Positions 1-64,000 of a DNA stretch of 64,000 nucleotides are shown here, piece after piece. The position numbers were made by a program, and so were the translations under genes. Under the pieces are notes generated by a model. It did not search any database and was not told the origin of the DNA. It saw only the letters and a program-made list of their open reading frames with translations. Source of the stretch: a virus; IMG/VR virus record IMGVR_UViG_3300037336_000025, positions 64,001 through 128,000 of that record; one strand, written 5' to 3'. Within the stretch, counting starts at the first letter, position 1. Every line of letters begins with the position of its first letter.

Positions 1-3000
1 TTAGTTCGTTACTAGCTGTCGATATTACAATATCTTTAAGAGTTGAAAACACTCCTGTCTTAGAATTAATTGTTTGCCCTAATATATTTGTAGTTGTATT
101 GGACCTATCAAAGCTGTCTGTAATAAATTCAAACGGTTTCATTAAACACATTGCTAATGTTACAGCAAACGGCCATTCGCTGCTAGATCTCCAAGCATAC
201 TCTGCTGGGCTAACATCCCCTAATACGAAGCTTCCTCTGTTGTTTATCAATGTAAAGTTTTTAGATACCCCGGCGTCTAACGGACTTAGTAAGTTACCGT
301 CACTATCAACCGGAATATATGTTGTTAATCCAGGACGCTTGTATCTATCATACGTTCCAGCAGTAGTGCCTTTGCGGATTATGCCAGCTTCAAGGTCTTC
401 CCAAAGAATTAAGTTGCCGCTAGTATAAGGAGCAGAACCGTACTCTGCTTCCCACCATACTGGCTGCTCTGAAAATCCTAACATTTCCCAAGGGCAACGA
501 TGTGGGCGATCAGTGTCAAAGAACCACTGGTATACTCCTCTCCAGTACCCTGGCAAATTTTGTGTACCAGATGGGTCGGTCATGTTACTGTATGTGTAAG
601 TGAAAGAATTTTCACTATCAAAATACTCGTTAATTGTATAGTTAATATTTGTGTTTTGAACCCACTTTAAAAACTCTTGCACAACAATGCCGTCTAATTG
701 AGATTTAGTATACAATACGTTACTGTAGTATCCGCCTACTACTAAATCATTATCAAAAATAGCTGTATTATATTCTTGCTTAATGTTGTTGTAAATTCTG
801 TATTCTAGTTCTAATAATAGATCATCACGGAAATCACCGTAAGAGGCAGTAATACTACCGTCGTGGCCTTGAATTACTTCTCTAGGTTCTTGGTAAGTAT
901 CATCGACAAATTTCATTGGTGTGTATTTTTTATACAGTCCCATTGATGTTGGTGTTGACGGAATATAGTTTGCTGCTGTCGAAATATATTCTCTAATTTC
1001 AACTTCGTCGTTTTCTGCCAAGTCAGCTAAAATAGTTATAAAACCAAAAGTAGCATTAAATTCATATTCTGTAGCGTTCAATAACTGTTGATTGTTTATG
1101 TAAACATAAACTGCTCTGTTGCTTAGTTCAGTTAGTGTAAATTTCTCTGATAATGCAAATGTTGTAATTCCAGTATCTTCTACTGTATAGTTGATAGCAA
1201 TAAATGCGCCGCTGCCAATCATGTCAGAATTTGAAAATGCACTATCTGCATTTTTTGTCTTGGTTAAGTCGGTAATGATATCATCAACAAAATTAATTAA
1301 GTTATCGTTATAATCTATAGTAGTAGACCTAGCAATAAAATTATTTTTAAAATCTGTATAAGATTTTCTAGCATGTTGAATTGATTTAATTATGTTAGAA
1401 GTTTTATCACATAATAAACTAACTGCTAACGGTGCAATTCCAGAATGCTTTAAAAATCTTTTTGCAAACGGTTGGTAGTCATCTAGATCTCGAATATTAG
1501 AAATGCCTGGAATATTTCCAGAATATCTAGTATCAAACTCAACTGATCCAGCTACGTGATCAATTGCCTGGCCTAATGTAAAAGTTGTTAATGCTTGATT
1601 TAACGGATTCTTTTCAAGACTAACCGGCATTTCATAATACCCGGTATCTGGAGACAAATCTGTAATTATTTTAACATATACAACGTCGTCAACTGCAAAA
1701 TTATTTGCAAAAGTGAATACTCCGCGCTCTCTAGTAATAGGCGTTACTTGTTTTTGCTGTTGGTTAACATAGAAATTAATTATTAAATTAGTATTATCAG
1801 TAACATTATCCCAGTTAATAGTTGTTAACTTTATAGTGTTAGTTACTTCGGTAATGACCTGACTATCAATGATAGGCTGGATATATGTATTATCAGTTTT
1901 AGTCCATCCGTTTAAATAAACATCGTCTGGATTAATTTTGAAATATCCGCTAGATATATTTTTAGTCAACTCTAATTGATCAAGAGTGTATGTGAAATTA
2001 TCAATTTCCCAATTCCAGTCAAACTGGATGTCGCCCACATTGTCAATATTCAAGTAACTTAGACTAAATCCTAATTCTTTGTCCGCAATACTGTTTCCAA
2101 TCTTGTATGCAAATAGTTTGTTTCCGTTAAAAGAATTTATAGGGTACGTATCAGTATTGGAAAAACTTATTCCATTACTGTCAAACACATCAAATAGCGG
2201 AGGCTGGTTGACTGCTGTTTTTGCTTGGCTAGCTAACCAACTTGATCCATTGAAATAATACATCAATCCGCCGTTATTCTTACCTCGACGTACTAATACT
2301 CCGGCGCCTGCTACAGAATCAGAATCTGTAGTTTCTGCTAAATGTATTCGTTTTTTGTTATTATGTGTAATAAAGTTAACTTCGTAAATTTTATTGTTTG
2401 CAAGAATATCAGTATCAGCAGTTACTAAAATTCGAGCGCCTTCAAATAAATTTTCTCCATCAATGTTGTAGCCAACACTACCTTCTATTTTAGAAAATAC
2501 ATCTGTTGTATAATCATCAATATAGTCTACAACTTCTTTAGAAATACTACCATGATTAAACAATTGAATGTTTGACTTAAACTCAATGATAGGACGTTTT
2601 GCTCTTTGAGATTCAGTTGCTGAAAAATCTTCGCCTCGTAAAGTGTAAGAATATTCTAATACATTTCGGTGGAACCAACGGTTATAACGACTCCAAGGAT
2701 TAGTATCTTTGCTATCACGTTTGATAGTGATATAATCTTTCTGTGCAGGATATGTTGTTGCATCGTCAAACGGCTGAGTATCAAATCCTTCATTATCAAA
2801 TACAACTTCCGGAGTATCTGTTGTCAACACAGGAACAATAAGATCTGCAAACCGTGTTAATGTAATTGCTGTGCCTACTCCTTCTACTAGCCAACTGTCT
2901 AGACTATATTTTAAAGGAGTAACTTGTCCTCTAAATTCTAAAACCATGCCGTTTGAGAATGTTATTCCGTTGCTGCTAGTGTAGGTTATTTTGCCAATGA

Positions 3001-3985
3001 TGTCTTTATCAATGTTTATCTTTGTGTTTGCCTCAATATCAGTAATTAGAAACCTACCAAACTTGTTAGGATCAATTAAACTTTGATAGAATAATACATC
3101 AGGTGCGTCGTACGGTACTTTAAAAGTTAAGGTTCCGTTTTCAATTCCATTATTAGTAACACCAATGCTATAGTCAAGGGCAGTGCCTGACGCTACAAGT
3201 GCTATAAATTCCCAATCCTGACTTCCAAGCGTAATACTACTGCTGGCTCCAGACGCAATTGCTACTTTAGCTTTCCATAGTTTGCCATCATATACCGCTT
3301 GTTCGTTTGCAGAATATGGGCGGGCTGGATTGAATATTAATGAGCCAGTGTCATAGTTTGTTCTAATTGCAAACCCTTCTTTAGGTGCTTTAATTTGAAA
3401 TTTATATGATTGGCCACGGTATAGTGTAATTGTTGGATTATTAGTAAATGAATCAGGAGTAAAGATAAAAGAGTTTAATCCGAGAGCAACTTTGTATGTG
3501 CTAATAATTTTTGCTGATTGACCGAATACTGGTATCGCTGGTGGTCCACTAGGTTCCCAGTAGTATTCGCGATAGTTAATAAACTTGTCCCAGTCAATAG
3601 GAGGATTCCAACTGTAGTGTTCTTGGCCTGTGATTAAGTCGTCACGTTCCTCTGTATTTCCAAAGAACTGTAATTGATTTTTAAAATCGAGATAATCGTA
3701 GAAACTGTCTACAGTGTTATTGGTTCTAGAAACTACTCCAGGTTCTAACTGATATCTGCTACGTAGTGTATTATCAGTATCAATATAGATATCAGATCCG
3801 TTGTATGTATTTCCATAGCGTCTTCCAACATATCCTACTAACTTTTGTAAGGTGCCTGGTTGAACTAACGGATCAACCACTGCCGACATGAATTTGTCAT
3901 TCGCGTCTGATCTAAAAACTGTTGGTAACAATTCAACAGTTTTTCTGATTGGTAAACCGCTTTGAGGGAATTTTTTATCTGCCAT
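1..3985 (-). CDS. Very large baseplate wedge/structural protein (gp7-like position), partial: runs off the left edge (>1328 aa)
   Basis: ATG at 3985 reads MADKKFPQSGLPIRKTVELLPTVFRSDANDKFMSAVVDPLVQPGTLQKLVGYVGRR. The frame is open wherever I translated it, including positions 2-120. It is missing from the ORF track, consistent with no stop before the edge. It lies directly downstream of gp6. Confidence 0.75.
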   Translation of the reverse strand, partial: MADKKFPQSGLPIRKTVELLPTVFRSDANDKFMSAVVDPLVQPGTLQKLVGYVGRRYGNTYNGSDIYIDTDNTLRSRYQLEPGVVSRTNNTVDSFYDYLDFKNQLQFFGNTEERDDLITGQEHYSWNPPIDWDKFINYREYYWEPSGPPAIPVFGQSAKIISTYKVALGLNSFIFTPDSFTNNPTITLYRGQSYKFQIKAPKEGFAIRTNYDTGSLIFNPARPYSANEQAVYDGKLWKAKVAIASGASSSITLGSQDWEFIALVASGTALDYSIGVTNNGIENGTLTFKVPYDAPDVLFYQSLIDPNKFGRFLITDIEANTKINIDKDIIGKITYTSSNGITFSNGMVLEFRGQVTPLKYSLDSWLVEGVGTAITLTRFADLIVPVLTTDTPEVVFDNEGFDTQPFDDATTYPAQKDYITIKRDSKDTNPWSRYNRWFHRNVLEYSYTLRGEDFSATESQRAKRPIIEFKSNIQLFNHGSISKEVVDYIDDYTTDVFSKIEGSVGYNIDGENLFEGARILVTADTDILANNKIYEVNFITHNNKKRIHLAETTDSDSVAGAGVLVRRGKNNGGLMYYFNGSSWLASQAKTAVNQPPLFDVFDSNGISFSNTDTYPINSFNGNKLFAYKIGNSIADKELGFSLSYLNIDNVGDIQFDWNWEIDNFTYTLDQLELTKNISSGYFKINPDDVYLNGWTKTDNTYIQPIIDSQVITEVTNTIKLTTINWDNVTDNTNLIINFYVNQQQKQVTPITRERGVFTFANNFAVDDVVYVKIITDLSPDTGYYEMPVSLEKNPLNQALTTFTLGQAIDHVAGSVEFDTRYSGNIPGISNIRDLDDYQPFAKRFLKHSGIAPLAVSLLCDKTSNIIKSIQHARKSYTDFKNNFIARSTTIDYNDNLINFVDDIITDLTKTKNADSAFSNSDMIGSGAFIAINYTVEDTGITTFALSEKFTLTELSNRAVYVYINNQQLLNATEYEFNATFGFITILADLAENDEVEIREYISTAANYIPSTPTSMGLYKKYTPMKFVDDTYQEPREVIQGHDGSITASYGDFRDDLLLELEYRIYNNIKQEYNTAIFDNDLVVGGYYSNVLYTKSQLDGIVVQEFLKWVQNTNINYTINEYFDSENSFTYTYSNMTDPSGTQNLPGYWRGVYQWFFDTDRPHRCPWEMLGFSEQPVWWEAEYGSAPYTSGNLILWEDLEAGIIRKGTTAGTYDRYKRPGLTTYIPVDSDGNLLSPLDAGVSKNFTLINNRGSFVLGDVSPAEYAWRSSSEWPFAVTLAMCLMKPFEFITDSFDRSNTTTNILGQTINSKTGVFSTLKDIVISTASNEL

Positions 3986-4007
3986 ATTTTATCTTCTTAA
4001 TACTCTG

Positions 4008-7000
4008 TTAAACGCTAGAACCGACTTCGGCGGTTGTTATTGCTGACACTATTTCTACATCATCTACTGTTGCGCCGCTGATTAAAATTTCGTCAGGCCC
4101 GCTTTGAATTTCAAATAAACTACCAAATGCTAAACTAGCCTGTCTTGGTGTTATTGTTAAATTGCTAATGTCTGGTGCTGTTTGATTTAGTATATATGTG
4201 TTCATTTCACTTAGGTAAAATCTATCTCCGAAGTCCCAATTGTTTATATCAAAGAACTCATTAATAGCTGTGATAATTCTTACTTTGAGGTCGTTGTCGT
4301 TGATTGCTTTATTAGGATTCTTAACTACTTTAAATTGTGCTTGTAGATTCGCTGCCGCAGTGCTGCCAAATAATACTTTGTAGGTTACCGGATGATATAT
4401 AATCTCATCGCTGATCGATTTAATCGCATTTAGATTTGTACCAAACGTTATTTGCAAACTATCGCTGCTAGGTGCTTCTGGTTCTGTACTTCCGCCTGCT
4501 AGATAAATCCTATAAGCAGTATCATAACTTCTAGTCATTAAAAATACATCAATAATATTACTTACGCTAGGATCAATTCGGCGATCAACACTAGCGTTAT
4601 GCACGTATTGGAATTTTAATTTATCTCTACCAACTACTCCTTTGTAGGAGCTTTCTAATATCAATGTGTTAGTAACTTTGTTTACTCGCTTAACACGATT
4701 TTCTGCAGAGTCATAAAAATAAATTAAATTGCCGTTGGCATAATCATTAACGTTAACTAGTGATTCTTTCTGTACCACTGTGATATTATTAGAAGAATTA
4801 TCAACCAATTCGTATGTTGTGTTTCCTGCAGAATCTGTTACTTCTTGGAAGAATAGATAATTTAAATCTGCATCTTCACCTATAATCTGTTCAAATTGCT
4901 CAGGATTATCAATAACGCCGTCGCTGTCAATATCTGAAAATGCAACTTTGATTTCTTTTGCACTTTCATATCCATCGTCAAATTTAATAGTATCGGTAAC
5001 TTCAAATGCGAAATCCTGCTTGATAGCACTACCTGATCCATCGCTAACTGTGTTGATTCCTAAAATTGTTACAGTATCTTTTACAACTGCGCCAACTTGA
5101 TTATTGTATTGTTTTTGGTTAACATCATAGTAAAATCTATTTTGTTCAACACTACCAGCAATATAGTCTAGGCCTCGTATCCGTACTCTATATTGATCTG
5201 CTTCTCTAATAAATGCAATTATCCATGATGCATCTAAATTGTTGCTAGTAGTGTCACCTGAACGTCCTAAACTAAAGTCACTAACTGAATCTAGGTTAGA
5301 TGAAGTGATAATATTCCATGTTGATGCTTCAACTTCAAATCGCAGTCCAAAATTTAAATTTTGAGATACTTGATTAACAATTTCCGATTCTAATGCAGCA
5401 GGCAGATCATTTACAAATTTTGGAATAATACGCTGAGCTATTGCTCCAGACGGAATAGTATCACTAAACGACACAGGACCTAGTCCCGATGTTAATATAC
5501 CTCTGCCAGAATTTGTACCGTCGCCGACAACTTTAATTACTTTGGTCCACAGTCGATCAGTTTGCAACGAATCTGCAAGGTTAATGTCTACAATTTGTCC
5601 ATTCTTAAATGCTTTACCTGTAGGAGGAACAAATTTAACCAACGCACCAAATTTAACATATTTTAAATTATTAGTAGAATAAGTGCCAACTTGGAATAAC
5701 GATTGGTCTACTGAGTTTTTAAAATACCCGGTAGTAAGATTTACTTGAGTTGTTGTTTGTTCCCATACAGTGTTAGTTTCAGTGAATGTTATTTTATCAA
5801 AATTAGTTATGTAGAAGTTATAAACATCGGTGTCTGTAAATACAGGCTCAACACTACGCTTAATAAAATTAATAATATCTATTCGGTTTGACCATTTAAA
5901 AGTCAATGCTCTTTCAATTTCTTCTTTATATAAGAATCCGTCATTTGCAAATACATTAACTGAACTGTATTTTCCGCTGGCATCAATAATTTCAAAGTTG
6001 CGAGAAATTCCGCTACTTGTTCTATTAACTGCTTTAATTTTTAAAATATCTTGGCTACTTGATAACGGTGCAAGATTGTAATCTTCACCAGTAATCATTC
6101 TATTTTGTGTATAATATACCGCAGGTGCATTTGTTCTAATAGTGTCAATATCTTCAGAAGCTGCACTTGAAGATACACTTGACTGCAATGCTAGCCCAAT
6201 AGTTAATGTATGCTGTACTCCTTGTTTGTTAGTATAAGGAACTGCAATGTTAATACCGCGCATTTCTGCCGGTGCAATAGTATATGATAATCCGTTACTA
6301 ACTCTATAGTAAACTCTAAATGCACCTTGTGGAATATTACCGTATACTCCATCAGCAAATTTTAAATCAATACGGTCGTTTTCTTTAGTAACAACTGAGT
6401 AGATATTTCTAATATCTTGACTTAGACTATTGTAGGCAATATTGTTACCTAGTAACGTAGATACCGGAGTCCATTCATTTAGTTGTGTGCCTGTTGAGCT
6501 TAGGCTGTATAACCATACATCATTGTTATTAATGTTAACACTGTCAACTGAGACTGTTTCATTAGTTGTAGGAACTTCAATATTAAAGTCTGCAAGCTCT
6601 AAACTGCCCTGTTTAAACATCAAGTAAAAACCAGTGTTAGAACTACCAGGCCCTTTGCCGTCATTACGGTAGACAAATCCTACTTGATTACCAGGAACAG
6701 GCGGTTCTTCGTATATGCTGGTGCTACCATTAAATGATGTGCTTACAATTTCAAAAGCCATGCCGCGGCCGGCTACAGTTTTGTTAAATGTGTAAACTGC
6801 AACGTCTGTGCTAGTGCTACGCAATCTATATTGTTCTGTAGGAATGCCTTGTATAGTTGCACTACCTTGGCTGCGCCCAAACTCTGTATTATCTGCCATT
6901 GCAGAATTCAACACAGTTATGAATTGTTCTAACCAATTAGTGTTAGTTGGGTCGTTCCAAGAGATAATTTGCTGTGCTAAGTTTTTACCGTTACTATCAA

Positions 7001-7388
7001 GAATGTCTTCGGTAGTTGTAACTGTAGAGAATTTTAAAAGACCGCTAGAAGAGATGTTTCTTTTGGCGTTGTAGCTTAACATACGAGCAAGACGTAGGAC
7101 ACTTTCCTTACGCTCTGCAAGCTCAATAAAGTTTTCTCTTGATGCTAGATCAATACGGAAAGCAAGACTTTGACCTAAAAATGCAACAGCATCAATAAGA
7201 GCCATGTACTCAGATGACTCAATATAATCGTTAAAATCTTCCGGATAGTTTTCACGGAGATAGGTAATAATGACACGACGTAAATTTTCAAAGTCGTAAC
7301 TTTTAAAGTCAGCATTACTAAACGTCTGGTAGATTCTAGTCCAATCTTGGTTTAAAATTAAGTTATTTTGTCTTGTTGTCGTTGTCAT
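4008..7388 (-). CDS. gp6: Baseplate wedge subunit, gp6-like (1126 aa)
   Basis: N-terminus DFKSYDFENLRRVIITYLRENYPEDFNDYIESSE...ENFIELAERKESVLRLARMLSYNAKR, plus FADGVYGNIP and YYTQNRMITGEDY, are typical gp6 motifs; follows gp25. Confidence 0.85.
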   Translation of the reverse strand: MTTTTRQNNLILNQDWTRIYQTFSNADFKSYDFENLRRVIITYLRENYPEDFNDYIESSEYMALIDAVAFLGQSLAFRIDLASRENFIELAERKESVLRLARMLSYNAKRNISSSGLLKFSTVTTTEDILDSNGKNLAQQIISWNDPTNTNWLEQFITVLNSAMADNTEFGRSQGSATIQGIPTEQYRLRSTSTDVAVYTFNKTVAGRGMAFEIVSTSFNGSTSIYEEPPVPGNQVGFVYRNDGKGPGSSNTGFYLMFKQGSLELADFNIEVPTTNETVSVDSVNINNNDVWLYSLSSTGTQLNEWTPVSTLLGNNIAYNSLSQDIRNIYSVVTKENDRIDLKFADGVYGNIPQGAFRVYYRVSNGLSYTIAPAEMRGINIAVPYTNKQGVQHTLTIGLALQSSVSSSAASEDIDTIRTNAPAVYYTQNRMITGEDYNLAPLSSSQDILKIKAVNRTSSGISRNFEIIDASGKYSSVNVFANDGFLYKEEIERALTFKWSNRIDIINFIKRSVEPVFTDTDVYNFYITNFDKITFTETNTVWEQTTTQVNLTTGYFKNSVDQSLFQVGTYSTNNLKYVKFGALVKFVPPTGKAFKNGQIVDINLADSLQTDRLWTKVIKVVGDGTNSGRGILTSGLGPVSFSDTIPSGAIAQRIIPKFVNDLPAALESEIVNQVSQNLNFGLRFEVEASTWNIITSSNLDSVSDFSLGRSGDTTSNNLDASWIIAFIREADQYRVRIRGLDYIAGSVEQNRFYYDVNQKQYNNQVGAVVKDTVTILGINTVSDGSGSAIKQDFAFEVTDTIKFDDGYESAKEIKVAFSDIDSDGVIDNPEQFEQIIGEDADLNYLFFQEVTDSAGNTTYELVDNSSNNITVVQKESLVNVNDYANGNLIYFYDSAENRVKRVNKVTNTLILESSYKGVVGRDKLKFQYVHNASVDRRIDPSVSNIIDVFLMTRSYDTAYRIYLAGGSTEPEAPSSDSLQITFGTNLNAIKSISDEIIYHPVTYKVLFGSTAAANLQAQFKVVKNPNKAINDNDLKVRIITAINEFFDINNWDFGDRFYLSEMNTYILNQTAPDISNLTITPRQASLAFGSLFEIQSGPDEILISGATVDDVEIVSAITTAEVGSSV

Positions 7389-7406
7389 CTTTCAGTCCTA
7401 TAATCA

Positions 7407-7412
7407 TATTTA
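7407..7412 (-). promoter_or_regulatory. Putative late promoter core TAAATA upstream of gp6
   Basis: GGTAAATATG on the minus strand 18 nt upstream of the gp6 ATG; the same hexamer precedes many structural genes here; resembles the T4 late TATAAATA box. Confidence 0.5.
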
Positions 7413-7430
7413 CCAAACAAAATAATGTGC

Positions 7431-7868
7431 TCAGTTAATGACGGAATTGTCCTTGTCGAAATTAAAACTCATGCGCTCGTTAATGTTAAAGGGTATATAT
7501 GTAATATCTGCTTGTATTCTAATACCCTGGTCAGTACTATCTATTTGTACTTGATTTACCGCAATACGAGGATCATAATTGATAATGTCCTCAACATCTT
7601 TGGCAATCATATTTTTTACATCTTCAGTAAATTGTTCGAACAGCATGTCCCAGATAATTGTACCAAACTCTGGATTTTCTAATTTTTCACCCTTACGGAT
7701 ATAAAAATGATTGATTAAATCCTGTTTGACTAAGTCTATATCATAGAGCTTAAAGTTCTTTTTAGTTTCGCTTGAACTAAATCCTTTGTAGGCAAAGCTG
7801 CCTCCTGCATCGCCGACCGATGCTTTATTAACTGCAACAGTTTTTTGATTATATAATTTATTGGCCAT
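7431..7868 (-). CDS. gp25: Baseplate wedge subunit gp25-like (GPW/gp25 family)
   Basis: LYDIDLVKQDLINHFYIRKGEKLENPEFGTIIWDMLFE...IINYDPRIAV matches the gp25 R-G-E-x-x-x-x-P-x-FG pattern. Confidence 0.9.
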   Translation of the reverse strand: MANKLYNQKTVAVNKASVGDAGGSFAYKGFSSSETKKNFKLYDIDLVKQDLINHFYIRKGEKLENPEFGTIIWDMLFEQFTEDVKNMIAKDVEDIINYDPRIAVNQVQIDSTDQGIRIQADITYIPFNINERMSFNFDKDNSVIN

Positions 7869-7869
7869 G

Positions 7870-9468
7870 TTATACGTCCCTATCCGTGTTATCCGGAGTT
7901 AATAAGTTAGGTGCTTGATTCTCATGCAGCGGCCAAGGCTCGTGCATAGGTATGCGTTTCATAATACTGTTTGTGGTACCTGACTGATATTTTGTTGATG
8001 CCCAATTCCTATCACCACTCGTTACTGGATTAGCATGTAACGGTAACGGCCTAACGAAGTCGGCATTTACTGCTGGATCAGCAGCAAGATCACTGTTCAT
8101 GTTAATAGTTGCCGCAGTTTCTTTATGATCCCCTGCACTACCTATACTAGTGTTTCCAGAAGTACTAAATTTGTTATCACCGCCTGAATTAAGATCAAAT
8201 GTTCCTACTTGAGATACTTTTGTATTTGCACCTACAAGTATATCAAGATTCTTACCTATAGTAATTTTGCCATCAGCATTGGCAAATACTTCAAAATTTG
8301 TTGCAGTTTCAACATGCATTTGCCCAGACAACGTTTTGATATTAATGTTGCGGCCAGCTTCCATGTTAATATCACGGGCTGCTTTAATGTTTAAATCATT
8401 TTCAGTATGGATACTGATACTATCGGCAGCATAGATATCTATTTTACCATTGCTAGTCAGTTCTACCCATGATGTACCTCTAGCATTTCCAATGTAGATT
8501 AAATCTTCGCTGTTATGCATTAGCAGTTGGTGGCCGGTTCTTGTACGGATACGGAAGTATTCGCTGTACGGAATAGTAGGGTCGCCCTTTTCGCCGGCAA
8601 GTACATCTGCATACTTTACAGGGCCGCCTGTTGGACCTCCTGCTGGCGTTGCACGTTGATAACGATCGTCGCCGTCGTCCATGACAAACTGTGTTCCGCC
8701 TAGTCTGCTGACTGGAACTGTTGCAGTTGTTTGGCTTGACAATGTTCCTAATCTTGCTTTCTTTGCTTGGCTACGTTTGTCTAGTGGTCCTGGAGTAGAT
8801 ATTCCGAATACCATGCTAGGAGTATTACGTCTAGCACTTGAAGTAGTAACTCCCCGGACATCATCTTCTACTAGTCCTTGTTCTAAGAATCTTTCAGCAA
8901 TAGGGTGTAATGGCCTCTTTTTATTATCAATGTCAACTGACTGGTCTTTTGCATTCAATCTACGATTTAGTTCTGCAATTGGCAATGGCTGTTTAGTATT
9001 ATATTTGTCTTTGTCCGCCTTGTCCATATCGACTTGTGTTGACCCTGCGATTGCAGGAACCATATTATTAGCAAATCTACTAGGTATACATCCAATCCAA
9101 TATCCTTGACTAGGATCTCCATCAACAAATACTACTAATACTGTTACTCCCGGATCTGGTGGTACGAACCACATACCATAGCTTTTTTGAGTATCGTTAA
9201 ACGCTTCAATTGTTGGAACTTTTCCGTCAGTAGCAGTATTTTGTCCCATGTTCTCATAGGCAGTGTACCCATAAAATGGCTGGGCACATTTTACAATGTA
9301 TGTTTGTGTATCCTCGCCAATAGTGTTTCCTTGATTTCTAAGTAAAGTAACTTCTAAACTTCCCATAAAACTTGGATCTAAGTGACTAATAATTTTAGCC
9401 AAGTAGGGCCCTGCGCCGATATCTTTTTTGTCTGTTACTGCTACTGAGCTACGTTTTTGTTGTGACAT
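7870..9468 (-). CDS. gp5: Baseplate central spike/hub protein, gp5-like (OB-fold N-terminus plus beta-helix)
   Basis: GPYLAKIISHLDPSFMGSLEV...SYGMWFVPPDPGVTVLVVFVDGDPSQGYWIGC (gp5/VgrG OB domain); RIRTRTGHQLLMHNSEDLIYIGNARGTSWVELTSNGKIDIYA beta-helix repeats. Confidence 0.8.
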   Translation of the reverse strand: MSQQKRSSVAVTDKKDIGAGPYLAKIISHLDPSFMGSLEVTLLRNQGNTIGEDTQTYIVKCAQPFYGYTAYENMGQNTATDGKVPTIEAFNDTQKSYGMWFVPPDPGVTVLVVFVDGDPSQGYWIGCIPSRFANNMVPAIAGSTQVDMDKADKDKYNTKQPLPIAELNRRLNAKDQSVDIDNKKRPLHPIAERFLEQGLVEDDVRGVTTSSARRNTPSMVFGISTPGPLDKRSQAKKARLGTLSSQTTATVPVSRLGGTQFVMDDGDDRYQRATPAGGPTGGPVKYADVLAGEKGDPTIPYSEYFRIRTRTGHQLLMHNSEDLIYIGNARGTSWVELTSNGKIDIYAADSISIHTENDLNIKAARDINMEAGRNINIKTLSGQMHVETATNFEVFANADGKITIGKNLDILVGANTKVSQVGTFDLNSGGDNKFSTSGNTSIGSAGDHKETAATINMNSDLAADPAVNADFVRPLPLHANPVTSGDRNWASTKYQSGTTNSIMKRIPMHEPWPLHENQAPNLLTPDNTDRDV

Positions 9469-9469
9469 A

Positions 9470-11806
9470 TTATGTGTAATCCACTGGTGGCGTATTATCT
9501 ATTACGGATGTTTTAGGTTTTTCTTCTGGGCCAAGTTTAATAGATAATGCATTGGCTGGATCTGTTCTGAGATCTGATTTAATCTCTGCTGGGCTGTCTG
9601 CATAGTCAGCTGGCTGTCCTGGCATTCTAATACAAGTTAGTTTTTGTTTAAAAATACCGTCGCTGAATATATTTTCGCACATAGTTACCCTGTAGATCCC
9701 AGTGAATGGACTTTCAGCTTTAGGAAAATTATATAATCCTGTTTCTTGATTAATATCAATTGGAGTTCTAAAGGTCAAATAAATGAAAACATCGCCGCTT
9801 TCGTAATTCATTGTACCGTCTTCTGTAATTTGTGCTTGCGGTTCTACAGTAGCGGCAAAATAGTTTCCCTGTCCGCTATCTACTACCCAATAGGTATCCC
9901 CTAAAATTTCCAAATTAACAGTTACCATCTCTGCTTGGCTCTGTGTAAATGCTCTATGAAACTGTTCCGCTACCTGTTGCTCAGTGTTAGAATCGCCAGT
10001 GCCGCCTTTCATTGCTACTATCTGTTCTGGAGTCTTTTTAGGTCTAGATCTTCCTAGGTTAGCTGTTTGTGCAGCTCTTGATCCGCCGTCGGCAACTCTT
10101 GACTCTTTAGGCTGTTCTGCTGCTACACCCTTTTGATCTTGGTTACTAGCCGTAGAAGCATCTGCAGGGTTACCTGGTTGAATACCAGTATAGAACATAT
10201 TATTAATTTGTATGTCAAACTTAAGGACATCTACGTTTTGACCGCTGTATATGTATTCGTATCCTTTACAAATTCTACCTAGCAACTTTGGATATCCAAT
10301 GGGTACTGAATTAGGATTAGAAAATATAGAATGATGTACGAAATACGGAACTACTCGATATGTAATTTTCTTAGCAAAGTCGCTAGTTAGTGCATCAAAG
10401 TCTAGTAGTTCAATTTGTACATCAAGACGGAACCACTTAATAAACCCATCCTTAAGATTTTTCACACTGGTAACTGCATCTTGTGCATACTTGGAACTGA
10501 CTACTACCTGATTAATAATTGCGGTAAGTGTTTGTCCTTGGCTAAATTGAAATGATCTGTTTTTAGGATCAATAGTCATGTTGTCTCGTTTAACAACTCC
10601 GGTCTTAGCGTCATACTGATCGCCGGCTTTCTTAAAGGTCATGTTGCCGCCACTACTTTGACTAAATCCTAAACTTGAACCGCCAATTTCGTTTTTATCA
10701 AAAGCAGCTACTACTTCAGTATTACTTCCAGCTATTACTATTTTTGCTAGCTGGCCGGGACTTGATGTTGCTTTTTGTGTTCCTACTGGAGCATTAGCTC
10801 GCTGAAAGGAAGAAGAGTCTTTTGGAAACTGAATTTCATATTGATCAGCCACTCCAACTTGTTTATCAGCAACTAACTTCTGTTCAATTTTGTTAAGAAC
10901 TGCTTGCAAACTTTCTGGTCCAGTAGATAGTATTTCTTCAACAGTTCCTTGAGTAGACGCTACTAATTTTAAGTCAGTGTAGGCAGTATTGATATCATCA
11001 CTAAAACCTTGATGATTATACGGAACAGCTTCTACTTTATAAGTACTACCGCCTTCGTTAACGCTAAACTTACACGAGGTTAGTCTAAGAACAAAGTATT
11101 TTGATTTTACTGCTTTGTAACCAAGACCTAGATCGTCCCATCCCATAAAGTCTAATTTTAAAACATAAGGAGCATTACTAAGATAGTTGATATATCCAGC
11201 AGTGTTTGCAGCTACTTGAAGACTCTGTAACAACAGTCCCATGCTGTATGGTTCATATATATCAAATTCAAATTTAAATGCGTTACTATTACCAGTTTTA
11301 CTGTTTGCACCAACAGTAGTTTTCATAACAAAATTCTGAATATAGTATTCAGGAGATCCACTAGCTGTTTTAGTTCGCTGACTATCAAATCGACCGCCGG
11401 AAGAAAATATCACAGTTGAACTGAATGTGTTACCAGTTTTATCATCTATATAACTGTCATTTGTCCACACTTGATCATTGTTTCTATACAAGGACGGATT
11501 ATTAAATTGTTTAGGAGTTAGACATGCTAATGTCCACATGTAATTAACTGATGCGAATTTTTCTAAGGGATTCTTAATCACGCTTGGAAGATTTCTAGTC
11601 ACTACAGATAACGGCTTGTTAGGATCAGTAGCTACCTTACTAACGCCATCAACTAGTTTGTCAGTAGCTCTTGCTGGATTCTCTAAGGTTGTACGTACTG
11701 CCGACCCGATACTTACCAGAGAAGACAGTCCGGAACTAATAATATTTGTTCCGTCCGGTTTAACAATGTTTAATGCTGCTGTACCAAGATCTCTAAATAA
11801 TGCCAA
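9470..11806 (-). CDS. Baseplate hub protein (gp27/VgrG-like, inferred)
   Basis: Lies between gp53 and gp5; C-terminal VTVNLEILGDTYW...FTGIYRVTMCENIFSDGIFKQKLTCIR resembles late-control/hub proteins. Confidence 0.6.
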   Translation of the reverse strand: MALFRDLGTAALNIVKPDGTNIISSGLSSLVSIGSAVRTTLENPARATDKLVDGVSKVATDPNKPLSVVTRNLPSVIKNPLEKFASVNYMWTLACLTPKQFNNPSLYRNNDQVWTNDSYIDDKTGNTFSSTVIFSSGGRFDSQRTKTASGSPEYYIQNFVMKTTVGANSKTGNSNAFKFEFDIYEPYSMGLLLQSLQVAANTAGYINYLSNAPYVLKLDFMGWDDLGLGYKAVKSKYFVLRLTSCKFSVNEGGSTYKVEAVPYNHQGFSDDINTAYTDLKLVASTQGTVEEILSTGPESLQAVLNKIEQKLVADKQVGVADQYEIQFPKDSSSFQRANAPVGTQKATSSPGQLAKIVIAGSNTEVVAAFDKNEIGGSSLGFSQSSGGNMTFKKAGDQYDAKTGVVKRDNMTIDPKNRSFQFSQGQTLTAIINQVVVSSKYAQDAVTSVKNLKDGFIKWFRLDVQIELLDFDALTSDFAKKITYRVVPYFVHHSIFSNPNSVPIGYPKLLGRICKGYEYIYSGQNVDVLKFDIQINNMFYTGIQPGNPADASTASNQDQKGVAAEQPKESRVADGGSRAAQTANLGRSRPKKTPEQIVAMKGGTGDSNTEQQVAEQFHRAFTQSQAEMVTVNLEILGDTYWVVDSGQGNYFAATVEPQAQITEDGTMNYESGDVFIYLTFRTPIDINQETGLYNFPKAESPFTGIYRVTMCENIFSDGIFKQKLTCIRMPGQPADYADSPAEIKSDLRTDPANALSIKLGPEEKPKTSVIDNTPPVDYT

Positions 11807-11807
11807 T

Positions 11808-12107
11808 TTATACTCCTAGATATTTTTCTAGATTAGATTTTTTAGGCAAGAAAATGGTTGTTCCTGGTTCAAAATCATATATTGGGTCTCGTAAAACACT
11901 CATGTTACGTTGAACAAATACCCACCATAATTTTACATTACCGTATAAATCATAGGCTAACAAATCAGGCCGATGCCTATACTGATTTTCGATCGTATAT
12001 TTAAAATCGTCGGGTTCAGCAGGTACAGGTCTAATTTCTAGTAATTCCAAATATAGATTGTTTTGTCTTGTAGCTGCCCACGGACTTGTAGATTTATATT
12101 GTGCCAT
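11808..12107 (-). CDS. gp53: Baseplate wedge protein gp53-like (LysM-like)
   Basis: YRHRPDLLAYDLYGNVKLWWVFVQRN...DPIYDFEPGTTIFLP is the gp53/tail-X LysM pattern. Confidence 0.85.
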   Translation of the reverse strand: MAQYKSTSPWAATRQNNLYLELLEIRPVPAEPDDFKYTIENQYRHRPDLLAYDLYGNVKLWWVFVQRNMSVLRDPIYDFEPGTTIFLPKKSNLEKYLGV

Positions 12108-12108
12108 A

Positions 12109-13257
12109 TTAGATATATCCTGTACTTGATGCTACTTTGCCTTTGGCATAATCTGCTAGGCTGAACTTTCTCAAGTTTGCTCTGTTGTAAACTGGACTTA
12201 CTGTAACTGAAATAGTGCTAACTACTGGTACCCAAGTATTAGTTCCAAAGGTGTTACACTGAATATAGTTGGTATCATCTTTTAGGTCTACGCTAAAACT
12301 TTTTACTACAACAGGAATTGAATCAAATACACTTGATCCATATCCGCTTAGGTTGCAAATGATTGGAGGATTACCTGCATTAGCTCCTTGTCCAAAAAAC
12401 ATCTTTGTAGCGGTCTTAAAAAATGTAGTTGCTGCTATCCAGTAAGCGGCATCTGTTTCTGTTTCGCAAGTAAACTCTCCAACAATAGAGATGTCTTCAA
12501 CTACACTGTTTTTATATCCCTGTGTAGGATAGTTACTGTGAGTAGTTTCTACTGAATTATAATTTGCTTTAGTAGAAACTGTGATGTTAGGCAAGTAAGG
12601 CCACACAACACCGCCGGTATTCTCCAACAGGCTAAACAGCGGACTGTCAAATAATGTCCAGTTAGCATTTAATCTTACACGCCAATCGTTTTTGGCACTA
12701 GCTTGTAATTTAATAGCTTGTCCGTTTTGAGTGAATAGCTGGCCACCGGCTGGTAAATTAGCTCCACGTTTTAGGCTTAGAAAATTGTTTAGCATGCCTG
12801 CTGCTTTACTAATATCTCCAGCAAGAGCTTGTAATCCGCCGCCGAGATTACCGCCTGCTAGTTTGTTAAGTGTGCCGGAAATATCCGCTGTAATATTACT
12901 AGTTGCCCCAACTGCTGATTGTAGACTACTAATACCGCCTGCTACTGAGCTTTGGATACTAGTGCCTAGTCCGCCGAGTCCTGTGGTATTAATCTGTCCA
13001 AGGGCATTTCCGATAGAGCCGCCAACTCCATTAAGTGATGAACTTGCTGTAGATAGCAACCCCTTAGCCCCTGTGGTCATTCCGTTTAACCCGCTACCAA
13101 TTTCTCCGCTTAGTCTTCCGATCTTAGCGTCTAGGTTAGCTTTTGAGAACGCATCCCCTATACCTGGTAGAGCTGCATTTGCTTCATTTGTTGCCTGTGC
13201 AATACTAGATGTCGCTGTTGAAATCAGTTGTGCCAAAGGATTTATAGATAGTGCCAT
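12109..13257 (-). CDS. Baseplate-tail tube cap/initiator (gp48/gp54-like) with Gly/Ala/Ser-rich N-terminal half
   Basis: C-terminal tube-fold signature GVVWPYLPNITVS...GNPPIICNLSGYGSSVFDSIPVVVKSFSVDL; first gene of the baseplate operon. Confidence 0.65.
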   Translation of the reverse strand: MALSINPLAQLISTATSSIAQATNEANAALPGIGDAFSKANLDAKIGRLSGEIGSGLNGMTTGAKGLLSTASSSLNGVGGSIGNALGQINTTGLGGLGTSIQSSVAGGISSLQSAVGATSNITADISGTLNKLAGGNLGGGLQALAGDISKAAGMLNNFLSLKRGANLPAGGQLFTQNGQAIKLQASAKNDWRVRLNANWTLFDSPLFSLLENTGGVVWPYLPNITVSTKANYNSVETTHSNYPTQGYKNSVVEDISIVGEFTCETETDAAYWIAATTFFKTATKMFFGQGANAGNPPIICNLSGYGSSVFDSIPVVVKSFSVDLKDDTNYIQCNTFGTNTWVPVVSTISVTVSPVYNRANLRKFSLADYAKGKVASSTGYI

Positions 13258-13283
13258 TTTGGTTAAATATCTCCGCTATACTC

Positions 13284-13289
13284 TATTTA
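13284..13289 (-). promoter_or_regulatory. Putative late promoter core TAAATA heading the baseplate operon
   Basis: GAAATAAATAGAG on the minus strand, followed by a GGAGA Shine-Dalgarno and the ATG at 13257. Confidence 0.6.
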
Positions 13290-13337
13290 TTTCATTAAAA
13301 ATGTGCTATTATATTAGTAACAGGAGATCCTTATATA

Positions 13338-14186
13338 ATGAATACCGTACCCAAAATAAAGTACCTAACTAACAAAGATCTATTAAAAGAGATCCACAGA
13401 AGCAAAAACACATTTTGTACCTACTCTGCGCCCGAATACGCAGACTATGATATGATTATACCAAATGTAGAAAAGATCAATATTCGTACAATAGCGGAAG
13501 CTAAACGCAATAGAGCATCAAGATTAGCTAAATTAGCCCACGAAGCTGCTGTACTTGCAGGTGGTAAAAAGTTACCTTCTAAAGAATTCGAAATCGACTA
13601 TAAAACTATCAAGAAAGATGATGTAGTTTTTAGAGTTATGACCTTTGTACATGTTCCGCTTGCTCCGGGTCGTAAGAAGACTTTAAAAAATACTGCCGAT
13701 AGTCACGAAAAAGTGAATTTTCCTCCGTTCCAACACTGGAAGTTTGATGCTAATAATAACCTAATCTTAGTTGGTAAGAGCCACTGGAAAGGTGATTTTA
13801 CCACAGGAGTGTTTAATAAAGAACACGGGCAAATGACTAACAATCTAGCTCGCATGTTTTTAAAATTATGTGAAAGATATGCGACCAGAGGAAACGTTCG
13901 TGGCTATACTTACAACGATGAAATGCGCGGTCAAGCAATCCTTCAGCTCACCCAGATAGGTTTACAATTTGATGAAAGCAAAAGTGATAACCCGTTTGCT
14001 TACTATACCGCTGCTGTTACTAACAGTTTTGTTCGCATTATCAATATTGAGAAGCGTAATCAAAACATTCGAGATGATATTCTCGAAATGAACGGAATGA
14101 ACCCAAGTTGGAGTAGGCAGAACAGTGGGTCCGGAGGCGGTGGAGCAACTATTTCAGCTACACCTCCTGTTGGCGATAACGACTAG
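13338..14186 (+). CDS. gp55: Late-transcription sigma factor, gp55-like
   Basis: RGYTYNDEMRGQAILQLTQIGLQFDESKSDNPFAYYTAAVTNSFVRIINIEKRNQ parallels the T4 gp55 core (DEM...F.P.KS.NPFAY.T); adjacent to gp47/gp46 as in T4-like phages. A possible extended -10 (TGcTATTAT) sits at 13304-13312. Confidence 0.85.
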   Translation: MNTVPKIKYLTNKDLLKEIHRSKNTFCTYSAPEYADYDMIIPNVEKINIRTIAEAKRNRASRLAKLAHEAAVLAGGKKLPSKEFEIDYKTIKKDDVVFRVMTFVHVPLAPGRKKTLKNTADSHEKVNFPPFQHWKFDANNNLILVGKSHWKGDFTTGVFNKEHGQMTNNLARMFLKLCERYATRGNVRGYTYNDEMRGQAILQLTQIGLQFDESKSDNPFAYYTAAVTNSFVRIINIEKRNQNIRDDILEMNGMNPSWSRQNSGSGGGGATISATPPVGDND

Positions 14187-14215
14187 TTGACATTTTGTCT
14201 TTAACCCTGTATAAT
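14187..14215 (+). promoter_or_regulatory. Consensus sigma70 promoter TTGACA-N17-TATAAT for gp47/gp46
   Basis: TTGACA (14187-14192), exactly 17 nt, TATAAT (14210-14215), then AGGAGA and the ATG at 14232. Confidence 0.85.
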
Positions 14216-14231
14216 AATATTAGGAGATACT

Positions 14232-15242
14232 ATGTCATTGTTTAAAAAAGTCGCTTGTTTCACAGATATTCACTTTGGCCTTAAAAGTGGTAGTCGTACA
14301 CATAATCAAGATTGCGAAGATTTCGTATCTTGGTTCTGTGACACTGCTAAAGAACAAGGTTGCGAAACTGCAATCTTTCTAGGAGACTGGCATCATAATC
14401 GCAGTACTACAGACGTTAGTACTATGAATTATACTGTGAGCAACTTAGAGAAGCTGAGCAAAAGTTTTGAAAAAGTCTATTTTATTCTAGGCAATCACGA
14501 TCTGTTCTACAAAGACAAGCGTGAAATTAATAGCATCGAATTTATGCGACTGTTTCCTAACATTATTCCTGTTAGAGATCAATTAACAGAAGGTGATGTT
14601 ACTATTATGCCTTGGCTAATAGGCGACGAGTGGCGAGGAGTTTCTAAACTTAAAAGCCGCTATGTGTTTGGACACTTAGAGTTGCCATTGTTCTATATGA
14701 ACGCCATGGTGCAGATGCCAGATCACGGAACGTTGCAAGCTAGTCACTTTAGTGGACAAGAGTATGTATTCAGCGGACACTTTCATAAGCGACAGAGTAA
14801 AGGCAATGTAACCTACATTGGCAATGCTTTCCCCCATAATTATGCCGATGCAGGTGACGATGTTCGCGGTATGATGATTCTAGAGTGGGGCAATGAGCCC
14901 GAATATCATACATGGCCAGGGCAGCCCACGTTTAGAACCTACAAGCTGAGTCAGATTATTGACGACCCAGAAGGACTTCTACGTGAGAAGATGCATTGCC
15001 GTGTGACTATCGACTTGCCTATTACGTTCGAAGAAGCAAACTTTATCAAAGAGCAGTTTATTCCTCAGTACAAATTACGTGAGTTGATGTTAATCCCCGA
15101 AAAAGTAGAAATAGAATCAAATTCTGTTCCAATTGATATTAGCTTTGAAAGTGTAGATACAATTGTTATGAATCAAATTAATGCTATCGAAAGCGATGCA
15201 TTTGACAAAGGTATGTTGTTGGACATTTATAGAAACCTATGA
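14232..15242 (+). CDS. gp47: Recombination nuclease, Mre11/SbcD-like metallophosphoesterase
   Basis: Motifs FTDIHFG, FLGDWHH, ILGNHD, FGHLE, FSGHFH. Confidence 0.92.
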   Translation: MSLFKKVACFTDIHFGLKSGSRTHNQDCEDFVSWFCDTAKEQGCETAIFLGDWHHNRSTTDVSTMNYTVSNLEKLSKSFEKVYFILGNHDLFYKDKREINSIEFMRLFPNIIPVRDQLTEGDVTIMPWLIGDEWRGVSKLKSRYVFGHLELPLFYMNAMVQMPDHGTLQASHFSGQEYVFSGHFHKRQSKGNVTYIGNAFPHNYADAGDDVRGMMILEWGNEPEYHTWPGQPTFRTYKLSQIIDDPEGLLREKMHCRVTIDLPITFEEANFIKEQFIPQYKLRELMLIPEKVEIESNSVPIDISFESVDTIVMNQINAIESDAFDKGMLLDIYRNL

Positions 15243-17017
15243 TAAAAATTAAGAATTTAACTGTTAGAAACTTTATGAGTGTGGGCAATCAAACCCAGGC
15301 TATTAGTTTTGACAAAGGCCAGCTTACACTTGTACTCGGTGAAAACTTAGACCTTGGTGGAGATGATAGTGGTGCTCGCAACGGTACTGGTAAGACTACT
15401 ATTATTAACGGCCTTAGCTATGGCATTTATGGAACTGCTCTTACTAACATCAAAAAAGATAATCTAGTTAACAAGATTAACGGTAAGGGTATGTTAGTTA
15501 CCCTGACATTTGACAAAGATGGTCAAGAGTATCATATTGAACGTGGTCGTAAACCCAACGTACTCAAGTTTAGTATCAATGGTCAAGAACAAGATCTTAA
15601 AGACCTAGACGAAAGCCAAGGTGATAGTCGTGAAACACAAAAAGCCATTGAAGAGATGATGGGTATGAGTCACGATATGTTTAAGCATCTTGTGGCGTTA
15701 AACACTTACACTGAACCGTTCTTGTCTATGAAAGCTGGTGAACAACGCAGCATTATTGAGCAGTTATTGGGCATTACTTTACTTTCTGAAAAAGCAGAAA
15801 CCCTTAAAGAAGCTATCCGTATTAGCAAAGATTCAATTACGACAGAAAACACTCGCATTGAAACTATCAAAGTGTCCAACGAGCGTATACAGCAGAGTAT
15901 CGATGCGCTAGAACGAAAACAGCGCCTGTGGGATGAGACTAAAGAAAAAAATATCGAAAATATTTTAAAGAGCATTGACACGCTTAGTACTATTGATCCA
16001 GAAGTTGAAATTGTTAATCATAAGGCTCTTGCTCTCTACAATGAAAAACGTAAAGACATTAACGATTTAACTAGCGCAATGCAACGCACTCGATTAGAAC
16101 AAGATAAAGATGCAAAACGATTCGATAAGCTAACTGCTGAAATTGCTACTCTTAAAAATCACCAATGTCATGCCTGCGGACAAGAATTTCACGATGAAAA
16201 ACATGAGTCTGTACTTTCCGGTAAACTTAAAGATCTCAAAGAAGCTACTGTTAACTTCGAATCTGCCGGGGAAATAATTATGGACACTGAATTTGCCTTG
16301 AAAGAAATTGGTGAATTGGGTGATTGTCCTAGAGTACAGTACGACAGCTTAGAGGAAGCACTTAATCATAAGAATACTATCAACGGGTTAATTAAAGATT
16401 TAGAAATTAAAGAAGGTGATAATAATCCGTATCTTGAACAGATTAACGAACTTAAGAAAAGTGCGGTTCAGGAAATTAACTGGCAAGCTGTAAATGAAGC
16501 TAACCGCATCAAAGAGCATCAAGAGTTCCTGCACAAGTTGCTAACAAATAAAGATAGTTTTGTACGCAAACGAATTATTGATCAAAACTTAGCGCACTTG
16601 AATCAACGCCTAACATATTACCTCGATAAGATTGGGTTGCCACATATCGTTGAATTCCAGAATGACTTGGGTGTTATTATTACACAGTTAGGCCAAGATC
16701 TAGACTTTGATAACTTATCACGTGGTGAACGTAATCGATTAATTCTAAGTATGAGCTGGGCATTCCGTGATGTGTGGGAAAACTTATATCATAGTATCAA
16801 CTTATTGTTTATTGACGAGCTTGTTGATAGCGGTATGGACGCTAGCGGTGTTGAAAGTTCTATTAGTGTACTTAAAAAGATGACTCGCGAGCGTGATAAG
16901 AATGTGTTCTTGATCAGTCACCGTGATGATTTAACAAGTCGAGTAAATCATGTGCTCAAAGTAATAAAAGAAGGCGGCTTTACCACTTACAGCAACGACG
17001 TAGAGATAGTACAATAA
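15239..17017 (+). CDS. gp46: Recombination ATPase, Rad50/SbcC-like
   Basis: Walker A ARNGTGKT, coiled coils, zinc hook CHAC, signature LSRGE, Walker B LLFIDE, H-loop ISH; ATGA overlap with gp47. Confidence 0.93.
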   Translation: MIKIKNLTVRNFMSVGNQTQAISFDKGQLTLVLGENLDLGGDDSGARNGTGKTTIINGLSYGIYGTALTNIKKDNLVNKINGKGMLVTLTFDKDGQEYHIERGRKPNVLKFSINGQEQDLKDLDESQGDSRETQKAIEEMMGMSHDMFKHLVALNTYTEPFLSMKAGEQRSIIEQLLGITLLSEKAETLKEAIRISKDSITTENTRIETIKVSNERIQQSIDALERKQRLWDETKEKNIENILKSIDTLSTIDPEVEIVNHKALALYNEKRKDINDLTSAMQRTRLEQDKDAKRFDKLTAEIATLKNHQCHACGQEFHDEKHESVLSGKLKDLKEATVNFESAGEIIMDTEFALKEIGELGDCPRVQYDSLEEALNHKNTINGLIKDLEIKEGDNNPYLEQINELKKSAVQEINWQAVNEANRIKEHQEFLHKLLTNKDSFVRKRIIDQNLAHLNQRLTYYLDKIGLPHIVEFQNDLGVIITQLGQDLDFDNLSRGERNRLILSMSWAFRDVWENLYHSINLLFIDELVDSGMDASGVESSISVLKKMTRERDKNVFLISHRDDLTSRVNHVLKVIKEGGFTTYSNDVEIVQ

Positions 17018-17248
17018 ATGAGTACAGACAGTCATGATCGTATGATCCACGCTTTTCAGGAATACTTTAAGTATCAGGATCGCTTTGAACATCGAGGTTC
17101 AGATAGTGCTGGTGTTAGAGCACGATATTGGCTGAGTGAGATACGCAATGAGGCAAGTTTAAGGCGCACAGAAATACAGGCAAAAAGAGACGAACGTAAA
17201 GCAGCCAGGAAAGGCATGGTAGGAAGACCCCCTAAAATAAGTACTTGA
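17018..17248 (+). CDS. Small basic helical protein, Hc1 (histone H1-like)-related
   Basis: RGSDSAGVRARYWLSEIRNEASLRRTEIQ resembles the Hc1-type G-x-K-A-A-x-x-RAR...L.E......RR.EIQ pattern (recalled, not searched). Confidence 0.45.
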   Translation: MSTDSHDRMIHAFQEYFKYQDRFEHRGSDSAGVRARYWLSEIRNEASLRRTEIQAKRDERKAARKGMVGRPPKIST

Positions 17249-17682
17249 TGACATGGTACTATAAGAAGAAAGAAATTACTGCAATCTCCGAAGATTATAT
17301 CGGTTTCGTATATCTTATTACCAATGTCATCTCTGGGCGCAAGTATATAGGCAAAAAACTAGCAAAGTTCGCAAAAACAACTTATAAAACAGTTACACTT
17401 AAGAACGGCACTAAGAAAAAAAAGAAAATTAGAGGCAAGATTGAAAGCGATTGGAAGGACTATTATGGTTCTAGCGATGCGCTTACAGCAGATATTAAGA
17501 CTTTAGGCAAAAATAACTTCACCAGAGAAATTCTATTTTACTGCAAAAACAAATCAGAATGCAGCTACATCGAGGCAAGAGAACAATTTAAACACAAAGT
17601 TCTAGAATCTACTGACTGGTACAACGGTCACATACAGGTTCGAGTTCACGGCTCACATATCCTCAAAAAACCCAAAATTTAA
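17248..17682 (+). CDS. Compact GIY-YIG family endonuclease (144 aa from ATG 17248)
   Basis: GFVYLITNVISGRKYIGKK (GIY...YIG), KDYYGSS, FTREILFYC, YIEAREQF, WYNG. TAAGTA-N4 precedes the ATG. Confidence 0.85.
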   Translation: MTWYYKKKEITAISEDYIGFVYLITNVISGRKYIGKKLAKFAKTTYKTVTLKNGTKKKKKIRGKIESDWKDYYGSSDALTADIKTLGKNNFTREILFYCKNKSECSYIEAREQFKHKVLESTDWYNGHIQVRVHGSHILKKPKI

Positions 17683-17699
17683 GCAACACCATTGCCGCT

Positions 17700-18217
17700 A
17701 GGCACAGACAATTTCAACAAATCCAGGCATTTAATCACCAAAAAAGCCCGCACCGGCGACTATTACTGTGCCCTAAATCCGTTCTGATGTGTGACGGTAA
17801 GGAATCTCTACTTGGTGAAGAGGTTATAAATCACTATCCTTAACAGGACGACGATCGGATACGCCTACGTACAACCGGTTTGATTTATAAAGAGAATATT
17901 AAAAAGGCTAAAAGATGGGAGAGAGACCCACGATTACTATGTGCGATAGCGTGTGCATAGTAATTCGCCGTTATTATTAAGACGGAATGAGTAGGTACCG
18001 GATAACCGCCTACGCAAGCAGCAATGCTTATAGTTCTAACGCTACTGTGTACTGTGCAACTCGCATAATGCTAGATTTTCTTAGCCCGCAAGGGCTAAGT
18101 GTGACTGAACAATCTGCATAATACTTAATTGCATTAATAACATATCTCTTAAAATACTGTTAAATAAAAGAAGTGCTTTGAGCGTGAGCGAAAAAGCAAA
18201 TGAGCTTTAGCTCATTA
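17700..18217 (+). ncRNA. Putative large structured non-coding RNA of unknown class
   Basis: No ORF >=60 aa in ~600 nt of an otherwise wall-to-wall coding genome. About ten helices are visible, including 17824-33/17881-90 (10 bp perfect), 17933-41/17956-64 (9 bp), 18080-87/18092-99 (8 bp, GCAA loop) and 18016-20/18025-29 (GCAA loop). GNRA loops point to the + strand. Confidence 0.7.
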
Positions 18218-18278
18218 TTGTAATAAATAAACTATAGATCTGAAAAAGATTATAACATATGCCTAGGAATGAATTAAA

Positions 18279-18836
18279 ATGCGACTAACTGAAATCTTAA
18301 CTGAATCACAAGAACTTGAAGAAGGACCGTTAGGTGCTATTGGTCGTGGACTAGCTAAGGGCATTGGCGGGGTTGCTAAAGGCGTTGGTATGATTGGCGG
18401 CATTGCAGGTGGCGTTAAGAAAGCGTACCAAAAAGGTAAAGCTACTTCTACTGCAACCATTGCAGGTGATGTTCCAGATGCAGAACAAGATCCAGCTGCA
18501 GAACAAGATCCAGCTGTGAAAAAAGCATATGACGATGAATATGCTAAAGTTACGGCTCCTAAGAAAGCAGCTCCTAAGAACGCAGCACCAATGGCAGCAG
18601 CATCTGGGTACAAACAAGCACAGCAGGCCATTGCCACTTTAAAGCCTAGCGAGAAACAGAAAATTCTTGCTATGCTACAAACTTCAATGACAGCGCCGGC
18701 TCCTGTACGCAAAAATCCAGTTAGAGTTACTGGCAGAGCAGCAGCTCAACCAGCTCAACCAGCTATGCAGACTCAAAGTAAAGTTAATAGCGGTAAAGTA
18801 GTTGCCGAAGGCTTTACATTGTTCCGTCAAAAGTAA
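18279..18836 (+). CDS. Late Ala/Lys/Pro-rich protein, probable head-internal protein
   Basis: TAAATA at 18224-18229 upstream; N-terminal MRLTEILTESQELEEG with L-x-E sites like gp21 cleavage motifs; perfect 18-nt tandem duplication (AEQDPA x2, 18480-18515). Confidence 0.5.
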   Translation: MRLTEILTESQELEEGPLGAIGRGLAKGIGGVAKGVGMIGGIAGGVKKAYQKGKATSTATIAGDVPDAEQDPAAEQDPAVKKAYDDEYAKVTAPKKAAPKNAAPMAAASGYKQAQQAIATLKPSEKQKILAMLQTSMTAPAPVRKNPVRVTGRAAAQPAQPAMQTQSKVNSGKVVAEGFTLFRQK

Positions 18837-18850
18837 TATATACAGCCAAC

Positions 18851-18877
18851 AAAAAGCCTGCTTTAAGCAGGCTTTTT
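18851..18877. terminator. Bidirectional intrinsic terminator between convergent genes
   Basis: AAAAAGCCTGCT-TTA-AGCAGGCTTTTT, a perfect inverted repeat with T-tracts on both strands. Confidence 0.85.
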
Positions 18878-18882
18878 TATGA

Positions 18883-19113
18883 TTAAAAGAAAGGTAAGTT
18901 AGTTTTCTTTGTAGTCTCTAAGTTTTCTTTAATAATCTCAGCAACAATTTCTCTTTCATCATGACTTAGATTCATGCCTTCACTATAAGAAAGACCTCTC
19001 ATGTACCAACACATTTTGAGAACGTCTTTCTTGATTCCCTTAACCTCAGACTCCATCCGTTTGGCTATCTGTAAAATCTCCGGCAAAGGGCTGTTTAAGA
19101 TTTTACTGCGAAA
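18883..19113 (-). CDS. gp51-like C-terminal module, probably translated as the -1 frameshift extension of the gp26-like ORF
   Basis: The -1 frame is open from the slippery site: FRSKILNSPLPEILQIAKRMESEVKGIKKDVLKMCWYMRGLSYSEGMNLSHDEREIVAEIIKENLETTKKTNLPFF. No Shine-Dalgarno precedes the TTG at 19086. Confidence 0.6.
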   Translation of the reverse strand, partial: FRSKILNSPLPEILQIAKRMESEVKGIKKDVLKMCWYMRGLSYSEGMNLSHDEREIVAEIIKENLETTKKTNLPFF

Positions 19114-19119
19114 AAATTT
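19071..19119 (-). promoter_or_regulatory. Candidate -1 programmed ribosomal frameshift signal
   Basis: In-frame A_AAT_TTT (19119-19113), overlapping T_TTT_TTC, then a 6-nt spacer and a 9-bp stem GTAAAATCT/AGATTTTAC (19106-19098 with 19079-19071). Confidence 0.7.
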
Positions 19120-19961
19120 GATTGGTCCATTGTCACAGGTAGTAAGAACTCCTTATGACAGTCTCCGCATTGGACATCTTTTGCTTTAAACTCTATAGTA
19201 TCTTTAATTTTAGTAATGTGTGTTTGGATAGCTTCAAATACATCTTTAGATGAATTATTAATAAAGTCTTTGATCTGAACTTTATCGTCAGTGGATCCGT
19301 CTGGAGTTTCAATATGTGTAATGCAATCTGCAATAATATCAACTGTGAGTTCAGTTAGTCTAACAAAACTTTCACCAAACTTTTCTAACTTTAGTTCATC
19401 GCTGATTTCTTCATTATTGATAATACTAAAAATCTTCTGTTGCTCTAGTGTTTTAATTGATGCTTTTGTAACTTCTTTATAGTTGTAAGGTCTCACATGC
19501 ACGTTTAGCGGCCCAGCTTCTACAATTGAATTGTAAGTAAATTGGCTAAAGATACCAATCCAGTCTGACAGGTTGATATCGTAGGTATTTTCTTCTTTGC
19601 AATGTGGACAGTCTACTCTAACTTCCATGTTTTCGCCGTAGGTAGCGATGCGGATAGCAATGAGTGCAAAGTCTAGATCAATACTGGGCATTGCCCAGGG
19701 ATCTAAAATAGCAGGAATACAACTTTTAATAACTTCAACTGTACTTTGCCCGCTTAACAGTGCATCAGGAGTTTTAAACATTAACTCGTCTTTGGCAGTC
19801 ATTGAGTATACAGGATATTCTTCGTTTGCACTAACGTCTAATGCACCTGGGGGATAGAATCGACCTTGACTAGGCAATCTCACATAGATTTTAGGCTGTC
19901 TATACCAATTAGCCAAAGGATTTAATTTTGGCGTTTGCGGTATATTTACATTTTGATTCAT
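19095..19961 (-). CDS. gp26: Baseplate hub assembly protein, gp26-like (288 aa from ATG 19961)
   Basis: NPLANWYRQPKIYVRLPSQGRFYP...SMTAKDELMFKTPDALLSG...CPHC...CGDC zinc-ribbon pairs; GGAGA SD before ATG 19961 (the ORF-track start at 20045 overlaps the divergent gene). Confidence 0.75.
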   Translation of the reverse strand: MNQNVNIPQTPKLNPLANWYRQPKIYVRLPSQGRFYPPGALDVSANEEYPVYSMTAKDELMFKTPDALLSGQSTVEVIKSCIPAILDPWAMPSIDLDFALIAIRIATYGENMEVRVDCPHCKEENTYDINLSDWIGIFSQFTYNSIVEAGPLNVHVRPYNYKEVTKASIKTLEQQKIFSIINNEEISDELKLEKFGESFVRLTELTVDIIADCITHIETPDGSTDDKVQIKDFINNSSKDVFEAIQTHITKIKDTIEFKAKDVQCGDCHKEFLLPVTMDQSNFFAVKS

Positions 19962-19973
19962 ATTTTTCTCCGA

Positions 19974-20001
19974 TAAATACAATAGTGTTATAACGTATTT
20001 A
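19974..20001. promoter_or_regulatory. Overlapping divergent late promoters (TAAATA + at 19974-79; TAAATA - at 20001-19996)
   Basis: One core faces the tape measure/head operon, the other faces gp26. Confidence 0.6.
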
Positions 20002-20029
20002 TGTACGCAGTTTACCAGGAATTTATTTA

Positions 20030-22528
20030 ATGGCATCAGTAACAATTGATATACCAGGCATAGGAAATGTAGAAGCTAAGAATGCAGCGTCTGAAGCCAC
20101 CTTACGAGAGTTAGTCAGTGCTATTAAGGGAATGAAAGGTGGAAAAGGTAATAAAGACGACGAAAAGAATCAGAGAGATCGAAATAAAAATCAGAAAGAA
20201 GATAACGGTAACCGGAAAGCTAGCACTGATCATTTTAAAAGACTAACAGTTGGTATCAGTAGCGTTGTTGGAGGGTTCTTTACTCTAGGTAATAAACTAA
20301 CCAGCACTGTTAGCCAGTTCGCTCAGTTAGATGGTTCAATTACAGATGCAGCTGATATATTTAAACAGTTACCAATTGTGGGCGGCCTAGTAGGTGGAGC
20401 ATTTGGAGCAGTTGCTGGCGCAGCTGATAGAGTTACTAAATCATTTGTAAATGCCGCAGGCGGCGGAGCAAGTTTCGGTGGAAGCATGGCTAGTTTCTCT
20501 GCATCAGCATCTCAAGCTGGCATGAACATGGCAGAATTTGGATCATTAATTAAAAATAACGGCGCTGGCTTGATGGCCTTTGGTACAACTACCGAAGATG
20601 GTGCTAAAAACTTTGCACAAGTTTCAAAATCAGTACGGTCAACTAGTTCAGAGTTATATGCACTAGGTATGAGTAGTCAAGAAATTAATGGCGGTCTTAT
20701 TCGATATGGTGCGTTATTAAGAAGTCAAGGGTTGTCTGGCGGTAAGACTAATGCTCAACTAGCACAAGGTGCAAGGACATATCTAAAAGAGATGGACGGC
20801 CTTGCAAAGATTACCGGCGAAGAACGTTCTGCTAAAGAAGCACAAGCAGCAACACTGGCTAAAGATGCACAGTTCCAAGCAGCAATGGCTGGACAAAACG
20901 AAGAAGTACAAAAGTCTTTTAGAAATACTGTTCTCGGATTGCCAGAACCGTTGCAGAACTTTACCAAAGATATGTTGGCCAACGGTACAGCAACTACTGA
21001 AGAGAATCAAAAGTTGTTAGCGCAATTGCCTCAGTCGGCGGCTATGTTAACTACTATGCAACAGAAGATGCAGCGTGGTGAAGCGGTTACTGATGCAGAA
21101 CGTAACGCTCTTAACAATAAAATGAAGGAAGAGGGTGCAAAGAATCTAAAAAATATTAAAAGTGCAGCAGCAGCCGATGCTAGTCTTGCAGGAACCACTA
21201 ATGCACTGGCAGCCACTTACCAAATTGCCACAGACGGTGTGAAGAAAGCAGGGGAACAACAGGGCGAAGCTGCAAAGAACACTGACAAGATGAATGAGAA
21301 GATGCAAAAGTTTCAGCAAAGTCTTGCAGAAATTGGAAACGCTTTTTCAATGGCATTAGCTGGAAGTGGTATGCTTGATGTATTAATGGGAGCATTTAAA
21401 ATTGTTGCCGATCTAGTAACAACTTATGTGTTACCTGCCTTTATGATTTTTAGCGATATTATTACACAAGTTGGTATGTATCTTGTAACAAATTTAAAAC
21501 CAATATTTGAAAGTATTGGAAACTTTATTAGAGATAGCCTGTACCCAGCTTTCCTAACTTTGGCAGCATTTGTGTTGGTAGATATTGTTCCAGTACTGCA
21601 AACAATGGCCACAGTAATATCCGAATATGTTACTCCGGTGTTATCTGTTATAGGTCAAGTATTTCAATCAGTTGCATCTTTCATTGCTGATAATTTTATG
21701 CCTATAATGTACGGTCTAGGTGCAGGGCTTGCAACATTAACTACTTTATATCTAATTAAAAACGGAGTATTACTAGCTGCAATTGTTGCGCAAAGCGCAT
21801 TAACTTTAGCAATGGCACTATTAACTAGTCCGATATTCTTACTTATTGCAGGCGTTGTTACATTAGTTGCTATTTTTAAATCATTATATGATAGTGGTTA
21901 CACATTTAGCTCTGCACTTGACATGATTGTTGACAATATTTTAAATTTAATAAACAAGATTACGTTTGGCTCAACAGGAATTAGTGACGATGAGCTCAAA
22001 TCTAGAAATGATAAACGAGATCTAGAAAAAGAAAAGATAGCAGCTGAGCGCGATGTTGATAGCAATAAAACTGCCAGAGCAGAAAAAGCTGCTGAAATTG
22101 ATAAAAAATTAATTACTTTAAAAGACAAACACGTTAAGAAATTAGGTGTTGAAAACGATAAAACAGAAGCAGCACAATCAAAGACTAATTTTAATACAAG
22201 CAACAGTTTAGATTTGTTAAAATCCGAAGTAGCAATTGCCGGAGGTCCAAAATCAGGCGGTATGGCCACAGCTGAAACCGGAAAGAGAGATATTGAAACT
22301 AAAAAAGAAGCTGAAGTTAAAGCCAAAGCAGACGAAGAAGAGATGAAGAAATCAGGAGGTGCCGCTACTGCTACTGCACCTACTCAAGAATCAGCAGAAT
22401 CATTACTTGCTAGCTTAAATACTAAGTTGGAGCAGTTAATAAAAGTAAATATGAACATGAAAGATGTTCAAGATAGACAGCTTACAGTGCAGCAAGGATT
22501 GAGCGGTGACTTATTTGCCAGCGTCTAA
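20030..22528 (+). CDS. Tail tape measure protein (gp29-like)
   Basis: 832 aa, Ala/Gly/Gln-rich helical, periodic aromatic residues and long hydrophobic segments (about aa 455-615); located between gp26 and the portal. Confidence 0.75.
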   Translation: MASVTIDIPGIGNVEAKNAASEATLRELVSAIKGMKGGKGNKDDEKNQRDRNKNQKEDNGNRKASTDHFKRLTVGISSVVGGFFTLGNKLTSTVSQFAQLDGSITDAADIFKQLPIVGGLVGGAFGAVAGAADRVTKSFVNAAGGGASFGGSMASFSASASQAGMNMAEFGSLIKNNGAGLMAFGTTTEDGAKNFAQVSKSVRSTSSELYALGMSSQEINGGLIRYGALLRSQGLSGGKTNAQLAQGARTYLKEMDGLAKITGEERSAKEAQAATLAKDAQFQAAMAGQNEEVQKSFRNTVLGLPEPLQNFTKDMLANGTATTEENQKLLAQLPQSAAMLTTMQQKMQRGEAVTDAERNALNNKMKEEGAKNLKNIKSAAAADASLAGTTNALAATYQIATDGVKKAGEQQGEAAKNTDKMNEKMQKFQQSLAEIGNAFSMALAGSGMLDVLMGAFKIVADLVTTYVLPAFMIFSDIITQVGMYLVTNLKPIFESIGNFIRDSLYPAFLTLAAFVLVDIVPVLQTMATVISEYVTPVLSVIGQVFQSVASFIADNFMPIMYGLGAGLATLTTLYLIKNGVLLAAIVAQSALTLAMALLTSPIFLLIAGVVTLVAIFKSLYDSGYTFSSALDMIVDNILNLINKITFGSTGISDDELKSRNDKRDLEKEKIAAERDVDSNKTARAEKAAEIDKKLITLKDKHVKKLGVENDKTEAAQSKTNFNTSNSLDLLKSEVAIAGGPKSGGMATAETGKRDIETKKEAEVKAKADEEEMKKSGGAATATAPTQESAESLLASLNTKLEQLIKVNMNMKDVQDRQLTVQQGLSGDLFASV

Positions 22529-22543
22529 TAATAGGATAATATA

Positions 22544-24247
22544 ATGAGTTGGAAAAAATACTTCACCCCAGTAGACACATCGAATCAATCAGGATCAATG
22601 AGTCCATTGGGCGGCCAAGGGCGGCCCGGGCCAGCTCGTACTAATTACTCAAGCTACTTGCCAGATGTATACGCAGGTAGTCCGAACCGTATTGAAAAGT
22701 ATATTCAATACGACACAATGGATATGGACAGTGAAGTTAACGCTGCATTAGATATCCTTGCTGAATTTTGTACACAGCGCGATAAAGAAAACGAAACACC
22801 GTTTAGTACACACTTCCGCGGCAAGCCAACTAGCACTGAAGTTAAACTAATTAAAGACAGCCTGCAGAAGTGGGTCAAGCAACAACAATTTGAAACACGT
22901 ATATTCCGCATTGTGCGTAATGCATTCAAATACGGCGACTGTTTCTTTGTACGTGATCCTGAAACTAAAAAATGGCTATTTGTTGATGCTGCTAAAGTAA
23001 GCAAAATTATTGTAAACGAAAGCGAAGGTAAAGTTCCTGAGCAGTATGTTATTAAAGATATGAACTTCAACTTTGCAAATCTAGTTGCAGTTACTCCACA
23101 CGGAACATCTAACACTAGCCCTAGCGGTACAAGCTCTTACACCACAGGTGGCGGATTTGGACGCGGTATGGTTGGTGATATGGGACAGTCTCCTGGTACA
23201 CGTTTTCAAAATGCTTCAAACGAATTTTGCGTTGATGCAAAAGATGTTGTGCATATTTCATTAAGTGAAGGACTAGATAGAAACTATCCTTTCGGCAATA
23301 GCTTGCTAGAATCAGTATTCAAAGTTTACAAGCAAAAAGAATTGCTGGAAGATGCAATTATTATCTATCGTATTCAACGTGCGCCTGAACGTAGGATTTT
23401 CTATGTTGACGTGGGTAATATGCCAGCACACATGGCCATGAGCTTTGTTGAACGTGTTAAAAACGAAATACAGCAGCGCCGCATTCCTAGTGCTAGTGGC
23501 GGCGGTTCAAACATTGTTGACTCAAGTTATAATCCATTAAGCACTAACGAAGATTATTTCTTTCCGCAGACAGCAGAAGGTCGCGGATCAAAAGTAGAAA
23601 CGTTACCAGGCGGTACTAACCTAGGTGAAATTACTGACTTACGCTTCTTTACTAACAAGTTATTCCGTGCGTTGAGAATTCCCAGTGCTTACTTGCCAAC
23701 AGGTGTTGAAGAATCAAGTAACTCAGTTGCCGATGGCAAAGTTGGCACAGCATACATTCAAGAACTACGATTTAACAAGTACTGCGAACGGTTGCAGGCA
23801 ATGGTTGTCGAAACATTCGACTTAGAATTTAAGTTATGGATGCAGCACCAAGGCATCAATATTGATTCAAGTTTGTTTGACTTAAGATTTAATCCTCCGC
23901 AAAACTTTGCTGCTTACCGTCAAGCAGAACTTGATACTACTCGTGTTGGAGTGTTTGCGCAGGTGCAAGAAATTCCACATATGAGCAAACGTTTTGCTAT
24001 GAAACGATATCTTGGTCTTACTCAGGAAGAGATTGTAGAAAACGAAACATTATGGCGCGAAGAAAACGGCAACAAGCTAAAAGCATCTACAGATGCAGCA
24101 AGCGAGATGCGATCAGCAGGTATTACTCCAAGCGGTATGTCAGCTGATTTAGGCGGCCAAGATGAAACAGCTCCTGATGATATGGCAGCAGCAGCCGAAG
24201 CAGGCGCAGCAGCCCAGGCACCTGCAGAAGAACCTCCAGCAGTATAA
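22544..24247 (+). CDS. gp20: Portal protein
   Basis: MDMDSEVNAALDILAE, YGDCFF, LLEDAIIIYRIQRAPERRIFYVDVGNMP, EDYFFPQTAEGRGSKVETLPGGTNLGEITDLRFF are T4 gp20 motifs. Confidence 0.95.
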   Translation: MSWKKYFTPVDTSNQSGSMSPLGGQGRPGPARTNYSSYLPDVYAGSPNRIEKYIQYDTMDMDSEVNAALDILAEFCTQRDKENETPFSTHFRGKPTSTEVKLIKDSLQKWVKQQQFETRIFRIVRNAFKYGDCFFVRDPETKKWLFVDAAKVSKIIVNESEGKVPEQYVIKDMNFNFANLVAVTPHGTSNTSPSGTSSYTTGGGFGRGMVGDMGQSPGTRFQNASNEFCVDAKDVVHISLSEGLDRNYPFGNSLLESVFKVYKQKELLEDAIIIYRIQRAPERRIFYVDVGNMPAHMAMSFVERVKNEIQQRRIPSASGGGSNIVDSSYNPLSTNEDYFFPQTAEGRGSKVETLPGGTNLGEITDLRFFTNKLFRALRIPSAYLPTGVEESSNSVADGKVGTAYIQELRFNKYCERLQAMVVETFDLEFKLWMQHQGINIDSSLFDLRFNPPQNFAAYRQAELDTTRVGVFAQVQEIPHMSKRFAMKRYLGLTQEEIVENETLWREENGNKLKASTDAASEMRSAGITPSGMSADLGGQDETAPDDMAAAAEAGAAAQAPAEEPPAV

Positions 24248-24261
24248 GACTAAATACAAGT

Positions 24262-24504
24262 ATGCTCCTATTAGAATTTTTTTATTTCAACAACGAAAAT
24301 AACGACTTTGCTAACGATCGTAGATACGATAACAGTAAAGACAGTTCAGTTGTGAAAAAAAGCGACACTCGCAAGATTCGCTTAACACTAAGACAGATAA
24401 ATCAGCTTAGGTTACAATCTGAAGCGCACCAAGCAGAAGAAAATTCAGAGCAAGGGTTTATCCAACAGATGTATGGTATCCCAGTTGAAGCAGCAGCCGA
24501 ATAA
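24262..24504 (+). CDS. Small head-morphogenesis protein (gp68-like position), function unknown
   Basis: Directly after the portal; DTRKIRLTLRQINQLR; TAAATA-N5-ATG. Confidence 0.5.
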   Translation: MLLLEFFYFNNENNDFANDRRYDNSKDSSVVKKSDTRKIRLTLRQINQLRLQSEAHQAEENSEQGFIQQMYGIPVEAAAE

Positions 24505-25123
24505 TACTCCAGCATTTGTACTAGGAAATGGAACCAGCAGACTATCTGTTGATCCTAAATCTCTGCTACCTAAAGGTATTGTTTACGGATGTAATGCCCA
24601 GTATAGAGAATATGAACCACACGTTTTAATTGCAGTAGATGTTAAAATGGTTAATGAGATTATTGAGTCTGGCTATCATAAGACACACCAGGTATGGACT
24701 AATCCTAATAAAGGTATTAGCTCTAAAGCAGGTATAAATTTCTTTACACCTCATAAAGGTTGGTCAAGTGGTCCAACAGCACTATGGCATGCTGCAAGTC
24801 AAGGCCATAAAGAAGTTTACATTTTAGGGTTTGACTATCAAGGTATTGCTGGAAAGTTTAACAATGTATATGCAGATACATTTAACTACAAAAAATCAAC
24901 AGACGCAGCAACTTTTCATGGAAACTGGTTAAGCCAGACGGAAAAAGTTATTAAAGAGTTTAAAGGTATTAAATTTTATAGAGTTATACCGACAACTGCT
25001 TTTATTCCAGATAAACTTGGAAATCAGCTAGGTAATCTTAGCCATATAAGTTTTAGTCAATTTGAACAAAAATTTCCAGAAACTGCATATTCAGATCAAA
25101 CGAATCAAAAAACTATCATTTAA
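24473..25123 (+). CDS. Putative glycosyltransferase/nucleotide-binding enzyme (MAF/DUF115/CstII-like fold)
   Basis: AFVLGNGTSR...VYGCNA...LIAVD...SSGPTALWHAASQGHKEVYILGFD follows the GNGPS...CN...D...SG...GFD pattern of that family. Confidence 0.5.
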   Translation: MVSQLKQQPNNTPAFVLGNGTSRLSVDPKSLLPKGIVYGCNAQYREYEPHVLIAVDVKMVNEIIESGYHKTHQVWTNPNKGISSKAGINFFTPHKGWSSGPTALWHAASQGHKEVYILGFDYQGIAGKFNNVYADTFNYKKSTDAATFHGNWLSQTEKVIKEFKGIKFYRVIPTTAFIPDKLGNQLGNLSHISFSQFEQKFPETAYSDQTNQKTII

Positions 25124-25186
25124 CGCCGGTTTTAAATCTACGCATTAAATATACTACAGCCTAACAATCTTGAAGGAGAACATAAC

Positions 25187-26026
25187 ATGGCAGACAAAAA
25201 TATTTTAGAACAGATGCTAGCGCATCTAGTTAACGAAGACCAAGCTAAAGCAGAAGAACTATTCCACGAATACGTAGTTGCTGCTTCACGTGAAATTTAC
25301 GAAAATCTAATCGATTCCGAAATTTCTGAAGAAGAAGAAGAAGAAGACGAAGACGAAGAAGAAATGGACGAAGCAGCTGAAGATGAAGATGCTGAAGAAG
25401 ACAAGATGGATGAAAACTTCGAAGATATCGCATATGAAGGCGATGACGAAATGGGCGGCGACGCAACTGACGATCTAGAAAGTGATTTAGATATGGACAT
25501 GGGTCCAGAAGAAGATGACGAAGAAAAGTCCGAAGAAGAATTATTCCAAGATCTAGACAGTATTGTAGATGAACTACAAGCTAAGTTTGATGCATTGAAA
25601 GGTGGCGACATGGCTGACGACAGCGACGACATGGGCGACGAAATGGAAATGAAAGATGACTTTGATCTAGAAACAGTGCGTGAATATGTTGAGAAAGTTC
25701 CAGCAGGTCACGGCGCAGAAAAGAAAGGTCAATCCGAAAAAGCTGACGGCGGCAAGTCCCCAGTAGCTGGTAAGAATGATATGGGTGGTACAACTGCTAA
25801 CATCCTAAGCGGCCGTAACGGTAGCGAAGGTTCAGAGACAGGTGCATTAAAAGGCAACGGTCTGTTAAAAGGTAATCCAAAAGAACAAAATACAGGTAAC
25901 ATCAATGTCCCAGGCGGAAAAGCAGGTAGTGCTTTCTCCAAGAAAGAGCCAGGTCATGGTGCTGAGAAAAAGGGCGCAGCGGAAGGTTCCACTGATGGCC
26001 AAAGTCTTTTCCGTGGTCGTAGATAA
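25187..26026 (+). CDS. Acidic prohead core/scaffold protein (gp67-like)
   Basis: Very Glu/Asp-rich N-terminal two-thirds and a Gly/Lys-rich tail with PxGHGAEKKG twice; sits just before the prohead protease. Confidence 0.6.
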   Translation: MADKNILEQMLAHLVNEDQAKAEELFHEYVVAASREIYENLIDSEISEEEEEEDEDEEEMDEAAEDEDAEEDKMDENFEDIAYEGDDEMGGDATDDLESDLDMDMGPEEDDEEKSEEELFQDLDSIVDELQAKFDALKGGDMADDSDDMGDEMEMKDDFDLETVREYVEKVPAGHGAEKKGQSEKADGGKSPVAGKNDMGGTTANILSGRNGSEGSETGALKGNGLLKGNPKEQNTGNINVPGGKAGSAFSKKEPGHGAEKKGAAEGSTDGQSLFRGRR

Positions 26027-26035
26027 TAGGACCGA

Positions 26036-26671
26036 ATGGTGAAAAAATTTACTCTAGCAGAACATTTAAGTTACGATCAGGCTAAGATTGTTCTTGAGAG
26101 CGAAGAAGATGGTAACGGCGGTAAGTCGTTACATCTCAACGGGATTTGCATCCAAGGTGATATCCGCAATGCAAATCAACGTGTTTATTCTTCTCAAGAG
26201 ATTGGCAGGGCTGTCAAAACGCTCAACGAACAGATCTCTGGTGGTTACTCTGTGCTAGGTGAAGTTGATCATCCTCAGGATTTAAAAATTAATCTAGATC
26301 GTGTTAGTCATATGATTACCAAGATGTGGATGGATGGTCCTAACGGCTACGGAAAACTAAAAATCTTGCCAACACCAATGGGTAAATTAATTGAATCCAT
26401 GTTGACGGCAGGAGTTAAGTTGGGTGTAAGTTCAAGAGGATCCGGCGAAGTAGACGGCGGCGGCAATGTCCAGGGATTTGAAATTATCACTGTTGACATT
26501 GTTGCGCAGCCAAGCGCACCCGGAGCTTACCCAACTCCAGTATATGAGCACTTGATGAATAACACAGGTGGCTATCAGGCATTTAAAATGGCATCAGAAG
26601 TACAAGGCAACCCACAGGCACAAAGATATATAGCAGAGAGCTTGGTGAAAATCATCAAGGGTCTCAAATAA
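26036..26671 (+). CDS. gp21: Prohead protease
   Basis: GICIQGDIRNANQRVY, VLGEVDHP, GVKLGVSSRGSG, FEIITVDIVAQPSAPGAYP (His/Ser catalytic motifs of T4 gp21). Confidence 0.93.
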   Translation: MVKKFTLAEHLSYDQAKIVLESEEDGNGGKSLHLNGICIQGDIRNANQRVYSSQEIGRAVKTLNEQISGGYSVLGEVDHPQDLKINLDRVSHMITKMWMDGPNGYGKLKILPTPMGKLIESMLTAGVKLGVSSRGSGEVDGGGNVQGFEIITVDIVAQPSAPGAYPTPVYEHLMNNTGGYQAFKMASEVQGNPQAQRYIAESLVKIIKGLK

Positions 26672-26684
26672 AAAGGAGAATCAC

Positions 26685-27779
26685 ATGCTAGATTTCGTTA
26701 AACAATTATTTGAAAACAATGTGATTTCCGAGGACATCAAATCGGAGATTGAAACTGCTTGGAATACGCAGATTCAAGAATCTCGTGATCAAGTCACTGC
26801 TACACTACGTGAAGAATTTGCGCAGAAATATGCGCACGATAAAACCGCAATGGTTGAAGCTGTTGAAGGAATGTTAGCTGATCGCTTAACCGCAGAGCTA
26901 ACAGAACTTGCTGAAGACCGTCAAGGACTTATCGAAGCCCGTGCAAAATACGCTAGAAAAATGAAAGATGATGCGGCCACTATGGAATCATTCATCTTAA
27001 ATAATCTACGCAAAGAAATTGCAGAATTACACGAAGACCGTAACGCAGTTGCAGGCAACGTTGAAAAATTAGAGTCTTTTATTGTGGACTCACTAGCGAA
27101 AGAAATCGCAGAATTCCACAGCGACAAGAAAGATTTAGCTGAAACTAAAGTACGTCTAGTACGTGATAGTAGAGTTAAGTTTGAAGCTGTCAGGAAAGAT
27201 TTCATCGCTCGTTCAGCACAAATCATTGAAGAAACAGTCTCTAAGGGATTGAAATCTGAAATGACTCAGTTGAAAGAAGATATCAACTCTGCTCGCAGAA
27301 ACGACTTTGGTCGCAGAATTTTTGAATCATTCGCAAGCGAGTTTGCTGCAAGTCATCTAAATGAAAAATCTGAAACTGCACGCCTGTTAAAGGTAGTTGC
27401 ACAGAAAGAAATGGAATTAGAAGAAGCAGCAAAGATTGTTGCAGAAACAGAAAAATTAGTAGAAAGCAATAAAACTGAATTAAGAATCATTAAAGAATCC
27501 GCAAAGCGCACAGCAGTTATGGGCGAGTTGTTAGGACCATTAGGTGGTGATAAGCGTTCAGTAATGAGCCAACTATTAGAGTCAGTACAAACAGATAAGC
27601 TAAATGCAGCTTTTGACAAGTATCTACCAGCAGTAATGAATGGTGGAACTCCGGCCAAGAAAGCATTGACCGAAGGCAAAGAAATTACAGGCAATAAACA
27701 TCAGGCACAACAATTTAGCAGTGAAGAAAAAACTGCTGAAATATTTGACATCCGCAGGCTTGCGGGACTAAAAGTTTAA
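26685..27779 (+). CDS. gp22: Prohead core scaffolding protein
   Basis: Coiled-coil, Glu/Ala/Lys-rich, between protease and capsid genes; GRRIFESFASEF motif. Confidence 0.75.
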   Translation: MLDFVKQLFENNVISEDIKSEIETAWNTQIQESRDQVTATLREEFAQKYAHDKTAMVEAVEGMLADRLTAELTELAEDRQGLIEARAKYARKMKDDAATMESFILNNLRKEIAELHEDRNAVAGNVEKLESFIVDSLAKEIAEFHSDKKDLAETKVRLVRDSRVKFEAVRKDFIARSAQIIEETVSKGLKSEMTQLKEDINSARRNDFGRRIFESFASEFAASHLNEKSETARLLKVVAQKEMELEEAAKIVAETEKLVESNKTELRIIKESAKRTAVMGELLGPLGGDKRSVMSQLLESVQTDKLNAAFDKYLPAVMNGGTPAKKALTEGKEITGNKHQAQQFSSEEKTAEIFDIRRLAGLKV

Positions 27780-27790
27780 GGAGAACTATA

Positions 27791-28960
27791 ATGTCACAAT
27801 TACTCGAGTCACGCTGGTCGGAAACCAAAGACGCCCTTCTAGAAGGTCTTCAAGGTAACAAGCGTTCAGTAATGGCTACTACTTTAGAAAATACCCGCAA
27901 GTATTTGGCTGAGAGTGCTACTGCTGGAGCTACATCCGCTGGCAACGTTGCAACTTTAAATCGTGTGATCCTTCCAGTGATCAGACGTGTAATGCCTACC
28001 GTTATCGCTAACGAGTTAGTAGGTGTACAACCAATGACTGGCCCAGTTGGTCAGATCCATACCTTGCGTGTTCGCTATGCAGATAGCTTTAACAGCGCAG
28101 CCGGTACTGACATCACAGCTGGTGATGAGGCACTAAGCCCATTCAAGATCGCCGAAGGCTATTCCGGTTCAGCATCTGACAAAGCAGCTAGTACAGCAGC
28201 TTTAGAAGGTCGTGCTGGTAACAGACTAAGCATTCAAATCTTGAAACAGACAGTTGAAGCTAAGACACGTAAATTGTCAGCTCGCTGGACGTTTGAGTCT
28301 GCACAAGATGCACAAGCCCAACAGGGTATTGACATCGAAGCAGAAATTATGGCTGCTTTGGCGCAAGAAATTACTGCTGAAATTGACCAAGAAGTTATTG
28401 CTAGCTTGAAGAGCTTGTCTGGTATCGTATTAACATACGACCAAGCTGCTGTTTCTGGTACTGCAACTTTCGTTGGTGACGAGCACGCTGCTTTAGCTGT
28501 TCAAATCAATCGTACTGCTAACTTGATTGCTCAACGCACACGTCGTGGTGCTGGTAACTGGGCTGTTGTATCTCCAACAGTTCTAACTCTTCTACAATCT
28601 GCTACTACAAGCGCATTTGCTCGTACAACAGAAGGTACATTCGAAGCTCCTACAAACACAAAGTTTGTTGGTACATTGAACAGTGCAATGAAGATTTATG
28701 TTAACGGCTATGCTACTGACGACAACGTATTAGTAGGTTACAAAGGTTCATCTGAGTCAGATGCAGCGGCATTTTACTGCCCTTACATTCCTCTAATGAG
28801 TTCTGGTGTAGTGTTAGATCCATCAACATTCGAACCAGTGGTGTCATTCATGACACGCTATGGTTATGTTGAGTTGACAAACACAGCATCTTCTTTAGGT
28901 AACGCAGCTGATTACCTAGGTACTGTTGCTGTAACTAGCGCAAACCTACGTTTTGCTTAA
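27791..28960 (+). CDS. gp23: Major capsid protein (389 aa)
   Basis: VILPVIRRVMPTVIANELVGVQPMTGPVGQIHTLR, VEAKTRKLSARWTFESAQD, AFYCPYIPL, FMTRYG. Confidence 0.96.
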   Translation: MSQLLESRWSETKDALLEGLQGNKRSVMATTLENTRKYLAESATAGATSAGNVATLNRVILPVIRRVMPTVIANELVGVQPMTGPVGQIHTLRVRYADSFNSAAGTDITAGDEALSPFKIAEGYSGSASDKAASTAALEGRAGNRLSIQILKQTVEAKTRKLSARWTFESAQDAQAQQGIDIEAEIMAALAQEITAEIDQEVIASLKSLSGIVLTYDQAAVSGTATFVGDEHAALAVQINRTANLIAQRTRRGAGNWAVVSPTVLTLLQSATTSAFARTTEGTFEAPTNTKFVGTLNSAMKIYVNGYATDDNVLVGYKGSSESDAAAFYCPYIPLMSSGVVLDPSTFEPVVSFMTRYGYVELTNTASSLGNAADYLGTVAVTSANLRFA

Positions 28961-28985
28961 TTCTTAGAAATAAGAAGAAAGATTC

Positions 28986-29009
28986 AAAAAGGCCCTTCGG
29001 GGCTTTTTT
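28986..29009 (+). terminator. Intrinsic terminator after the capsid gene
   Basis: AAAAAGGCCC-TTCG-GGGCTTTTTT: UUCG-loop hairpin followed by a T-tract. Confidence 0.85.
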
Positions 29010-29026
29010 GTTGACTTAAATACCTG

Positions 29027-29296
29027 ATGCAAATAGAATCAGACAACGACTTTAAACAGATGCGTGAGCAGTTTAGTATATGGCGTAAACGCTTTCCTAT
29101 GTTTACTCACGATGTTAATCAGATAGAACATATGATTGAAAATCGCATAAAGCAACATAGTATTATTATGGTACAGCATAGACAAACTAAAAGTCGAGCC
29201 TATTTAGAAAAAGCACAAAAAGAAATAGACACTATTAATCAAATACTAAGCACAGTTGAAAAAATTGAGCTAATGGCAATGCTTAGTCGTGGATAA
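29027..29296 (+). CDS. Hypothetical late protein (89 aa)
   Basis: ORF preceded by TAAATA-N4-ATG; helical composition; no recognisable motif. Confidence 0.6.
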   Translation: MQIESDNDFKQMREQFSIWRKRFPMFTHDVNQIEHMIENRIKQHSIIMVQHRQTKSRAYLEKAQKEIDTINQILSTVEKIELMAMLSRG

Positions 29297-29367
29297 ATAA
29301 AGAGTCAAGAAGATTTATGCAGAATCCCTCTGCGTAGACCTAGAACGTCAAATTAAGGAGAAACAAA

Positions 29368-29763
29368 ATGGGACGTCCATTAAGAAAAGATGTAAACGGA
29401 GTTGATGTTATCGGAACTGGTGCTACTACAGCTACTGGTGTAAGAGTTGAGTTTTTTGATGCATCGTTAAGAACAGACGGTGTTATTCTCAAGCAACGTG
29501 GCGCAAAAACTTTCGTAGTTACTCAAGTAGGAAACATTGGTACAACTTCATCATATGTTACTGCAACTGTAGTATCTGATGAACCTAATGCATACGGAGA
29601 AATGCGTATCACTGGTTATGTTGGCGGCAACGGACTTAATAATACCAAACAAATTGCTAAGATTACTAAACGTGTAGCTACAGACTTCGCCGGCGTTAAG
29701 TACAATTGGTACTTAGAAAATGACTCATCAGCAGACTACATTGTACTAACAGCAATCGTTTAA
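29368..29763 (+). CDS. Small virion structural protein (MGRPL-start), possibly head decoration
   Basis: Own TAAATA (29294-99), strong AAGGAG SD, beta-rich composition, close to the capsid gene. Confidence 0.45.
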   Translation: MGRPLRKDVNGVDVIGTGATTATGVRVEFFDASLRTDGVILKQRGAKTFVVTQVGNIGTTSSYVTATVVSDEPNAYGEMRITGYVGGNGLNNTKQIAKITKRVATDFAGVKYNWYLENDSSADYIVLTAIV

Positions 29764-29777
29764 TTTAGGATTACAAC

Positions 29778-30872
29778 ATGGGACAGTTTTTAAGAGTCAA
29801 CGGCGATTATAATATACAAGCCATTAGAGATTCAGTATCCGGAGGTACAATTACCCTAGATACTGGACCTTCAGGTACGGTTATTGTAACTGGCGGATTA
29901 CTAGTTGAAGGGGAAACTGTCTATGTTGCTGCAACACAATTAGAAATTGAAGACAACGTTATCACGCTAAACAAAGGTGAAGGAGGCGACGGAGTATCAT
30001 TAATTATTTCCGGAATCCGAATTGATCGAGGTTCAGCTGATGACGCTTCTTTACTTTGGGATGAGAATATTGCTATACCAACAGCACAGACATTTCCAAG
30101 TTTAGAACTAGGAGCAACCGCAGGCGGATGGAAACTAGTCGGCGCCGAAGACGCTTATACATTCCAAAACAGTCGTTTAAAATTAAGACAAATAATTACA
30201 GATAGTATAACAGACGCCGGAGACTTGACATTGATTGGTCAGGGAACAGGAGTTGTTAAAGTATCTGGTACTACCAGCTATGAAGATCAAGTTACACACG
30301 ACGATGTGTTAACAAACAAAAAATATGTTGATGATGCAATTCAAAATAATCCAACATTCCAAATTCTTAAAGATAACACTAGAGTAATTATTGCTGACGC
30401 CGATGTTACTCCTAATAATACAGATACAGCAGGCTCGCTTGCATTTGCGACTGCAACTGTTGGTCAATTAATTAATGAAAGCTCTGTATCTATTGTAGTG
30501 GATACTACGCTAACGGCTCAGTTTTTTGCAGATAGATTTTTAGTTGGTCTCAAAGGACTGAATGGTATTGAGATCGACGGGGTAAATTTTGAAGTAAGAA
30601 CGCCCGACGGTGTATCGGATCAAAATATTTTTATCAACACTGCTCGATTTGATGCCGGCAGTACTGGAAAGCTTCAAACAAATTATGCATTACAACTAGA
30701 TCAAATATCTAGTGATCCTGCTTTTGTTTCTGGGGCAACATTAATTCGAGCAGGCGACCCGGGATTAGGAACTAGCGGTGTTTACTATGTAAACGATAGT
30801 GCAAGCACTAATCACCGAACTGGCGAATTAATAAGCAAAAACAAGGCACTTGTTTTTAGCATGATATTTTAA
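29778..30872 (+). CDS. Virion structural/fibre-associated protein
   Basis: LEIEDNVITLNKGE...SGIRIDRGS..DASLLWDE and VLTNKKYVD are typical fibre shaft motifs. Confidence 0.55.
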   Translation: MGQFLRVNGDYNIQAIRDSVSGGTITLDTGPSGTVIVTGGLLVEGETVYVAATQLEIEDNVITLNKGEGGDGVSLIISGIRIDRGSADDASLLWDENIAIPTAQTFPSLELGATAGGWKLVGAEDAYTFQNSRLKLRQIITDSITDAGDLTLIGQGTGVVKVSGTTSYEDQVTHDDVLTNKKYVDDAIQNNPTFQILKDNTRVIIADADVTPNNTDTAGSLAFATATVGQLINESSVSIVVDTTLTAQFFADRFLVGLKGLNGIEIDGVNFEVRTPDGVSDQNIFINTARFDAGSTGKLQTNYALQLDQISSDPAFVSGATLIRAGDPGLGTSGVYYVNDSASTNHRTGELISKNKALVFSMIF

Positions 30873-30882
30873 AGAGACAACT

Positions 30883-31257
30883 ATGATTACAAGTACATTG
30901 ATTGATGTAACAAGAGCACTTACATCTCCAGGACTTCCTATTTTTGTTAGCACTACTAACGGAGCTAGTGGCGGGACTGGGCAAGTGAATGCTATAACAA
31001 CTATTGCATTATGTAATATTGGTGATGTAACACTAACTGACGAAACAGCTAATGCAGTTACAGTTAATATTTGGTTTGCTCGTGCTGGAATTGGCAATCA
31101 AAATTATAACAGGATTGTTAGCAACTTGATTATTCCAGCAGGCGAAACTGTTTTCTTTTCAGAAGAAAGAATAGTGTTAGATGCAAACGATACAATTTAT
31201 GTAGGCGCAGATGTTGCAGACTTAATCGCAGTAACAGTAAGTTCATTGCCGGTATAA
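30883..31257 (+). CDS. Small beta-sandwich structural protein (paralogue of 34101 and 47844 ORFs)
   Basis: Shared pattern (C/A)N...V......IP......IVL....I.V......V.VS. Confidence 0.5.
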   Translation: MITSTLIDVTRALTSPGLPIFVSTTNGASGGTGQVNAITTIALCNIGDVTLTDETANAVTVNIWFARAGIGNQNYNRIVSNLIIPAGETVFFSEERIVLDANDTIYVGADVADLIAVTVSSLPV

Positions 31258-31258
31258 T

Positions 31259-31771
31259 ATGAAATTTCTAAAACAAAAAAATATTTCAAAGTTTAGTATT
31301 AGAGACCAAACTCTATTCACTAATCAATTTGGTCGTGCAGTAATGGGACTAACTGGTGGGTTAAGATTGCCACAGGGAACAACTGCACAACGTCCTAACG
31401 AAACACTCGTACGTTATCCAGGCGGCATTAGTGGCGCCGAATTTGCCGACGGTACAATTCGTTACAACCTAGACACTAACAGTCTAGAAGCTCTTATTGC
31501 AGGAGTATGGGAAATTGTACGAGGTCCAGGCGCAACGGCAATTACTAAAGAAACATTAGGCCCTGGCAACGATGTTAACACTACTTATACCCTCAATCCG
31601 CCATTTGGTATAGCACCATCTAGTGCAGATAATCTTATTGTTCTAGTAGAAAACGTTATGCAAATTTCTGTTACTAACTATAACTTGATCAACGGCAACA
31701 CTGAAATCGAATTTACCAGTGCTATCCCAAGCGGCAAGTACGTTACAGTCTTTTACGGCTTTGCTAACTAA
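31259..31771 (+). CDS. Structural protein with fibre/baseplate-type repeats
   Basis: LRLPQGTTAQRP...GTIRYNLDTNSLEAL and VLVENVMQ...YNL...IEFTSAIP repeats typical of fibre proteins. Confidence 0.55.
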   Translation: MKFLKQKNISKFSIRDQTLFTNQFGRAVMGLTGGLRLPQGTTAQRPNETLVRYPGGISGAEFADGTIRYNLDTNSLEALIAGVWEIVRGPGATAITKETLGPGNDVNTTYTLNPPFGIAPSSADNLIVLVENVMQISVTNYNLINGNTEIEFTSAIPSGKYVTVFYGFAN

Positions 31772-31812
31772 CTAAATTTAGAGTAAATATACATATCGAA
31801 CGGAGATATGTA

Positions 31813-32919
31813 ATGCCAGAATCTTATGCAGCCAGTTTAGGTAGAATTAGTGGTAAGCTACTTACTGAAAACCTTCTACGCAACGGTAGCGATCTAACCT
31901 TTAGAAACGCTCCTACTGACACCGACTTATTATATCTTGACGTTAATAACCTGCGTATCGGTATTAATACTGATGCACCGTTATACGATCTACAGATTGA
32001 TACTGATGTTAAAACTACAGTTTTAAATGTTACAGGTCAAGCACGTATTGATAATATCTTAATCAATGCAGACGGCTCGTTTGGATCATACACCGGTCCT
32101 ATTATTATTTCTACTGCAATACCTAATTCAGTTATCTCAATGGGTAAGCTAAAAAGCGATTATTTAGAAATATATAATGGTCGAATTGATAGCATAGCTA
32201 ATTCTAATATTAAATTTGACCCTAACGGCACTGGTCGAGTTGTAGCTGAATCAAATGTACAAACTTATGGTAATGTCACAGTACAAGGAACCGGTACTGG
32301 TAATATTGTTATGGGAGGCAATTTACAAGCCGACGGCACTATTACAGTTGGTGACAACATATTAGATACTGTAACAGTTAACACTGATTTTACACAGAGC
32401 ATTATTCCGGGAACTGATATTACTTATGATCTAGGTAAGAGCAATAAACGTTGGGCTGAACTATACTCGCCAGTTTGGCAACAGATAGATAATATACTTC
32501 CGTCTACAGTTAGAGTTAGCGACCAGATGCTTATAAACGGAGTTGACAATAAGATTAGCGGTTTGCAATCTAATGAAGATGTACTACTAAACCCAGAGAC
32601 TGGCGTTGTTTATATTGAAAACATTAAATGGCAAGAAAATGACATTACTAACTTGCTTAATACTGCATTAACATTTAGAAATAATGGAGGTATTGGATAT
32701 GTAAAATTTGTTGGTACAAATGCGTTAGCAATCCCAGCAGGTGATAATGCTAGTCGCCCAGCTGTTCCTGAATTAGGCGATACTCGATGGAATACTGAGA
32801 TAAGCTACCTAGAGTGTTTTGACGGTAATGTATATGTTATTGCTACTGGCGGTGGTGAAGAAGTTACTCAAGGTGTTATGGAAGATTTAGGTAACGTTTT
32901 TAGCCTCATACTTGGCTAA
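31813..32919 (+). CDS. Fibre/collar structural protein, paralogue A
   Basis: GRISGKLLTENLLRNGSDLTF...DLLYLDVNNLRIGINT; C-terminal IPAGDNASRP...GDTRWNTE...ECFDG. Confidence 0.6.
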   Translation: MPESYAASLGRISGKLLTENLLRNGSDLTFRNAPTDTDLLYLDVNNLRIGINTDAPLYDLQIDTDVKTTVLNVTGQARIDNILINADGSFGSYTGPIIISTAIPNSVISMGKLKSDYLEIYNGRIDSIANSNIKFDPNGTGRVVAESNVQTYGNVTVQGTGTGNIVMGGNLQADGTITVGDNILDTVTVNTDFTQSIIPGTDITYDLGKSNKRWAELYSPVWQQIDNILPSTVRVSDQMLINGVDNKISGLQSNEDVLLNPETGVVYIENIKWQENDITNLLNTALTFRNNGGIGYVKFVGTNALAIPAGDNASRPAVPELGDTRWNTEISYLECFDGNVYVIATGGGEEVTQGVMEDLGNVFSLILG

Positions 32920-32946
32920 AATGTCCTTTGGGCTAAATACTATTAC

Positions 32947-33040
32947 TGTAAAGACTGACCAAGTTTTTACGATACTCAACAGCGCAGGACCGCTATGTAA
33001 GGTGTCCGTATCCGTGTAAGTCGGTGGAAATGGAGAGCAC
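32947..33040 (+). promoter_or_regulatory. Structured 5' leader, candidate cis-regulatory RNA
   Basis: After TAAATA (32934-39): 9-bp hairpin 32948-56/32962-70; GATAC/GTATC (32971-75/33008-12) enclosing AGCG/CGCT; loop GGAC complementary to GTCC (33004-07); CCG/CGG hairpin just before the GGAG SD. Confidence 0.45.
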
Positions 33041-34093
33041 ATGGCTATTGGTCGAATTAGTGGTCCGCTCTTAAAGGCTAACCTCATCAGAGATGGTGTG
33101 GATCTTGCTTTTGAGACTGACCTGTTATACCTAGATGTTACTAACTCACGCATAGGCGTGAATAACTCCAATCCGACCACAGACCTAGATGTTATCGGTA
33201 CAACCCGTACTACAACACTTTCTGTAACCGACCAACTAGATGTAGGCAATTTACATATCACTGGCAATACAATTTCCAGTGATATCGATACTATTAGTTT
33301 TGTTGCCAGCGCAGGGAATCCTGTAATCTACAACGCAATTTTACAAGTTGATGATATACAGATTACTGGTAATGTAATATCTACTTTTGTTTCAAACAGT
33401 AATTTAGAACTTCAACCTAATGGGTCTGGCATTGTTGAAATTACTGGTAACACTCAAATCACTGGTAATTTAGATGTTGCTGGAAATATTTCAGCAACAG
33501 GTAACGTTACTATTGGCGGCAACATTGTAATTGGTGATGCACTAACTGATAACATTGTTATTAACGCTGCTATTAAAAGTGATTTAATTCCCGAAACTGA
33601 CACGCTATATGATTTAGGTAGCGCCTCTTTTAGATGGAATAATTTATACGTTAACAATTTCTACACAACTTCAGTTACATTACCTACACTAGATGTTGGT
33701 AATTTAATATTTCGTGATAATGAAATTACAACAACTTCCGGCAGCGATTTATACATAGATGGAAGTGGCGTCGGCGGCGTTAGATTAGGTAATTTTAGAA
33801 TTGTTGACAACGTTATTACAAACGTATCAAATAATGCAATTACTCAAATTGCGCAAACCGGAACCGGCTATTTTAAAATAGCAACCACTAACGGATTTGT
33901 ACCACCTGTAGGCAATGATGCTCAACGTCCAACTGCTTATGCAATAGCTGGTATGACACGGTATAACACGAACTCGAAAGCTCTTGAAATTTGGGACGGA
34001 TTTGCATGGGCTAGCCCAGCAGGCGCATCAGGTGCAGTTAGCGGTATCCAAGCAGAAGATATTGCAGTTTCGTTCGCACTAACATTAGGATAA
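33041..34093 (+). CDS. Fibre/collar structural protein, paralogue B
   Basis: MAIGRISGPLLKANLIRDGVDLAFETDLLYLDVTNSRIGVN; same architecture and C-terminus as the 31813 ORF. Confidence 0.6.
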   Translation: MAIGRISGPLLKANLIRDGVDLAFETDLLYLDVTNSRIGVNNSNPTTDLDVIGTTRTTTLSVTDQLDVGNLHITGNTISSDIDTISFVASAGNPVIYNAILQVDDIQITGNVISTFVSNSNLELQPNGSGIVEITGNTQITGNLDVAGNISATGNVTIGGNIVIGDALTDNIVINAAIKSDLIPETDTLYDLGSASFRWNNLYVNNFYTTSVTLPTLDVGNLIFRDNEITTTSGSDLYIDGSGVGGVRLGNFRIVDNVITNVSNNAITQIAQTGTGYFKIATTNGFVPPVGNDAQRPTAYAIAGMTRYNTNSKALEIWDGFAWASPAGASGAVSGIQAEDIAVSFALTLG

Positions 34094-34100
34094 TTATAAT

Positions 34101-34433
34101 ATGCCAACCGTATTTAGACATGCACTAGTAACAGAAATAGGAACTGTTCCTCAAGATCTAGTAACTATTGATGCAGGAGTTAGAGCAACTGTAATTGGTT
34201 GTAACCTTGCAAATATAACAGATTATGATACTGTTGTTGCTGACCTACAAGTTGTAGGAGCAGACACCACAGTAAGTTATTACATACGAGGATTAGTAAT
34301 TCCTCCAAATACTAGTGTTAAAGTAATTACACAGGGAGAAAAGTTAATTCTTCCGTCAACAACAGGGTTAAGATTAGTATGCGATACCCCTGACAGCATT
34401 GATGCTACGGTAAGTTACGTAGAGATATCATAA
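34101..34433 (+). CDS. Small beta-sandwich structural protein
   Basis: Paralogous to the 30883 and 47844 ORFs. Confidence 0.5.
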   Translation: MPTVFRHALVTEIGTVPQDLVTIDAGVRATVIGCNLANITDYDTVVADLQVVGADTTVSYYIRGLVIPPNTSVKVITQGEKLILPSTTGLRLVCDTPDSIDATVSYVEIS

Positions 34434-34443
34434 GGAAAAACTA

Positions 34444-34809
34444 ATGCCAAGCCCATATTATTTAGGTACCAGTCCAGATGAAGCCCTAGGAGATAGTCCT
34501 AGGTACTGGTACGCACTTCGTAGAAACGATGACGGTGAATTATTTTTACTGCGTAGTGATCAATTAAAAGATAAAGATTCGATTGAATTAAATACTGCAG
34601 GAATTCCTTCAGAAAATTTTGAAGATTTTGAACCTGGTGTTGATTATTTTGAAGGTGTTACTGCCGATCATGTAGTTGAGTATGACAATTTAAATTGGAC
34701 TCAGTATCGATGGGATAATAGAAATATGCTGTACTATATTGGTGCAGAAGGTCGATTAGTACAACGAATAAATCAAGGATACGTGTATCCAACAGGTACA
34801 TCAAGTTAA
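34444..34809 (+). CDS. Hypothetical protein (121 aa) in the fibre operon
   Basis: Clean ORF with AAGGA SD; acidic/aromatic; no recognised domain. Confidence 0.55.
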   Translation: MPSPYYLGTSPDEALGDSPRYWYALRRNDDGELFLLRSDQLKDKDSIELNTAGIPSENFEDFEPGVDYFEGVTADHVVEYDNLNWTQYRWDNRNMLYYIGAEGRLVQRINQGYVYPTGTSS

Positions 34810-34821
34810 ACGGAATATATT

Positions 34822-37800
34822 ATGGCAGAATTTAAGATCAGTAGATTACGATATACCTGGAAAGGAACATGGGTTCTTTCAACTGAGTATAATAGAGATG
34901 ATGTAGTACAATACGGTGGTTATTCTTGGGTATGTTTTAGACAACATACTGCCGGGGCATTTGCTGCTGACCAAACATTTTTAGCAAATCCTAACGATAC
35001 AGATCCAACACCAGCATGGCGCAAAATGACCGACGGTTATGCGTGGCGTTCAGCTTGGACAGGATCTACGTTATATAACCCCGGCGACATCGTATTAAAC
35101 GGTGGTAACTTATATCTGTGTGCAGTTAGCTATACCTCAACTAGTATATTTGATGACGATATTAGTAATTGGATTGTGTACACTGAGGGTTCAGCATTTA
35201 AATCAGATTGGATTGATAGTACACGGTATGGTGCAGGCGATGTTGTAAAATACAATGGTATTGTGTATCGTGCTATTACTGGACATACTGCAAGCTCAAT
35301 TAGCGACGGATTAGAAGCAGATCAAGAAAAGTGGGAACTTGTTTACGACGGCGTAGAATATGTAGGACAGTGGGCAAATGGCACTCGATATCGTAAAAAT
35401 GATCTAACAACATTTGGTGGAACATTATTCCGTTGTAAGAAAGGACATACTGCTGGCAGCGACTCAACTTTAAACTTTAATCAAGAAGAAAATTGGGAAA
35501 TTGAATTTCCAGGATTTCAGTTTAGTAACGAGTGGAACACTACTACGGTATATCAAGTCGGTGACTTGGTTAAACATGGTGGGTACTTATTTTATAGTTT
35601 AACTAATAATTACGGTAGCAATCCAAGTAACAGCATCTATCAATTAGAAGATAGAGTTGATGCAATAGATTGGCAAATTGCAGCTAAGAATATTAATTTT
35701 AGAGGCGACTGGAGCGTTACTGGATTATATAAAACAGGCGACCTAGTCCGCCGAGGCGGAAACACTTATAGTGCATTACTAGATACAACAGCCGACGGCA
35801 GTAGTCTAGATTATCTAGACGATACAAACTGGGAACTTATTACTGTTGGCCAAAACTGGCGTAATTTTTGGGCTGACGGCAATCGCTATTCTCCTAACGA
35901 TCTAGTAATTTTTCTAGGAAGCACATATAAATCGATAACTGAGCATGTGTCAACGGATCAGAATTATCCTGGAGATAACGGCTCAGGATATTTCTACTGG
36001 GAGTTAGTACTATTAGCTGGTTCTGAATCAGGTCTTAGACTTCGAGGAGATTTATTAACTTATGATCTTAGTCGTGGCGCAGCAGGCGACGGCAGTACAT
36101 TTGGCGCAGCAGCAGTTAATATTGGAACTCCTGGACAGGTAGTTGCTATTAACAATACAGATAGTGTTATCTATAAAACCTTCGGACAAGCTAACAGAGT
36201 TGTTTACGTAAATATCAATGGCACTGATGATACCTCTGATCCACAACAAGGAAACAGTCAATTTAAACCATGGCGCACAATTAGATTTGCCTGTGATCAA
36301 CTAGACGACGGATTTGCCGGAACATCTACAGTAAAAGTTGGCGCTGGCACATACGATGAAATTTTGCCAATAAGTGTCCCTGCAAGAACAGTGGTGTTAG
36401 GCTCAGAGTTAAGAACTACTGTGATAAATGCCGCTGGACCGATTGCATCATTGGCATTAGATAGTGCTTACACTATTGCAGCGTTAACTAGAATTTCACA
36501 AGTAATTGAAGGAGTAATTGGAGGTACAGAATTAATACCGCCAAAAACTGTTGGAAATTTAAAAGATCAAGTAATATTAACTGAAACAGTTTCAGAAACA
36601 GTTATAGATGAGTATGGTATTTCTATAACATCAACTTCTACAGGGGTGGTAGTAGCTGATCAACAAGCCGCAACTGATATTCAACTATTAATTTTAGATA
36701 TTAAAAATTATATTAATTTTTATGTTAATTCAACTGGAATTGATCCGATATTAGTCGGTAGTAACGTTGCGATTACATCAGCTGGATACGTAAATGCTGT
36801 GCGTATTCTCGAAGCTAACAGACAGTTCATAATTGCTGAAGCTGTTGCATTTATTGAATTTACTCACCCAGACTACAATTTTGATAGCGAGCTAGTTAAA
36901 GCAGACTTAAGTAGATACGTTGATGCATGGAAGTATGACATTATCTATACTGGTAATTATAAATCAAAATTAGCAGCAAGATGCTATCGTAATTCGGTAT
37001 TAGGCTCAGCAACTGAAGATATGTTTTACTGCCGCGATACTACTGGAGTTAGAAACTGTACATTAACAGGGTTAGCTGGAGTCTTAAATCCGTTAGGAGT
37101 GGCTGATATTTTTAGAGTGCCCACTGCTGGAGCATATATATCATTAGATCCAGGCTGGGGTCCAGCTGATAATCGTACTTGGATTATTAATCGTTCTCCT
37201 TATATTCAAGGAGTTACTACATTTGGTACTGGATGTACTGGGCAAAAGATCGACGGTAACTTACATAATGGCGGAAATAGATCTATTGTATCTAACGACT
37301 TTACACAAGTAATCAGTGATGGTATTGGTGCATGGGTTACGAATAATGGTAGAGCAGAGCTTGTATCTGTTTTCTCGTATTATGCACACATTGGCTACTT
37401 AACTCAAAACGGCGGAATTATTCGTGCAACTAACGGTAACAGTTCATACGGTACGTTTGGAGCCATTGCATCTGGAGTTGACCTAACAGAAGTACCTGTA
37501 GCAGCAGCAGTTGGTACTAGAGCCAACGAGGCAATTATATCATCGGCGTTTGCCGGCGACTTCGTTGATGAGATTCAAATATTTGAGTGGACTAATGCTG
37601 GACAAGATTATACACAAGCAACTGCTACCTTTGTAGGAGCTGGAGTAGACGCTGAAGTATTATTTGAAGAATTTAGAGATGACGCAGTGTTTGAAGCACG
37701 TCGTTTAGATGTCAGTGAGACTATCACACAGGATATCGGCGGCGGCGGCTACATCATTGTTCAGAACAACGCACAAACAGGAAACGCAACAACTATCACT

Positions 37801-40401
37801 CTAGCAACTAATGATCCAAACGCACAATCTAATTATCTAGGCATGAGAATTGTGTTAACTAGCGGACCAGGTACTGGACAATATGGTTACGTAACAGCTT
37901 ACAATAATACAAGTAAAGTTCTCACAGTTTATAGAGAAAGTGACGATCAGCCCGGCTGGGATCATGTTGTTCCGGGAAAGCCAGCAACTATACCGTTAAC
38001 TACTGGAACTACATATCGAATAGAGCCAAGAATTATCTTTGCAGCTCCTCAGTACATTGCTGCTGAAGTTACTACTCCTGTTAGTACTACTTGGACTGAT
38101 ATTGCCTACGGTGAAACTACTGAAACATATACAGAGTTAACAGCCGGTACAGGCACTGGCGGTGTCGATGGTAGTGATGGCCTAGTAGTAACTGCCGCAA
38201 CTTTTACTATTACTAAAATTGGAAGAGATTACACTGTTGATATTGCAACGGCAGGTTCAGGGTACCTTGTTGGCGACCAGTTAATAATTACTGGAGAAAA
38301 AATCGGCGGAGAAACTCCATTAAACGATTTGTTACTTGTAGTAACTTCTACTAGTGATGACAGCACTAACTCAATTTTAGCTATTGATCAGAGAACATTC
38401 GGAGCAGGAAACGGCATCGAAGCATCAAGCGGTAAATTTGTTGTTATCTCGTCAGGCGGAACAGCAGGCCTTTATAGCGGCGACGGAGACACATGGGAAT
38501 CATTTACTTTACCTACTGCGGGAGACTGGAAATGTACAGCCGCAGGCGATAACAAATTTGTAGCCATCCGTACAGGAAGTAATGCCGCAGCTAGTTCATT
38601 GGACGGAATAACATGGACTGCTAGAACGATGCCAGCAAGTAGGCTTTGGAACTCAGTTGTTTACGGTAACGGTATATTTGTTGCAGTTGCTGGTGATTTA
38701 GATGCAGGAGCTATTAGTACTAACGGAACTACTTGGACATCAACTAATTTACCAGAATTTGGCGACTCAAGTTTTAGCGAATGGGTTGACATAGCCTACG
38801 GCGCAAGAAAATTTGTAGCATTGTCAAATAGTGGAAACTATGTTGGAATTGGAGTATATAACAGTGAAGACGGTATTATTACATGGACTCCTCGCACAAT
38901 GGATGTTATTGCTGACTCATCTAACAAGTCTTGGCAAAGTATTGCATATGGCAATAATAGATTTGTGGCAATATCATCTACTGGTGACGTCGGATACAGC
39001 TTTGATGGAGTAGAATGGTATCCAGGAACGATGCCAAGTCAGGACGGATCAACTTCACACAATTGGAAGAAAATTAGATACGCCCAAGGCGTATTCTTTG
39101 CTATTGGCGATACTGGAGCACGATTAGTCGGCGCTGATGCTACTGCAGGACCTACAACTTTCGCAGCAACATCATTCGACGGCATAGTTTGGACTAACAG
39201 AGAATTAGCATCAGAGCAATCATGGGAAGCAGTTGGCTTTGGAAATCCTTACATTGCGTCAAGAGACTCGTCTATAGGAAAACGTTCACCAATGTGGGTA
39301 GTAGTTCCTGCGGCTACTGATAAATTTAACAAAGTGTTAACAGGAGCTAGAGCGTTAGGAAGAGCAACTGTTGTAGCAGGTAAAATATCAGAGATTAGAT
39401 TATGGGATCCGGGATCAGGCTATCTTGATGGTCCTGCGATTACGCTAATTGATCCAAATAATACATCTGATGTGCTACTTGAAAGTAGAGTCGGAGACGG
39501 AGTATTACCTAATCCAACATGGATTAACCGAGGGTTGGGATATCGTACTAATTCTACTAAAATTACAATAGCTGGAAATGGATTCGCTGACCTTATTCCG
39601 TCCGGTAAATTTATTGTTATAAACGAGTTGGAAAATTATCCAGGACCTGGCGCACAGCTAACTATTGCTGGTCTCGAGGGTATTTTCACATTAGTTGCAA
39701 TTACACCAATTGGGCAAACTGATCAAGGACTTGCTGCAAGGATTCGAATTAGTCCGGAAATTACAGTTAGAGATAACCTACAACACAAGACTCAGGTATC
39801 CATTAGATCACGATATAGCCAATGTCGAATTACTGGACACGACTTTTTAGACGTCGGAACTGGCAATTTTCAAGAAACTAATTACCCACTATTATATTCA
39901 GGATTTTATACACCTTCTCCAGAAAACGAAATTGTTGAAATAGGCGGTGGCCGCGTATTCTATACAAGTACTGATCAATCAGGTAATTTTAGAACAGGCG
40001 AATTATTTGCTGTAGAACAGGCAACTGGTACTGTTACAATTAGTGCAGACTTCTTTGACTTTAGCGGATTGACAGAATTGACCTTGGGTGGTATTAGAGT
40101 AGGAGGTACTGGAGCAGTAGTTAGGGAATTTTCAACAGATCCGTTATTTACTGCAGATTCTAATAATGTAGTTCCTACACAACGAGCAATTCGTGCGTAC
40201 TTGGCAGGAAGATTAAGTATTGGTGGATCAGAAATTGCAGTGGGAAGTTTTATTGCAGGTACAGTACTAGTAGGTCCAGATAAAATGGGAAATACTGCTG
40301 GGTCAAAAATAATCTTTCCTAAACTCGCAAAATTTGAAGGCGAGTTTGCAGGCGTCAGCGGCAGTATACTAGCACAAACTATGTTTTATAAATCATTCTA
40401 A
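34822..40401 (+). CDS. Giant fibre/receptor-binding protein (1859 aa): CBM5/12-like repeats, pectin-lyase-like beta-helix, beta-propeller repeats
   Basis: Eight or so W-x5-Y-x2-(G/N)D-x-V-x-(Y/H)-x-G-x2-Y repeats; VYVNINGTD...PWRTIRFA; SPYIQGVTTFG...SIVSNDFTQVISDGIG; repeated W-x-S-I/V-x-YG-x3-FVA. Confidence 0.7.
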   Translation: MAEFKISRLRYTWKGTWVLSTEYNRDDVVQYGGYSWVCFRQHTAGAFAADQTFLANPNDTDPTPAWRKMTDGYAWRSAWTGSTLYNPGDIVLNGGNLYLCAVSYTSTSIFDDDISNWIVYTEGSAFKSDWIDSTRYGAGDVVKYNGIVYRAITGHTASSISDGLEADQEKWELVYDGVEYVGQWANGTRYRKNDLTTFGGTLFRCKKGHTAGSDSTLNFNQEENWEIEFPGFQFSNEWNTTTVYQVGDLVKHGGYLFYSLTNNYGSNPSNSIYQLEDRVDAIDWQIAAKNINFRGDWSVTGLYKTGDLVRRGGNTYSALLDTTADGSSLDYLDDTNWELITVGQNWRNFWADGNRYSPNDLVIFLGSTYKSITEHVSTDQNYPGDNGSGYFYWELVLLAGSESGLRLRGDLLTYDLSRGAAGDGSTFGAAAVNIGTPGQVVAINNTDSVIYKTFGQANRVVYVNINGTDDTSDPQQGNSQFKPWRTIRFACDQLDDGFAGTSTVKVGAGTYDEILPISVPARTVVLGSELRTTVINAAGPIASLALDSAYTIAALTRISQVIEGVIGGTELIPPKTVGNLKDQVILTETVSETVIDEYGISITSTSTGVVVADQQAATDIQLLILDIKNYINFYVNSTGIDPILVGSNVAITSAGYVNAVRILEANRQFIIAEAVAFIEFTHPDYNFDSELVKADLSRYVDAWKYDIIYTGNYKSKLAARCYRNSVLGSATEDMFYCRDTTGVRNCTLTGLAGVLNPLGVADIFRVPTAGAYISLDPGWGPADNRTWIINRSPYIQGVTTFGTGCTGQKIDGNLHNGGNRSIVSNDFTQVISDGIGAWVTNNGRAELVSVFSYYAHIGYLTQNGGIIRATNGNSSYGTFGAIASGVDLTEVPVAAAVGTRANEAIISSAFAGDFVDEIQIFEWTNAGQDYTQATATFVGAGVDAEVLFEEFRDDAVFEARRLDVSETITQDIGGGGYIIVQNNAQTGNATTITLATNDPNAQSNYLGMRIVLTSGPGTGQYGYVTAYNNTSKVLTVYRESDDQPGWDHVVPGKPATIPLTTGTTYRIEPRIIFAAPQYIAAEVTTPVSTTWTDIAYGETTETYTELTAGTGTGGVDGSDGLVVTAATFTITKIGRDYTVDIATAGSGYLVGDQLIITGEKIGGETPLNDLLLVVTSTSDDSTNSILAIDQRTFGAGNGIEASSGKFVVISSGGTAGLYSGDGDTWESFTLPTAGDWKCTAAGDNKFVAIRTGSNAAASSLDGITWTARTMPASRLWNSVVYGNGIFVAVAGDLDAGAISTNGTTWTSTNLPEFGDSSFSEWVDIAYGARKFVALSNSGNYVGIGVYNSEDGIITWTPRTMDVIADSSNKSWQSIAYGNNRFVAISSTGDVGYSFDGVEWYPGTMPSQDGSTSHNWKKIRYAQGVFFAIGDTGARLVGADATAGPTTFAATSFDGIVWTNRELASEQSWEAVGFGNPYIASRDSSIGKRSPMWVVVPAATDKFNKVLTGARALGRATVVAGKISEIRLWDPGSGYLDGPAITLIDPNNTSDVLLESRVGDGVLPNPTWINRGLGYRTNSTKITIAGNGFADLIPSGKFIVINELENYPGPGAQLTIAGLEGIFTLVAITPIGQTDQGLAARIRISPEITVRDNLQHKTQVSIRSRYSQCRITGHDFLDVGTGNFQETNYPLLYSGFYTPSPENEIVEIGGGRVFYTSTDQSGNFRTGELFAVEQATGTVTISADFFDFSGLTELTLGGIRVGGTGAVVREFSTDPLFTADSNNVVPTQRAIRAYLAGRLSIGGSEIAVGSFIAGTVLVGPDKMGNTAGSKIIFPKLAKFEGEFAGVSGSILAQTMFYKSF

Positions 40402-40446
40402 ACAATAGTAATAACAGATACATAAATATAAGATACGGAGTAGAAA

Positions 40447-43400
40447 ATGGCAGAATTTAAATTAGGTAGAATTAGATTTGTATGGAAAGATGTATGGATC
40501 ACCGGTACAACATATTATGTTGACGATGTAGTTAGAAACGGCGGCAAAACCTATATTTGTACTGTAGGACACACAGCCGCTGCCGACTTCTATACCAATC
40601 TTGATTACAATCCAACAAAATGGAATCAAATGACAGACGGTCAAGAATGGAAAAGTGACTGGACTGTAGGTACATTTTATAAAGATAACGATGTTGTAAA
40701 ATACGGAGCTCTTTTATATATCTGTACAAATTCTCACACATCGGCTGCTACCTTAGCACTAGGGCTTGAAGCTAATTTGCCAGGCAATTGGGATGTATTT
40801 GCTGAAGGTACCGAGTGGAAAAACACCTGGACAATTAGTACTCGATACAAAATCGGCGATCTAGTTAGAACCGGCGCATACACATATGTTTGTAAGACCG
40901 GACATACTTCAGCAGCTACTGAACTATTAGGATTAGAAGCCAACGCCGCAAATTGGGACGAGTTTAACGCCGGATTAGAATATAAAGGCGCATGGAGTGG
41001 AAGCTCAGTACTTTACAAACTTAACGATATTGTTAAACAAGGTGCAGGATTATGGATTTGTGTAGATAAACACACTTCTACTACTAACTTCATTACTGAT
41101 AGTTCCGCGTACTGGAGTCAGTTTGTTGAGGGTGTACAATTTGAAGATAATTGGAACAGTTCAACAGTCTACCAGATAGGTGATATTGTACGTTACGGCG
41201 GCAATCAATATATTGCAATAACTAACCATTTCAATGCAACGCCTAGTACAAGTACTGCTATCTGGTCATTATTTAGTGAAGGCATTACGTTCGAATCAGA
41301 ATGGAGTAGTGCAACTGCCTATCGTGTCGGTAATGTAATTAGCCAACGCGGATACACATATATTGCCACCGCAGACAGTACAAATCAAGAACCGCCAAAC
41401 TTAACATACTGGCAAAAACTTAATTCTGGTATTTCATGGCAAGCCGAGTGGGTAGATGATGTTATATACAAATTGGGAGATGCAGTCCGTTACGGATCAA
41501 ATGCTTATATCTGTGTATTGGGTCATAAATCTGAAGCAGACGATGGATCAACTATTGGCAATGATCCACAAGGCGGCGGCAATGTAAACAGCCGTCCAGA
41601 CCAAGATATTAGTGGTACGTACTGGAATCTGTTATCTATCGGTACAGAAGTATCTGTATTAACTACTCGTGGCGATTTAGTGTACTTTGGCGGAGCAGGC
41701 CCAACTAGGTTACCAATTGGTACTGAAGGACAAGTTTTACGTGCAGGAGCAGACGATCCAGAATGGGTGTCATTAGGTGCTGCTGACCAAGTGTATTATG
41801 TTGCACCACATGGTTCCGACGCACCAAGTCCAGTACAAGGCAAAACTTTAGATAAGCCGTTTAAAACAATCCGATACGCATGTGAGCAAGTTGAAAACGG
41901 ACCACGTAACCCTAGCGCACAACGACTATTAGAACTGAACCGCGTGTTTATTCAACGTGAAGTTACTAGCTGGATTGACTATCAAGTTGCAAATGCAACT
42001 TCTGGCAGCATTTGGGAAAACTTTGTATACGAAGATGCCAAGTGCGCAAGAGATACTGGGTTCGTTGTTGACAGACTACAGTGGGATATTGGGCATGGAG
42101 GCAATTTAAAGATTAGAGCAGCAGCTCAATCTTTGCTAGGACTTTTAGTCGATGGACCATTTTCAGTAGCCGAAGAAGATGCACCATATTCTACATTATC
42201 GTCAGAAACAGCTCAAGGAATCGCAGCATATAATTATCTGCTAGTGGTTGTTGCAGCAGTGTTAGCTAACCAAGCACCTGCAGTTGCATATCAAAATGTA
42301 ACAGATGATTCTACAGCAATTGCTGGACAATTTATTGATATTACATTAGTTGCAGAAGCAGGAGTACTAACAACTATTACTTTACTAGTGGCCATTATTA
42401 CCGATGCACTAGCTAATCCTACACAAGTTGGACCGTTACCTACAATTCCTGCAAGATACGTACCGTTCACATTAATTAATGTAGCAACTGGGCAGTATCG
42501 TGAAACATTGCCAATTATTGTACCAGCAAACACTTGTATACAAGGTGACGAACTACGTTCTACTAATGCTGGTCCAGCAGGCAGCTTAGTTGATATTTCA
42601 GATAGCTACTACAGCCTTAGCTCTCTGGCACACATTAGTGGATTTATTGGCAATATTGTTACAGGCAGCACAGTCACACCGACAACCGGAAACATTGTAG
42701 CACAAAGCGCAAATTGGCCATTCGCTGATGTAGCAGAAAATGTTGCCGTTACTCAATTAGTTGACGTAATTAAGTTGCAAAGTGATTATCGCTTAGGCAC
42801 ATTGCATACTACAAATCTTATAGATCCTGTGGGCTACAATGCCGGCTATCTAGCAGGATATGGTAATGCTAGAAAATTAATTAAAGAAAACAAAAAGTTC
42901 TTGCAAGAAGAAGTAATTACGTATCTTAAAAATTCATACAGTTCTCTAGCATTTACTGGATCAATTGCTGGAAATGTGTTAACTGTTACTTCAGTTGAAA
43001 GTGGCGTGGTTACTAATGATGCATTAATTCACGGTCGAAGTGTAATTCAAGGCACACGTATCGATAAACAACTTTCAGGCGCTACTGGTGAAATTGGTAC
43101 ATACGAAGTAAGTAAGTTTCAAACAGTGACATCTACTATAATTAAAGCTGATACAAAATATAGTAGAACTGCTAATCGAAGAGATACTGGGTATGCAATT
43201 GATGCCGTGATATATGACTTAACTTACGGCGGAAACTCTCAAAGTGTTACTGCTGGTCTAGCATATTTTGATGGCGACAGTGCTGACAGTACTATTGCTA
43301 AATCAATACTTTCTGCATCATTTAAACCAGCAACACTTGCCGGACTTGCATTTTTAAAAACTAGAATGCAGGCAGTTGCACTCGGTAGCGCATTTACTCC

Positions 43401-46400
43401 ACTACAGACTGTGATTACACCGTATACTGATACAGTAGGCAGTGCAGAATCGTCAACACTTATTGGTAATAGTTTAGATGCAATTATTGAAATTATCGAT
43501 ACTGGTCCTGGCGCAGTTGGATCTACCGTAACATTATCTGACCCAGCTACTACTGACGGAGTAAGCTCTACTACTGCATTAATTGGTGCATATAGTGCAT
43601 TGAATTCAGCAGCAGCAACTATTAGAGCAAATACAATCTCCTATATTAATGCACAATATCCGGCATTAACATACGATAGTGCAAAGTGTTCAAGAGATAT
43701 TGGTATTATTCTAAAAGCTGTTGGCTACGATTTTATGCTTGGTAATGTTGCAGCTAATAATGTGTCTACTAACTTTAAATCAATTATTGCAGCACAGTCT
43801 TATTTGAGAGATAACGCTGCTGAAGTATATACTTTAGGACAAAAGGCAGTTACTATAGAAGCAATTGAGTATGCTCGAACACAGGCTATTGCTAATGTGA
43901 GTAGTGATGCAACTGCGATTGCACGTATAAACATATTGATGCCTTTGATTACTACGATTATCTACAGCGGATCAAATGAAGGAAATGTTTGTTCAACAGA
44001 ATTACGTAACAGAGATTATGCAATCTTACAACTTGAACTTAACCGATCATTTATTGTAGCAGAAGTTAATGCATATATTGCTAATACCTTTAGTGATACT
44101 GCTACCGCTGTGACTACTAACGTAATTACAATTAGCGATACTAGCTGGTTAAAAAGAAACGCTGAGATTGTATTCAGTGGCACAACATTTGGCGGGATTA
44201 CCGTAGGTACTAGGTATTATGTTCAAAGTGTAGTTAGCTCAACTACCTTTACAGTATCCACAACACGTTATGGAACTGCTGCATTATTTACTGACGATAC
44301 AGGGTCAATGGCTGTTAATTTAGCTTACAACACAGAGTCATGCGCACGAGATGTTGGTACATACATTGACGCACTAAAGTGGGATTTGAAATATACTTCT
44401 AACTATCAATCAAGATTTGCTTCACGTTATTATGCAAATGCAGTGCTTGGAAGTCTAGAAGAAGATATGTATTATCTACGTGATGGCACTGGATTACGAG
44501 ATCAGACATTAGTTGGACTAACAGGTGACATGTTAGCAGAAAATGAATTTGGCACTAGCCGCGTGTCAGCTGGAGCATATGCAAGTTTAGATCCAGGTTG
44601 GGGACCAAATGACTTCCGTACATGGATTATCAGCCGTTCACCGTATGTGCAAGGGTTAACTACATTTGGTAACGGAGCAGTAGGACAAAAAATTGACGGC
44701 GCATTGCATAATGGCGGTAACGATTCTATAGTATCTAATGACTTTACGCAGGTAATATCAGACGGTATCGGTGCCTGGATCACCAACAATGGTCGTGCAG
44801 AGTTAGTATCTGTGTTCTCATACTATGCACACATAGCATACCTAGCTGAAAACGGCGGACGAATCAGAGCTACTAATGGCAATAACTCTTATGGAGATTT
44901 TGGTTCTGTAGCAGAAGGATTCGACGATCGCGAAACACCAAACACTGCGGTAGTCGATAACGTATTGCAGTTTGTTGCAACAGTCGGTAATGTAACTACA
45001 ACTGGCGCACAGTTTATTGGTTTAGAGTTTAGTAATGCAGGTATAGACTACACTGATGCACAATTTGTACTAACGGGCGGCGGAATTAATGCTACTTCTG
45101 AAGCGGACGAGTTCCGAGACGATGCAGTTTACCAAGTTAGATTGGTGCAATTAGCAGAAGATGGGCTTAATGGCGAGTTTGGCGGCTCAGGATACCTAAC
45201 TAACTCCAACACAGCTCAAGCAGGATCTACTACGCAAATTACACTAGCTGCTACTGATAGTACAATTAGTACAGGATATATTGGAATGAAGGTAGTAATT
45301 ACTGGCGGAACAGGAGTAGGCCAGTTTGGTATCATCGATACATACAACACCGGTACCAAAATTGCCACAATAATTACCGAATCTACAGGCGCAGCAGGGT
45401 GGGAACATTTTGTAGCAGGAACTACTATTGCTTCTCCGGATGCAAGTACTACGTACACTGTTGAACCAAGATTAACGTTTACAGCACCATCATATGCTTC
45501 TGCGGCAGGAACAGGGCTTCCAACTGCTGGTACATACACTGATGTAAAATTTGCATCAGCAGTAACTACTTACCTCGGAGTTGCTGGCACAGGCGGCACA
45601 GGAACTGGCGCTACATTTAATGTTATCAAGAAAGGAACCAAGTACCTTGTAAGTATTGCCGCTGCCGGAACTGGATATGTTAGATTAAACACTCTAACAA
45701 TTGCAGGGACATCGCTAGGCGGTGTTAGCACAACCAATGATATCACTATCACTATCACAGCAATTACCAGCCTATCTGGTGCAGTACTTGCAGTTGACAC
45801 TACTGGTAGCGGAGTTGGCGGCAATTTTGTTGCATTGTTGTCAGGAAGTGCTACAGCTGAAACATCAATCGGCGGCACATGGACCTCAAGAACACTATCT
45901 GCTAGCAGAGATTGGATTGCCGCTGCATCTGGACAAGATATTACAGCTATCACCGCTGACAGTCTAGTAGCTGGAACAGCATATAAGATTACAGTATTAG
46001 GTAATTCGTTGTTCAATACAGTAGGAGCAGTAAACAACTTTGTTGGAACTACATTTATTGCCACAGGCGCTACTACAGGCACTGGAACAGTTGTAGCAGT
46101 TAATTCTATAATAGTTGCAATTGCAACTGGCTCTAACACAACTACACGCTCAGTCGATGGCGGAATTAATTGGACAGCCGGCGGAAACTTACCTGCAACT
46201 ACTACTTGGACTAGTATTGCCTACGGTGGCGGAGTATGGGTTGCAGTTGCTACGGGCGGAACTGCAAATGCATATAGCACAAACGGCGGACTAACATGGG
46301 TAGCCGGAGCAGTATTGCCTGCAAGCACTACTTGGACTAGCGTTACTTACGGTGCTGGAAAATTTGTTGCAGTAGCTTCAGGCGGAACTCAAGCAGCATA

Positions 46401-47823
46401 CTCTATAAATTACGGTTTAACCTGGGTTACGGCTGCTTTACCATCTAGCACTAACTGGAAGAGTGTTGAATTTGGCAATAATAGATTTGTTGCAGTATCA
46501 AGTACTAGCGGAACAGCAGCAGCTTTCAGCTTAGACGGCATTACTTGGGTAGCTAGCACTATTATTAGTGCTGCTTACCTGTCAGTTGCTTACGGCCAAG
46601 GAACATTTGTTGCAGTAGGCGCAGGTACAACAGCAGCTAGCTCTCCAGACGGAGTTGTTTGGACTTCAAGAACTATTAGTACAAGTAACAGTGTAGCCGT
46701 AGTATTTGGAAATACAAATAGAATTGGTAAATTTGTAACAATTAGTAACAGCGGCGCATCTAATGTTAGTGTGATAACTGCTAGCACCCGTGCCCGAGCA
46801 AGAGCGCAAGTAGCTAACGGTAAAATATTTGCAATTAATATCTTAGAACCTGGATCGGGTTATGCTTCATTGCCAACAATGACCATTACTGACCCTAACA
46901 ATATCTTCGAAGCACCATTTACAGTCAGAACAGGTAAAGGAACATTAGCCAACCCGTCATTTATTAATCGCGGAATCCAGTACGAAACAGCAAGTGCTGA
47001 GATAGGTAGTGGCGACGGATTTGCTGATAACTATCAACCAGGTAGTTTTGTTGCAGTTCGACAACTAGCAACACGTCCAGTAGCTGGATCTAACGTAGTG
47101 TTCGATGGTGTACCAGGAGTAACTTTTAAGTTAGTAAATATTGTAACTTTCCTTGGTACGAATGATGGAGAATATACAGCATTCTTACAAATAAGTCCTC
47201 AATTAACAATCAGTCAAGCTCCTGAACATTTAGAGGGTGTAACTACTAGATTGCGCTACAGTCAGGTACGATTAACTGGACACGATTTCTTAGACATTGG
47301 TACAGGTAGCTTCACAGAAAGTAACTACCCTAATGATCCATTGCAAGATCCAATACCGGGTAACGAGACGGTTGAAGCTGACGGCGGACGAGTATTCTTT
47401 ACTTCAACTGACCAAGACGGCAACTTCCGAGTTGGTAGTTTGTTTGCTATTGAGCAGTCGACTGGTATTGCTACATTGAATGCTGATGCGTTTAATATTA
47501 GTGGTCTACAGGAACTTAATCTAGGTAATGTTACACTTGGTGGCGGATCAGCAACTATTACAGAATTCTCAACAGATCCGTTCTTTACAGCAGATAGCGA
47601 TAATATTGTACCAACACAGCGAGCAATTAAAGCATTTATTGCTTCACAAATTGGTGGCGGTGGCGCATCGTTGAACGTAAATAGCGTAACAGCAGGTGCT
47701 ATTTTTATTAGCAGTAATGTAATTACTACAGTTACAGGTACACCGATTAAGATGAATGCAACTTTTGAATTCCGTGGTGGAGTAATAGGCTTACCACTAG
47801 CATTCAACTACTTTTTAAACTAA
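40447..47823 (+). CDS. Giant fibre/receptor-binding protein (2458 aa), paralogue of the 34822 ORF
   Basis: Same start (MAEFKLGRIRFVWK vs MAEFKISRLRYTWK), domain order and C-terminus (RLTGHDFLDIGTG...VFFTSTDQDGNFRVG...VPTQRAIKA); own TAAATA at 40423-28. Confidence 0.7.
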   Translation: MAEFKLGRIRFVWKDVWITGTTYYVDDVVRNGGKTYICTVGHTAAADFYTNLDYNPTKWNQMTDGQEWKSDWTVGTFYKDNDVVKYGALLYICTNSHTSAATLALGLEANLPGNWDVFAEGTEWKNTWTISTRYKIGDLVRTGAYTYVCKTGHTSAATELLGLEANAANWDEFNAGLEYKGAWSGSSVLYKLNDIVKQGAGLWICVDKHTSTTNFITDSSAYWSQFVEGVQFEDNWNSSTVYQIGDIVRYGGNQYIAITNHFNATPSTSTAIWSLFSEGITFESEWSSATAYRVGNVISQRGYTYIATADSTNQEPPNLTYWQKLNSGISWQAEWVDDVIYKLGDAVRYGSNAYICVLGHKSEADDGSTIGNDPQGGGNVNSRPDQDISGTYWNLLSIGTEVSVLTTRGDLVYFGGAGPTRLPIGTEGQVLRAGADDPEWVSLGAADQVYYVAPHGSDAPSPVQGKTLDKPFKTIRYACEQVENGPRNPSAQRLLELNRVFIQREVTSWIDYQVANATSGSIWENFVYEDAKCARDTGFVVDRLQWDIGHGGNLKIRAAAQSLLGLLVDGPFSVAEEDAPYSTLSSETAQGIAAYNYLLVVVAAVLANQAPAVAYQNVTDDSTAIAGQFIDITLVAEAGVLTTITLLVAIITDALANPTQVGPLPTIPARYVPFTLINVATGQYRETLPIIVPANTCIQGDELRSTNAGPAGSLVDISDSYYSLSSLAHISGFIGNIVTGSTVTPTTGNIVAQSANWPFADVAENVAVTQLVDVIKLQSDYRLGTLHTTNLIDPVGYNAGYLAGYGNARKLIKENKKFLQEEVITYLKNSYSSLAFTGSIAGNVLTVTSVESGVVTNDALIHGRSVIQGTRIDKQLSGATGEIGTYEVSKFQTVTSTIIKADTKYSRTANRRDTGYAIDAVIYDLTYGGNSQSVTAGLAYFDGDSADSTIAKSILSASFKPATLAGLAFLKTRMQAVALGSAFTPLQTVITPYTDTVGSAESSTLIGNSLDAIIEIIDTGPGAVGSTVTLSDPATTDGVSSTTALIGAYSALNSAAATIRANTISYINAQYPALTYDSAKCSRDIGIILKAVGYDFMLGNVAANNVSTNFKSIIAAQSYLRDNAAEVYTLGQKAVTIEAIEYARTQAIANVSSDATAIARINILMPLITTIIYSGSNEGNVCSTELRNRDYAILQLELNRSFIVAEVNAYIANTFSDTATAVTTNVITISDTSWLKRNAEIVFSGTTFGGITVGTRYYVQSVVSSTTFTVSTTRYGTAALFTDDTGSMAVNLAYNTESCARDVGTYIDALKWDLKYTSNYQSRFASRYYANAVLGSLEEDMYYLRDGTGLRDQTLVGLTGDMLAENEFGTSRVSAGAYASLDPGWGPNDFRTWIISRSPYVQGLTTFGNGAVGQKIDGALHNGGNDSIVSNDFTQVISDGIGAWITNNGRAELVSVFSYYAHIAYLAENGGRIRATNGNNSYGDFGSVAEGFDDRETPNTAVVDNVLQFVATVGNVTTTGAQFIGLEFSNAGIDYTDAQFVLTGGGINATSEADEFRDDAVYQVRLVQLAEDGLNGEFGGSGYLTNSNTAQAGSTTQITLAATDSTISTGYIGMKVVITGGTGVGQFGIIDTYNTGTKIATIITESTGAAGWEHFVAGTTIASPDASTTYTVEPRLTFTAPSYASAAGTGLPTAGTYTDVKFASAVTTYLGVAGTGGTGTGATFNVIKKGTKYLVSIAAAGTGYVRLNTLTIAGTSLGGVSTTNDITITITAITSLSGAVLAVDTTGSGVGGNFVALLSGSATAETSIGGTWTSRTLSASRDWIAAASGQDITAITADSLVAGTAYKITVLGNSLFNTVGAVNNFVGTTFIATGATTGTGTVVAVNSIIVAIATGSNTTTRSVDGGINWTAGGNLPATTTWTSIAYGGGVWVAVATGGTANAYSTNGGLTWVAGAVLPASTTWTSVTYGAGKFVAVASGGTQAAYSINYGLTWVTAALPSSTNWKSVEFGNNRFVAVSSTSGTAAAFSLDGITWVASTIISAAYLSVAYGQGTFVAVGAGTTAASSPDGVVWTSRTISTSNSVAVVFGNTNRIGKFVTISNSGASNVSVITASTRARARAQVANGKIFAINILEPGSGYASLPTMTITDPNNIFEAPFTVRTGKGTLANPSFINRGIQYETASAEIGSGDGFADNYQPGSFVAVRQLATRPVAGSNVVFDGVPGVTFKLVNIVTFLGTNDGEYTAFLQISPQLTISQAPEHLEGVTTRLRYSQVRLTGHDFLDIGTGSFTESNYPNDPLQDPIPGNETVEADGGRVFFTSTDQDGNFRVGSLFAIEQSTGIATLNADAFNISGLQELNLGNVTLGGGSATITEFSTDPFFTADSDNIVPTQRAIKAFIASQIGGGGASLNVNSVTAGAIFISSNVITTVTGTPIKMNATFEFRGGVIGLPLAFNYFLN

Positions 47824-47843
47824 ATACATTGGAGAAATAAATT

Positions 47844-48164
47844 ATGGCAACAGGAAGATTAGGAACAGCAGATTTAACAGCAGCAACTAACACTACGGTG
47901 TATACTTGCCCTGCTGATACATTTGCAGTAGTAACAGTTAGTGTATGTAATCGCGGAAGTGGTTCGGCAACAGTTCAACTGGCAATTTGTGATACCTCAA
48001 CTCCGGGTGGAGACGAGTATCTAGAATTTGATATAACTTTACTAGCAAAGGGTGTGTTAGAGCGTACTGGTATTGTACTAGATGCAGGAAAGTTACTGGT
48101 TGTAAGATCAAGTGCTATTAGCGTTAATGCAATAGTATATGGTATTGAAACCGCCACAGTTTAA
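47844..48164 (+). CDS. Small beta-sandwich structural protein
   Basis: TTVYTCPADTFAVVTVSVCNRG...GVLERTGIVLDAG; third member of the small-protein family; TAAATA at 47821-26. Confidence 0.55.
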   Translation: MATGRLGTADLTAATNTTVYTCPADTFAVVTVSVCNRGSGSATVQLAICDTSTPGGDEYLEFDITLLAKGVLERTGIVLDAGKLLVVRSSAISVNAIVYGIETATV

Positions 48165-48178
48165 AAAAGGATAATATC

Positions 48179-49069
48179 ATGGCAAGAAAAATCACAGGCG
48201 GACTGGCAGGTAGTTCGACATTTGTAGGAACTATTCAGATTTCGGCCAATGCAGAACTTGCTACAGCAGACGATCAAGATATTACCATTAGTCCTGGAGC
48301 TGGCGGCATATTAATTTCTACCACGGCTTTTGAGTTAAGCACCCAGAGCGAGTTAAGATTTTCAGATGCTGATAGTTCAAATTGGGTAGGTTTTAAACCT
48401 CCTGCAACTATTGTATCAGACGTAATCTGGACATTACCGGCAACTGACGGATCTATCGGTCAGGTATTAACTACAAATGCAGCAGGTACACTAAGTTGGT
48501 CATCGAAGTCAGTTATAATTGGTGATGAAATTACTACAGCAACTTTTCAGTATCCGTTGTTTACCACTGCTACATCAGGCGCAGCAACATCAGTTAGTGT
48601 GTCGAGTTCAAAACTGACATATCAACCTAGTACCGGAACAGTATCTTCCTCTGAACTAAGAGCTAGTGCTTCTACAGGGTCATCAAGTAAGACTACGGGC
48701 GCATTAGTTGTAACTGGCGGAGCAGGCATTGGTGGATCACTATATGTAGGCGGCGATATTGTTGCATTTGCTGCTTCTGATATTAGACTAAAAGAAAATA
48801 TTACAAAAATTGATAATAGCTTAGAAAAACTATTAAAAATATCAGGATATGAGTATTACTGGAATAGCATTGCGCAAGAACTACATCCAGAGCGAACTAC
48901 GCTAGACGTGGGAGTTATTGCTCAAGAAGTAAAGGAAGTATTGCCATCAGCTGTAGTCCAAAGAGACGACGGGTATCTTGCTGTAAATTATGATAAGATA
49001 ATTCCTTTGTTAATAGAGTCTATTAAAACTCTAAAAGAAGAAATTGACAATATTAAAAGAGAGATTTAA
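48179..49069 (+). CDS. Tail fibre protein with C-terminal intramolecular chaperone (peptidase S74)
   Basis: ASDIRLKENITKIDNSLEKLLKISGYEYYWN...DVGVIAQEVKEVLPSAV...YLAVNYDKIIPLLIESIKTL. Confidence 0.88.
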   Translation: MARKITGGLAGSSTFVGTIQISANAELATADDQDITISPGAGGILISTTAFELSTQSELRFSDADSSNWVGFKPPATIVSDVIWTLPATDGSIGQVLTTNAAGTLSWSSKSVIIGDEITTATFQYPLFTTATSGAATSVSVSSSKLTYQPSTGTVSSSELRASASTGSSSKTTGALVVTGGAGIGGSLYVGGDIVAFAASDIRLKENITKIDNSLEKLLKISGYEYYWNSIAQELHPERTTLDVGVIAQEVKEVLPSAVVQRDDGYLAVNYDKIIPLLIESIKTLKEEIDNIKREI

Positions 49070-49071
49070 TA

Positions 49072-49899
49072 ATGGCAGTGCAACTATCAAATTGCGGTAT
49101 TATTTATTCCAACAATCAACATAAGTGTACGATTGAAGAAAAAATAGAAGTTTATGTTTATAACGGAAACCATTGGTCGCCTGCAAATGGTGGCAGATGT
49201 TGTGGCTGGGTTGTGCCTACAGGGACTACTTCTATAAAGTTTGAAATACTATCAGGCGGCGGGCCAGGTGGCTCATCAGGCGGCGACTATGATTATGGTA
49301 TAGGCGGACAGGGCGGCAATTATACTGCAAAAACACTACAAAAATCAGTGCATGGATTTACAGATGGTCAAACATATACAGTATGCGCCGCTGGCACATC
49401 GGATTGTAGTTGCTGTTGTTCGTGTAACGTAAACTGCCGTCATGGATGCACAGGTTGGGTCCAAGGAACAGGTCTAAGTAATTTCTGCGCTATTGGCGGC
49501 ATGGGTGGCCCAACGATCTGGGACAAGATGAGTCAATGTTATAACTGTCACATTGGCAATGTCCAGTGTGATCTAGGATTATACAACGATAGCTGGCAGG
49601 CAAATGCCTGCAACTCACCGACTTATGGCGGCGATATGGAATTTAGAGGTACAGCTGGATCTATGAACCGACAGTACGACTGTTGTGCAGACCACTTCTC
49701 AGTTGCAGGTTCTCCATCAGGACCAATAAGTGCTGCCCACGGCGTAGGCGGAAAGCATCCATGTGTTGGCAACTTAGCCTGTTGTTCTGCACATGCGGCT
49801 TATCCAGGTGGCGGCGGAGCAGGTCACTCAACAATGTCATCAAGTGCATGTTGGGGCAGCTTTGGTGCCGGCGGCCTAGTTAAAATAACATATAGTTAA
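49072..49899 (+). CDS. Cys/Gly-rich fibre-tip-like protein, copy 1 (23 Cys in 275 aa)
   Basis: Glycine-rich-domain frame (VPTGTTSIKFEILSGGGPGG...GAGGLVKITYS) with CC and CSCCCSC motifs; follows the S74 fibre gene. Confidence 0.6.
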   Translation: MAVQLSNCGIIYSNNQHKCTIEEKIEVYVYNGNHWSPANGGRCCGWVVPTGTTSIKFEILSGGGPGGSSGGDYDYGIGGQGGNYTAKTLQKSVHGFTDGQTYTVCAAGTSDCSCCCSCNVNCRHGCTGWVQGTGLSNFCAIGGMGGPTIWDKMSQCYNCHIGNVQCDLGLYNDSWQANACNSPTYGGDMEFRGTAGSMNRQYDCCADHFSVAGSPSGPISAAHGVGGKHPCVGNLACCSAHAAYPGGGGAGHSTMSSSACWGSFGAGGLVKITYS

Positions 49900-49914
49900 G
49901 AGGAAATAAAAAAA

Positions 49915-50742
49915 ATGCCAGTACAATTATCAAATAACGGTATAGTATATGCTAATGGACAGCACCAATGCGCAATTGCTGAAGTTAAAGAAATATGGGT
50001 ATATAATACAAACAACTGGACGCCAGAAAACGGCGGAAGATGCTGTCAATTTATAGCCCCAGCAGGAACTACTTCTATAAAGTTTGAAATATTATCAGGA
50101 GGCGGCCCAGGCGGCTCCTCAGGTGGTGACTATGACCACGGTGTAGGAGGCGCAGGCGGCAATTATACCGCAAAGACATTGACTAAATCAGTGCATGGAT
50201 TTGGAGATGGTACTGGGTATACTGTGTGTGCTGCTGGTTCGTCAAACTGTAGCTGCTGCTGTTCATGTAACATGAACTGCCGTCATGGATGTACTAGTTG
50301 GGTTCAGGGAACTGGCCTAAGTAATTTCTGTGCAATTGGCGGCATGGGCGGCTCAACTAGCTGGGATATGACATCAAACTGTTATAACTGTCATATTGGT
50401 AATACTCAATGTGACTTAGGTAACTACAACGCAGGTTGGGTCAACCATAGCTGCAACTCACCAACTTATGGCGGCGATATTGAATTTAGAGGAACTACGG
50501 GATCATTTAACAGGCAGTATAACTGTTGTGCAGATGCATTCTCAGTAGCAGGTGGACCAAGTGGACCATTTACTGCTCCTCATGGCGTAGGCGGAAAACA
50601 TCGATGTGTTGGGAACTTAGCCTGTTGCTCTGCACACGCGGCGTTCCCAGGTGGCGGGGGCGCGGGACACGCAACAGACGCAACAAGTGCATGTTGGGGT
50701 AGTTTTGGCGCAGGCGGCCTAGTTAAAATAACGTATAGTTAA
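49915..50742 (+). CDS. Cys/Gly-rich fibre-tip-like protein, copy 2 (22 Cys in 275 aa)
   Basis: Colinear tandem paralogue of the 49072 ORF; all 22 Cys align. Confidence 0.6.
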   Translation: MPVQLSNNGIVYANGQHQCAIAEVKEIWVYNTNNWTPENGGRCCQFIAPAGTTSIKFEILSGGGPGGSSGGDYDHGVGGAGGNYTAKTLTKSVHGFGDGTGYTVCAAGSSNCSCCCSCNMNCRHGCTSWVQGTGLSNFCAIGGMGGSTSWDMTSNCYNCHIGNTQCDLGNYNAGWVNHSCNSPTYGGDIEFRGTTGSFNRQYNCCADAFSVAGGPSGPFTAPHGVGGKHRCVGNLACCSAHAAFPGGGGAGHATDATSACWGSFGAGGLVKITYS

Positions 50743-50752
50743 GGAGAATAAA

Positions 50753-51469
50753 ATGGCAAAAATAACTAAAATGCTAACATATAGCGTACCAGATGAAATG
50801 TACTCAACTGCAACTACGTTGGGTAAAACTAGTACACAGTTTTACAACGGTCCAGCCGAATTGATACTTTGGATTAGTAAAGATACCGGCCGGGTTACAC
50901 AATCGTGGGAAGCAGAAAATGAGCCAGCACAACCGCTGCCATTGGATCTTAAAAGAGAGATCTTAAAAGCAGACACTGACGAAAACTGTATTAGAATTGG
51001 ATTAATACACAGCGGATTCGACAAGCCAAAAATTTACGAAGTTGCAGTTGGCCCAGCCGATGCGGCAAATGCTACAGTTGTAGATCCGTCCGATGTTAGA
51101 ATAGTTTACAATAGAGAGACTGTAGATAGCGACTATACTGCACCTCTTTCGTTCTTTGAGTACCTACGAGATAGGTCAATAGAGTTTACTAAAATTGGAA
51201 GAAACTCACTATTAGCAGCTAGTGACGGTAGACTTGCATCAGATATGCCTGCTGCATTAAAAGAACAATGGATGACATACAGACAAAAACTTAGAGATTT
51301 GCCAGCTGATTGGGCAGGAGTTCCAGGCTACCTAATAAGATTTCCAATGAGCCCCGATGACTCTGTTGATATGGAATTTAATGACCCATACGTTGATGTT
51401 ATTAGAATTGCTGATAGAACTGATATAGACAATGATGCATTGTCACAGCTACCTGCTGGCGTTAAGTAA
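50753..51469 (+). CDS. Tail fibre assembly chaperone
   Basis: RNSLLAASDGRLASDMPAALKEQWMTYRQKLRDLPA is the phage tail-assembly-chaperone pattern (R...L..SD......W..YRQ.LRDLP). Confidence 0.8.
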   Translation: MAKITKMLTYSVPDEMYSTATTLGKTSTQFYNGPAELILWISKDTGRVTQSWEAENEPAQPLPLDLKREILKADTDENCIRIGLIHSGFDKPKIYEVAVGPADAANATVVDPSDVRIVYNRETVDSDYTAPLSFFEYLRDRSIEFTKIGRNSLLAASDGRLASDMPAALKEQWMTYRQKLRDLPADWAGVPGYLIRFPMSPDDSVDMEFNDPYVDVIRIADRTDIDNDALSQLPAGVK

Positions 51470-51585
51470 TCTTAAATAGTATTATGCTGGAAACGGCACA
51501 ATACTTAACAGCCACATTGTTCTTAGAGGTACATACTTCACAATAAATATTATAATACGATGAGTTATCAAAGGTTATAATATTA

Positions 51586-52572
51586 ATGAAAAAAGCATTT
51601 TTTATAAATGGCGGCGCAGGCAGAGTACTATGTGCAATTCCCGCACTAGAATATTACGTCAAACATATCGATCCGACTGTAGTTATTATTGTCGAAGGTT
51701 GGATCGATTTATATTTAACTAGCAAAATCTTAGCAAGTAATGTACATCCTGCTAACGACCCGAATCTTTTTGAAAAATTAAAAGACAGAGAAATAATTAC
51801 TCCCGAACCGTACAAACTAAACGCATACTTTACTCAACGATGCAATCTTGTCCAAGCATTTGATATGTTGATTAACTACGACGTTCCGCCCGAAACTATT
51901 CCAGAAACAAAAGAATACAATATCTTTATTGGTAAAAAAGACATTGTAACATCAAACGAACTAGTTAATGAAGCTAGGAATCATTTTAAAAAGCAACAAG
52001 TAGTAATATTTCAACCATTCGGATCTACAGCTAGAATACAAGGCGATGTTATAATTGACGAAAGTGGTAGATCATTTGAAGTTGACGATATTATAAAAAT
52101 ACTCGAAGAACTGAATAAAAATTACGCCGTTATAATGATGAGCGAGTTAAAAATTCCTACAAATAAAGCATTAGGAGTAATGGTTCCGGAGAGTGTTAGC
52201 CTATTACAATGGACCGGAATTGTTAATGCTGCTGATTATTTTTTAGGTTGCGACTCAGTTGGACAACATATTGCACATGCTCTAAACAAACCAGGTACAG
52301 TGGTTATAGGCAGCACATTCCCAGAAAATATTTCGTATCCTAGTAGCAGTACACTTACGATACTAGATAATGGCAAAGACGAAAGACGATATTCTCCAAT
52401 AAGAGTTGTAGTAGATATTAGAATTGATAGGCATAACGAAAATTTAATGAAACTTAATGACGAAACTATCAAGACACTTACTAAAGGAATTAAAACTACT
52501 TTAAGTAAAACTACCAGTACATATACTGAACCTAAACAACTTGCTGGTTGTTCTACTCCCGGTTGTTCTTAA
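51586..52572 (+). CDS. GT-B glycosyltransferase, GT9 (heptosyltransferase)-like
   Basis: GGAGRVLCAIPAL, VIFQPFGS, IVNAADYFLGCDSVGQHIAHALNKPGTVVIGSTFP match the GT9 D-S-G-x-x-H-x-A-x-A-L-x-x-P pattern. Confidence 0.7.
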   Translation: MKKAFFINGGAGRVLCAIPALEYYVKHIDPTVVIIVEGWIDLYLTSKILASNVHPANDPNLFEKLKDREIITPEPYKLNAYFTQRCNLVQAFDMLINYDVPPETIPETKEYNIFIGKKDIVTSNELVNEARNHFKKQQVVIFQPFGSTARIQGDVIIDESGRSFEVDDIIKILEELNKNYAVIMMSELKIPTNKALGVMVPESVSLLQWTGIVNAADYFLGCDSVGQHIAHALNKPGTVVIGSTFPENISYPSSSTLTILDNGKDERRYSPIRVVVDIRIDRHNENLMKLNDETIKTLTKGIKTTLSKTTSTYTEPKQLAGCSTPGCS

Positions 52573-52595
52573 AATAAATGCTACAAGGAAAAATA

Positions 52596-54407
52596 ATGCA
52601 AAAAACAGGTTATATCGCAGGTATTGCTCGAGGACATAATGCAGGAGTTTGTCTTTTAAAAGATGGAGAAATTGTATTTGCTATCGAAGAAGAAAGATTA
52701 ACTCGACAGAAGTATGACGGCGGCCCGTTTGCTAGCATTTTAAAAATACTTGACTATACTGATAAAATTGATTATTTGGTAATTTCACACACTGATGAAT
52801 GTAATGCAAGAGTTGATTACACTGGTGAAAATATTTATTCTTCTCTAGCAAGAAAAGTTGGGCTGATTGATGATGTTAGTACACAAGTAGCTGAGTACCA
52901 TGATCAACATCATAGAAATCATGCTGCATGTGCATTTTATAGATCTGGGTTTGATAAAGCAAGTGCTATTATTGTAGATGGTGCTGGCACTTTTATTAAA
53001 CGTCACGATGGCGACACAATGTGGGAAGTAGAAAGTATATATGACGTATCATATCCTTCAGTGTTTACAGAAGTGTATAAACACTGTGCTGGAAACGGAC
53101 CGTGGGCAACTGAGATTCACCATAACGGATGTGAAGTTGTAATTAGTGATAGAGCAGGCATTGTTAAAGCATACGAAGCCGTTACTAGATTTTGCGGGTG
53201 GCATTCAATCGAAGCAGGTAAAACTATGGGACTATTCCCATACGGTGAACCAAATAAAGCACCAAAGATTTATGAAAAAATTGGTGCAAATAAGAATTTA
53301 ATCGTACCAACCTATCCCAATGGAGCATTGGTCAATGAAGAACTATACGACGAGCTAGATGATAGGCTACATAATCCAACAGTAATTCATAGAGCAGTAA
53401 CAGACCCTACTGATCAACAACAGAGGCAGCGTTACGAACAACAAATGCTTGAAGCTAATGCAGAAGATGTAACGCTATTGTCCTCTAGAAGAAATATGGC
53501 GTACAATGTTCAAACTGAATCTCAGCAATTGGTGCTAGACTTAATTCTAAAATCAATTGAACGTACTGGCAATAAAAATATTGTTATTAGCGGAGGATAT
53601 GCTTTAAATTGCGTAGCTAACTATTTCTATCTACAGCACTTACCAAAAGGCGTAAAGATATATGTTGAGCCAATATCAAGCGATGCTGGCACCGCAATGG
53701 GTGCAGCACTTTATCATTACTATAAAGTTACACAAGATAGGAAAATTAGAGATAAAGACGAAGGACTATATCTTGGGCCAGTGCAGCGCATTACTGAAGA
53801 TGCAGTGATAGAGACTGCAAGCAAATACGGCGGAAGCGTAACACTAGATGTTGATTACAAAGACATTATTAATACTATCCGATCAAAGAACATTGTAGCA
53901 TTATTTCAAGAAAGATGTGAAAACGGACCGCGTGCATTAGGCAATCGATCACTGATGTTTGATCCAACATTTACAGATGGTAAAGATTTTGTTAATTTAA
54001 TTAAGAAGCGAGAATACTTTAGACCATTTGCTGCATCTGTACTACAGGACGATGTGCATGATTGGTTCGATCTAAGAGGCATGGAAGATTCTCCTTCGAT
54101 GATGTATGCTGTTAATTGTCAGCCGGGAATAGAAGAAAAGATTCCAGCAGTTATACACATCGATGGTACATGTAGAATTCAAACTGTAACTGAAGAGCAA
54201 AACTTTCATTGGTATAATTTAATTAAAGAATTTAAAAATCAAACAGGAGTTCCTGCATTGTTTAATACTAGTTTTAATTTAGGCGGTGAGCCATTAGTTG
54301 AAACTATTGACGATGCTATGCGTACTCTGTATAATTCCGGAATTAATTACATCTATTTCCCGGCAGTTAGAATGCTGGTAGAGATTGAGCATAATGCTAG
54401 AGCATGA
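52596..54407 (+). CDS. O-carbamoyltransferase, NodU/CmcH/TobZ family
   Basis: HNAGVCLLKDGEIVFAIEEERLTRQK, HHRNHA, VDGAG, EAGKTMGL, SGGYALNCVAN, SDAGTAMGAA, GPRALGNRS, KREYFRPFA, HIDGTCRIQTV, NTSFNLGGEPLVET. The start at ATG 52596 has an AAGGA SD. Confidence 0.92.
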   Translation: MQKTGYIAGIARGHNAGVCLLKDGEIVFAIEEERLTRQKYDGGPFASILKILDYTDKIDYLVISHTDECNARVDYTGENIYSSLARKVGLIDDVSTQVAEYHDQHHRNHAACAFYRSGFDKASAIIVDGAGTFIKRHDGDTMWEVESIYDVSYPSVFTEVYKHCAGNGPWATEIHHNGCEVVISDRAGIVKAYEAVTRFCGWHSIEAGKTMGLFPYGEPNKAPKIYEKIGANKNLIVPTYPNGALVNEELYDELDDRLHNPTVIHRAVTDPTDQQQRQRYEQQMLEANAEDVTLLSSRRNMAYNVQTESQQLVLDLILKSIERTGNKNIVISGGYALNCVANYFYLQHLPKGVKIYVEPISSDAGTAMGAALYHYYKVTQDRKIRDKDEGLYLGPVQRITEDAVIETASKYGGSVTLDVDYKDIINTIRSKNIVALFQERCENGPRALGNRSLMFDPTFTDGKDFVNLIKKREYFRPFAASVLQDDVHDWFDLRGMEDSPSMMYAVNCQPGIEEKIPAVIHIDGTCRIQTVTEEQNFHWYNLIKEFKNQTGVPALFNTSFNLGGEPLVETIDDAMRTLYNSGINYIYFPAVRMLVEIEHNARA

Positions 54408-54994
54408 TTAAAAAAATAAATGAATGCGACATATTTGCAATCAATCCTAATTTTAAAGTATGTGTACATCAATTAGGCGATTCCAAATGCGTTATTGTTG
54501 ATGACTTTTATGTTAATCCTGAAAAGATTAGAGAATTGACCCTTTCTATTCCTGCATCAAAAAGCATGATTAGAAATACTTACCCAGGATTATCAATCAG
54601 TCTTGGAATTAATCTAACAGGGTTAGCAGAAACATTTGTTAAATTAATCAATGAGAATTTTAATGATGGTCCTCGAAAGACTAGTAACGATATACGTGAA
54701 GCGTTTAATTTCATGCCATTTTTAGTAAATGTAATGCAAGGACAAGACCAGCCAACGCCTCATCGAGATAGTGCAAATCCTGGAAGATTTGCAGCATCGA
54801 TATATTTAAATTACAACAACGAATCACGCGGCGGCACTGCGTTCTATTCTGAAAACGGGCAGGAACTAGGTTATGCAGAAATGATGTTTAATAGATTAGT
54901 ATTATATAGACAGACTGATGTACATACAGCAGTAATGCAACCTGATTGGTTTGTTGGCGATTCTTATAGAATTAATCAAATGATGTTTATTTAA
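54404..54994 (+). CDS. 2OG-Fe(II) oxygenase-like protein
   Basis: VDDFYVNP...YPG...PHRDS (HxD)...ASIYLN...GGTAFY...FNRLVLY...H. Confidence 0.7.
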   Translation: MIKKINECDIFAINPNFKVCVHQLGDSKCVIVDDFYVNPEKIRELTLSIPASKSMIRNTYPGLSISLGINLTGLAETFVKLINENFNDGPRKTSNDIREAFNFMPFLVNVMQGQDQPTPHRDSANPGRFAASIYLNYNNESRGGTAFYSENGQELGYAEMMFNRLVLYRQTDVHTAVMQPDWFVGDSYRINQMMFI

Positions 54995-55008
54995 ATACGG
55001 AATAAAAT

Positions 55009-55638
55009 ATGAACAACGAAAATGAAGCTAAAATTTATTCGTTATTTCCTACGCCTTTTTATACCTATAAAACAGAAAATAGGGAATATGCTGAGATACA
55101 AACCGAATTGCAAACTGTAGTTGATAAACTTTATTTAGAAGATCAATGGGGGCAAAATCCACATTGGAATTCTAACACCAATTGTCTGTCTAATAAAGGT
55201 AATTTTGGAGAGTCTATTTTACGAGTCGAAGAAATGAGGGCAGTTACGTCATGTATTATGCATAATTGTCTCAATTATATGAGAATGATGAATGTTAAAC
55301 CTCTTTATAAGCCTGCAATTGAATCCTCATGGCTAACACTAACCAAACCCGGTCAGTATGTTCATCTTCATGATCACGGGACCAGTCATATTAGCGGAGT
55401 ATATTGGTTCAAGACAAATGGTCAAGATGGTGATATAGTTTTTAGAAATGCGCTTAAAGCATTAAAATGTAATCCAATCGGAAGTTCATATGCTCATGAA
55501 AACGCATTCTCTCCGGATCAAGGCAGAATAAGTATGTGGCCATGCTATTTAGATCATAGCGTTGATGAAAATAAAACTAATGAAGATCGTATTAGTTTAT
55601 CTTTCAATATTTTATTAGAAACCGGAGCAACTAATTAA
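55009..55638 (+). CDS. 2OG-Fe(II) oxygenase, TIGR02466-like
   Basis: LFPTPFY...SWL...PGQYVHLHDH...ISGVYW...WPCYLDHSVDEN...RISLSFNI. Confidence 0.8.
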   Translation: MNNENEAKIYSLFPTPFYTYKTENREYAEIQTELQTVVDKLYLEDQWGQNPHWNSNTNCLSNKGNFGESILRVEEMRAVTSCIMHNCLNYMRMMNVKPLYKPAIESSWLTLTKPGQYVHLHDHGTSHISGVYWFKTNGQDGDIVFRNALKALKCNPIGSSYAHENAFSPDQGRISMWPCYLDHSVDENKTNEDRISLSFNILLETGATN

Positions 55639-56363
55639 TGTTATATATTTTCGGCGACAGTTTTAGTTTACCCAATGCTCATAAGGATGAAGTTATTGGG
55701 ATTAACGGCCCGGTAACGTTCATGCCTTTAGAAAAGAATTGGACCGATATTGTTTTTGAAAGTTTTACTGGAGATAGCGATTATATAAATGACGCTGTAG
55801 CTGGCTGTGCCAATGAGTATATTTTCCATACCCTAAGAAGTCGTGAACCGTCATTTAAAAGTGGTGACTATGTTATAATACAACTTACTTCTTATTACAG
55901 AGAATGGTTCTTTGAAGATAACCCAGACATGGGAAACTTCCTAAATGCAAAATTTGTGCCCGGAATTCATGTTACAAAAGAACAAGCCGAAGCATTAGAA
56001 ATGTATAAAAAATATTTATATTCCGATCACCGCCTTTTAATACACTATGATGCAATTCTTGATGCGATAACTTTTAGAACTAAACTATATGCACAGCAAG
56101 GTGTTCGATGTTTGATTCTACCAGGGTTTCACTCCGTTACAGGAGTAGAAGGCACTATGTTTAACACTTCAAGCTCTGAGTTTGACTACGATGAAACGGC
56201 TGCGATATATCGTGCAGCAACTGGCGACCTGCGTTTTAATCACTTTTCAGAAGTTAATCATAAAATTTTAGCAGACAAAGTAATTGACTTCTTTAACACT
56301 GGTAATACTGTAGATCTCACAAGTAATTTTAAAACTGGCTTGTACACCAAAGACAATATCTAA
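55638..56363 (+). CDS. SGNH/GDSL-like hydrolase or acyltransferase
   Basis: N-terminal IFGDSFS, AVAGCAN (block II Gly), C-terminal NHFSEVNHKILA. Confidence 0.6.
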   Translation: MLYIFGDSFSLPNAHKDEVIGINGPVTFMPLEKNWTDIVFESFTGDSDYINDAVAGCANEYIFHTLRSREPSFKSGDYVIIQLTSYYREWFFEDNPDMGNFLNAKFVPGIHVTKEQAEALEMYKKYLYSDHRLLIHYDAILDAITFRTKLYAQQGVRCLILPGFHSVTGVEGTMFNTSSSEFDYDETAAIYRAATGDLRFNHFSEVNHKILADKVIDFFNTGNTVDLTSNFKTGLYTKDNI

Positions 56364-56974
56364 TGAAAATACAACTTGAAGGATACCCAATAAGCATTTC
56401 TCGATTGAATCCTGTAGATCTAAAAACGCTACAAGATCATTATCTTCCATTAATACTAAATGGAGAAGAAGATGAATACAAAGGCGATGAAAGTAGAATT
56501 TCTAAAAATGCATCTCAACGCTGGTGCGATGCTGAATTCTTTAAAAAATGGAATGATACAGTACTACCTGGACCTTACATTCAGTCCTACATAGATTCTT
56601 TTATGTTTCAATTTCCGTATAAAGTTGAAATAGATACATGGTATAATGTTCATAATCAATACGATCACCAACAATTGCATAATCATATAACAACTAATGT
56701 ACCAGCATTTTCATGTATAGCGATATTAAAACAACCTAATTTGAATTCGGGCCAGCTTGTTTTTAGGACTCCTAATCTATCGAATCATTTGAAATATTTA
56801 GAATTGGATCCACTAGATCAATATCCGAATGTATATAAGCCACCAATGGAAGAGGGAATATTAATAATATTTCCATCATGCCTCGAACATTATGTATTCT
56901 ATAATCAAACAACTGAATCGAGAGTTGTGTTTGCATCAAACATAGTAATAACAAGACAAGGTAACTTATATTAG
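56363..56974 (+). CDS. 2OG-Fe(II) oxygenase, TIGR02466-like (second copy)
   Basis: TWYNVHNQYDHQQLHNH...FSCIAIL...GQLVF...IFPSCLEHYV..N...RVVFASNI. Confidence 0.75.
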   Translation: MKIQLEGYPISISRLNPVDLKTLQDHYLPLILNGEEDEYKGDESRISKNASQRWCDAEFFKKWNDTVLPGPYIQSYIDSFMFQFPYKVEIDTWYNVHNQYDHQQLHNHITTNVPAFSCIAILKQPNLNSGQLVFRTPNLSNHLKYLELDPLDQYPNVYKPPMEEGILIIFPSCLEHYVFYNQTTESRVVFASNIVITRQGNLY

Positions 56975-56991
56975 TAGATCAAATAAGCATA

Positions 56992-57264
56992 TTATTTTTT
57001 TAAAGTTTTCAACTCTTTACAAAGAACATCAAGTTTTTTCCGTAACTGAGTAATCCCCAATCTAGAGTCTCCTAGCGCCATAGGAATTTGATTACCGGAA
57101 AACATTTCTTGATGTTGATTATCAAGTTTTCTCACTTCGTTAACTAAACTTTTAAGTAATATCTCTGCTTGTGCTCGAATATCACTATTAGCTATAGCAT
57201 CAATACTAGCTTGATACATTTTATATTCTTCTTGAAATCTTTCAGATTTAAGTATTTCTAACAT
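56992..57264 (-). CDS. Hypothetical helical protein (90 aa)
   Basis: ORF overlapping the stop of the upstream minus-strand gene; coiled-coil character. Confidence 0.55.
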   Translation of the reverse strand: MLEILKSERFQEEYKMYQASIDAIANSDIRAQAEILLKSLVNEVRKLDNQHQEMFSGNQIPMALGDSRLGITQLRKKLDVLCKELKTLKK

Positions 57265-57635
57265 TTTTCTAACTCCAATATAGTTTCAATTTTAGTTCTT
57301 ATAACTGAATTATTTAATGTAATTTTTAATCCAGTATGTAATTGCTTAGGCAAATATTCTAGGTTACTCCAAGCAATAGTTGAGGCAGCAGTTGTTAAAA
57401 ATTCTTCATCAACGAGACAAACATACGTACCATATTCAAATCCCCGGTCTTCTGATAGGTACAATTCAATAGGCAAAATACGTCCTTCAGAATACCTGTC
57501 TAATAATACATCAGCATCTTCTAGGAGCGATCGGCTACGAGGGAAGGTAGGAACTGTCCATTTAGATTCTTCTAATATAAGAAGTACCCTACCTGTTGTT
57601 TTTGCTAAGAATAGTAATCCGGCACGCTGTTGCAT
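57258..57635 (-). CDS. Nudix-fold protein with a degenerate Nudix box
   Basis: AGLLFLAKTTGRVLLI...PIELYLSEDRGFEYGTYVCLVDEEF...W..LE.LP..LH.GL frame is Nudix-like, but GX5EX7REUXEEXGU is not present; TAAGTA-N5-ATG. Confidence 0.5.
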   Translation of the reverse strand: MQQRAGLLFLAKTTGRVLLILEESKWTVPTFPRSRSLLEDADVLLDRYSEGRILPIELYLSEDRGFEYGTYVCLVDEEFLTTAASTIAWSNLEYLPKQLHTGLKITLNNSVIRTKIETILELEKC

Positions 57636-57749
57636 ACCAATACTTATCGTTAGCAGTTAACTACCCTATAGTATAATGGTAACTACCCCAGTATTGGCAC
57701 ACAATTCTATGTTGTATTATGAATAAATATATTGATACGGGAATTATAC

Positions 57750-60041
57750 ATGTCAAACAAAGCACCTATACTAAACAGCGTAAGAATTATTCCTAGAGAA
57801 TCTGACTTTCTAGACAGGAAAGTTGGGAGCAGGGGAGAAATTTTTTACGATAGAGATTCAAATACACTTAGATTATTTGATGGTGATCTGTCAGGCGGAA
57901 TTTCGCTTGCTAAGGCTGATCTTTCTAATATAGATAATATAGGATTTAGAAAAAAATCTGTAGAATCTAGAGTGTCAACTGTTGTTTATACAGTAACTGT
58001 TACTGGACCACAGGAGGCCGACTCGGGAAACAAATACAATCTTAACAATATTTATCGTGCAAGTCCAACTCTTGTAGTAGGATACACTTATGTATTTGAT
58101 CAAGGCGATGCTACTAATGTATACTTTCCAAATGCTACCAACTCTACTCCTAATCCTCATCCTTTGAATTTTTCCGATGACAATTTAAGTGGATCGTTGG
58201 GCGGCGGCACACGTTATTTGTCCAACGTAAGATATTTTCTTAATGGGCTTACTGTAACTGAGACTGTATATAATAGTTCAGCGTTCAACTCAGCCACCTC
58301 TAGACAAGTTTGGATAACAATAACCAACTCAACACCAGCGACTCTTTACTATTGGTGTTCTAACCATTTAGTTATGGGAAATGCCATATCAGTAGCAGAT
58401 CCAGGATCAGGTGGAATTGCTAATATAACCCCAGGTAGTGGCATTTCTGTAGCAGTAGTTGATAATGTAACTACTGTGACTAATACAGGTGTATTAGATA
58501 TTCAAGCTGCCGCAGGGATTGCAGTTTCTGAAACCGCAGGTGCATTTACGGTATCTAATACAGGAGTGTTAAGCATTACTGCAGGTACCGGAATCACACT
58601 AACTACTAATCAAGGAGTAGTTACTATAAATTCTTCTGCTGCCGCAGGCGACTTAATTTTCTCTACTAACACTATAGATTTGTCAACAGGCAGCAGTATA
58701 TCCTTTTTAACCGATGTAAGTTTTTCAGCAGATGTGGAAATAGGCAGCGAAATCGTATTTGGGGACGGTAGTAGACAAAGCACAGCAACGTTAGTAGGGC
58801 CGCAAGGCGATGAAGGCCCTCCTGGTCCTACAGGTAGCGGCGCAGGCGATGTTAGCTCAGTAAATGGCGGCTATGCAGATAACAACCTTGTCCGGTACAA
58901 CGGTGTATCCGGTACATCTATACAAACTAGTTTGGCTTCTATCAGCGATACTGGAATATTATCAGCAACATCATTCAGCGGTATAGGAACAAGTCTAACG
59001 GCATTAAATGCTAGCAACTTAGCAAGTGGTACAGTTCCTAATGCTAGATTTCCTGCTACGCTGCCTGTTGCCAGCGGAGTAAACTTAACAGCATTAAATG
59101 CTAGCAACTTAGCAAGTGGTACTATGCCAGATGCTAGATTCCCTGCTACGCTTCCAGTAGTAAGCGGAATAAACTTAACAGCATTAAATGCTAGTAACTT
59201 AGCAAGTGGTACTGTGCCAGTTTTGAGGTTAGGCACTGCTGGAACTAGAGATACTACCACGTTCTTGAGAGGCGATAATACTTGGACAACCGTAGCTGGC
59301 GGTGGCGCACAATCAGATAGTTTTGCAACAATAGCAGTAGCAGGACAGACTAGTGTTGCAGCAGATTCAGCTACTGATACGTTAACACTAGTCGCTGGCA
59401 CCGGTATCAGTATAACTACAGATGCAGGCACAGACACTGTGACTATTACTAACAGTTCTAGCTCTGCTAATGCTTTTGCAACTATTGCAGTTACCGGACA
59501 AAATGATGTAGTAGCAGATAGTGCTACTGATACGTTAACGATCTCCGCTGGTACAGGTATTAGCATAACTACAAATGAGAGTACAGACACAGTAACTATT
59601 ACAAGTACAGTAGCCTCTGGAGCCACTGCATTTACAGGATTAAGCGATTCGGCCGGCGCAACTATAGATCAAATCTACTTACCAGCAATGACAATGTTGT
59701 TAGTAACAAATAACGGAGCATCGGCATATAGATTTGATCAATACGGATCTACTGATAACCCAACAGTATATGCAATTACAGGAATGACTATTGCTTTTAA
59801 TTTAAATGTAAGCGGCCATCCTTTCCTAATACAAACACCAAGCGGTATAAATTATAATACTGGATTAATTCATGTATCAACTGGTGGTACAGTATCAACT
59901 GGAACTAATGCACAAGGTAAGGTTTCTGGAACATTATATTGGAAAGTACCATCGGACATATCAGGTGGATACCGATATCAGTGTAGCGTACACGGCTCAA
60001 TGGTAGGGCTGATTACTGTTAAAACTATCTCTACTCTTTAA
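57750..60041 (+). CDS. Mosaic fibre protein with two cupredoxin-like domains, a short collagen-like segment and tandem repeats
   Basis: HPLNFS...LYYWCSNHLVMG and HPFLI...YRYQCSVHGSMVG; GPQGDEGPPGPTG; TAAATA at 57724-29; ATG 57750 preferred over TTG 57732. Confidence 0.65.
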   Translation: MSNKAPILNSVRIIPRESDFLDRKVGSRGEIFYDRDSNTLRLFDGDLSGGISLAKADLSNIDNIGFRKKSVESRVSTVVYTVTVTGPQEADSGNKYNLNNIYRASPTLVVGYTYVFDQGDATNVYFPNATNSTPNPHPLNFSDDNLSGSLGGGTRYLSNVRYFLNGLTVTETVYNSSAFNSATSRQVWITITNSTPATLYYWCSNHLVMGNAISVADPGSGGIANITPGSGISVAVVDNVTTVTNTGVLDIQAAAGIAVSETAGAFTVSNTGVLSITAGTGITLTTNQGVVTINSSAAAGDLIFSTNTIDLSTGSSISFLTDVSFSADVEIGSEIVFGDGSRQSTATLVGPQGDEGPPGPTGSGAGDVSSVNGGYADNNLVRYNGVSGTSIQTSLASISDTGILSATSFSGIGTSLTALNASNLASGTVPNARFPATLPVASGVNLTALNASNLASGTMPDARFPATLPVVSGINLTALNASNLASGTVPVLRLGTAGTRDTTTFLRGDNTWTTVAGGGAQSDSFATIAVAGQTSVAADSATDTLTLVAGTGISITTDAGTDTVTITNSSSSANAFATIAVTGQNDVVADSATDTLTISAGTGISITTNESTDTVTITSTVASGATAFTGLSDSAGATIDQIYLPAMTMLLVTNNGASAYRFDQYGSTDNPTVYAITGMTIAFNLNVSGHPFLIQTPSGINYNTGLIHVSTGGTVSTGTNAQGKVSGTLYWKVPSDISGGYRYQCSVHGSMVGLITVKTISTL
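58995..59220 (+). repeat. Intragenic 90-nt tandem repeat (~2.5 copies; LTALNASNLASGTxPxARFPATLPVxSGxN)
   Basis: Units start at 58995, 59085 and 59175 and are nearly identical in DNA. Confidence 0.9.
59319..59610 (+). repeat. Intragenic 153-nt (51-aa) duplication (FATIAVxGQxxVxADSATDTLT...TDTVTIT)
   Basis: TTTGCAAC at 59322 and 59475; two aligned protein copies. Confidence 0.8.
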
Positions 60042-60053
60042 ACTTTAGAATTA

Positions 60054-61481
60054 TTACCCGTTAACTATTCCCCAGTATCCTGGAGCGTACTCGCCTTCAA
60101 ATGCTTTCATCCATTGAGTACCGTCCCAGCGATATTGGATACCTGTACGATAGTTTTGAATATAAGTTGGAACAGTAGCAGTAGCAGGATCCCAAACTTC
60201 AACCCAGTTAGTGCCGTTCCATTCAATAATACTGTTGGCTTTGATAACTGGGTCACTAAGGTCGAGATTCTTCCAGCCATCGGGTCCATCTGCATTTGCA
60301 CTATTAGGATTGACATCGTCTAACATTAGATATCTAATCTCAGGTATATTTGCCTGTCCGTTAAATGTAGTAACAGGATTGAATCTATAAGGATCAATGA
60401 TTGCATCTACATAAGTTTTGCCTGCAATAACAGTATTAGAAATTTGGTTAGGATCGTCTGCAAACGACACAGTTAGAATAGTTGGATCAGTAGGGTTAAT
60501 ATCAAATGTGCCTACCATGTCAAAGCCGCTAGCCTGCTTAAAGAAAATATGGTCTCCAGCTTTAAACCCACCGGTAGCTGATAACAAACTATTCCAATCA
60601 ACTGGTTCACCTAACTTGAATGCTTTTTGATCTAACCCTTGTGCAATAACAGCAGCACCTGGATTGACTAGTGTAAGATCGTAAATATTATCACTGATAT
60701 TACCAGTATTAGATTTAAACAATAGTACACGAAAGCGCAACGGATTAGTCTGGAAAGATCCCTTATCCCGATTAAATGCTAAATCTTCAAGATTAACAAT
60801 ATCACCGGCTTCTGTGAACACATTAGCAATAACTGATCTAACCACGCCTAACTTCTTGACCTTGGCTGGCGGAGATAACCATATAGGCATATCAAACTCA
60901 ACAGAACAAATGTCAATGTCACTGTCAGTGCCTTGTGGTATTGTTCTAGAACTAAAATTAGTTGTCTTTATATTTAGAACGCTTAAACTAGTCCAATCAA
61001 TATAGTTGTCCGTTGTTTGTAACTCAAGACTAGGATTAAACAATACCATAATCTGTTCAAATAATTGTAACTTTTGATCAGTGTTACTGGTCCAGATGTC
61101 TGCTTTCATAGACAGTGTGAACGGAGTAGGCATTAGCCGTTCGACGGTATAGTTGCCGCCTTGTGCATTTTGATAATCAATTGTACCGTCGATATCGTCA
61201 TATCTACGTTCTCTAATATTAACCTTACTAACAAACGTAGCATCACTCATCCGACTCATATCCATGTCAACGCCACTGATATAACAGGCAATGCGAGGAA
61301 CGGTAGACATTTTGTTTTCGCTGTTATCTTTAATAATACTAGCAACTTGCCTGGTCATATCTCCGTACAGCACCGGAACACTTAATTGATTGCCTTCTCC
61401 GTCTTGATACTTAAATCCTATAAACACACGCATGAATTGCGTTACATATCGTCTTATTTGTCCGTCATAAAAATAGTCGAT
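60054..61481 (-). CDS. gp15: Tail terminator/sheath stabiliser, gp15-like; start codon uncertain
   Basis: The frame extends 16 codons above the first ATG (61433) as IDYFYDGQIRRYVTQF, matching the gp15 N-terminal (Y)FY...RRY pattern; PTPFTLSMKADIWTSNTDQKLQLFEQIMVLFNP matches gp15. Confidence 0.8.
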   Translation of the reverse strand: MDYFYDGQIRRYVTQFMRVFIGFKYQDGEGNQLSVPVLYGDMTRQVASIIKDNSENKMSTVPRIACYISGVDMDMSRMSDATFVSKVNIRERRYDDIDGTIDYQNAQGGNYTVERLMPTPFTLSMKADIWTSNTDQKLQLFEQIMVLFNPSLELQTTDNYIDWTSLSVLNIKTTNFSSRTIPQGTDSDIDICSVEFDMPIWLSPPAKVKKLGVVRSVIANVFTEAGDIVNLEDLAFNRDKGSFQTNPLRFRVLLFKSNTGNISDNIYDLTLVNPGAAVIAQGLDQKAFKLGEPVDWNSLLSATGGFKAGDHIFFKQASGFDMVGTFDINPTDPTILTVSFADDPNQISNTVIAGKTYVDAIIDPYRFNPVTTFNGQANIPEIRYLMLDDVNPNSANADGPDGWKNLDLSDPVIKANSIIEWNGTNWVEVWDPATATVPTYIQNYRTGIQYRWDGTQWMKAFEGEYAPGYWGIVNG

Positions 61482-61483
61482 GA

Positions 61484-62032
61484 TTATACAGTAGCGTTAG
61501 CCACAGCCTCCTTAGTTAACCACACTCTTTTACCATCTATAACTTTCCAAGTTTTTCCAGTATAGTGCTGTGCTTTTAAATGTGCTTCTCGTTTTTTTTG
61601 TTTATTTTCTTCGGAACAGATTTTTCCTTTCATAGGCCCGCCATCTTTCCTTTTCCATCCGCTATCTCTTCCTTCTAATCTTCTCTGTAAATGAGCAGCT
61701 TTTTGAGCATCACTCATCCGTTGTTTACTCTCTTCAGAATGTAGCTTGTTGCCGCCTGCTTGTCGAATATTAAACCCATTGTTAATAGAATCGTATTGAT
61801 TCACATATTTTTCCTCTAACAAGTTTAATTCTTCCAACGATTTCGCTTCTGCAATAACTTCAAATATAAATGATTCTGATCCGTATTTTTTTAAAGCATT
61901 GTGAAAGTGATATGTTCTTGGAGTATTCCTACTATCGGCAATATGTTCAAGCCGACGCCGATTTGGATTTTGTATAGTTTGCCCTATATACGCTCTTCCG
62001 CTTTCGGTATGTATAAATTTATAGATATACAT
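61484..62032 (-). mobile_element. Free-standing GIY-YIG homing endonuclease gene with NUMOD3-like repeats, inserted between gp14 and gp15
   Basis: MYIYKFIHTESGRAYIGQT...RRLEH...LEEKY...GFN; HSEESKQRMS and MKGKICSEENKQK repeats; flanked by ATTATACA direct repeats (61483-90, 62031-38). Confidence 0.85.
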
Positions 62033-63297
62033 TATACATCCGCCTGTGGTCTAAGCGCCTTGCTAAGGCTTTGTTTCTCTTCAACAGTATGCCCGTCGAT
62101 GACTGCTGTATTTGTATTGTTAATAAATGTACCTTTCTGTGTTTGACGAACATCTTTACCTTCAAATGTATCGCCAACTCCAGTATCGCTAGCACCTAGA
62201 TTGTTCATAGTCATACGCTGTATATCTTCCATCTTAACCCATCTTGTTCCGTTGAACCTAAACAGTCTGTTAGGCATGTAATCTTTTCTTAGGCAATACT
62301 GTCCGTCTACGCCTGACAGTGGAAATGCAATGCCAGCAGTAAACGGCGCACCGTTTGAAGGAATGCCATCTCCTGTTAGGTAACCTTGGTAGCCATTGCC
62401 CTTGGCAGTTTGTAACATTGTGCTGGCTGTTGGCCCAACATATATTGGGTCGTTGTTGGCATCAAACAACAAGTTGCCATCAGCATCAGTGGCCTGGGTT
62501 TGCAAGCTAGCATCAATAGTTTCATTGTCAACAGTTACGAGATCAGCATTTCCGTTTTCATCCAGTTGAACAGTCCAGAATTTAGTAGTATCGTATCCGC
62601 TCTTAGGAGCATCTGCTTCTGCTTGGTTAAGAACTGCTTGGGTAATCTGCATTTCTTTTTCATACGTAGACATAATGTCACGTAAGGTAGTGGTAGTATC
62701 GTTACCATCTCCGTCAGCGAGACCGTTGAGAATGTCTTTAAATTCTTGACTGTCTACTAGTGGTTTACATTTAGCACGATATAGGTGCGGATACCAAGTT
62801 ACTGAATATCCTTCCGCTGCACGATTGACTTCCTCAACAACGTAAAAACGTTTTAGAGCAAACTGCAAATCGTTAAGTGCATACTCGTCTTTTAAGTGCG
62901 GTAGCTCAATTACATCGCCCGACATAATTTTACGTCCAAGTTTTTCGACAGTATCGTTAATATGAAACGTCATGAATACTGTGTCATTTTGTAGAAATAG
63001 ACCAAACTGACTTAGGTTAAAGTCAATGTCTTGAATATTATAAACACCTCGCAGCCTATATATATCCGGATCATACTTGCGATCTCTATTTTCTAAGAAT
63101 AGTAAATCTTGTATTTGTAAAGGATTGTCTGTGGTATATGCAGGAGTTGTCGGAGTAACTTCACTGCTAGAACCAGGTCCTATATACTTGTGAACAAGTA
63201 CATCGACTCCGCCGACTTGGAACATTTCCCAAACGGTTTTATCGATGAATTTAAAATCATTGCCCTTTTGGGCGCGGTAGAGGCTTAATCTTGGCAT
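62032..63297 (-). CDS. gp14: Neck/head-completion protein, gp14-like (421 aa from ATG 63297)
   Basis: MPRLSLY...IQDLLFLENRDRKYDPDIY...IQDIDFNLSQFGLFLQNDTVFMTFH...GDVIELPHL; divergent from gp13 and upstream of gp15. Confidence 0.75.
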   Translation of the reverse strand: MPRLSLYRAQKGNDFKFIDKTVWEMFQVGGVDVLVHKYIGPGSSSEVTPTTPAYTTDNPLQIQDLLFLENRDRKYDPDIYRLRGVYNIQDIDFNLSQFGLFLQNDTVFMTFHINDTVEKLGRKIMSGDVIELPHLKDEYALNDLQFALKRFYVVEEVNRAAEGYSVTWYPHLYRAKCKPLVDSQEFKDILNGLADGDGNDTTTTLRDIMSTYEKEMQITQAVLNQAEADAPKSGYDTTKFWTVQLDENGNADLVTVDNETIDASLQTQATDADGNLLFDANNDPIYVGPTASTMLQTAKGNGYQGYLTGDGIPSNGAPFTAGIAFPLSGVDGQYCLRKDYMPNRLFRFNGTRWVKMEDIQRMTMNNLGASDTGVGDTFEGKDVRQTQKGTFINNTNTAVIDGHTVEEKQSLSKALRPQADV

Positions 63298-63301
63298 ACT
63301 A

Positions 63302-63322
63302 TATTTACCGTAACGATAAATA
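63302..63322. promoter_or_regulatory. Back-to-back late promoters (TAAATA - at 63307-02; TAAATA + at 63317-22), each 4-5 nt from an ATG
   Basis: The 30-nt intergenic gap holds both cores and leaves no room for a Shine-Dalgarno. Confidence 0.7.
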
Positions 63323-63327
63323 CTTGT

Positions 63328-64000
63328 ATGAGCCAAATAGATATTACCAAACAAAGCGTTTACGACTACTGTAAAGCCATGCTGGGTGACGGCATGATTG
63401 ATATAGAGCTAGATCCTATCCATTACGAAACTGCGCTAACACGCAGTTTAGCAGTATTTCGACAACGTGCAGATAATGCTGTTGAAGAAAGTTACATCTT
63501 TTTGAATCTTGAAGAAGATCAAAACGAGTATATTTTGCCAAAAGAAATACAGGTTGTCCGACAGATTTATCGTAGAACTATTGGTTCGCGCACAGGCGGA
63601 GGAAGCGGCGGTACCGTATTTGAACCGTTTAACTTAGCCTACACAAATACCTATTTGTTATCATCAACAAACATGGGTGGGCTAGCAACATACGAACTGT
63701 TTGCAGGCTATCAAGAAATGGTTGGTAAGATGTTTGGATCTTTTATTAACTTTAATTGGAATCCACAAAACCGTAAACTAACAATTCATCAACGTCCTCG
63801 CACTCAAGAGTCAGTTATGTTGTTGGTTTATAACGTTAAACCTGATCACGCAATTATCGAAGATACGTATGCAGGACAATGGATTAAAGATTACACCCTT
63901 GCTAATTGCAAAATGATGCTTGGTCAAGCCCGTGAAAAGTTTGCCAGCATTGCAGGTCCGCAGGGCGGCACAGCGCTTAACGGGGCAGCAATGAAAGCTG
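63328..64000 (+). CDS. gp13: Neck protein gp13-like, partial (runs off the right edge)
   Basis: MSQIDITKQSVYDYCKAMLGDGMIDIELDPIHYETAL...FRQRADNAVEESY...WIKDYTLANCKMMLGQAREKFASIAGPQGGTALNG; I translated it with no stop to the edge. Confidence 0.85.
   Translation, partial: MSQIDITKQSVYDYCKAMLGDGMIDIELDPIHYETALTRSLAVFRQRADNAVEESYIFLNLEEDQNEYILPKEIQVVRQIYRRTIGSRTGGGSGGTVFEPFNLAYTNTYLLSSTNMGGLATYELFAGYQEMVGKMFGSFINFNWNPQNRKLTIHQRPRTQESVMLLVYNVKPDHAIIEDTYAGQWIKDYTLANCKMMLGQAREKFASIAGPQGGTALNGAAMKA

What the first reader, a model, noticed from the sequence alone, without database searches (positions are those of the whole stretch)
17238..18230. Unidentified ~520-nt highly structured RNA directly downstream of a compact GIY-YIG nuclease: possible nuclease-RNA system
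Seen: this is the only long non-coding gap in the window, and it folds extensively. Helices include GGCACAG/CTGTGCC (17701-07/17766-72), TTATAAATCA/TGATTTATAA (17824-33/17881-90, a long-range helix enclosing TCCT-TAAC-AGGA and ATCGG/CCGGT), TGGG/CCCA (17916-30), ATTACTATG/CATAGTAAT, GTAGG...CGG-ATAA-CCG-CCTAC (17991-18013), AAGCA-GCAA-TGCTT, ATGC(T)AGATT/AATCTGCAT enclosing CTTAGCCC-GCAA-GGGCTAAG, TGCTTT...GC-GTGA-GC...AAAGCA and AATGAGC-TTTA-GCTCATT. Three GNRA tetraloops on the + strand are a hallmark of tertiary-folded RNAs. The upstream GIY-YIG gene has its own TAAGTA-N4-ATG, and I see no terminator between it and the RNA. The protein is only 144 aa, lacks the NUMOD DNA-binding tail of the other GIY-YIG in this window, and has a Lys-rich insertion (TVTLKNGTKKKKKIRG). 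Known: large ornate RNAs (GOLLD, ROOL, HEARO/OMEGA) occur in phages or next to nucleases. Inference: this is either a new large ncRNA class or an RNA partner/guide/ribozyme linked to the nuclease. Caveat: similar short GIY-YIG genes are common in T4-like phages, so the adjacency could be incidental.
Basis: partly seen in the sequence, partly recalled or inferred. Interest (0 to 1): 0.85.

Follow-up and report, generated by a model that had tools for sequence, protein, structure and literature searches.

The report
Full-length Polynucleobacter-1 phage RNA
The gap behind the small nuclease gene of this uncultured T4-like phage encodes a real, roughly 520-base, knotted non-coding RNA whose first third is the catalogued but unexplained Polynucleobacter-1 motif; it is not a dedicated partner of the nuclease, and its function is still unknown.

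Summary
Window 17693-18216 (+) is a conserved, ORF-free, strongly covarying RNA: 99 pairs, 86% paired against 35-44% in slid controls, 64 pairs changed on both sides.

It is not unidentified. Positions 17745-17890 match Rfam RF01718 (Polynucleobacter-1) at 70 bits against a cut-off of 37. Weinberg 2010 already noted that the motif lies behind the PSSM2_218-type gene, which is this GIY-YIG family. The uncatalogued 3' two-thirds holds two pseudoknots and two identical 7-nt boxes (GCATAAT at 18063 and 18116). The boxes stay identical through 13 or more variants.

An obligate nuclease-RNA partnership is not supported:
- The GIY-YIG family occurs in 468 cultured phages, and four whole genomes checked lack the RNA.
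- About 40 bacterial loci in small integrase islands of Polynucleobacter and Limnohabitans carry the RNA without the nuclease.
- Some phages have a gene inserted between the two.
- In four phages a PDDEXK resolvase-type nuclease fills the same slot.

Seen here: the islands carry T4-late-type promoter boxes ([AC]TAAATA) before the RNA (37/37) and before neighbouring genes. They also carry a clamp-loader-like ATPase.

This scan has reported the same RNA before on other DNA. Function is unknown.

The parts
13338..14186 (+). gp55-like late sigma factor; first gene of the + strand block that ends in the RNA
   Evidence: phrog_12791, E 1e-75
14232..17017 (+). gp47 (SbcD/Mre11-like, 14232-15242) and gp46 (SbcC/Rad50-like, 15239-17017) recombination nuclease subunits
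   Evidence: phrog_100, E 6e-63; phrog_77, E 7e-102
17018..17248 (+). 76-aa ORF with no family; syntenic in close relatives
17245..17682 (+). 145-aa GIY-YIG-only nuclease (SegE-type domain). It belongs to the family that GenBank phage records call 'NAD synthetase', which includes P-SSM2 PSSM2_218
   Evidence: PF19835, E 5e-33; phrog_447; 40% identity to PSSM2_218, E 9e-25
17693..17739 (+). 5' leader with two small hairpins (17693-17704 with a GCTA loop; 17726-17739). It also holds the degenerate counterpart (TCAACAAATCC, 17716-17726) of the island promoter box
   Evidence: alignments; helices 1-2 (67-70% paired, weakest part)
17745..17890 (+). Polynucleobacter-1 core (Rfam RF01718): P1 17750-54/17767-71, P2 17779-97, P3 17806-09/17819-22, P4 17824-33/17881-90 enclosing P5 17837-40/17845-48 and P6 17853-58/17875-80
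   Evidence: 70 bits, cut-off 37, model positions 1-141; covariation
17916..18043 (+). 'Tail' domain. Hairpins T1 17916-19/17927-30 and T2 17933-44/17953-64. T4 17992-95/18009-12 with 17999-18001/18006-08, enclosed by T5 17985-88/18033-36. Pseudoknot PK1 17948-52/18039-43 and loop-loop pseudoknot PK2 17971-74/18002-05. 18016-18029 is an extra hairpin found in a few subgroups only
   Evidence: PK1 98% paired with 5/5 pairs changed on both sides; PK2 100% paired with 3/4; T5 98.5% with 4/4; T2 12/12
18047..18124 (+). Twin-box module: an imperfect direct repeat of about 25 nt (R1 18047-18071, R2 18099-18124). The identical 7-nt boxes GCATAAT lie at 18063-18069 and 18116-18122, after AACTC and AATCT respectively. 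They flank the conserved hairpin 18080-87/18092-99 (GCAA loop)
   Evidence: Boxes identical in 84 loci through 13 or more variants; hairpin 90% paired; no complement in cis
18174..18216 (+). Two terminal hairpins: S1 18174-79/18193-98 (inner GC-GTGA-GC) and S2 18199-205/18210-16. Probable 3' end of the RNA. On the minus strand S2 followed by a T-run scores as a terminator
   Evidence: S2 98% paired, 6/7 pairs changed on both sides
18223..18229 (+). ATAAATA, a T4-type late promoter box (NATAAATA) for the next gene (ORF 18279-18836). Not part of the RNA
   Evidence: 7 of the window's 13 ATAAATA sites lie 25-75 nt upstream of same-strand genes. The box is conserved wherever a + strand gene follows. 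Consensus from PMC2984593

Best explanation
Window 17693-18216 (+) is a full-length member of the Polynucleobacter-1 RNA family. It is a self-contained, multi-pseudoknotted non-coding RNA of about 520 nt.

Shown:
- It is a real RNA-level structure on the + strand.
- It occurs once in this phage record.
- In the phage it directly follows the gp55-gp47-gp46-orf76-GIY-YIG block, with no + strand terminator-like site after the nuclease gene and no conserved promoter in between.
- The same RNA, but none of the neighbouring proteins, also sits in small integrase islands of freshwater Burkholderiales.
- There it is preceded by a conserved [AC]TAAATA box of the T4 late-promoter type.

Inferred: in the phage it is probably co-transcribed as the 3' tail of that operon. 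It is an autonomous RNA module that works in trans during infection by T4-like phages. The conserved knotted scaffold holds out two identical, unpaired, fast-changing 7-nt boxes to a sequence-specific reader. The adjacency to the GIY-YIG nuclease is synteny: the slot behind Mre11/Rad50-like gp47/gp46 holds a junction-resolving-type nuclease. It is not a guide-effector pairing.
For: Identity:
- RF01718 at 70 bits against a cut-off of 37, full model.
- Weinberg's own alignment continues into the tail.

Structure:
- 99 pairs in 19 helices, 86.1% of cells paired against 35-44% for slid partners.
- 64 pairs changed on both sides; 0 of 500 shuffles reach the observed values.

Independence from the nuclease:
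- 468 cultured phage records have the GIY-YIG family. Melnitz, phiM7, MED4-213 and P-SSM2 have no RF01718 anywhere in their genomes.
- About 40 bacterial loci hold RF01718 at 64-104 bits with no GIY-YIG by tblastn.
- ORFs of 0.75-1.2 kb are inserted between nuclease and RNA in several phage loci.
- GIY-YIG is replaced by PDDEXK_15, which matches a PHROG annotated as a RusA-like Holliday junction resolvase, in L183, L252, L162 and L174.
- L228 has the RNA in a quite different context.

Twin boxes:
- Identical in 84 loci through 13 or more variants.
- Unpaired, with no complement in cis.

Islands:
- [AC]TAAATA lies 31-67 nt before the RNA in all 37 bacterial RNA loci (37/37; 36/36 with enough upstream sequence).
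- It also lies 6-25 nt before the SD and ATG of a small gene, and 135-250 nt before a short tyrosine recombinase gene. Background is 0.027 per 100 nt per strand.
- The phage's own late boxes are NATAAATA (PMC2984593).
- The islands carry a clamp-loader-like ATPase (phrog_168, E 1e-17).
Against: - No expression data: no RNA run holds this sequence. Transcript ends, timing and co-transcription are therefore inferred.
- In an RNA-first sample of phage contigs, a small nuclease gene lies immediately upstream in about 69 of 70 loci with enough sequence. A functional link in phages is therefore weakened, not excluded.
- The phage counterpart of the island promoter box is degenerate. This window has AACAAATC, and the motif is absent in diverged relatives.
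- The promoter reading of the island boxes rests on sequence and position only.
Confidence: 0.55

Rival explanations
1. Nuclease-RNA system. The RNA supplies target recognition to catalytic-domain-only DNA enzymes encoded next to it: GIY-YIG or PDDEXK nuclease in phages, and a 188-aa tyrosine recombinase in islands. The twin 7-nt boxes would specify two identical DNA cores.
For: - The upstream gene is a small nuclease without a DNA-binding domain in nearly all phage loci.
- It is displaced in situ by an unrelated nuclease in four loci.
- The RNA starts within about 10-60 nt of the nuclease stop codon.
- In 16 of 24 islands a short recombinase follows on the same strand.
- A 7-nt box is the size of a tyrosine-recombinase overlap region (my own knowledge, not tested here).
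Against: - The GIY-YIG family is widespread without the RNA.
- The RNA occurs without any nuclease in about 40 bacterial loci.
- Genes are inserted between nuclease and RNA in some loci.
- The boxes are only 7 nt long and low in diversity, and no long variable guide-like segment is present.
- Island end repeats do not contain the box.
- Earlier agents dismissed the inversion-switch reading (e1-3733604, e1-3804639; not re-tested here).
Confidence: 0.06
2. Replication signal. The transcript is a structured pre-primer or R-loop RNA that starts DNA synthesis, like ColE1 RNA II or the T4 oriF/oriG transcripts. The islands carry it so that the phage replisome copies them.
For: - One copy per phage record and 1-2 per bacterial genome.
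- It lies beside recombination and replication genes.
- L162 has an RNase H gene (PF00075, E 2e-44) between the nuclease and the RNA.
- The islands have a clamp-loader-like ATPase.
- An earlier agent raised the idea (e1-5835852).
Against: - The local skew minimum in G000 lies about 4.5 kb away, at a strand switch, and follows gene orientation. This test is inconclusive.
- An elaborate tertiary fold with kissing loops and twin boxes is not explained by priming.
- No AT-rich unwinding element was identified.
Confidence: 0.1
3. Cis-acting mRNA element. The structure is a 3' UTR that stabilises or terminates the gp55-47-46-nuclease transcript, or insulates it from the late gene downstream.
For: It is always at the 3' end of the operon. 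It ends in two stable hairpins. S2 scores as a terminator on the minus strand.
Against: - Five hundred nucleotides with pseudoknots and invariant single-stranded blocks is far more than a stabiliser needs.
- In bacteria it stands alone behind its own promoter-like box, divergent from the upstream gene.
- In L228 it follows an unrelated gene.
Confidence: 0.07
4. DNA-level element. The twin boxes and the palindrome between them are protein-binding repeats (iterons or recombination sites), and the 'structure' is incidental.
For: Identical repeats that change in step are typical of sites read by one protein. The minus strand folds as well as the plus strand.
Against: - Many conserved G-U pairs would be C-A mismatches on the other strand (for example 32 GU at one P6 pair).
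- The covariance-model match is strand-specific.
- Long-range pseudoknots covary.
- Box spacing varies from 47 to 78 nt, with no helical phasing.
Confidence: 0.04

Closest known systems
Polynucleobacter-1 RNA motif (Rfam RF01718; Weinberg et al. 2010, Genome Biol 11:R31, PMC2864571)
   Same: The 5' 146 nt match the whole model at 70 bits. Gene context is the same (behind the GOS11034/PSSM2_218-type gene). The tail hairpins seen here, such as GGUACCG-NNNN-CCGCC and the long hairpin with a ...AGCG... loop, are visible in the paper's supplementary alignment, which also marks a tail pseudoknot.
   Different: - Rfam holds only 141 positions, while the RNA here is about 520 nt.
- The paper found it in no sequenced purified phage and left its function open.
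- The upstream gene was not recognised as a GIY-YIG nuclease.
- As far as the one paper found in the library shows, the twin boxes, the 3' module and the island promoter boxes are not described.
Large ornate bacterial and phage RNAs (GOLLD, ROOL, HEARO/omega RNA, OLE, raiA)
   Same: Size class (several hundred nt), many helices with pseudoknots, and occurrence in phages and mobile elements. For most of them no function was known when they were found (my own knowledge).
   Different: No Rfam model of any of them matches, even at E up to 10. Unlike HEARO/omega RNA, there is no long variable guide and no obligate nuclease partner.
IS110-type bridge RNA and other RNAs that programme recombinases or nucleases
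   Same: A structured RNA next to a DNA-cutting enzyme. It has two short specificity segments that must agree with each other (resemblance recalled from my own knowledge).
   Different: The enzymes here are GIY-YIG, PDDEXK or tyrosine-recombinase types. The association is not obligate, and no target carrying the box was found. This is an analogy only.
ColE1 RNA II and T4 origin transcripts
   Same: A long structured transcript in a replication and recombination neighbourhood, present in a mobile element that must be copied.
   Different: No evidence of an RNA-DNA hybrid or an origin here. The skew test was inconclusive.

Membership tests
Polynucleobacter-1 RNA (RF01718) | Covariance-model score at or above the curated gathering score, over the whole model | tested here: met
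   70 bits against 37, model positions 1-141 of 141, E 8e-13
Polynucleobacter-1 RNA (RF01718) | The model's helices are kept by compensatory changes in relatives | tested here: met
   P1, P3, P4, P5 and P6 have pairs changed on both sides in a 33-sequence alignment. Only the three outer pairs of P2 were counted. P2 and P4 reach 71% and 65% pairing, lowered by MAFFT gaps. Relatives score 71-120 bits.
Polynucleobacter-1 RNA (RF01718) | Lies downstream of a GOS11034/PSSM2_218-like gene (context noted by the discoverers) | tested here: met
   The upstream GIY-YIG is 40% identical to PSSM2_218, E 9e-25
Polynucleobacter-1 RNA (RF01718) | 3' 'tail' with further hairpins and a pseudoknot, as in the original Stockholm file | tested here: met
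   Homologous tail sequences can be read in supplement file 101. The tail helices and two pseudoknots covary here.
Guide or partner RNA of a nuclease (omega RNA/HEARO-like) | RNA and nuclease co-occur obligatorily | tested here: not met
   The RNA occurs without the nuclease in about 40 bacterial loci. The nuclease occurs without the RNA in cultured phages.
Guide or partner RNA of a nuclease (omega RNA/HEARO-like) | A variable guide segment long enough to specify a target | tested here: not met
   The only co-varying free segments are two 7-nt boxes with 13 or more variants
Guide or partner RNA of a nuclease (omega RNA/HEARO-like) | Physical complex and RNA-dependent cleavage | not testable with these tools
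   Needs biochemistry
GOLLD / ROOL / group I or II intron / RNase P / tmRNA / 6S | Match to the family's covariance model | tested here: not met
   No other family at E up to 10 in 17600-18300; no tRNA or tmRNA
GIY-YIG nuclease, SegE-type domain (PF19835) | Pfam score above cut-off and the GIY...YIG, Glu and Asn motifs | tested here: met
   114 bits against 25. The translation shows GFVY...KYIG, FTREIL and WYNGHI. Their match to I-TevI motifs is by eye, from my own knowledge.
Free-standing homing endonuclease (Seg-like) | Sporadic distribution among close relatives, plus a DNA-binding domain | tested here: not met
   Present and syntenic in all 80 loci, and better conserved (90-96% aa) than gp46 (71-75%). 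Only 145 aa, with a catalytic domain alone.

The most novel reading that the evidence does not exclude
The RNA is the one module shared between T4-like phages and small mobile islands of their freshwater hosts. Those islands are wired into the phage's late programme through T4-late-type [AC]TAAATA promoters before the RNA, before a small gene and before a short recombinase, and they carry a clamp-loader-like ATPase. On this reading the islands would be satellite-like or interference elements of T4-like phages. The RNA, with its two re-programmable 7-nt boxes, would be the device through which island and phage compete for, or hijack, the same infection-stage partner.
Probability: 0.12. Interest if true: 0.85.

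Novelty: new member of a known kind. Interest (0 to 1): 0.5.

Why it matters
Large non-coding RNAs with several pseudoknots are rare. Each one that has been explained (RNase P, the self-splicing introns, omega RNAs) revealed new biochemistry.

This family is abundant in uncultured aquatic T4-like phages, and hundreds of contigs carry it. Yet it is listed in Rfam only as a 141-nt orphan.

It is shared with integrative islands of Polynucleobacter and Limnohabitans that appear to use phage-type late promoters. This gives a concrete, testable handle on its role: infection-stage expression, box-swap experiments and island induction.

For this particular finding, the practical result is negative. 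It is not a new class, and it is not a demonstrated nuclease-RNA system.

Tried and rejected
- Expression: no RNA holder listed for window 16000-19500. All 24 runs are DNA contigs.
- blastn of the phage RNA and of a bacterial copy against 50,697 cultured phage records: no match.
- A complement of the twin boxes, in cis within the RNA or elsewhere in the 8-kb island loci: nothing consistent in position.
- Rolling-circle or template-jump idea (boxes as jump sites, as in DRT2): concatemers of the 47-78-nt inter-box unit have no conserved open frame, and no polymerase gene is nearby.
- Boxes as the island att core: island end repeats do not contain the box. These are a 17-nt tRNA-like repeat in L136 and a duplicated 1.5-kb gene in L134.
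- Small stems closing each box (GTGT with ATGC or ATAC): not kept in diverged relatives (alignment). Dropped.
- T3 stem 17968-71/17982-85: competes with PK2 and shows no covariation. Dropped.
- Origin test by cumulative GC and AT skew in G000: the local minimum is at about 76-77 kb, at a strand switch 4.5 kb from the RNA. Inconclusive.
- DUF6641 fold: the single-sequence AlphaFold model has pLDDT 43 and is unusable. The protein atlas only returned DUF6641 clusters.
- GIY-YIG against PDB sequences: no hit.
- Island proteins against phage loci and the window: no homologue.
- Clamp-loader-like protein against G000: no hit; the record is only about 53% complete.
- Energy as a strand test: both strands give z of about -3.4.
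- The ORF-poor region 671-4007 was checked against Rfam and with TAG read as Gln: nothing found.
Full report
**What is there.** The window is part of a 186-kb IMG/VR virus record, about 53% complete. It is a T4-like phage. On the + strand lie a gp55-like late sigma factor (13338-14186), gp47 (14232-15242), gp46 (15239-17017), a 76-aa ORF and a 145-aa GIY-YIG protein (17245-17682). Then comes 596 nt without any ORF of 50 aa or more, then ORF 18279-18836, then baseplate-hub genes on the minus strand. ARAGORN finds no tRNA.

**Identity.** Rfam gives one hit in the whole window at gathering threshold: RF01718, Polynucleobacter-1 RNA. It lies at 17745-17890 on the + strand and scores 70 bits against a cut-off of 37, covering model positions 1-141.
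- The only paper in the library that names the motif is Weinberg et al. 2010 (PMC2864571).
- Its supplement says the motif is mostly found downstream of genes of family GOS11034, with possible homology to PSSM2_218 of cyanophage P-SSM2. It also says the 3' half is not always detected and that no sequenced purified phage had the motif.
- PSSM2_218 is a 145-aa protein annotated 'NAD synthetase'. It is 40% identical to the GIY-YIG here, E 9e-25.
- The original Stockholm file carries 'tail' and 'tailpknot' subfamilies. Its flanks contain recognisable homologues of the hairpins at 17933-18013 and of the 3' module.

**Conservation and structure.** Searching viral contigs with the GIY-YIG protein gave 423 relatives, of which 80 loci were kept.
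- In most loci with enough downstream sequence, 17685-18240 or a large part of it is alignable directly behind the nuclease gene. Identity is about 70-75% in close relatives and lower elsewhere. RF01718 scores 71-120 bits in the diverged loci.
- I wrote a structure of 99 pairs in 19 helices and counted it on a 33-sequence alignment (A1).
- 86.1% of cells are paired, against 35-44% when the partners are slid. 64 pairs show changes on both sides, and 0 of 500 shuffles reach any of the five measures.
- Apart from the Rfam core, the best supported elements are:
  - the long hairpin 17933-44/17953-64 (12 of 12 pairs with double changes);
  - pseudoknot PK1, between its loop (17948-52) and 18039-43 (5/5 pairs, 98% paired);
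  - the loop-loop pseudoknot PK2, 17971-74 with 18002-05 (100% paired);
  - helix 17985-88/18033-36 (4/4 pairs);
  - hairpin 18080-87/18092-99;
  - the terminal hairpins 18174-98 and 18199-216.
- Both strands fold about 3.4 sd better than shuffles. The strand is therefore given by the model match and by frequent G-U pairs.

**Twin boxes.** A search of our earlier findings showed that this scan has met the same RNA many times on other DNA. Earlier agents reported 'twin 7-letter boxes', pseudoknots and nuclease-free islands. I re-derived these here.
- The seven bases after AACTC (18063-69) and after AATCT (18116-22) are both GCATAAT.
- Across 84 loci the two boxes are always identical to each other while changing between lineages. 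The variants seen are GCATAAT, AGATAAT, ACATAAT, GGATAAT, GGATGAA, GGATGAT, AGCTGAA and AGATGAG in phages, and AGCGAAA, ATCGAAA, AGAGAAA, GGAGAAA and ACCAAAA in bacteria.
- They sit in an imperfect direct repeat of about 25 nt. They are unpaired in the consensus and have no complement at a consistent place in the RNA or in the island.
- Concatenated inter-box units have no conserved reading frame.
- Their reader remains unknown.

**Is the nuclease a partner?** Evidence against an obligate link:
- The GIY-YIG family is found in 468 cultured phage records, 339 of them Synechococcus phages and many labelled 'NAD synthetase'.
- In Melnitz, phiM7, MED4-213 and P-SSM2 the gene sits in other contexts with no long gap after it. 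RF01718 is absent from their whole genomes.
- A pattern scan of bacterial genomes gave 47 loci. About 40 of them hold RF01718 at 64-104 bits, in Polynucleobacter, Limnohabitans, Comamonadaceae and other Burkholderiales. There are one or two copies per genome. None has a GIY-YIG homologue.
- In some phage loci a gene of 0.75-1.2 kb separates the nuclease and the RNA.

Evidence that keeps some link possible comes from an RNA-first sample of viral contigs.
- Of 120 loci matching a 14-base pattern, 83 carry the RNA.
- Nearly all with enough upstream sequence have the GIY-YIG just before it.
- In four of the five exceptions the same slot holds an unrelated nuclease, PDDEXK_15. It scores E 1e-26 to 1e-30 and also matches a PHROG annotated as a RusA-like Holliday junction resolvase.
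- The fifth exception (L228) has the RNA behind an amidoligase-like gene.

My reading is as follows. The slot after the Mre11/Rad50-like gp47/gp46 holds a junction-processing nuclease, which can be of either fold. The gene is better conserved than gp46 itself (90-96% against 71-75%), so it behaves as a core gene rather than a selfish homing endonuclease. The RNA lies next to it because this gene order is conserved throughout the clade.

**The bacterial copies.** In bacteria the RNA sits in small integrative islands. One in L137 is about 6.5 kb, and another is bounded by a 17-nt tRNA-like repeat.
- Neighbours are a divergent DUF6641 gene (33 of 34 loci with enough sequence), a small upstream gene, and a 188-aa tyrosine recombinase about 850 nt downstream on the same strand (16 of 24 loci). 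There are also a full-length integrase and an ATPase.
- The ATPase matches phage clamp loaders (phrog_168, E 1e-17) and RFC/DnaX models.
- No island protein has a homologue near the phage RNA. Only the RNA is shared.
- A heptamer [AC]TAAATA lies 31-67 nt before the Rfam start in all 37 loci (37/37; 36/36 with enough upstream sequence).
- The same box lies 6-25 nt before the Shine-Dalgarno and start codon of the small upstream gene, and 135-250 nt before the short recombinase gene. The background is 0.027 sites per 100 nt per strand. In the GC-rich Limnohabitans locus, three of the four sites in 20 kb are these.
- No conserved -35 element accompanies the box.
- The box matches the late promoter of T4-like phages: TATAAATA in T4 and NATAAATA in cyanomyoviruses (PMC2984593).
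- In this window, 7 of 13 ATAAATA sites lie 25-75 nt before same-strand genes, including 18223 just after the RNA.
- The inference is that these islands are transcribed by the late machinery of an infecting T4-like phage. This rests on sequence and position only.

**Mechanism.** What is shown is a strand-specific, knotted RNA structure. It is an autonomous module found in two kinds of mobile DNA, and it carries two matched free boxes.

What is inferred is that it is made during T4-like infection. In the phage it is probably the 3' end of the gp55-47-46-nuclease transcript: there is no + strand terminator-like site after the nuclease gene and no conserved promoter, since the motif is degenerate here and in diverged relatives. 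In the islands it would come from a late-type promoter. It would then act in trans by presenting the two boxes to one sequence-specific reader.

Rival readings are scored in the Rival explanations section and cannot be excluded without experiments. They are a nuclease or recombinase guide, a replication pre-primer, a cis-acting 3' UTR and a DNA-level site. The skew test for an origin was inconclusive, and no RNA-seq run holds this sequence.

**Verdict.** The structure is real and interesting. It is nevertheless a member of a catalogued orphan family that this scan has already reported repeatedly.

Noticed in passing
window 671-4007: A 3.3-kb stretch with no ORF of 64 aa or more on either strand, so the RNA gap is not the only long gap. 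No Rfam family at E up to 0.1, no tRNA, and no long frame when TAG is read as Gln.
   Followed up: partly
L089-L132 (bacterial loci); L134-L137: Small integrase islands of Polynucleobacter and Limnohabitans carry positionally conserved [AC]TAAATA boxes of the T4 late-promoter type. They lie before the RNA, before a small gene (6-25 nt from its SD and ATG) and before a 188-aa tyrosine recombinase. The islands also encode a clamp-loader-like ATPase (phrog_168) and DUF6641. They look like elements wired to T4-like late transcription.
   Followed up: partly
L183:3963-4484, L252:8819-9385, L162:1198-1719, L174:3893-4423: In these phage contigs the GIY-YIG slot between gp46 and the RNA is filled by an unrelated PDDEXK_15 nuclease, which matches a PHROG annotated as a RusA-like resolvase. 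This is non-homologous displacement in situ. L162 also has an RNase H gene (PF00075) between that nuclease and the RNA.
   Followed up: partly
window 17245-17682 and GenBank phage records (e.g. NC_006883 PSSM2_218): The GIY-YIG-only family (PF19835, phrog_447) is labelled 'NAD synthetase' in many of the 468 matching cultured-phage records. This looks like a propagated misannotation.
   Followed up: partly
window 13290(-), 18223, 19973, 29293, 40422, 51543, 57723: ATAAATA boxes 25-75 nt upstream of same-strand genes. They are the likely late promoters of this phage (NATAAATA type).
   Followed up: partly
L228:8357-8825: A copy of the RNA in a different phage context: behind a 649-aa amidoligase-like gene, with no gp46, nuclease or hub gene within 11 kb.
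   Followed up: no
L017:826-1454: A relative in which the middle of the RNA region is replaced by, or expanded with, about 630 nt of unrelated sequence between the conserved 5' leader and the 3' module.
   Followed up: no
L134:8883-10430 and 17298-18545: The Limnohabitans island is bracketed by a duplicated stretch of about 1.5 kb of one gene. This suggests integration into a gene whose end the island replaces.
   Followed up: no
window 18016-18029: An extra AAGCA-GCAA-TGCTT hairpin inserted in helix T5's loop. It occurs only in this window's subgroup and a few others (L054, L071, L080), so it marks a variable expansion site of the RNA.
   Followed up: partly

Follow-up and report, generated by a model that had tools for sequence, protein, structure and literature searches.

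The question raised by this locus is whether a single baseplate gene of a giant phage is read into two proteins, a short one and a longer one that share an N-terminus. The window, which is the whole 64,000-nucleotide stretch of DNA that was analysed, comes from a 186-kb IMG/VR record with an estimated completeness of 53%, and the phage is described as a giant freshwater phage. The gene in question lies on the minus strand and is gp26-like: it matched PF12322 (T4_baseplate) over residues 63-284 with 63.9 bits against a curated cut-off of 24.5, matched phrog_150 (baseplate hub) at 3.5e-22, and was the sole PF12322 match in the 186-kb record. Its nearest cultured relatives, at 29-33% identity, are found in Sinorhizobium phage Phosso, Agrobacterium phage Atu_ph07, the PA5oct group and the RaK2/CBB-like giant phages. 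The features at the locus are as follows.

19095..19961, minus strand: gp26-like baseplate-hub assembly gene, 0 frame, 288 aa and stop (short product)
19110..19119, minus strand: slippery run A_AAU_UUU_UUC, consisting of two overlapping in-phase heptamers, A_AAT_TTT (19119-19113) and T_TTT_TTC (19116-19110)
19071..19106, minus strand: putative stimulatory hairpin, 9-bp stem of GTAAAATCT (19106-19098) paired with AGATTTTAC (19079-19071), 18-nt loop
18883..19116, minus strand: -1 frame extension, 77 codons and stop, of which codons 3-77 are the 75 residues added in the 359-aa long product

On the minus strand, the 3' end of the gp26-like gene reads ATG GAC CAA TCA AAT TTT TTC GCA GTA AAA TCT TAA. 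The 0-frame codons are TCA at 19121-19119, AAT at 19118-19116, TTT at 19115-19113 and TTC at 19112-19110, and the stop TAA occupies 19097-19095. The X_XXY_YYZ phase is correct for both heptamers, and a slip at either of them yields the same 359-aa protein. From 19116 the -1 frame is open to a TAA at 18885-18883, and it includes the listed 67-aa ORF that begins with TTG. The computed products are 288 aa (32.7 kDa) and 359 aa (41.1 kDa), the long one with the junction ...DQSNFFRSKIL, and the predicted trans-frame junction peptide of the ..SNFFR type in the window is EFLLPVTMDQSNFFR. The first-pass annotation of this DNA, made from its letters alone, had described the gene end, a phased A_AAU_UUU and a 9-bp stem with an 18-nt loop, and all were located at the positions listed above; direct reading also bore out its 67-aa TTG ORF without a Shine-Dalgarno inside the -1 frame, and its predicted products of 288 and about 359 aa agree with those computed here.

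We interpret the locus as a programmed -1 ribosomal frameshift close to the 3' end of a single PF12322 (gp26/gp51-family) baseplate-hub assembly gene, and we place the probability of this reading at about 90%. It is an inference from comparison of sequences, without ribosome profiling, junction peptide or reporter data. Proteins of 288 and 359 residues would be obtained from one gene because some ribosomes slip back by one base on the TTTTTTC run.

About 170 loci were read overall, from three IMG/VR sets and five cultured phages. The first set consisted of 80 IMG/VR loci at 59-99% identity together with Phosso, Atu_ph07 and the window (83 loci), the second was found with a fused homologue as query and added 38 further frameshift-type loci, and the third contributed 45 more. 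Scans of IMG/VR with other queries returned few loci for PA5oct and none for the Vibrio phage. In the first set, TTTTTTC was in phase in 83 of 83 loci and followed by the 0-frame stop 3-8 codons on, AAATTTTTTCG was present in 78 of the 83, and the -1 frame was 77-79 codons long in all complete loci. The second set had TTTTTTC in phase in every one of its 38 loci, all with TTTTTTCG, and the third in 44 of 45, the remaining locus having TTTTTTA. The same run and arrangement were observed in the cultured phages PA5oct, CBB, Vibrio phage 2.275.O, Phosso and Atu_ph07, with protein identity falling to about 30%. Judged on these counts, the in-phase conservation of TTTTTTC is far beyond chance. The TTTTTTA locus is L184:4782-4810 (T_TTT_TTA), and its -1 frame still reads K-F-F-R-A-T-I-L.

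The universally conserved heptamer was T_TTT_TTC (once T_TTT_TTA), whereas A_AAT_TTT was restricted to the window's clade, so that in clades without AAA only T_TTT_TTC is available for a slip. The first-pass annotation had correctly recognized phased heptamers at this position and had given first place to A_AAT_TTT, the clade-restricted one. Among the TTTTTTC loci, no synonymous alternative to the codon pair TTT TTC was found, and the first of the two Phe residues is not conserved in in-frame relatives (NQF, EYF, VTF). Because TTT TTC is invariant while the first Phe varies in the fusions, the T run is kept at the nucleotide level and not at the protein level.

The hairpin downstream of the run begins 6 nt from A_AAT_TTT and only 3 nt from T_TTT_TTC, and its loop contains both the 0-frame stop and the TTG at 19086. 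Across the 61 distinct sequences of the window's clade, the stem was paired in 90.3% of cells. Pair 24-51 was GC in 42 of these sequences, AU in 18, GU in 1 and unpaired in 0, and its two columns, which are the most informative of those that covary, are synonymous third positions of the -1 frame. In addition, pair 21-54 changes from UA to CG in 7 sequences. The covariation score was 0.182 compared to 0.099 for shuffles, none of 500 of which reached it, and slid controls gave at most 0.097. The window's own hairpin has a folding energy of -10 kcal/mol (z -2.2), is AU-rich and is of moderate stability. Other clades have different, often stronger stems at the same place, as expected of a frameshift stimulator. 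With respect to conservation across orthologous loci, which the first-pass annotation had proposed as a check, the heptamer, the frame offset and the stem were all kept, the last with covariation. An H-type pseudoknot between the loop sequence CCCUUUG and a downstream CAAACGG was also considered, and it was rejected with 45.7% pairing across relatives.

A search with a profile of the extension matched 497 cluster representatives, and among the best 150 there are about 20 single proteins of 319-351 aa that carry the extension at their C-terminus. P0002, P0003 and P0004 are of this same fused type and carry PF12322. The fused junction ..LDFSNQFRNKLI.. aligns gap-free to the predicted trans-frame ..MDQSNFFRSKIL... 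In the two fused loci L100 and L101 the DNA reads TAT TTT CGG with no slippery run, and they are therefore true fusions and not homopolymer errors. A maximum-likelihood tree requires no fewer than two transitions between frameshifting and fusion, with P0002-4 nested within a frameshift clade (SH-aLRT 97).

In an AlphaFold2 model of the fusion P0003 (pLDDT 91.5, pTM 0.88), the extension forms four confident helices. Foldseek of this model against the PDB gave nothing below E 0.26, and sequence searches of solved structures found no relative. A BFVD search with the same model returned gp26/gp51-family models only, without aligned ranges, and in the absence of these ranges coverage of the tail by the matches cannot be judged. 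A further protein, P0001 (145 aa, from a single 1685-nt JGI contig), is a close relative with 78% identity in the extension, and a single frame of it covers ..MDQANFFRSKIL.. (through ..NFFRSKIL..). Three origins are conceivable for it, namely an error at a T7 homopolymer, a real fusion of recent date, or a transcript that had slipped.

Related loci were also read for additional copies of the gene and for the -1 frame, and the following features were located.

L100 4072-4923: short PF12322 paralogue P0256, directly downstream of the fused P0003 on a 260-kb contig, 42% identity to the N-part, gap-free
L145 2979-3996: short PF12322 paralogue directly upstream of the fused gene in the independent fused lineage L144/L145, ending at the junction position
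L084:3331-3555 (NC_071039 about 77650-77874), minus strand: PA5oct -1 frame after gp336 (baseplate hub), 75 codons, homologous to the extension

The short paralogue in L100 likewise ends at the junction position, and it has neither the T run nor the extension. Thus an adjacent short paralogue was observed in both fused lineages with readable DNA (2/2). No second PF12322 copy was found within 4 kb in about 45 frameshift-type loci of the third set, and among complete genomes PA5oct, Atu_ph07, CBB and Phosso have 1 PF12322 gene each and T4 has 2. Compared with these in-frame fusions (P0003 with P0256 in L100, and L145), the window has the same two domains in the same order with a colinear junction; the difference is that the fusions lack the slippery run and obtain the short form from a second gene, whereas the window uses one gene. 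Fusions accompanied by a short paralogue, taken together with single-copy frameshift genomes, indicate that one slipping gene appears interchangeable with two genes, and both the short and the long form seem to be needed. The short copy in L145 has lost its CxxC motifs, which are invariant in the long forms.

We then weighed other explanations for the same arrangement. The frame of 67-77 codons might be a separate small gene, initiated on its own (at TTG 19086 or ATG 19056) or by termination-reinitiation, with the T run encoding no more than a conserved Phe-Phe. Such a gene would suit the position of the TTG, 8 nt past the stop in the window, the small ORFs that gene callers and GenBank annotate at the site, and the situation in Phosso and Atu_ph07 (L001:3010, L002:3010), where an ATG overlaps the 0-frame TGA in an ATGA stop-start three codons past the heptamer. 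The start codon, however, varies in both position and kind. Across 70 distinct loci, the -1 frame first offers an ATG, GTG or TTG at codon 4, 9, 11, 15, 21, 27, 32, 35 or 39, and in 16 of them the first canonical start comes at codon 35 or later; the position of the window's TTG is occupied by CTG, TTA, GTG, TCA or CCG in relatives. The 75-codon frame of PA5oct, which is unannotated in RefSeq, contains no ATG, GTG or TTG anywhere. Reading of the window's sequence upstream of TTG 19086 and ATG 19056 found no purine-rich Shine-Dalgarno. As judged from column entropies of 0.77, 0.42 and 1.15 at codon positions 1, 2 and 3 over codons 3-10, the -1 frame shows coding periodicity from its third codon onward, and the best-conserved residues of the N-terminal part of the extension, F-F-R-x-K/R-I/L-L, stand directly after the slip. 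Codons 5' of every candidate start are coding-constrained, and they align to the fused proteins, in which the unconserved first Phe again marks TTT TTC as a constraint on nucleotides and not on protein. In Phosso and Atu_ph07 coupled initiation may yield the extension as a free peptide alongside the fusion, but it cannot be the general mechanism by which the extension is expressed. Overall, we consider a separate gene very unlikely.

Transcriptional slippage, in which an extra U inserted by RNA polymerase at the T6 run would generate a fraction of in-frame fusion mRNAs, accounts for a homopolymer run exactly at the junction and for P0001, whose unbroken single frame is what a T7 template or transcript would give. 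On the other hand, efficient slippage of the polymerase is hardly expected on a run of only six T, and P0001, known from one 1.7-kb contig, is maybe a homopolymer sequencing error. The conserved seventh base (C; A once) and the conserved, covarying hairpin on its 3' side point to re-pairing of tRNAs and to a roadblock for the ribosome rather than to polymerase slippage; we regard this explanation as very unlikely too. The existence of fused relatives would also allow that no recoding takes place and that the -1 frame is the decaying remnant of a formerly fused C-terminal domain, but about 170 loci keep the frame whole, at exactly 77-79 codons, and synonymous changes make up 64-81% of the single-base codon differences in it, which leaves this last possibility hardly credible. 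What counts against the programmed ribosomal frameshift itself is the 3-nt spacer from T_TTT_TTC to the stem, the modest, AU-rich hairpin, the ATGA in Phosso and Atu_ph07, and the closeness of the TTG to the stop.

According to the ribosomal frameshift reading, most ribosomes would translate five more 0-frame codons and release the 288-aa protein, while a fraction would slip back one base on A_AAU_UUU_UUC, at either or both heptamers, aided by the hairpin that starts 3-6 nt downstream. The slipped ribosomes would stay in the -1 frame and add the 75-residue helical domain, giving the 359-aa protein with its ..SNFFRSKIL.. junction. Short and long forms would thus be made in a fixed ratio from one gene, where T4 and some relatives use two paralogous genes instead. 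The sequence data show the signal and how it is conserved, the coding nature of the -1 frame, the existence of fused homologues and the distribution of gene copies; that slipping occurs, and with what efficiency, is inferred. The central proposal of the first-pass annotation, that -1 recoding lets one gene yield two forms of different length, was supported by each of the comparative tests it had suggested.

The surroundings of the gene were examined as well, and the following features flank it.

18851..18873, no strand assigned: terminator-like hairpin AGCCTGC-TTAAA-GCAGGCT, between an A run and a T run
20030..22528, plus strand: 832-aa neighbour, divergently oriented and listed for context, a candidate for a tape measure or a hub protein
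22544-24247: portal gene, next after the 832-aa neighbour

The hairpin at 18851-18873, which was read from the sequence and is unlisted by a simple scan, looks like a bidirectional intrinsic terminator closing the gp26-like gene. It is common to the frameshifted gene and a convergent 185-aa ORF (18279-18836, plus strand), which is Ala/Lys/Gly-rich, has short internal repeats (DPAAEQ twice, APK-type) and gave no family match. On the other side, the 832-aa neighbour had a single, weak family match (phrog_3981, E 0.01). Sequence searches of solved structures found no relative of it, and family searches with this protein and its counterparts found no robust tape-measure family. The counterpart in L100 (L100:189-2969, minus strand; 927 aa) contains an endolysin-like stretch at residues 710-798, and some tape-measure proteins carry such a stretch. 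The 832-aa neighbour is therefore only weakly tape-measure-like by its phrog_3981 match, and its identity as a tape measure is not shown.

No description of this frameshift was found in the literature and the GenBank records examined for the relatives' loci, and at the extension these records have either nothing or a small orphan ORF annotated. For annotation, the finding would supply a missing protein in giant phages that serve in research and in practice, among them PA5oct, CBB, Atu_ph07, Phosso and the RaK2-like group.

The closest known system is phage T4, for which Leiman et al. (2010, PMC3004832) list gp26 and gp51 as chaperones of hub assembly, with gp51 being essential and missing from the virion. 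On the basis of this T4 literature (PMC3004832), a chaperone role in hub or tail assembly is inferred for both forms, at the central hub or the tape measure. T4 gp26 (208 aa) and gp51 (249 aa) both matched PF12322 end to end, the latter over residues 1-201, and gp51 consists of a gp26-type domain and about 48 extra C-terminal residues absent from gp26, which confirms the description in the first-pass annotation of gp51 as a gp26 paralogue with a C-terminal segment. The window phage and T4 have in common the PF12322 family and a short and a long form, and the T4 genes stand beside hub and tape-measure genes. In T4, however, the two forms come from separate, divergently transcribed genes without a frameshift, whereas the window phage has one gene in two frames, and the extension in the window is about 25 residues longer than the gp51 tail of T4.

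The two tails were compared by profile, with a gp51-tail profile built from 97 gp51 tails. With hhalign, the extension profile aligned to it over 31 columns (P 1.6e-4, probability 50%), and the alignment, which lies in the second half of the extension, matches R-G-x-S-Y..M.L...E-R..I..I-I-K-E to K..Y.L..I-M.M.P.E-R...L.L.E-K. The score of 25.3 was reached by none of 150 column shuffles (mean 10.4, sd 2.4, max 20.4), and for scale, the N-terminal domains, which Pfam joins, gave P 1.3e-4 in the same kind of comparison. The full-length fused profile against the gp51 profile covered the N-terminal half only and is thus silent on the tails. BLASTP of the extension against T4 gp51 gave no match, the A2 profile against the single gp51 sequence gave 2% probability in the wrong place, so that the signal is seen only profile against profile, and PF28602, the gp51-tail family, is absent from the precomputed domains of the fused P0002-4. 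Homology of the extension to the gp51 tail is, on these profile comparisons, suggestive only and not established. The motif through which the first-pass annotation had likened the extension to gp51 is indeed the part that aligned, and the likeness remains unproven. If the relationship between one slipping gene and two genes holds, T4 biology would gain a concrete, testable reason for the gp26/gp51 paralogy and, through the ratio of forms or their separate supply, a handle on the poorly understood assembly of the hub.

The second system for comparison is the G/GT pair of phage lambda. Xu, Hendrix and Duda reportedly described in 2004 a conserved -1 frameshift in tail assembly chaperone genes (lambda gpG/gpGT), and E/E+E' of P2 is a comparable frameshifted pair. 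Like lambda G/GT, the window gene has a -1 slip on an X_XXY_YYZ heptamer near the end of a tail-assembly gene, would give a short product and a C-terminally extended one with the N-terminus in common, and adjoins a large candidate tape-measure gene. Unlike lambda G/GT, it is divergent from its 832-aa neighbour, neither upstream of it nor co-oriented with it, and does not lie between tube and tape-measure genes. There were no sequence matches to TAC families in Pfam or PHROGs, and VIA-align of the P0003 model gave generic helical-hairpin matches only (residues 149-206). The likeness to G/GT is one of shared logic; family membership is not shown and binding to a tape-measure or tube protein is undemonstrated. 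The link to the G/GT pair drawn in the first-pass annotation therefore stands for the logic, but lacks a TAC match and the expected gene orientation.

Within one family, a single need appears to be met in three interchangeable ways, by frameshifting, by fusing the two parts in frame beside a short paralogue, or by keeping two genes that have diverged, and this bears on the evolution of recoding. It is possible, although we would give it somewhat less than even odds, that in T4-type phages the frameshifted pair corresponds to the lambda G/GT chaperones, with the short and long PF12322 forms acting together on a tape-measure or hub protein, and that gp26 and gp51, long a puzzle in T4, are this pair split into two genes by duplication. 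If the window's pair is such a counterpart of G/GT, a chaperone in two forms would be a general requirement of long-tailed phages, T4 relatives included.
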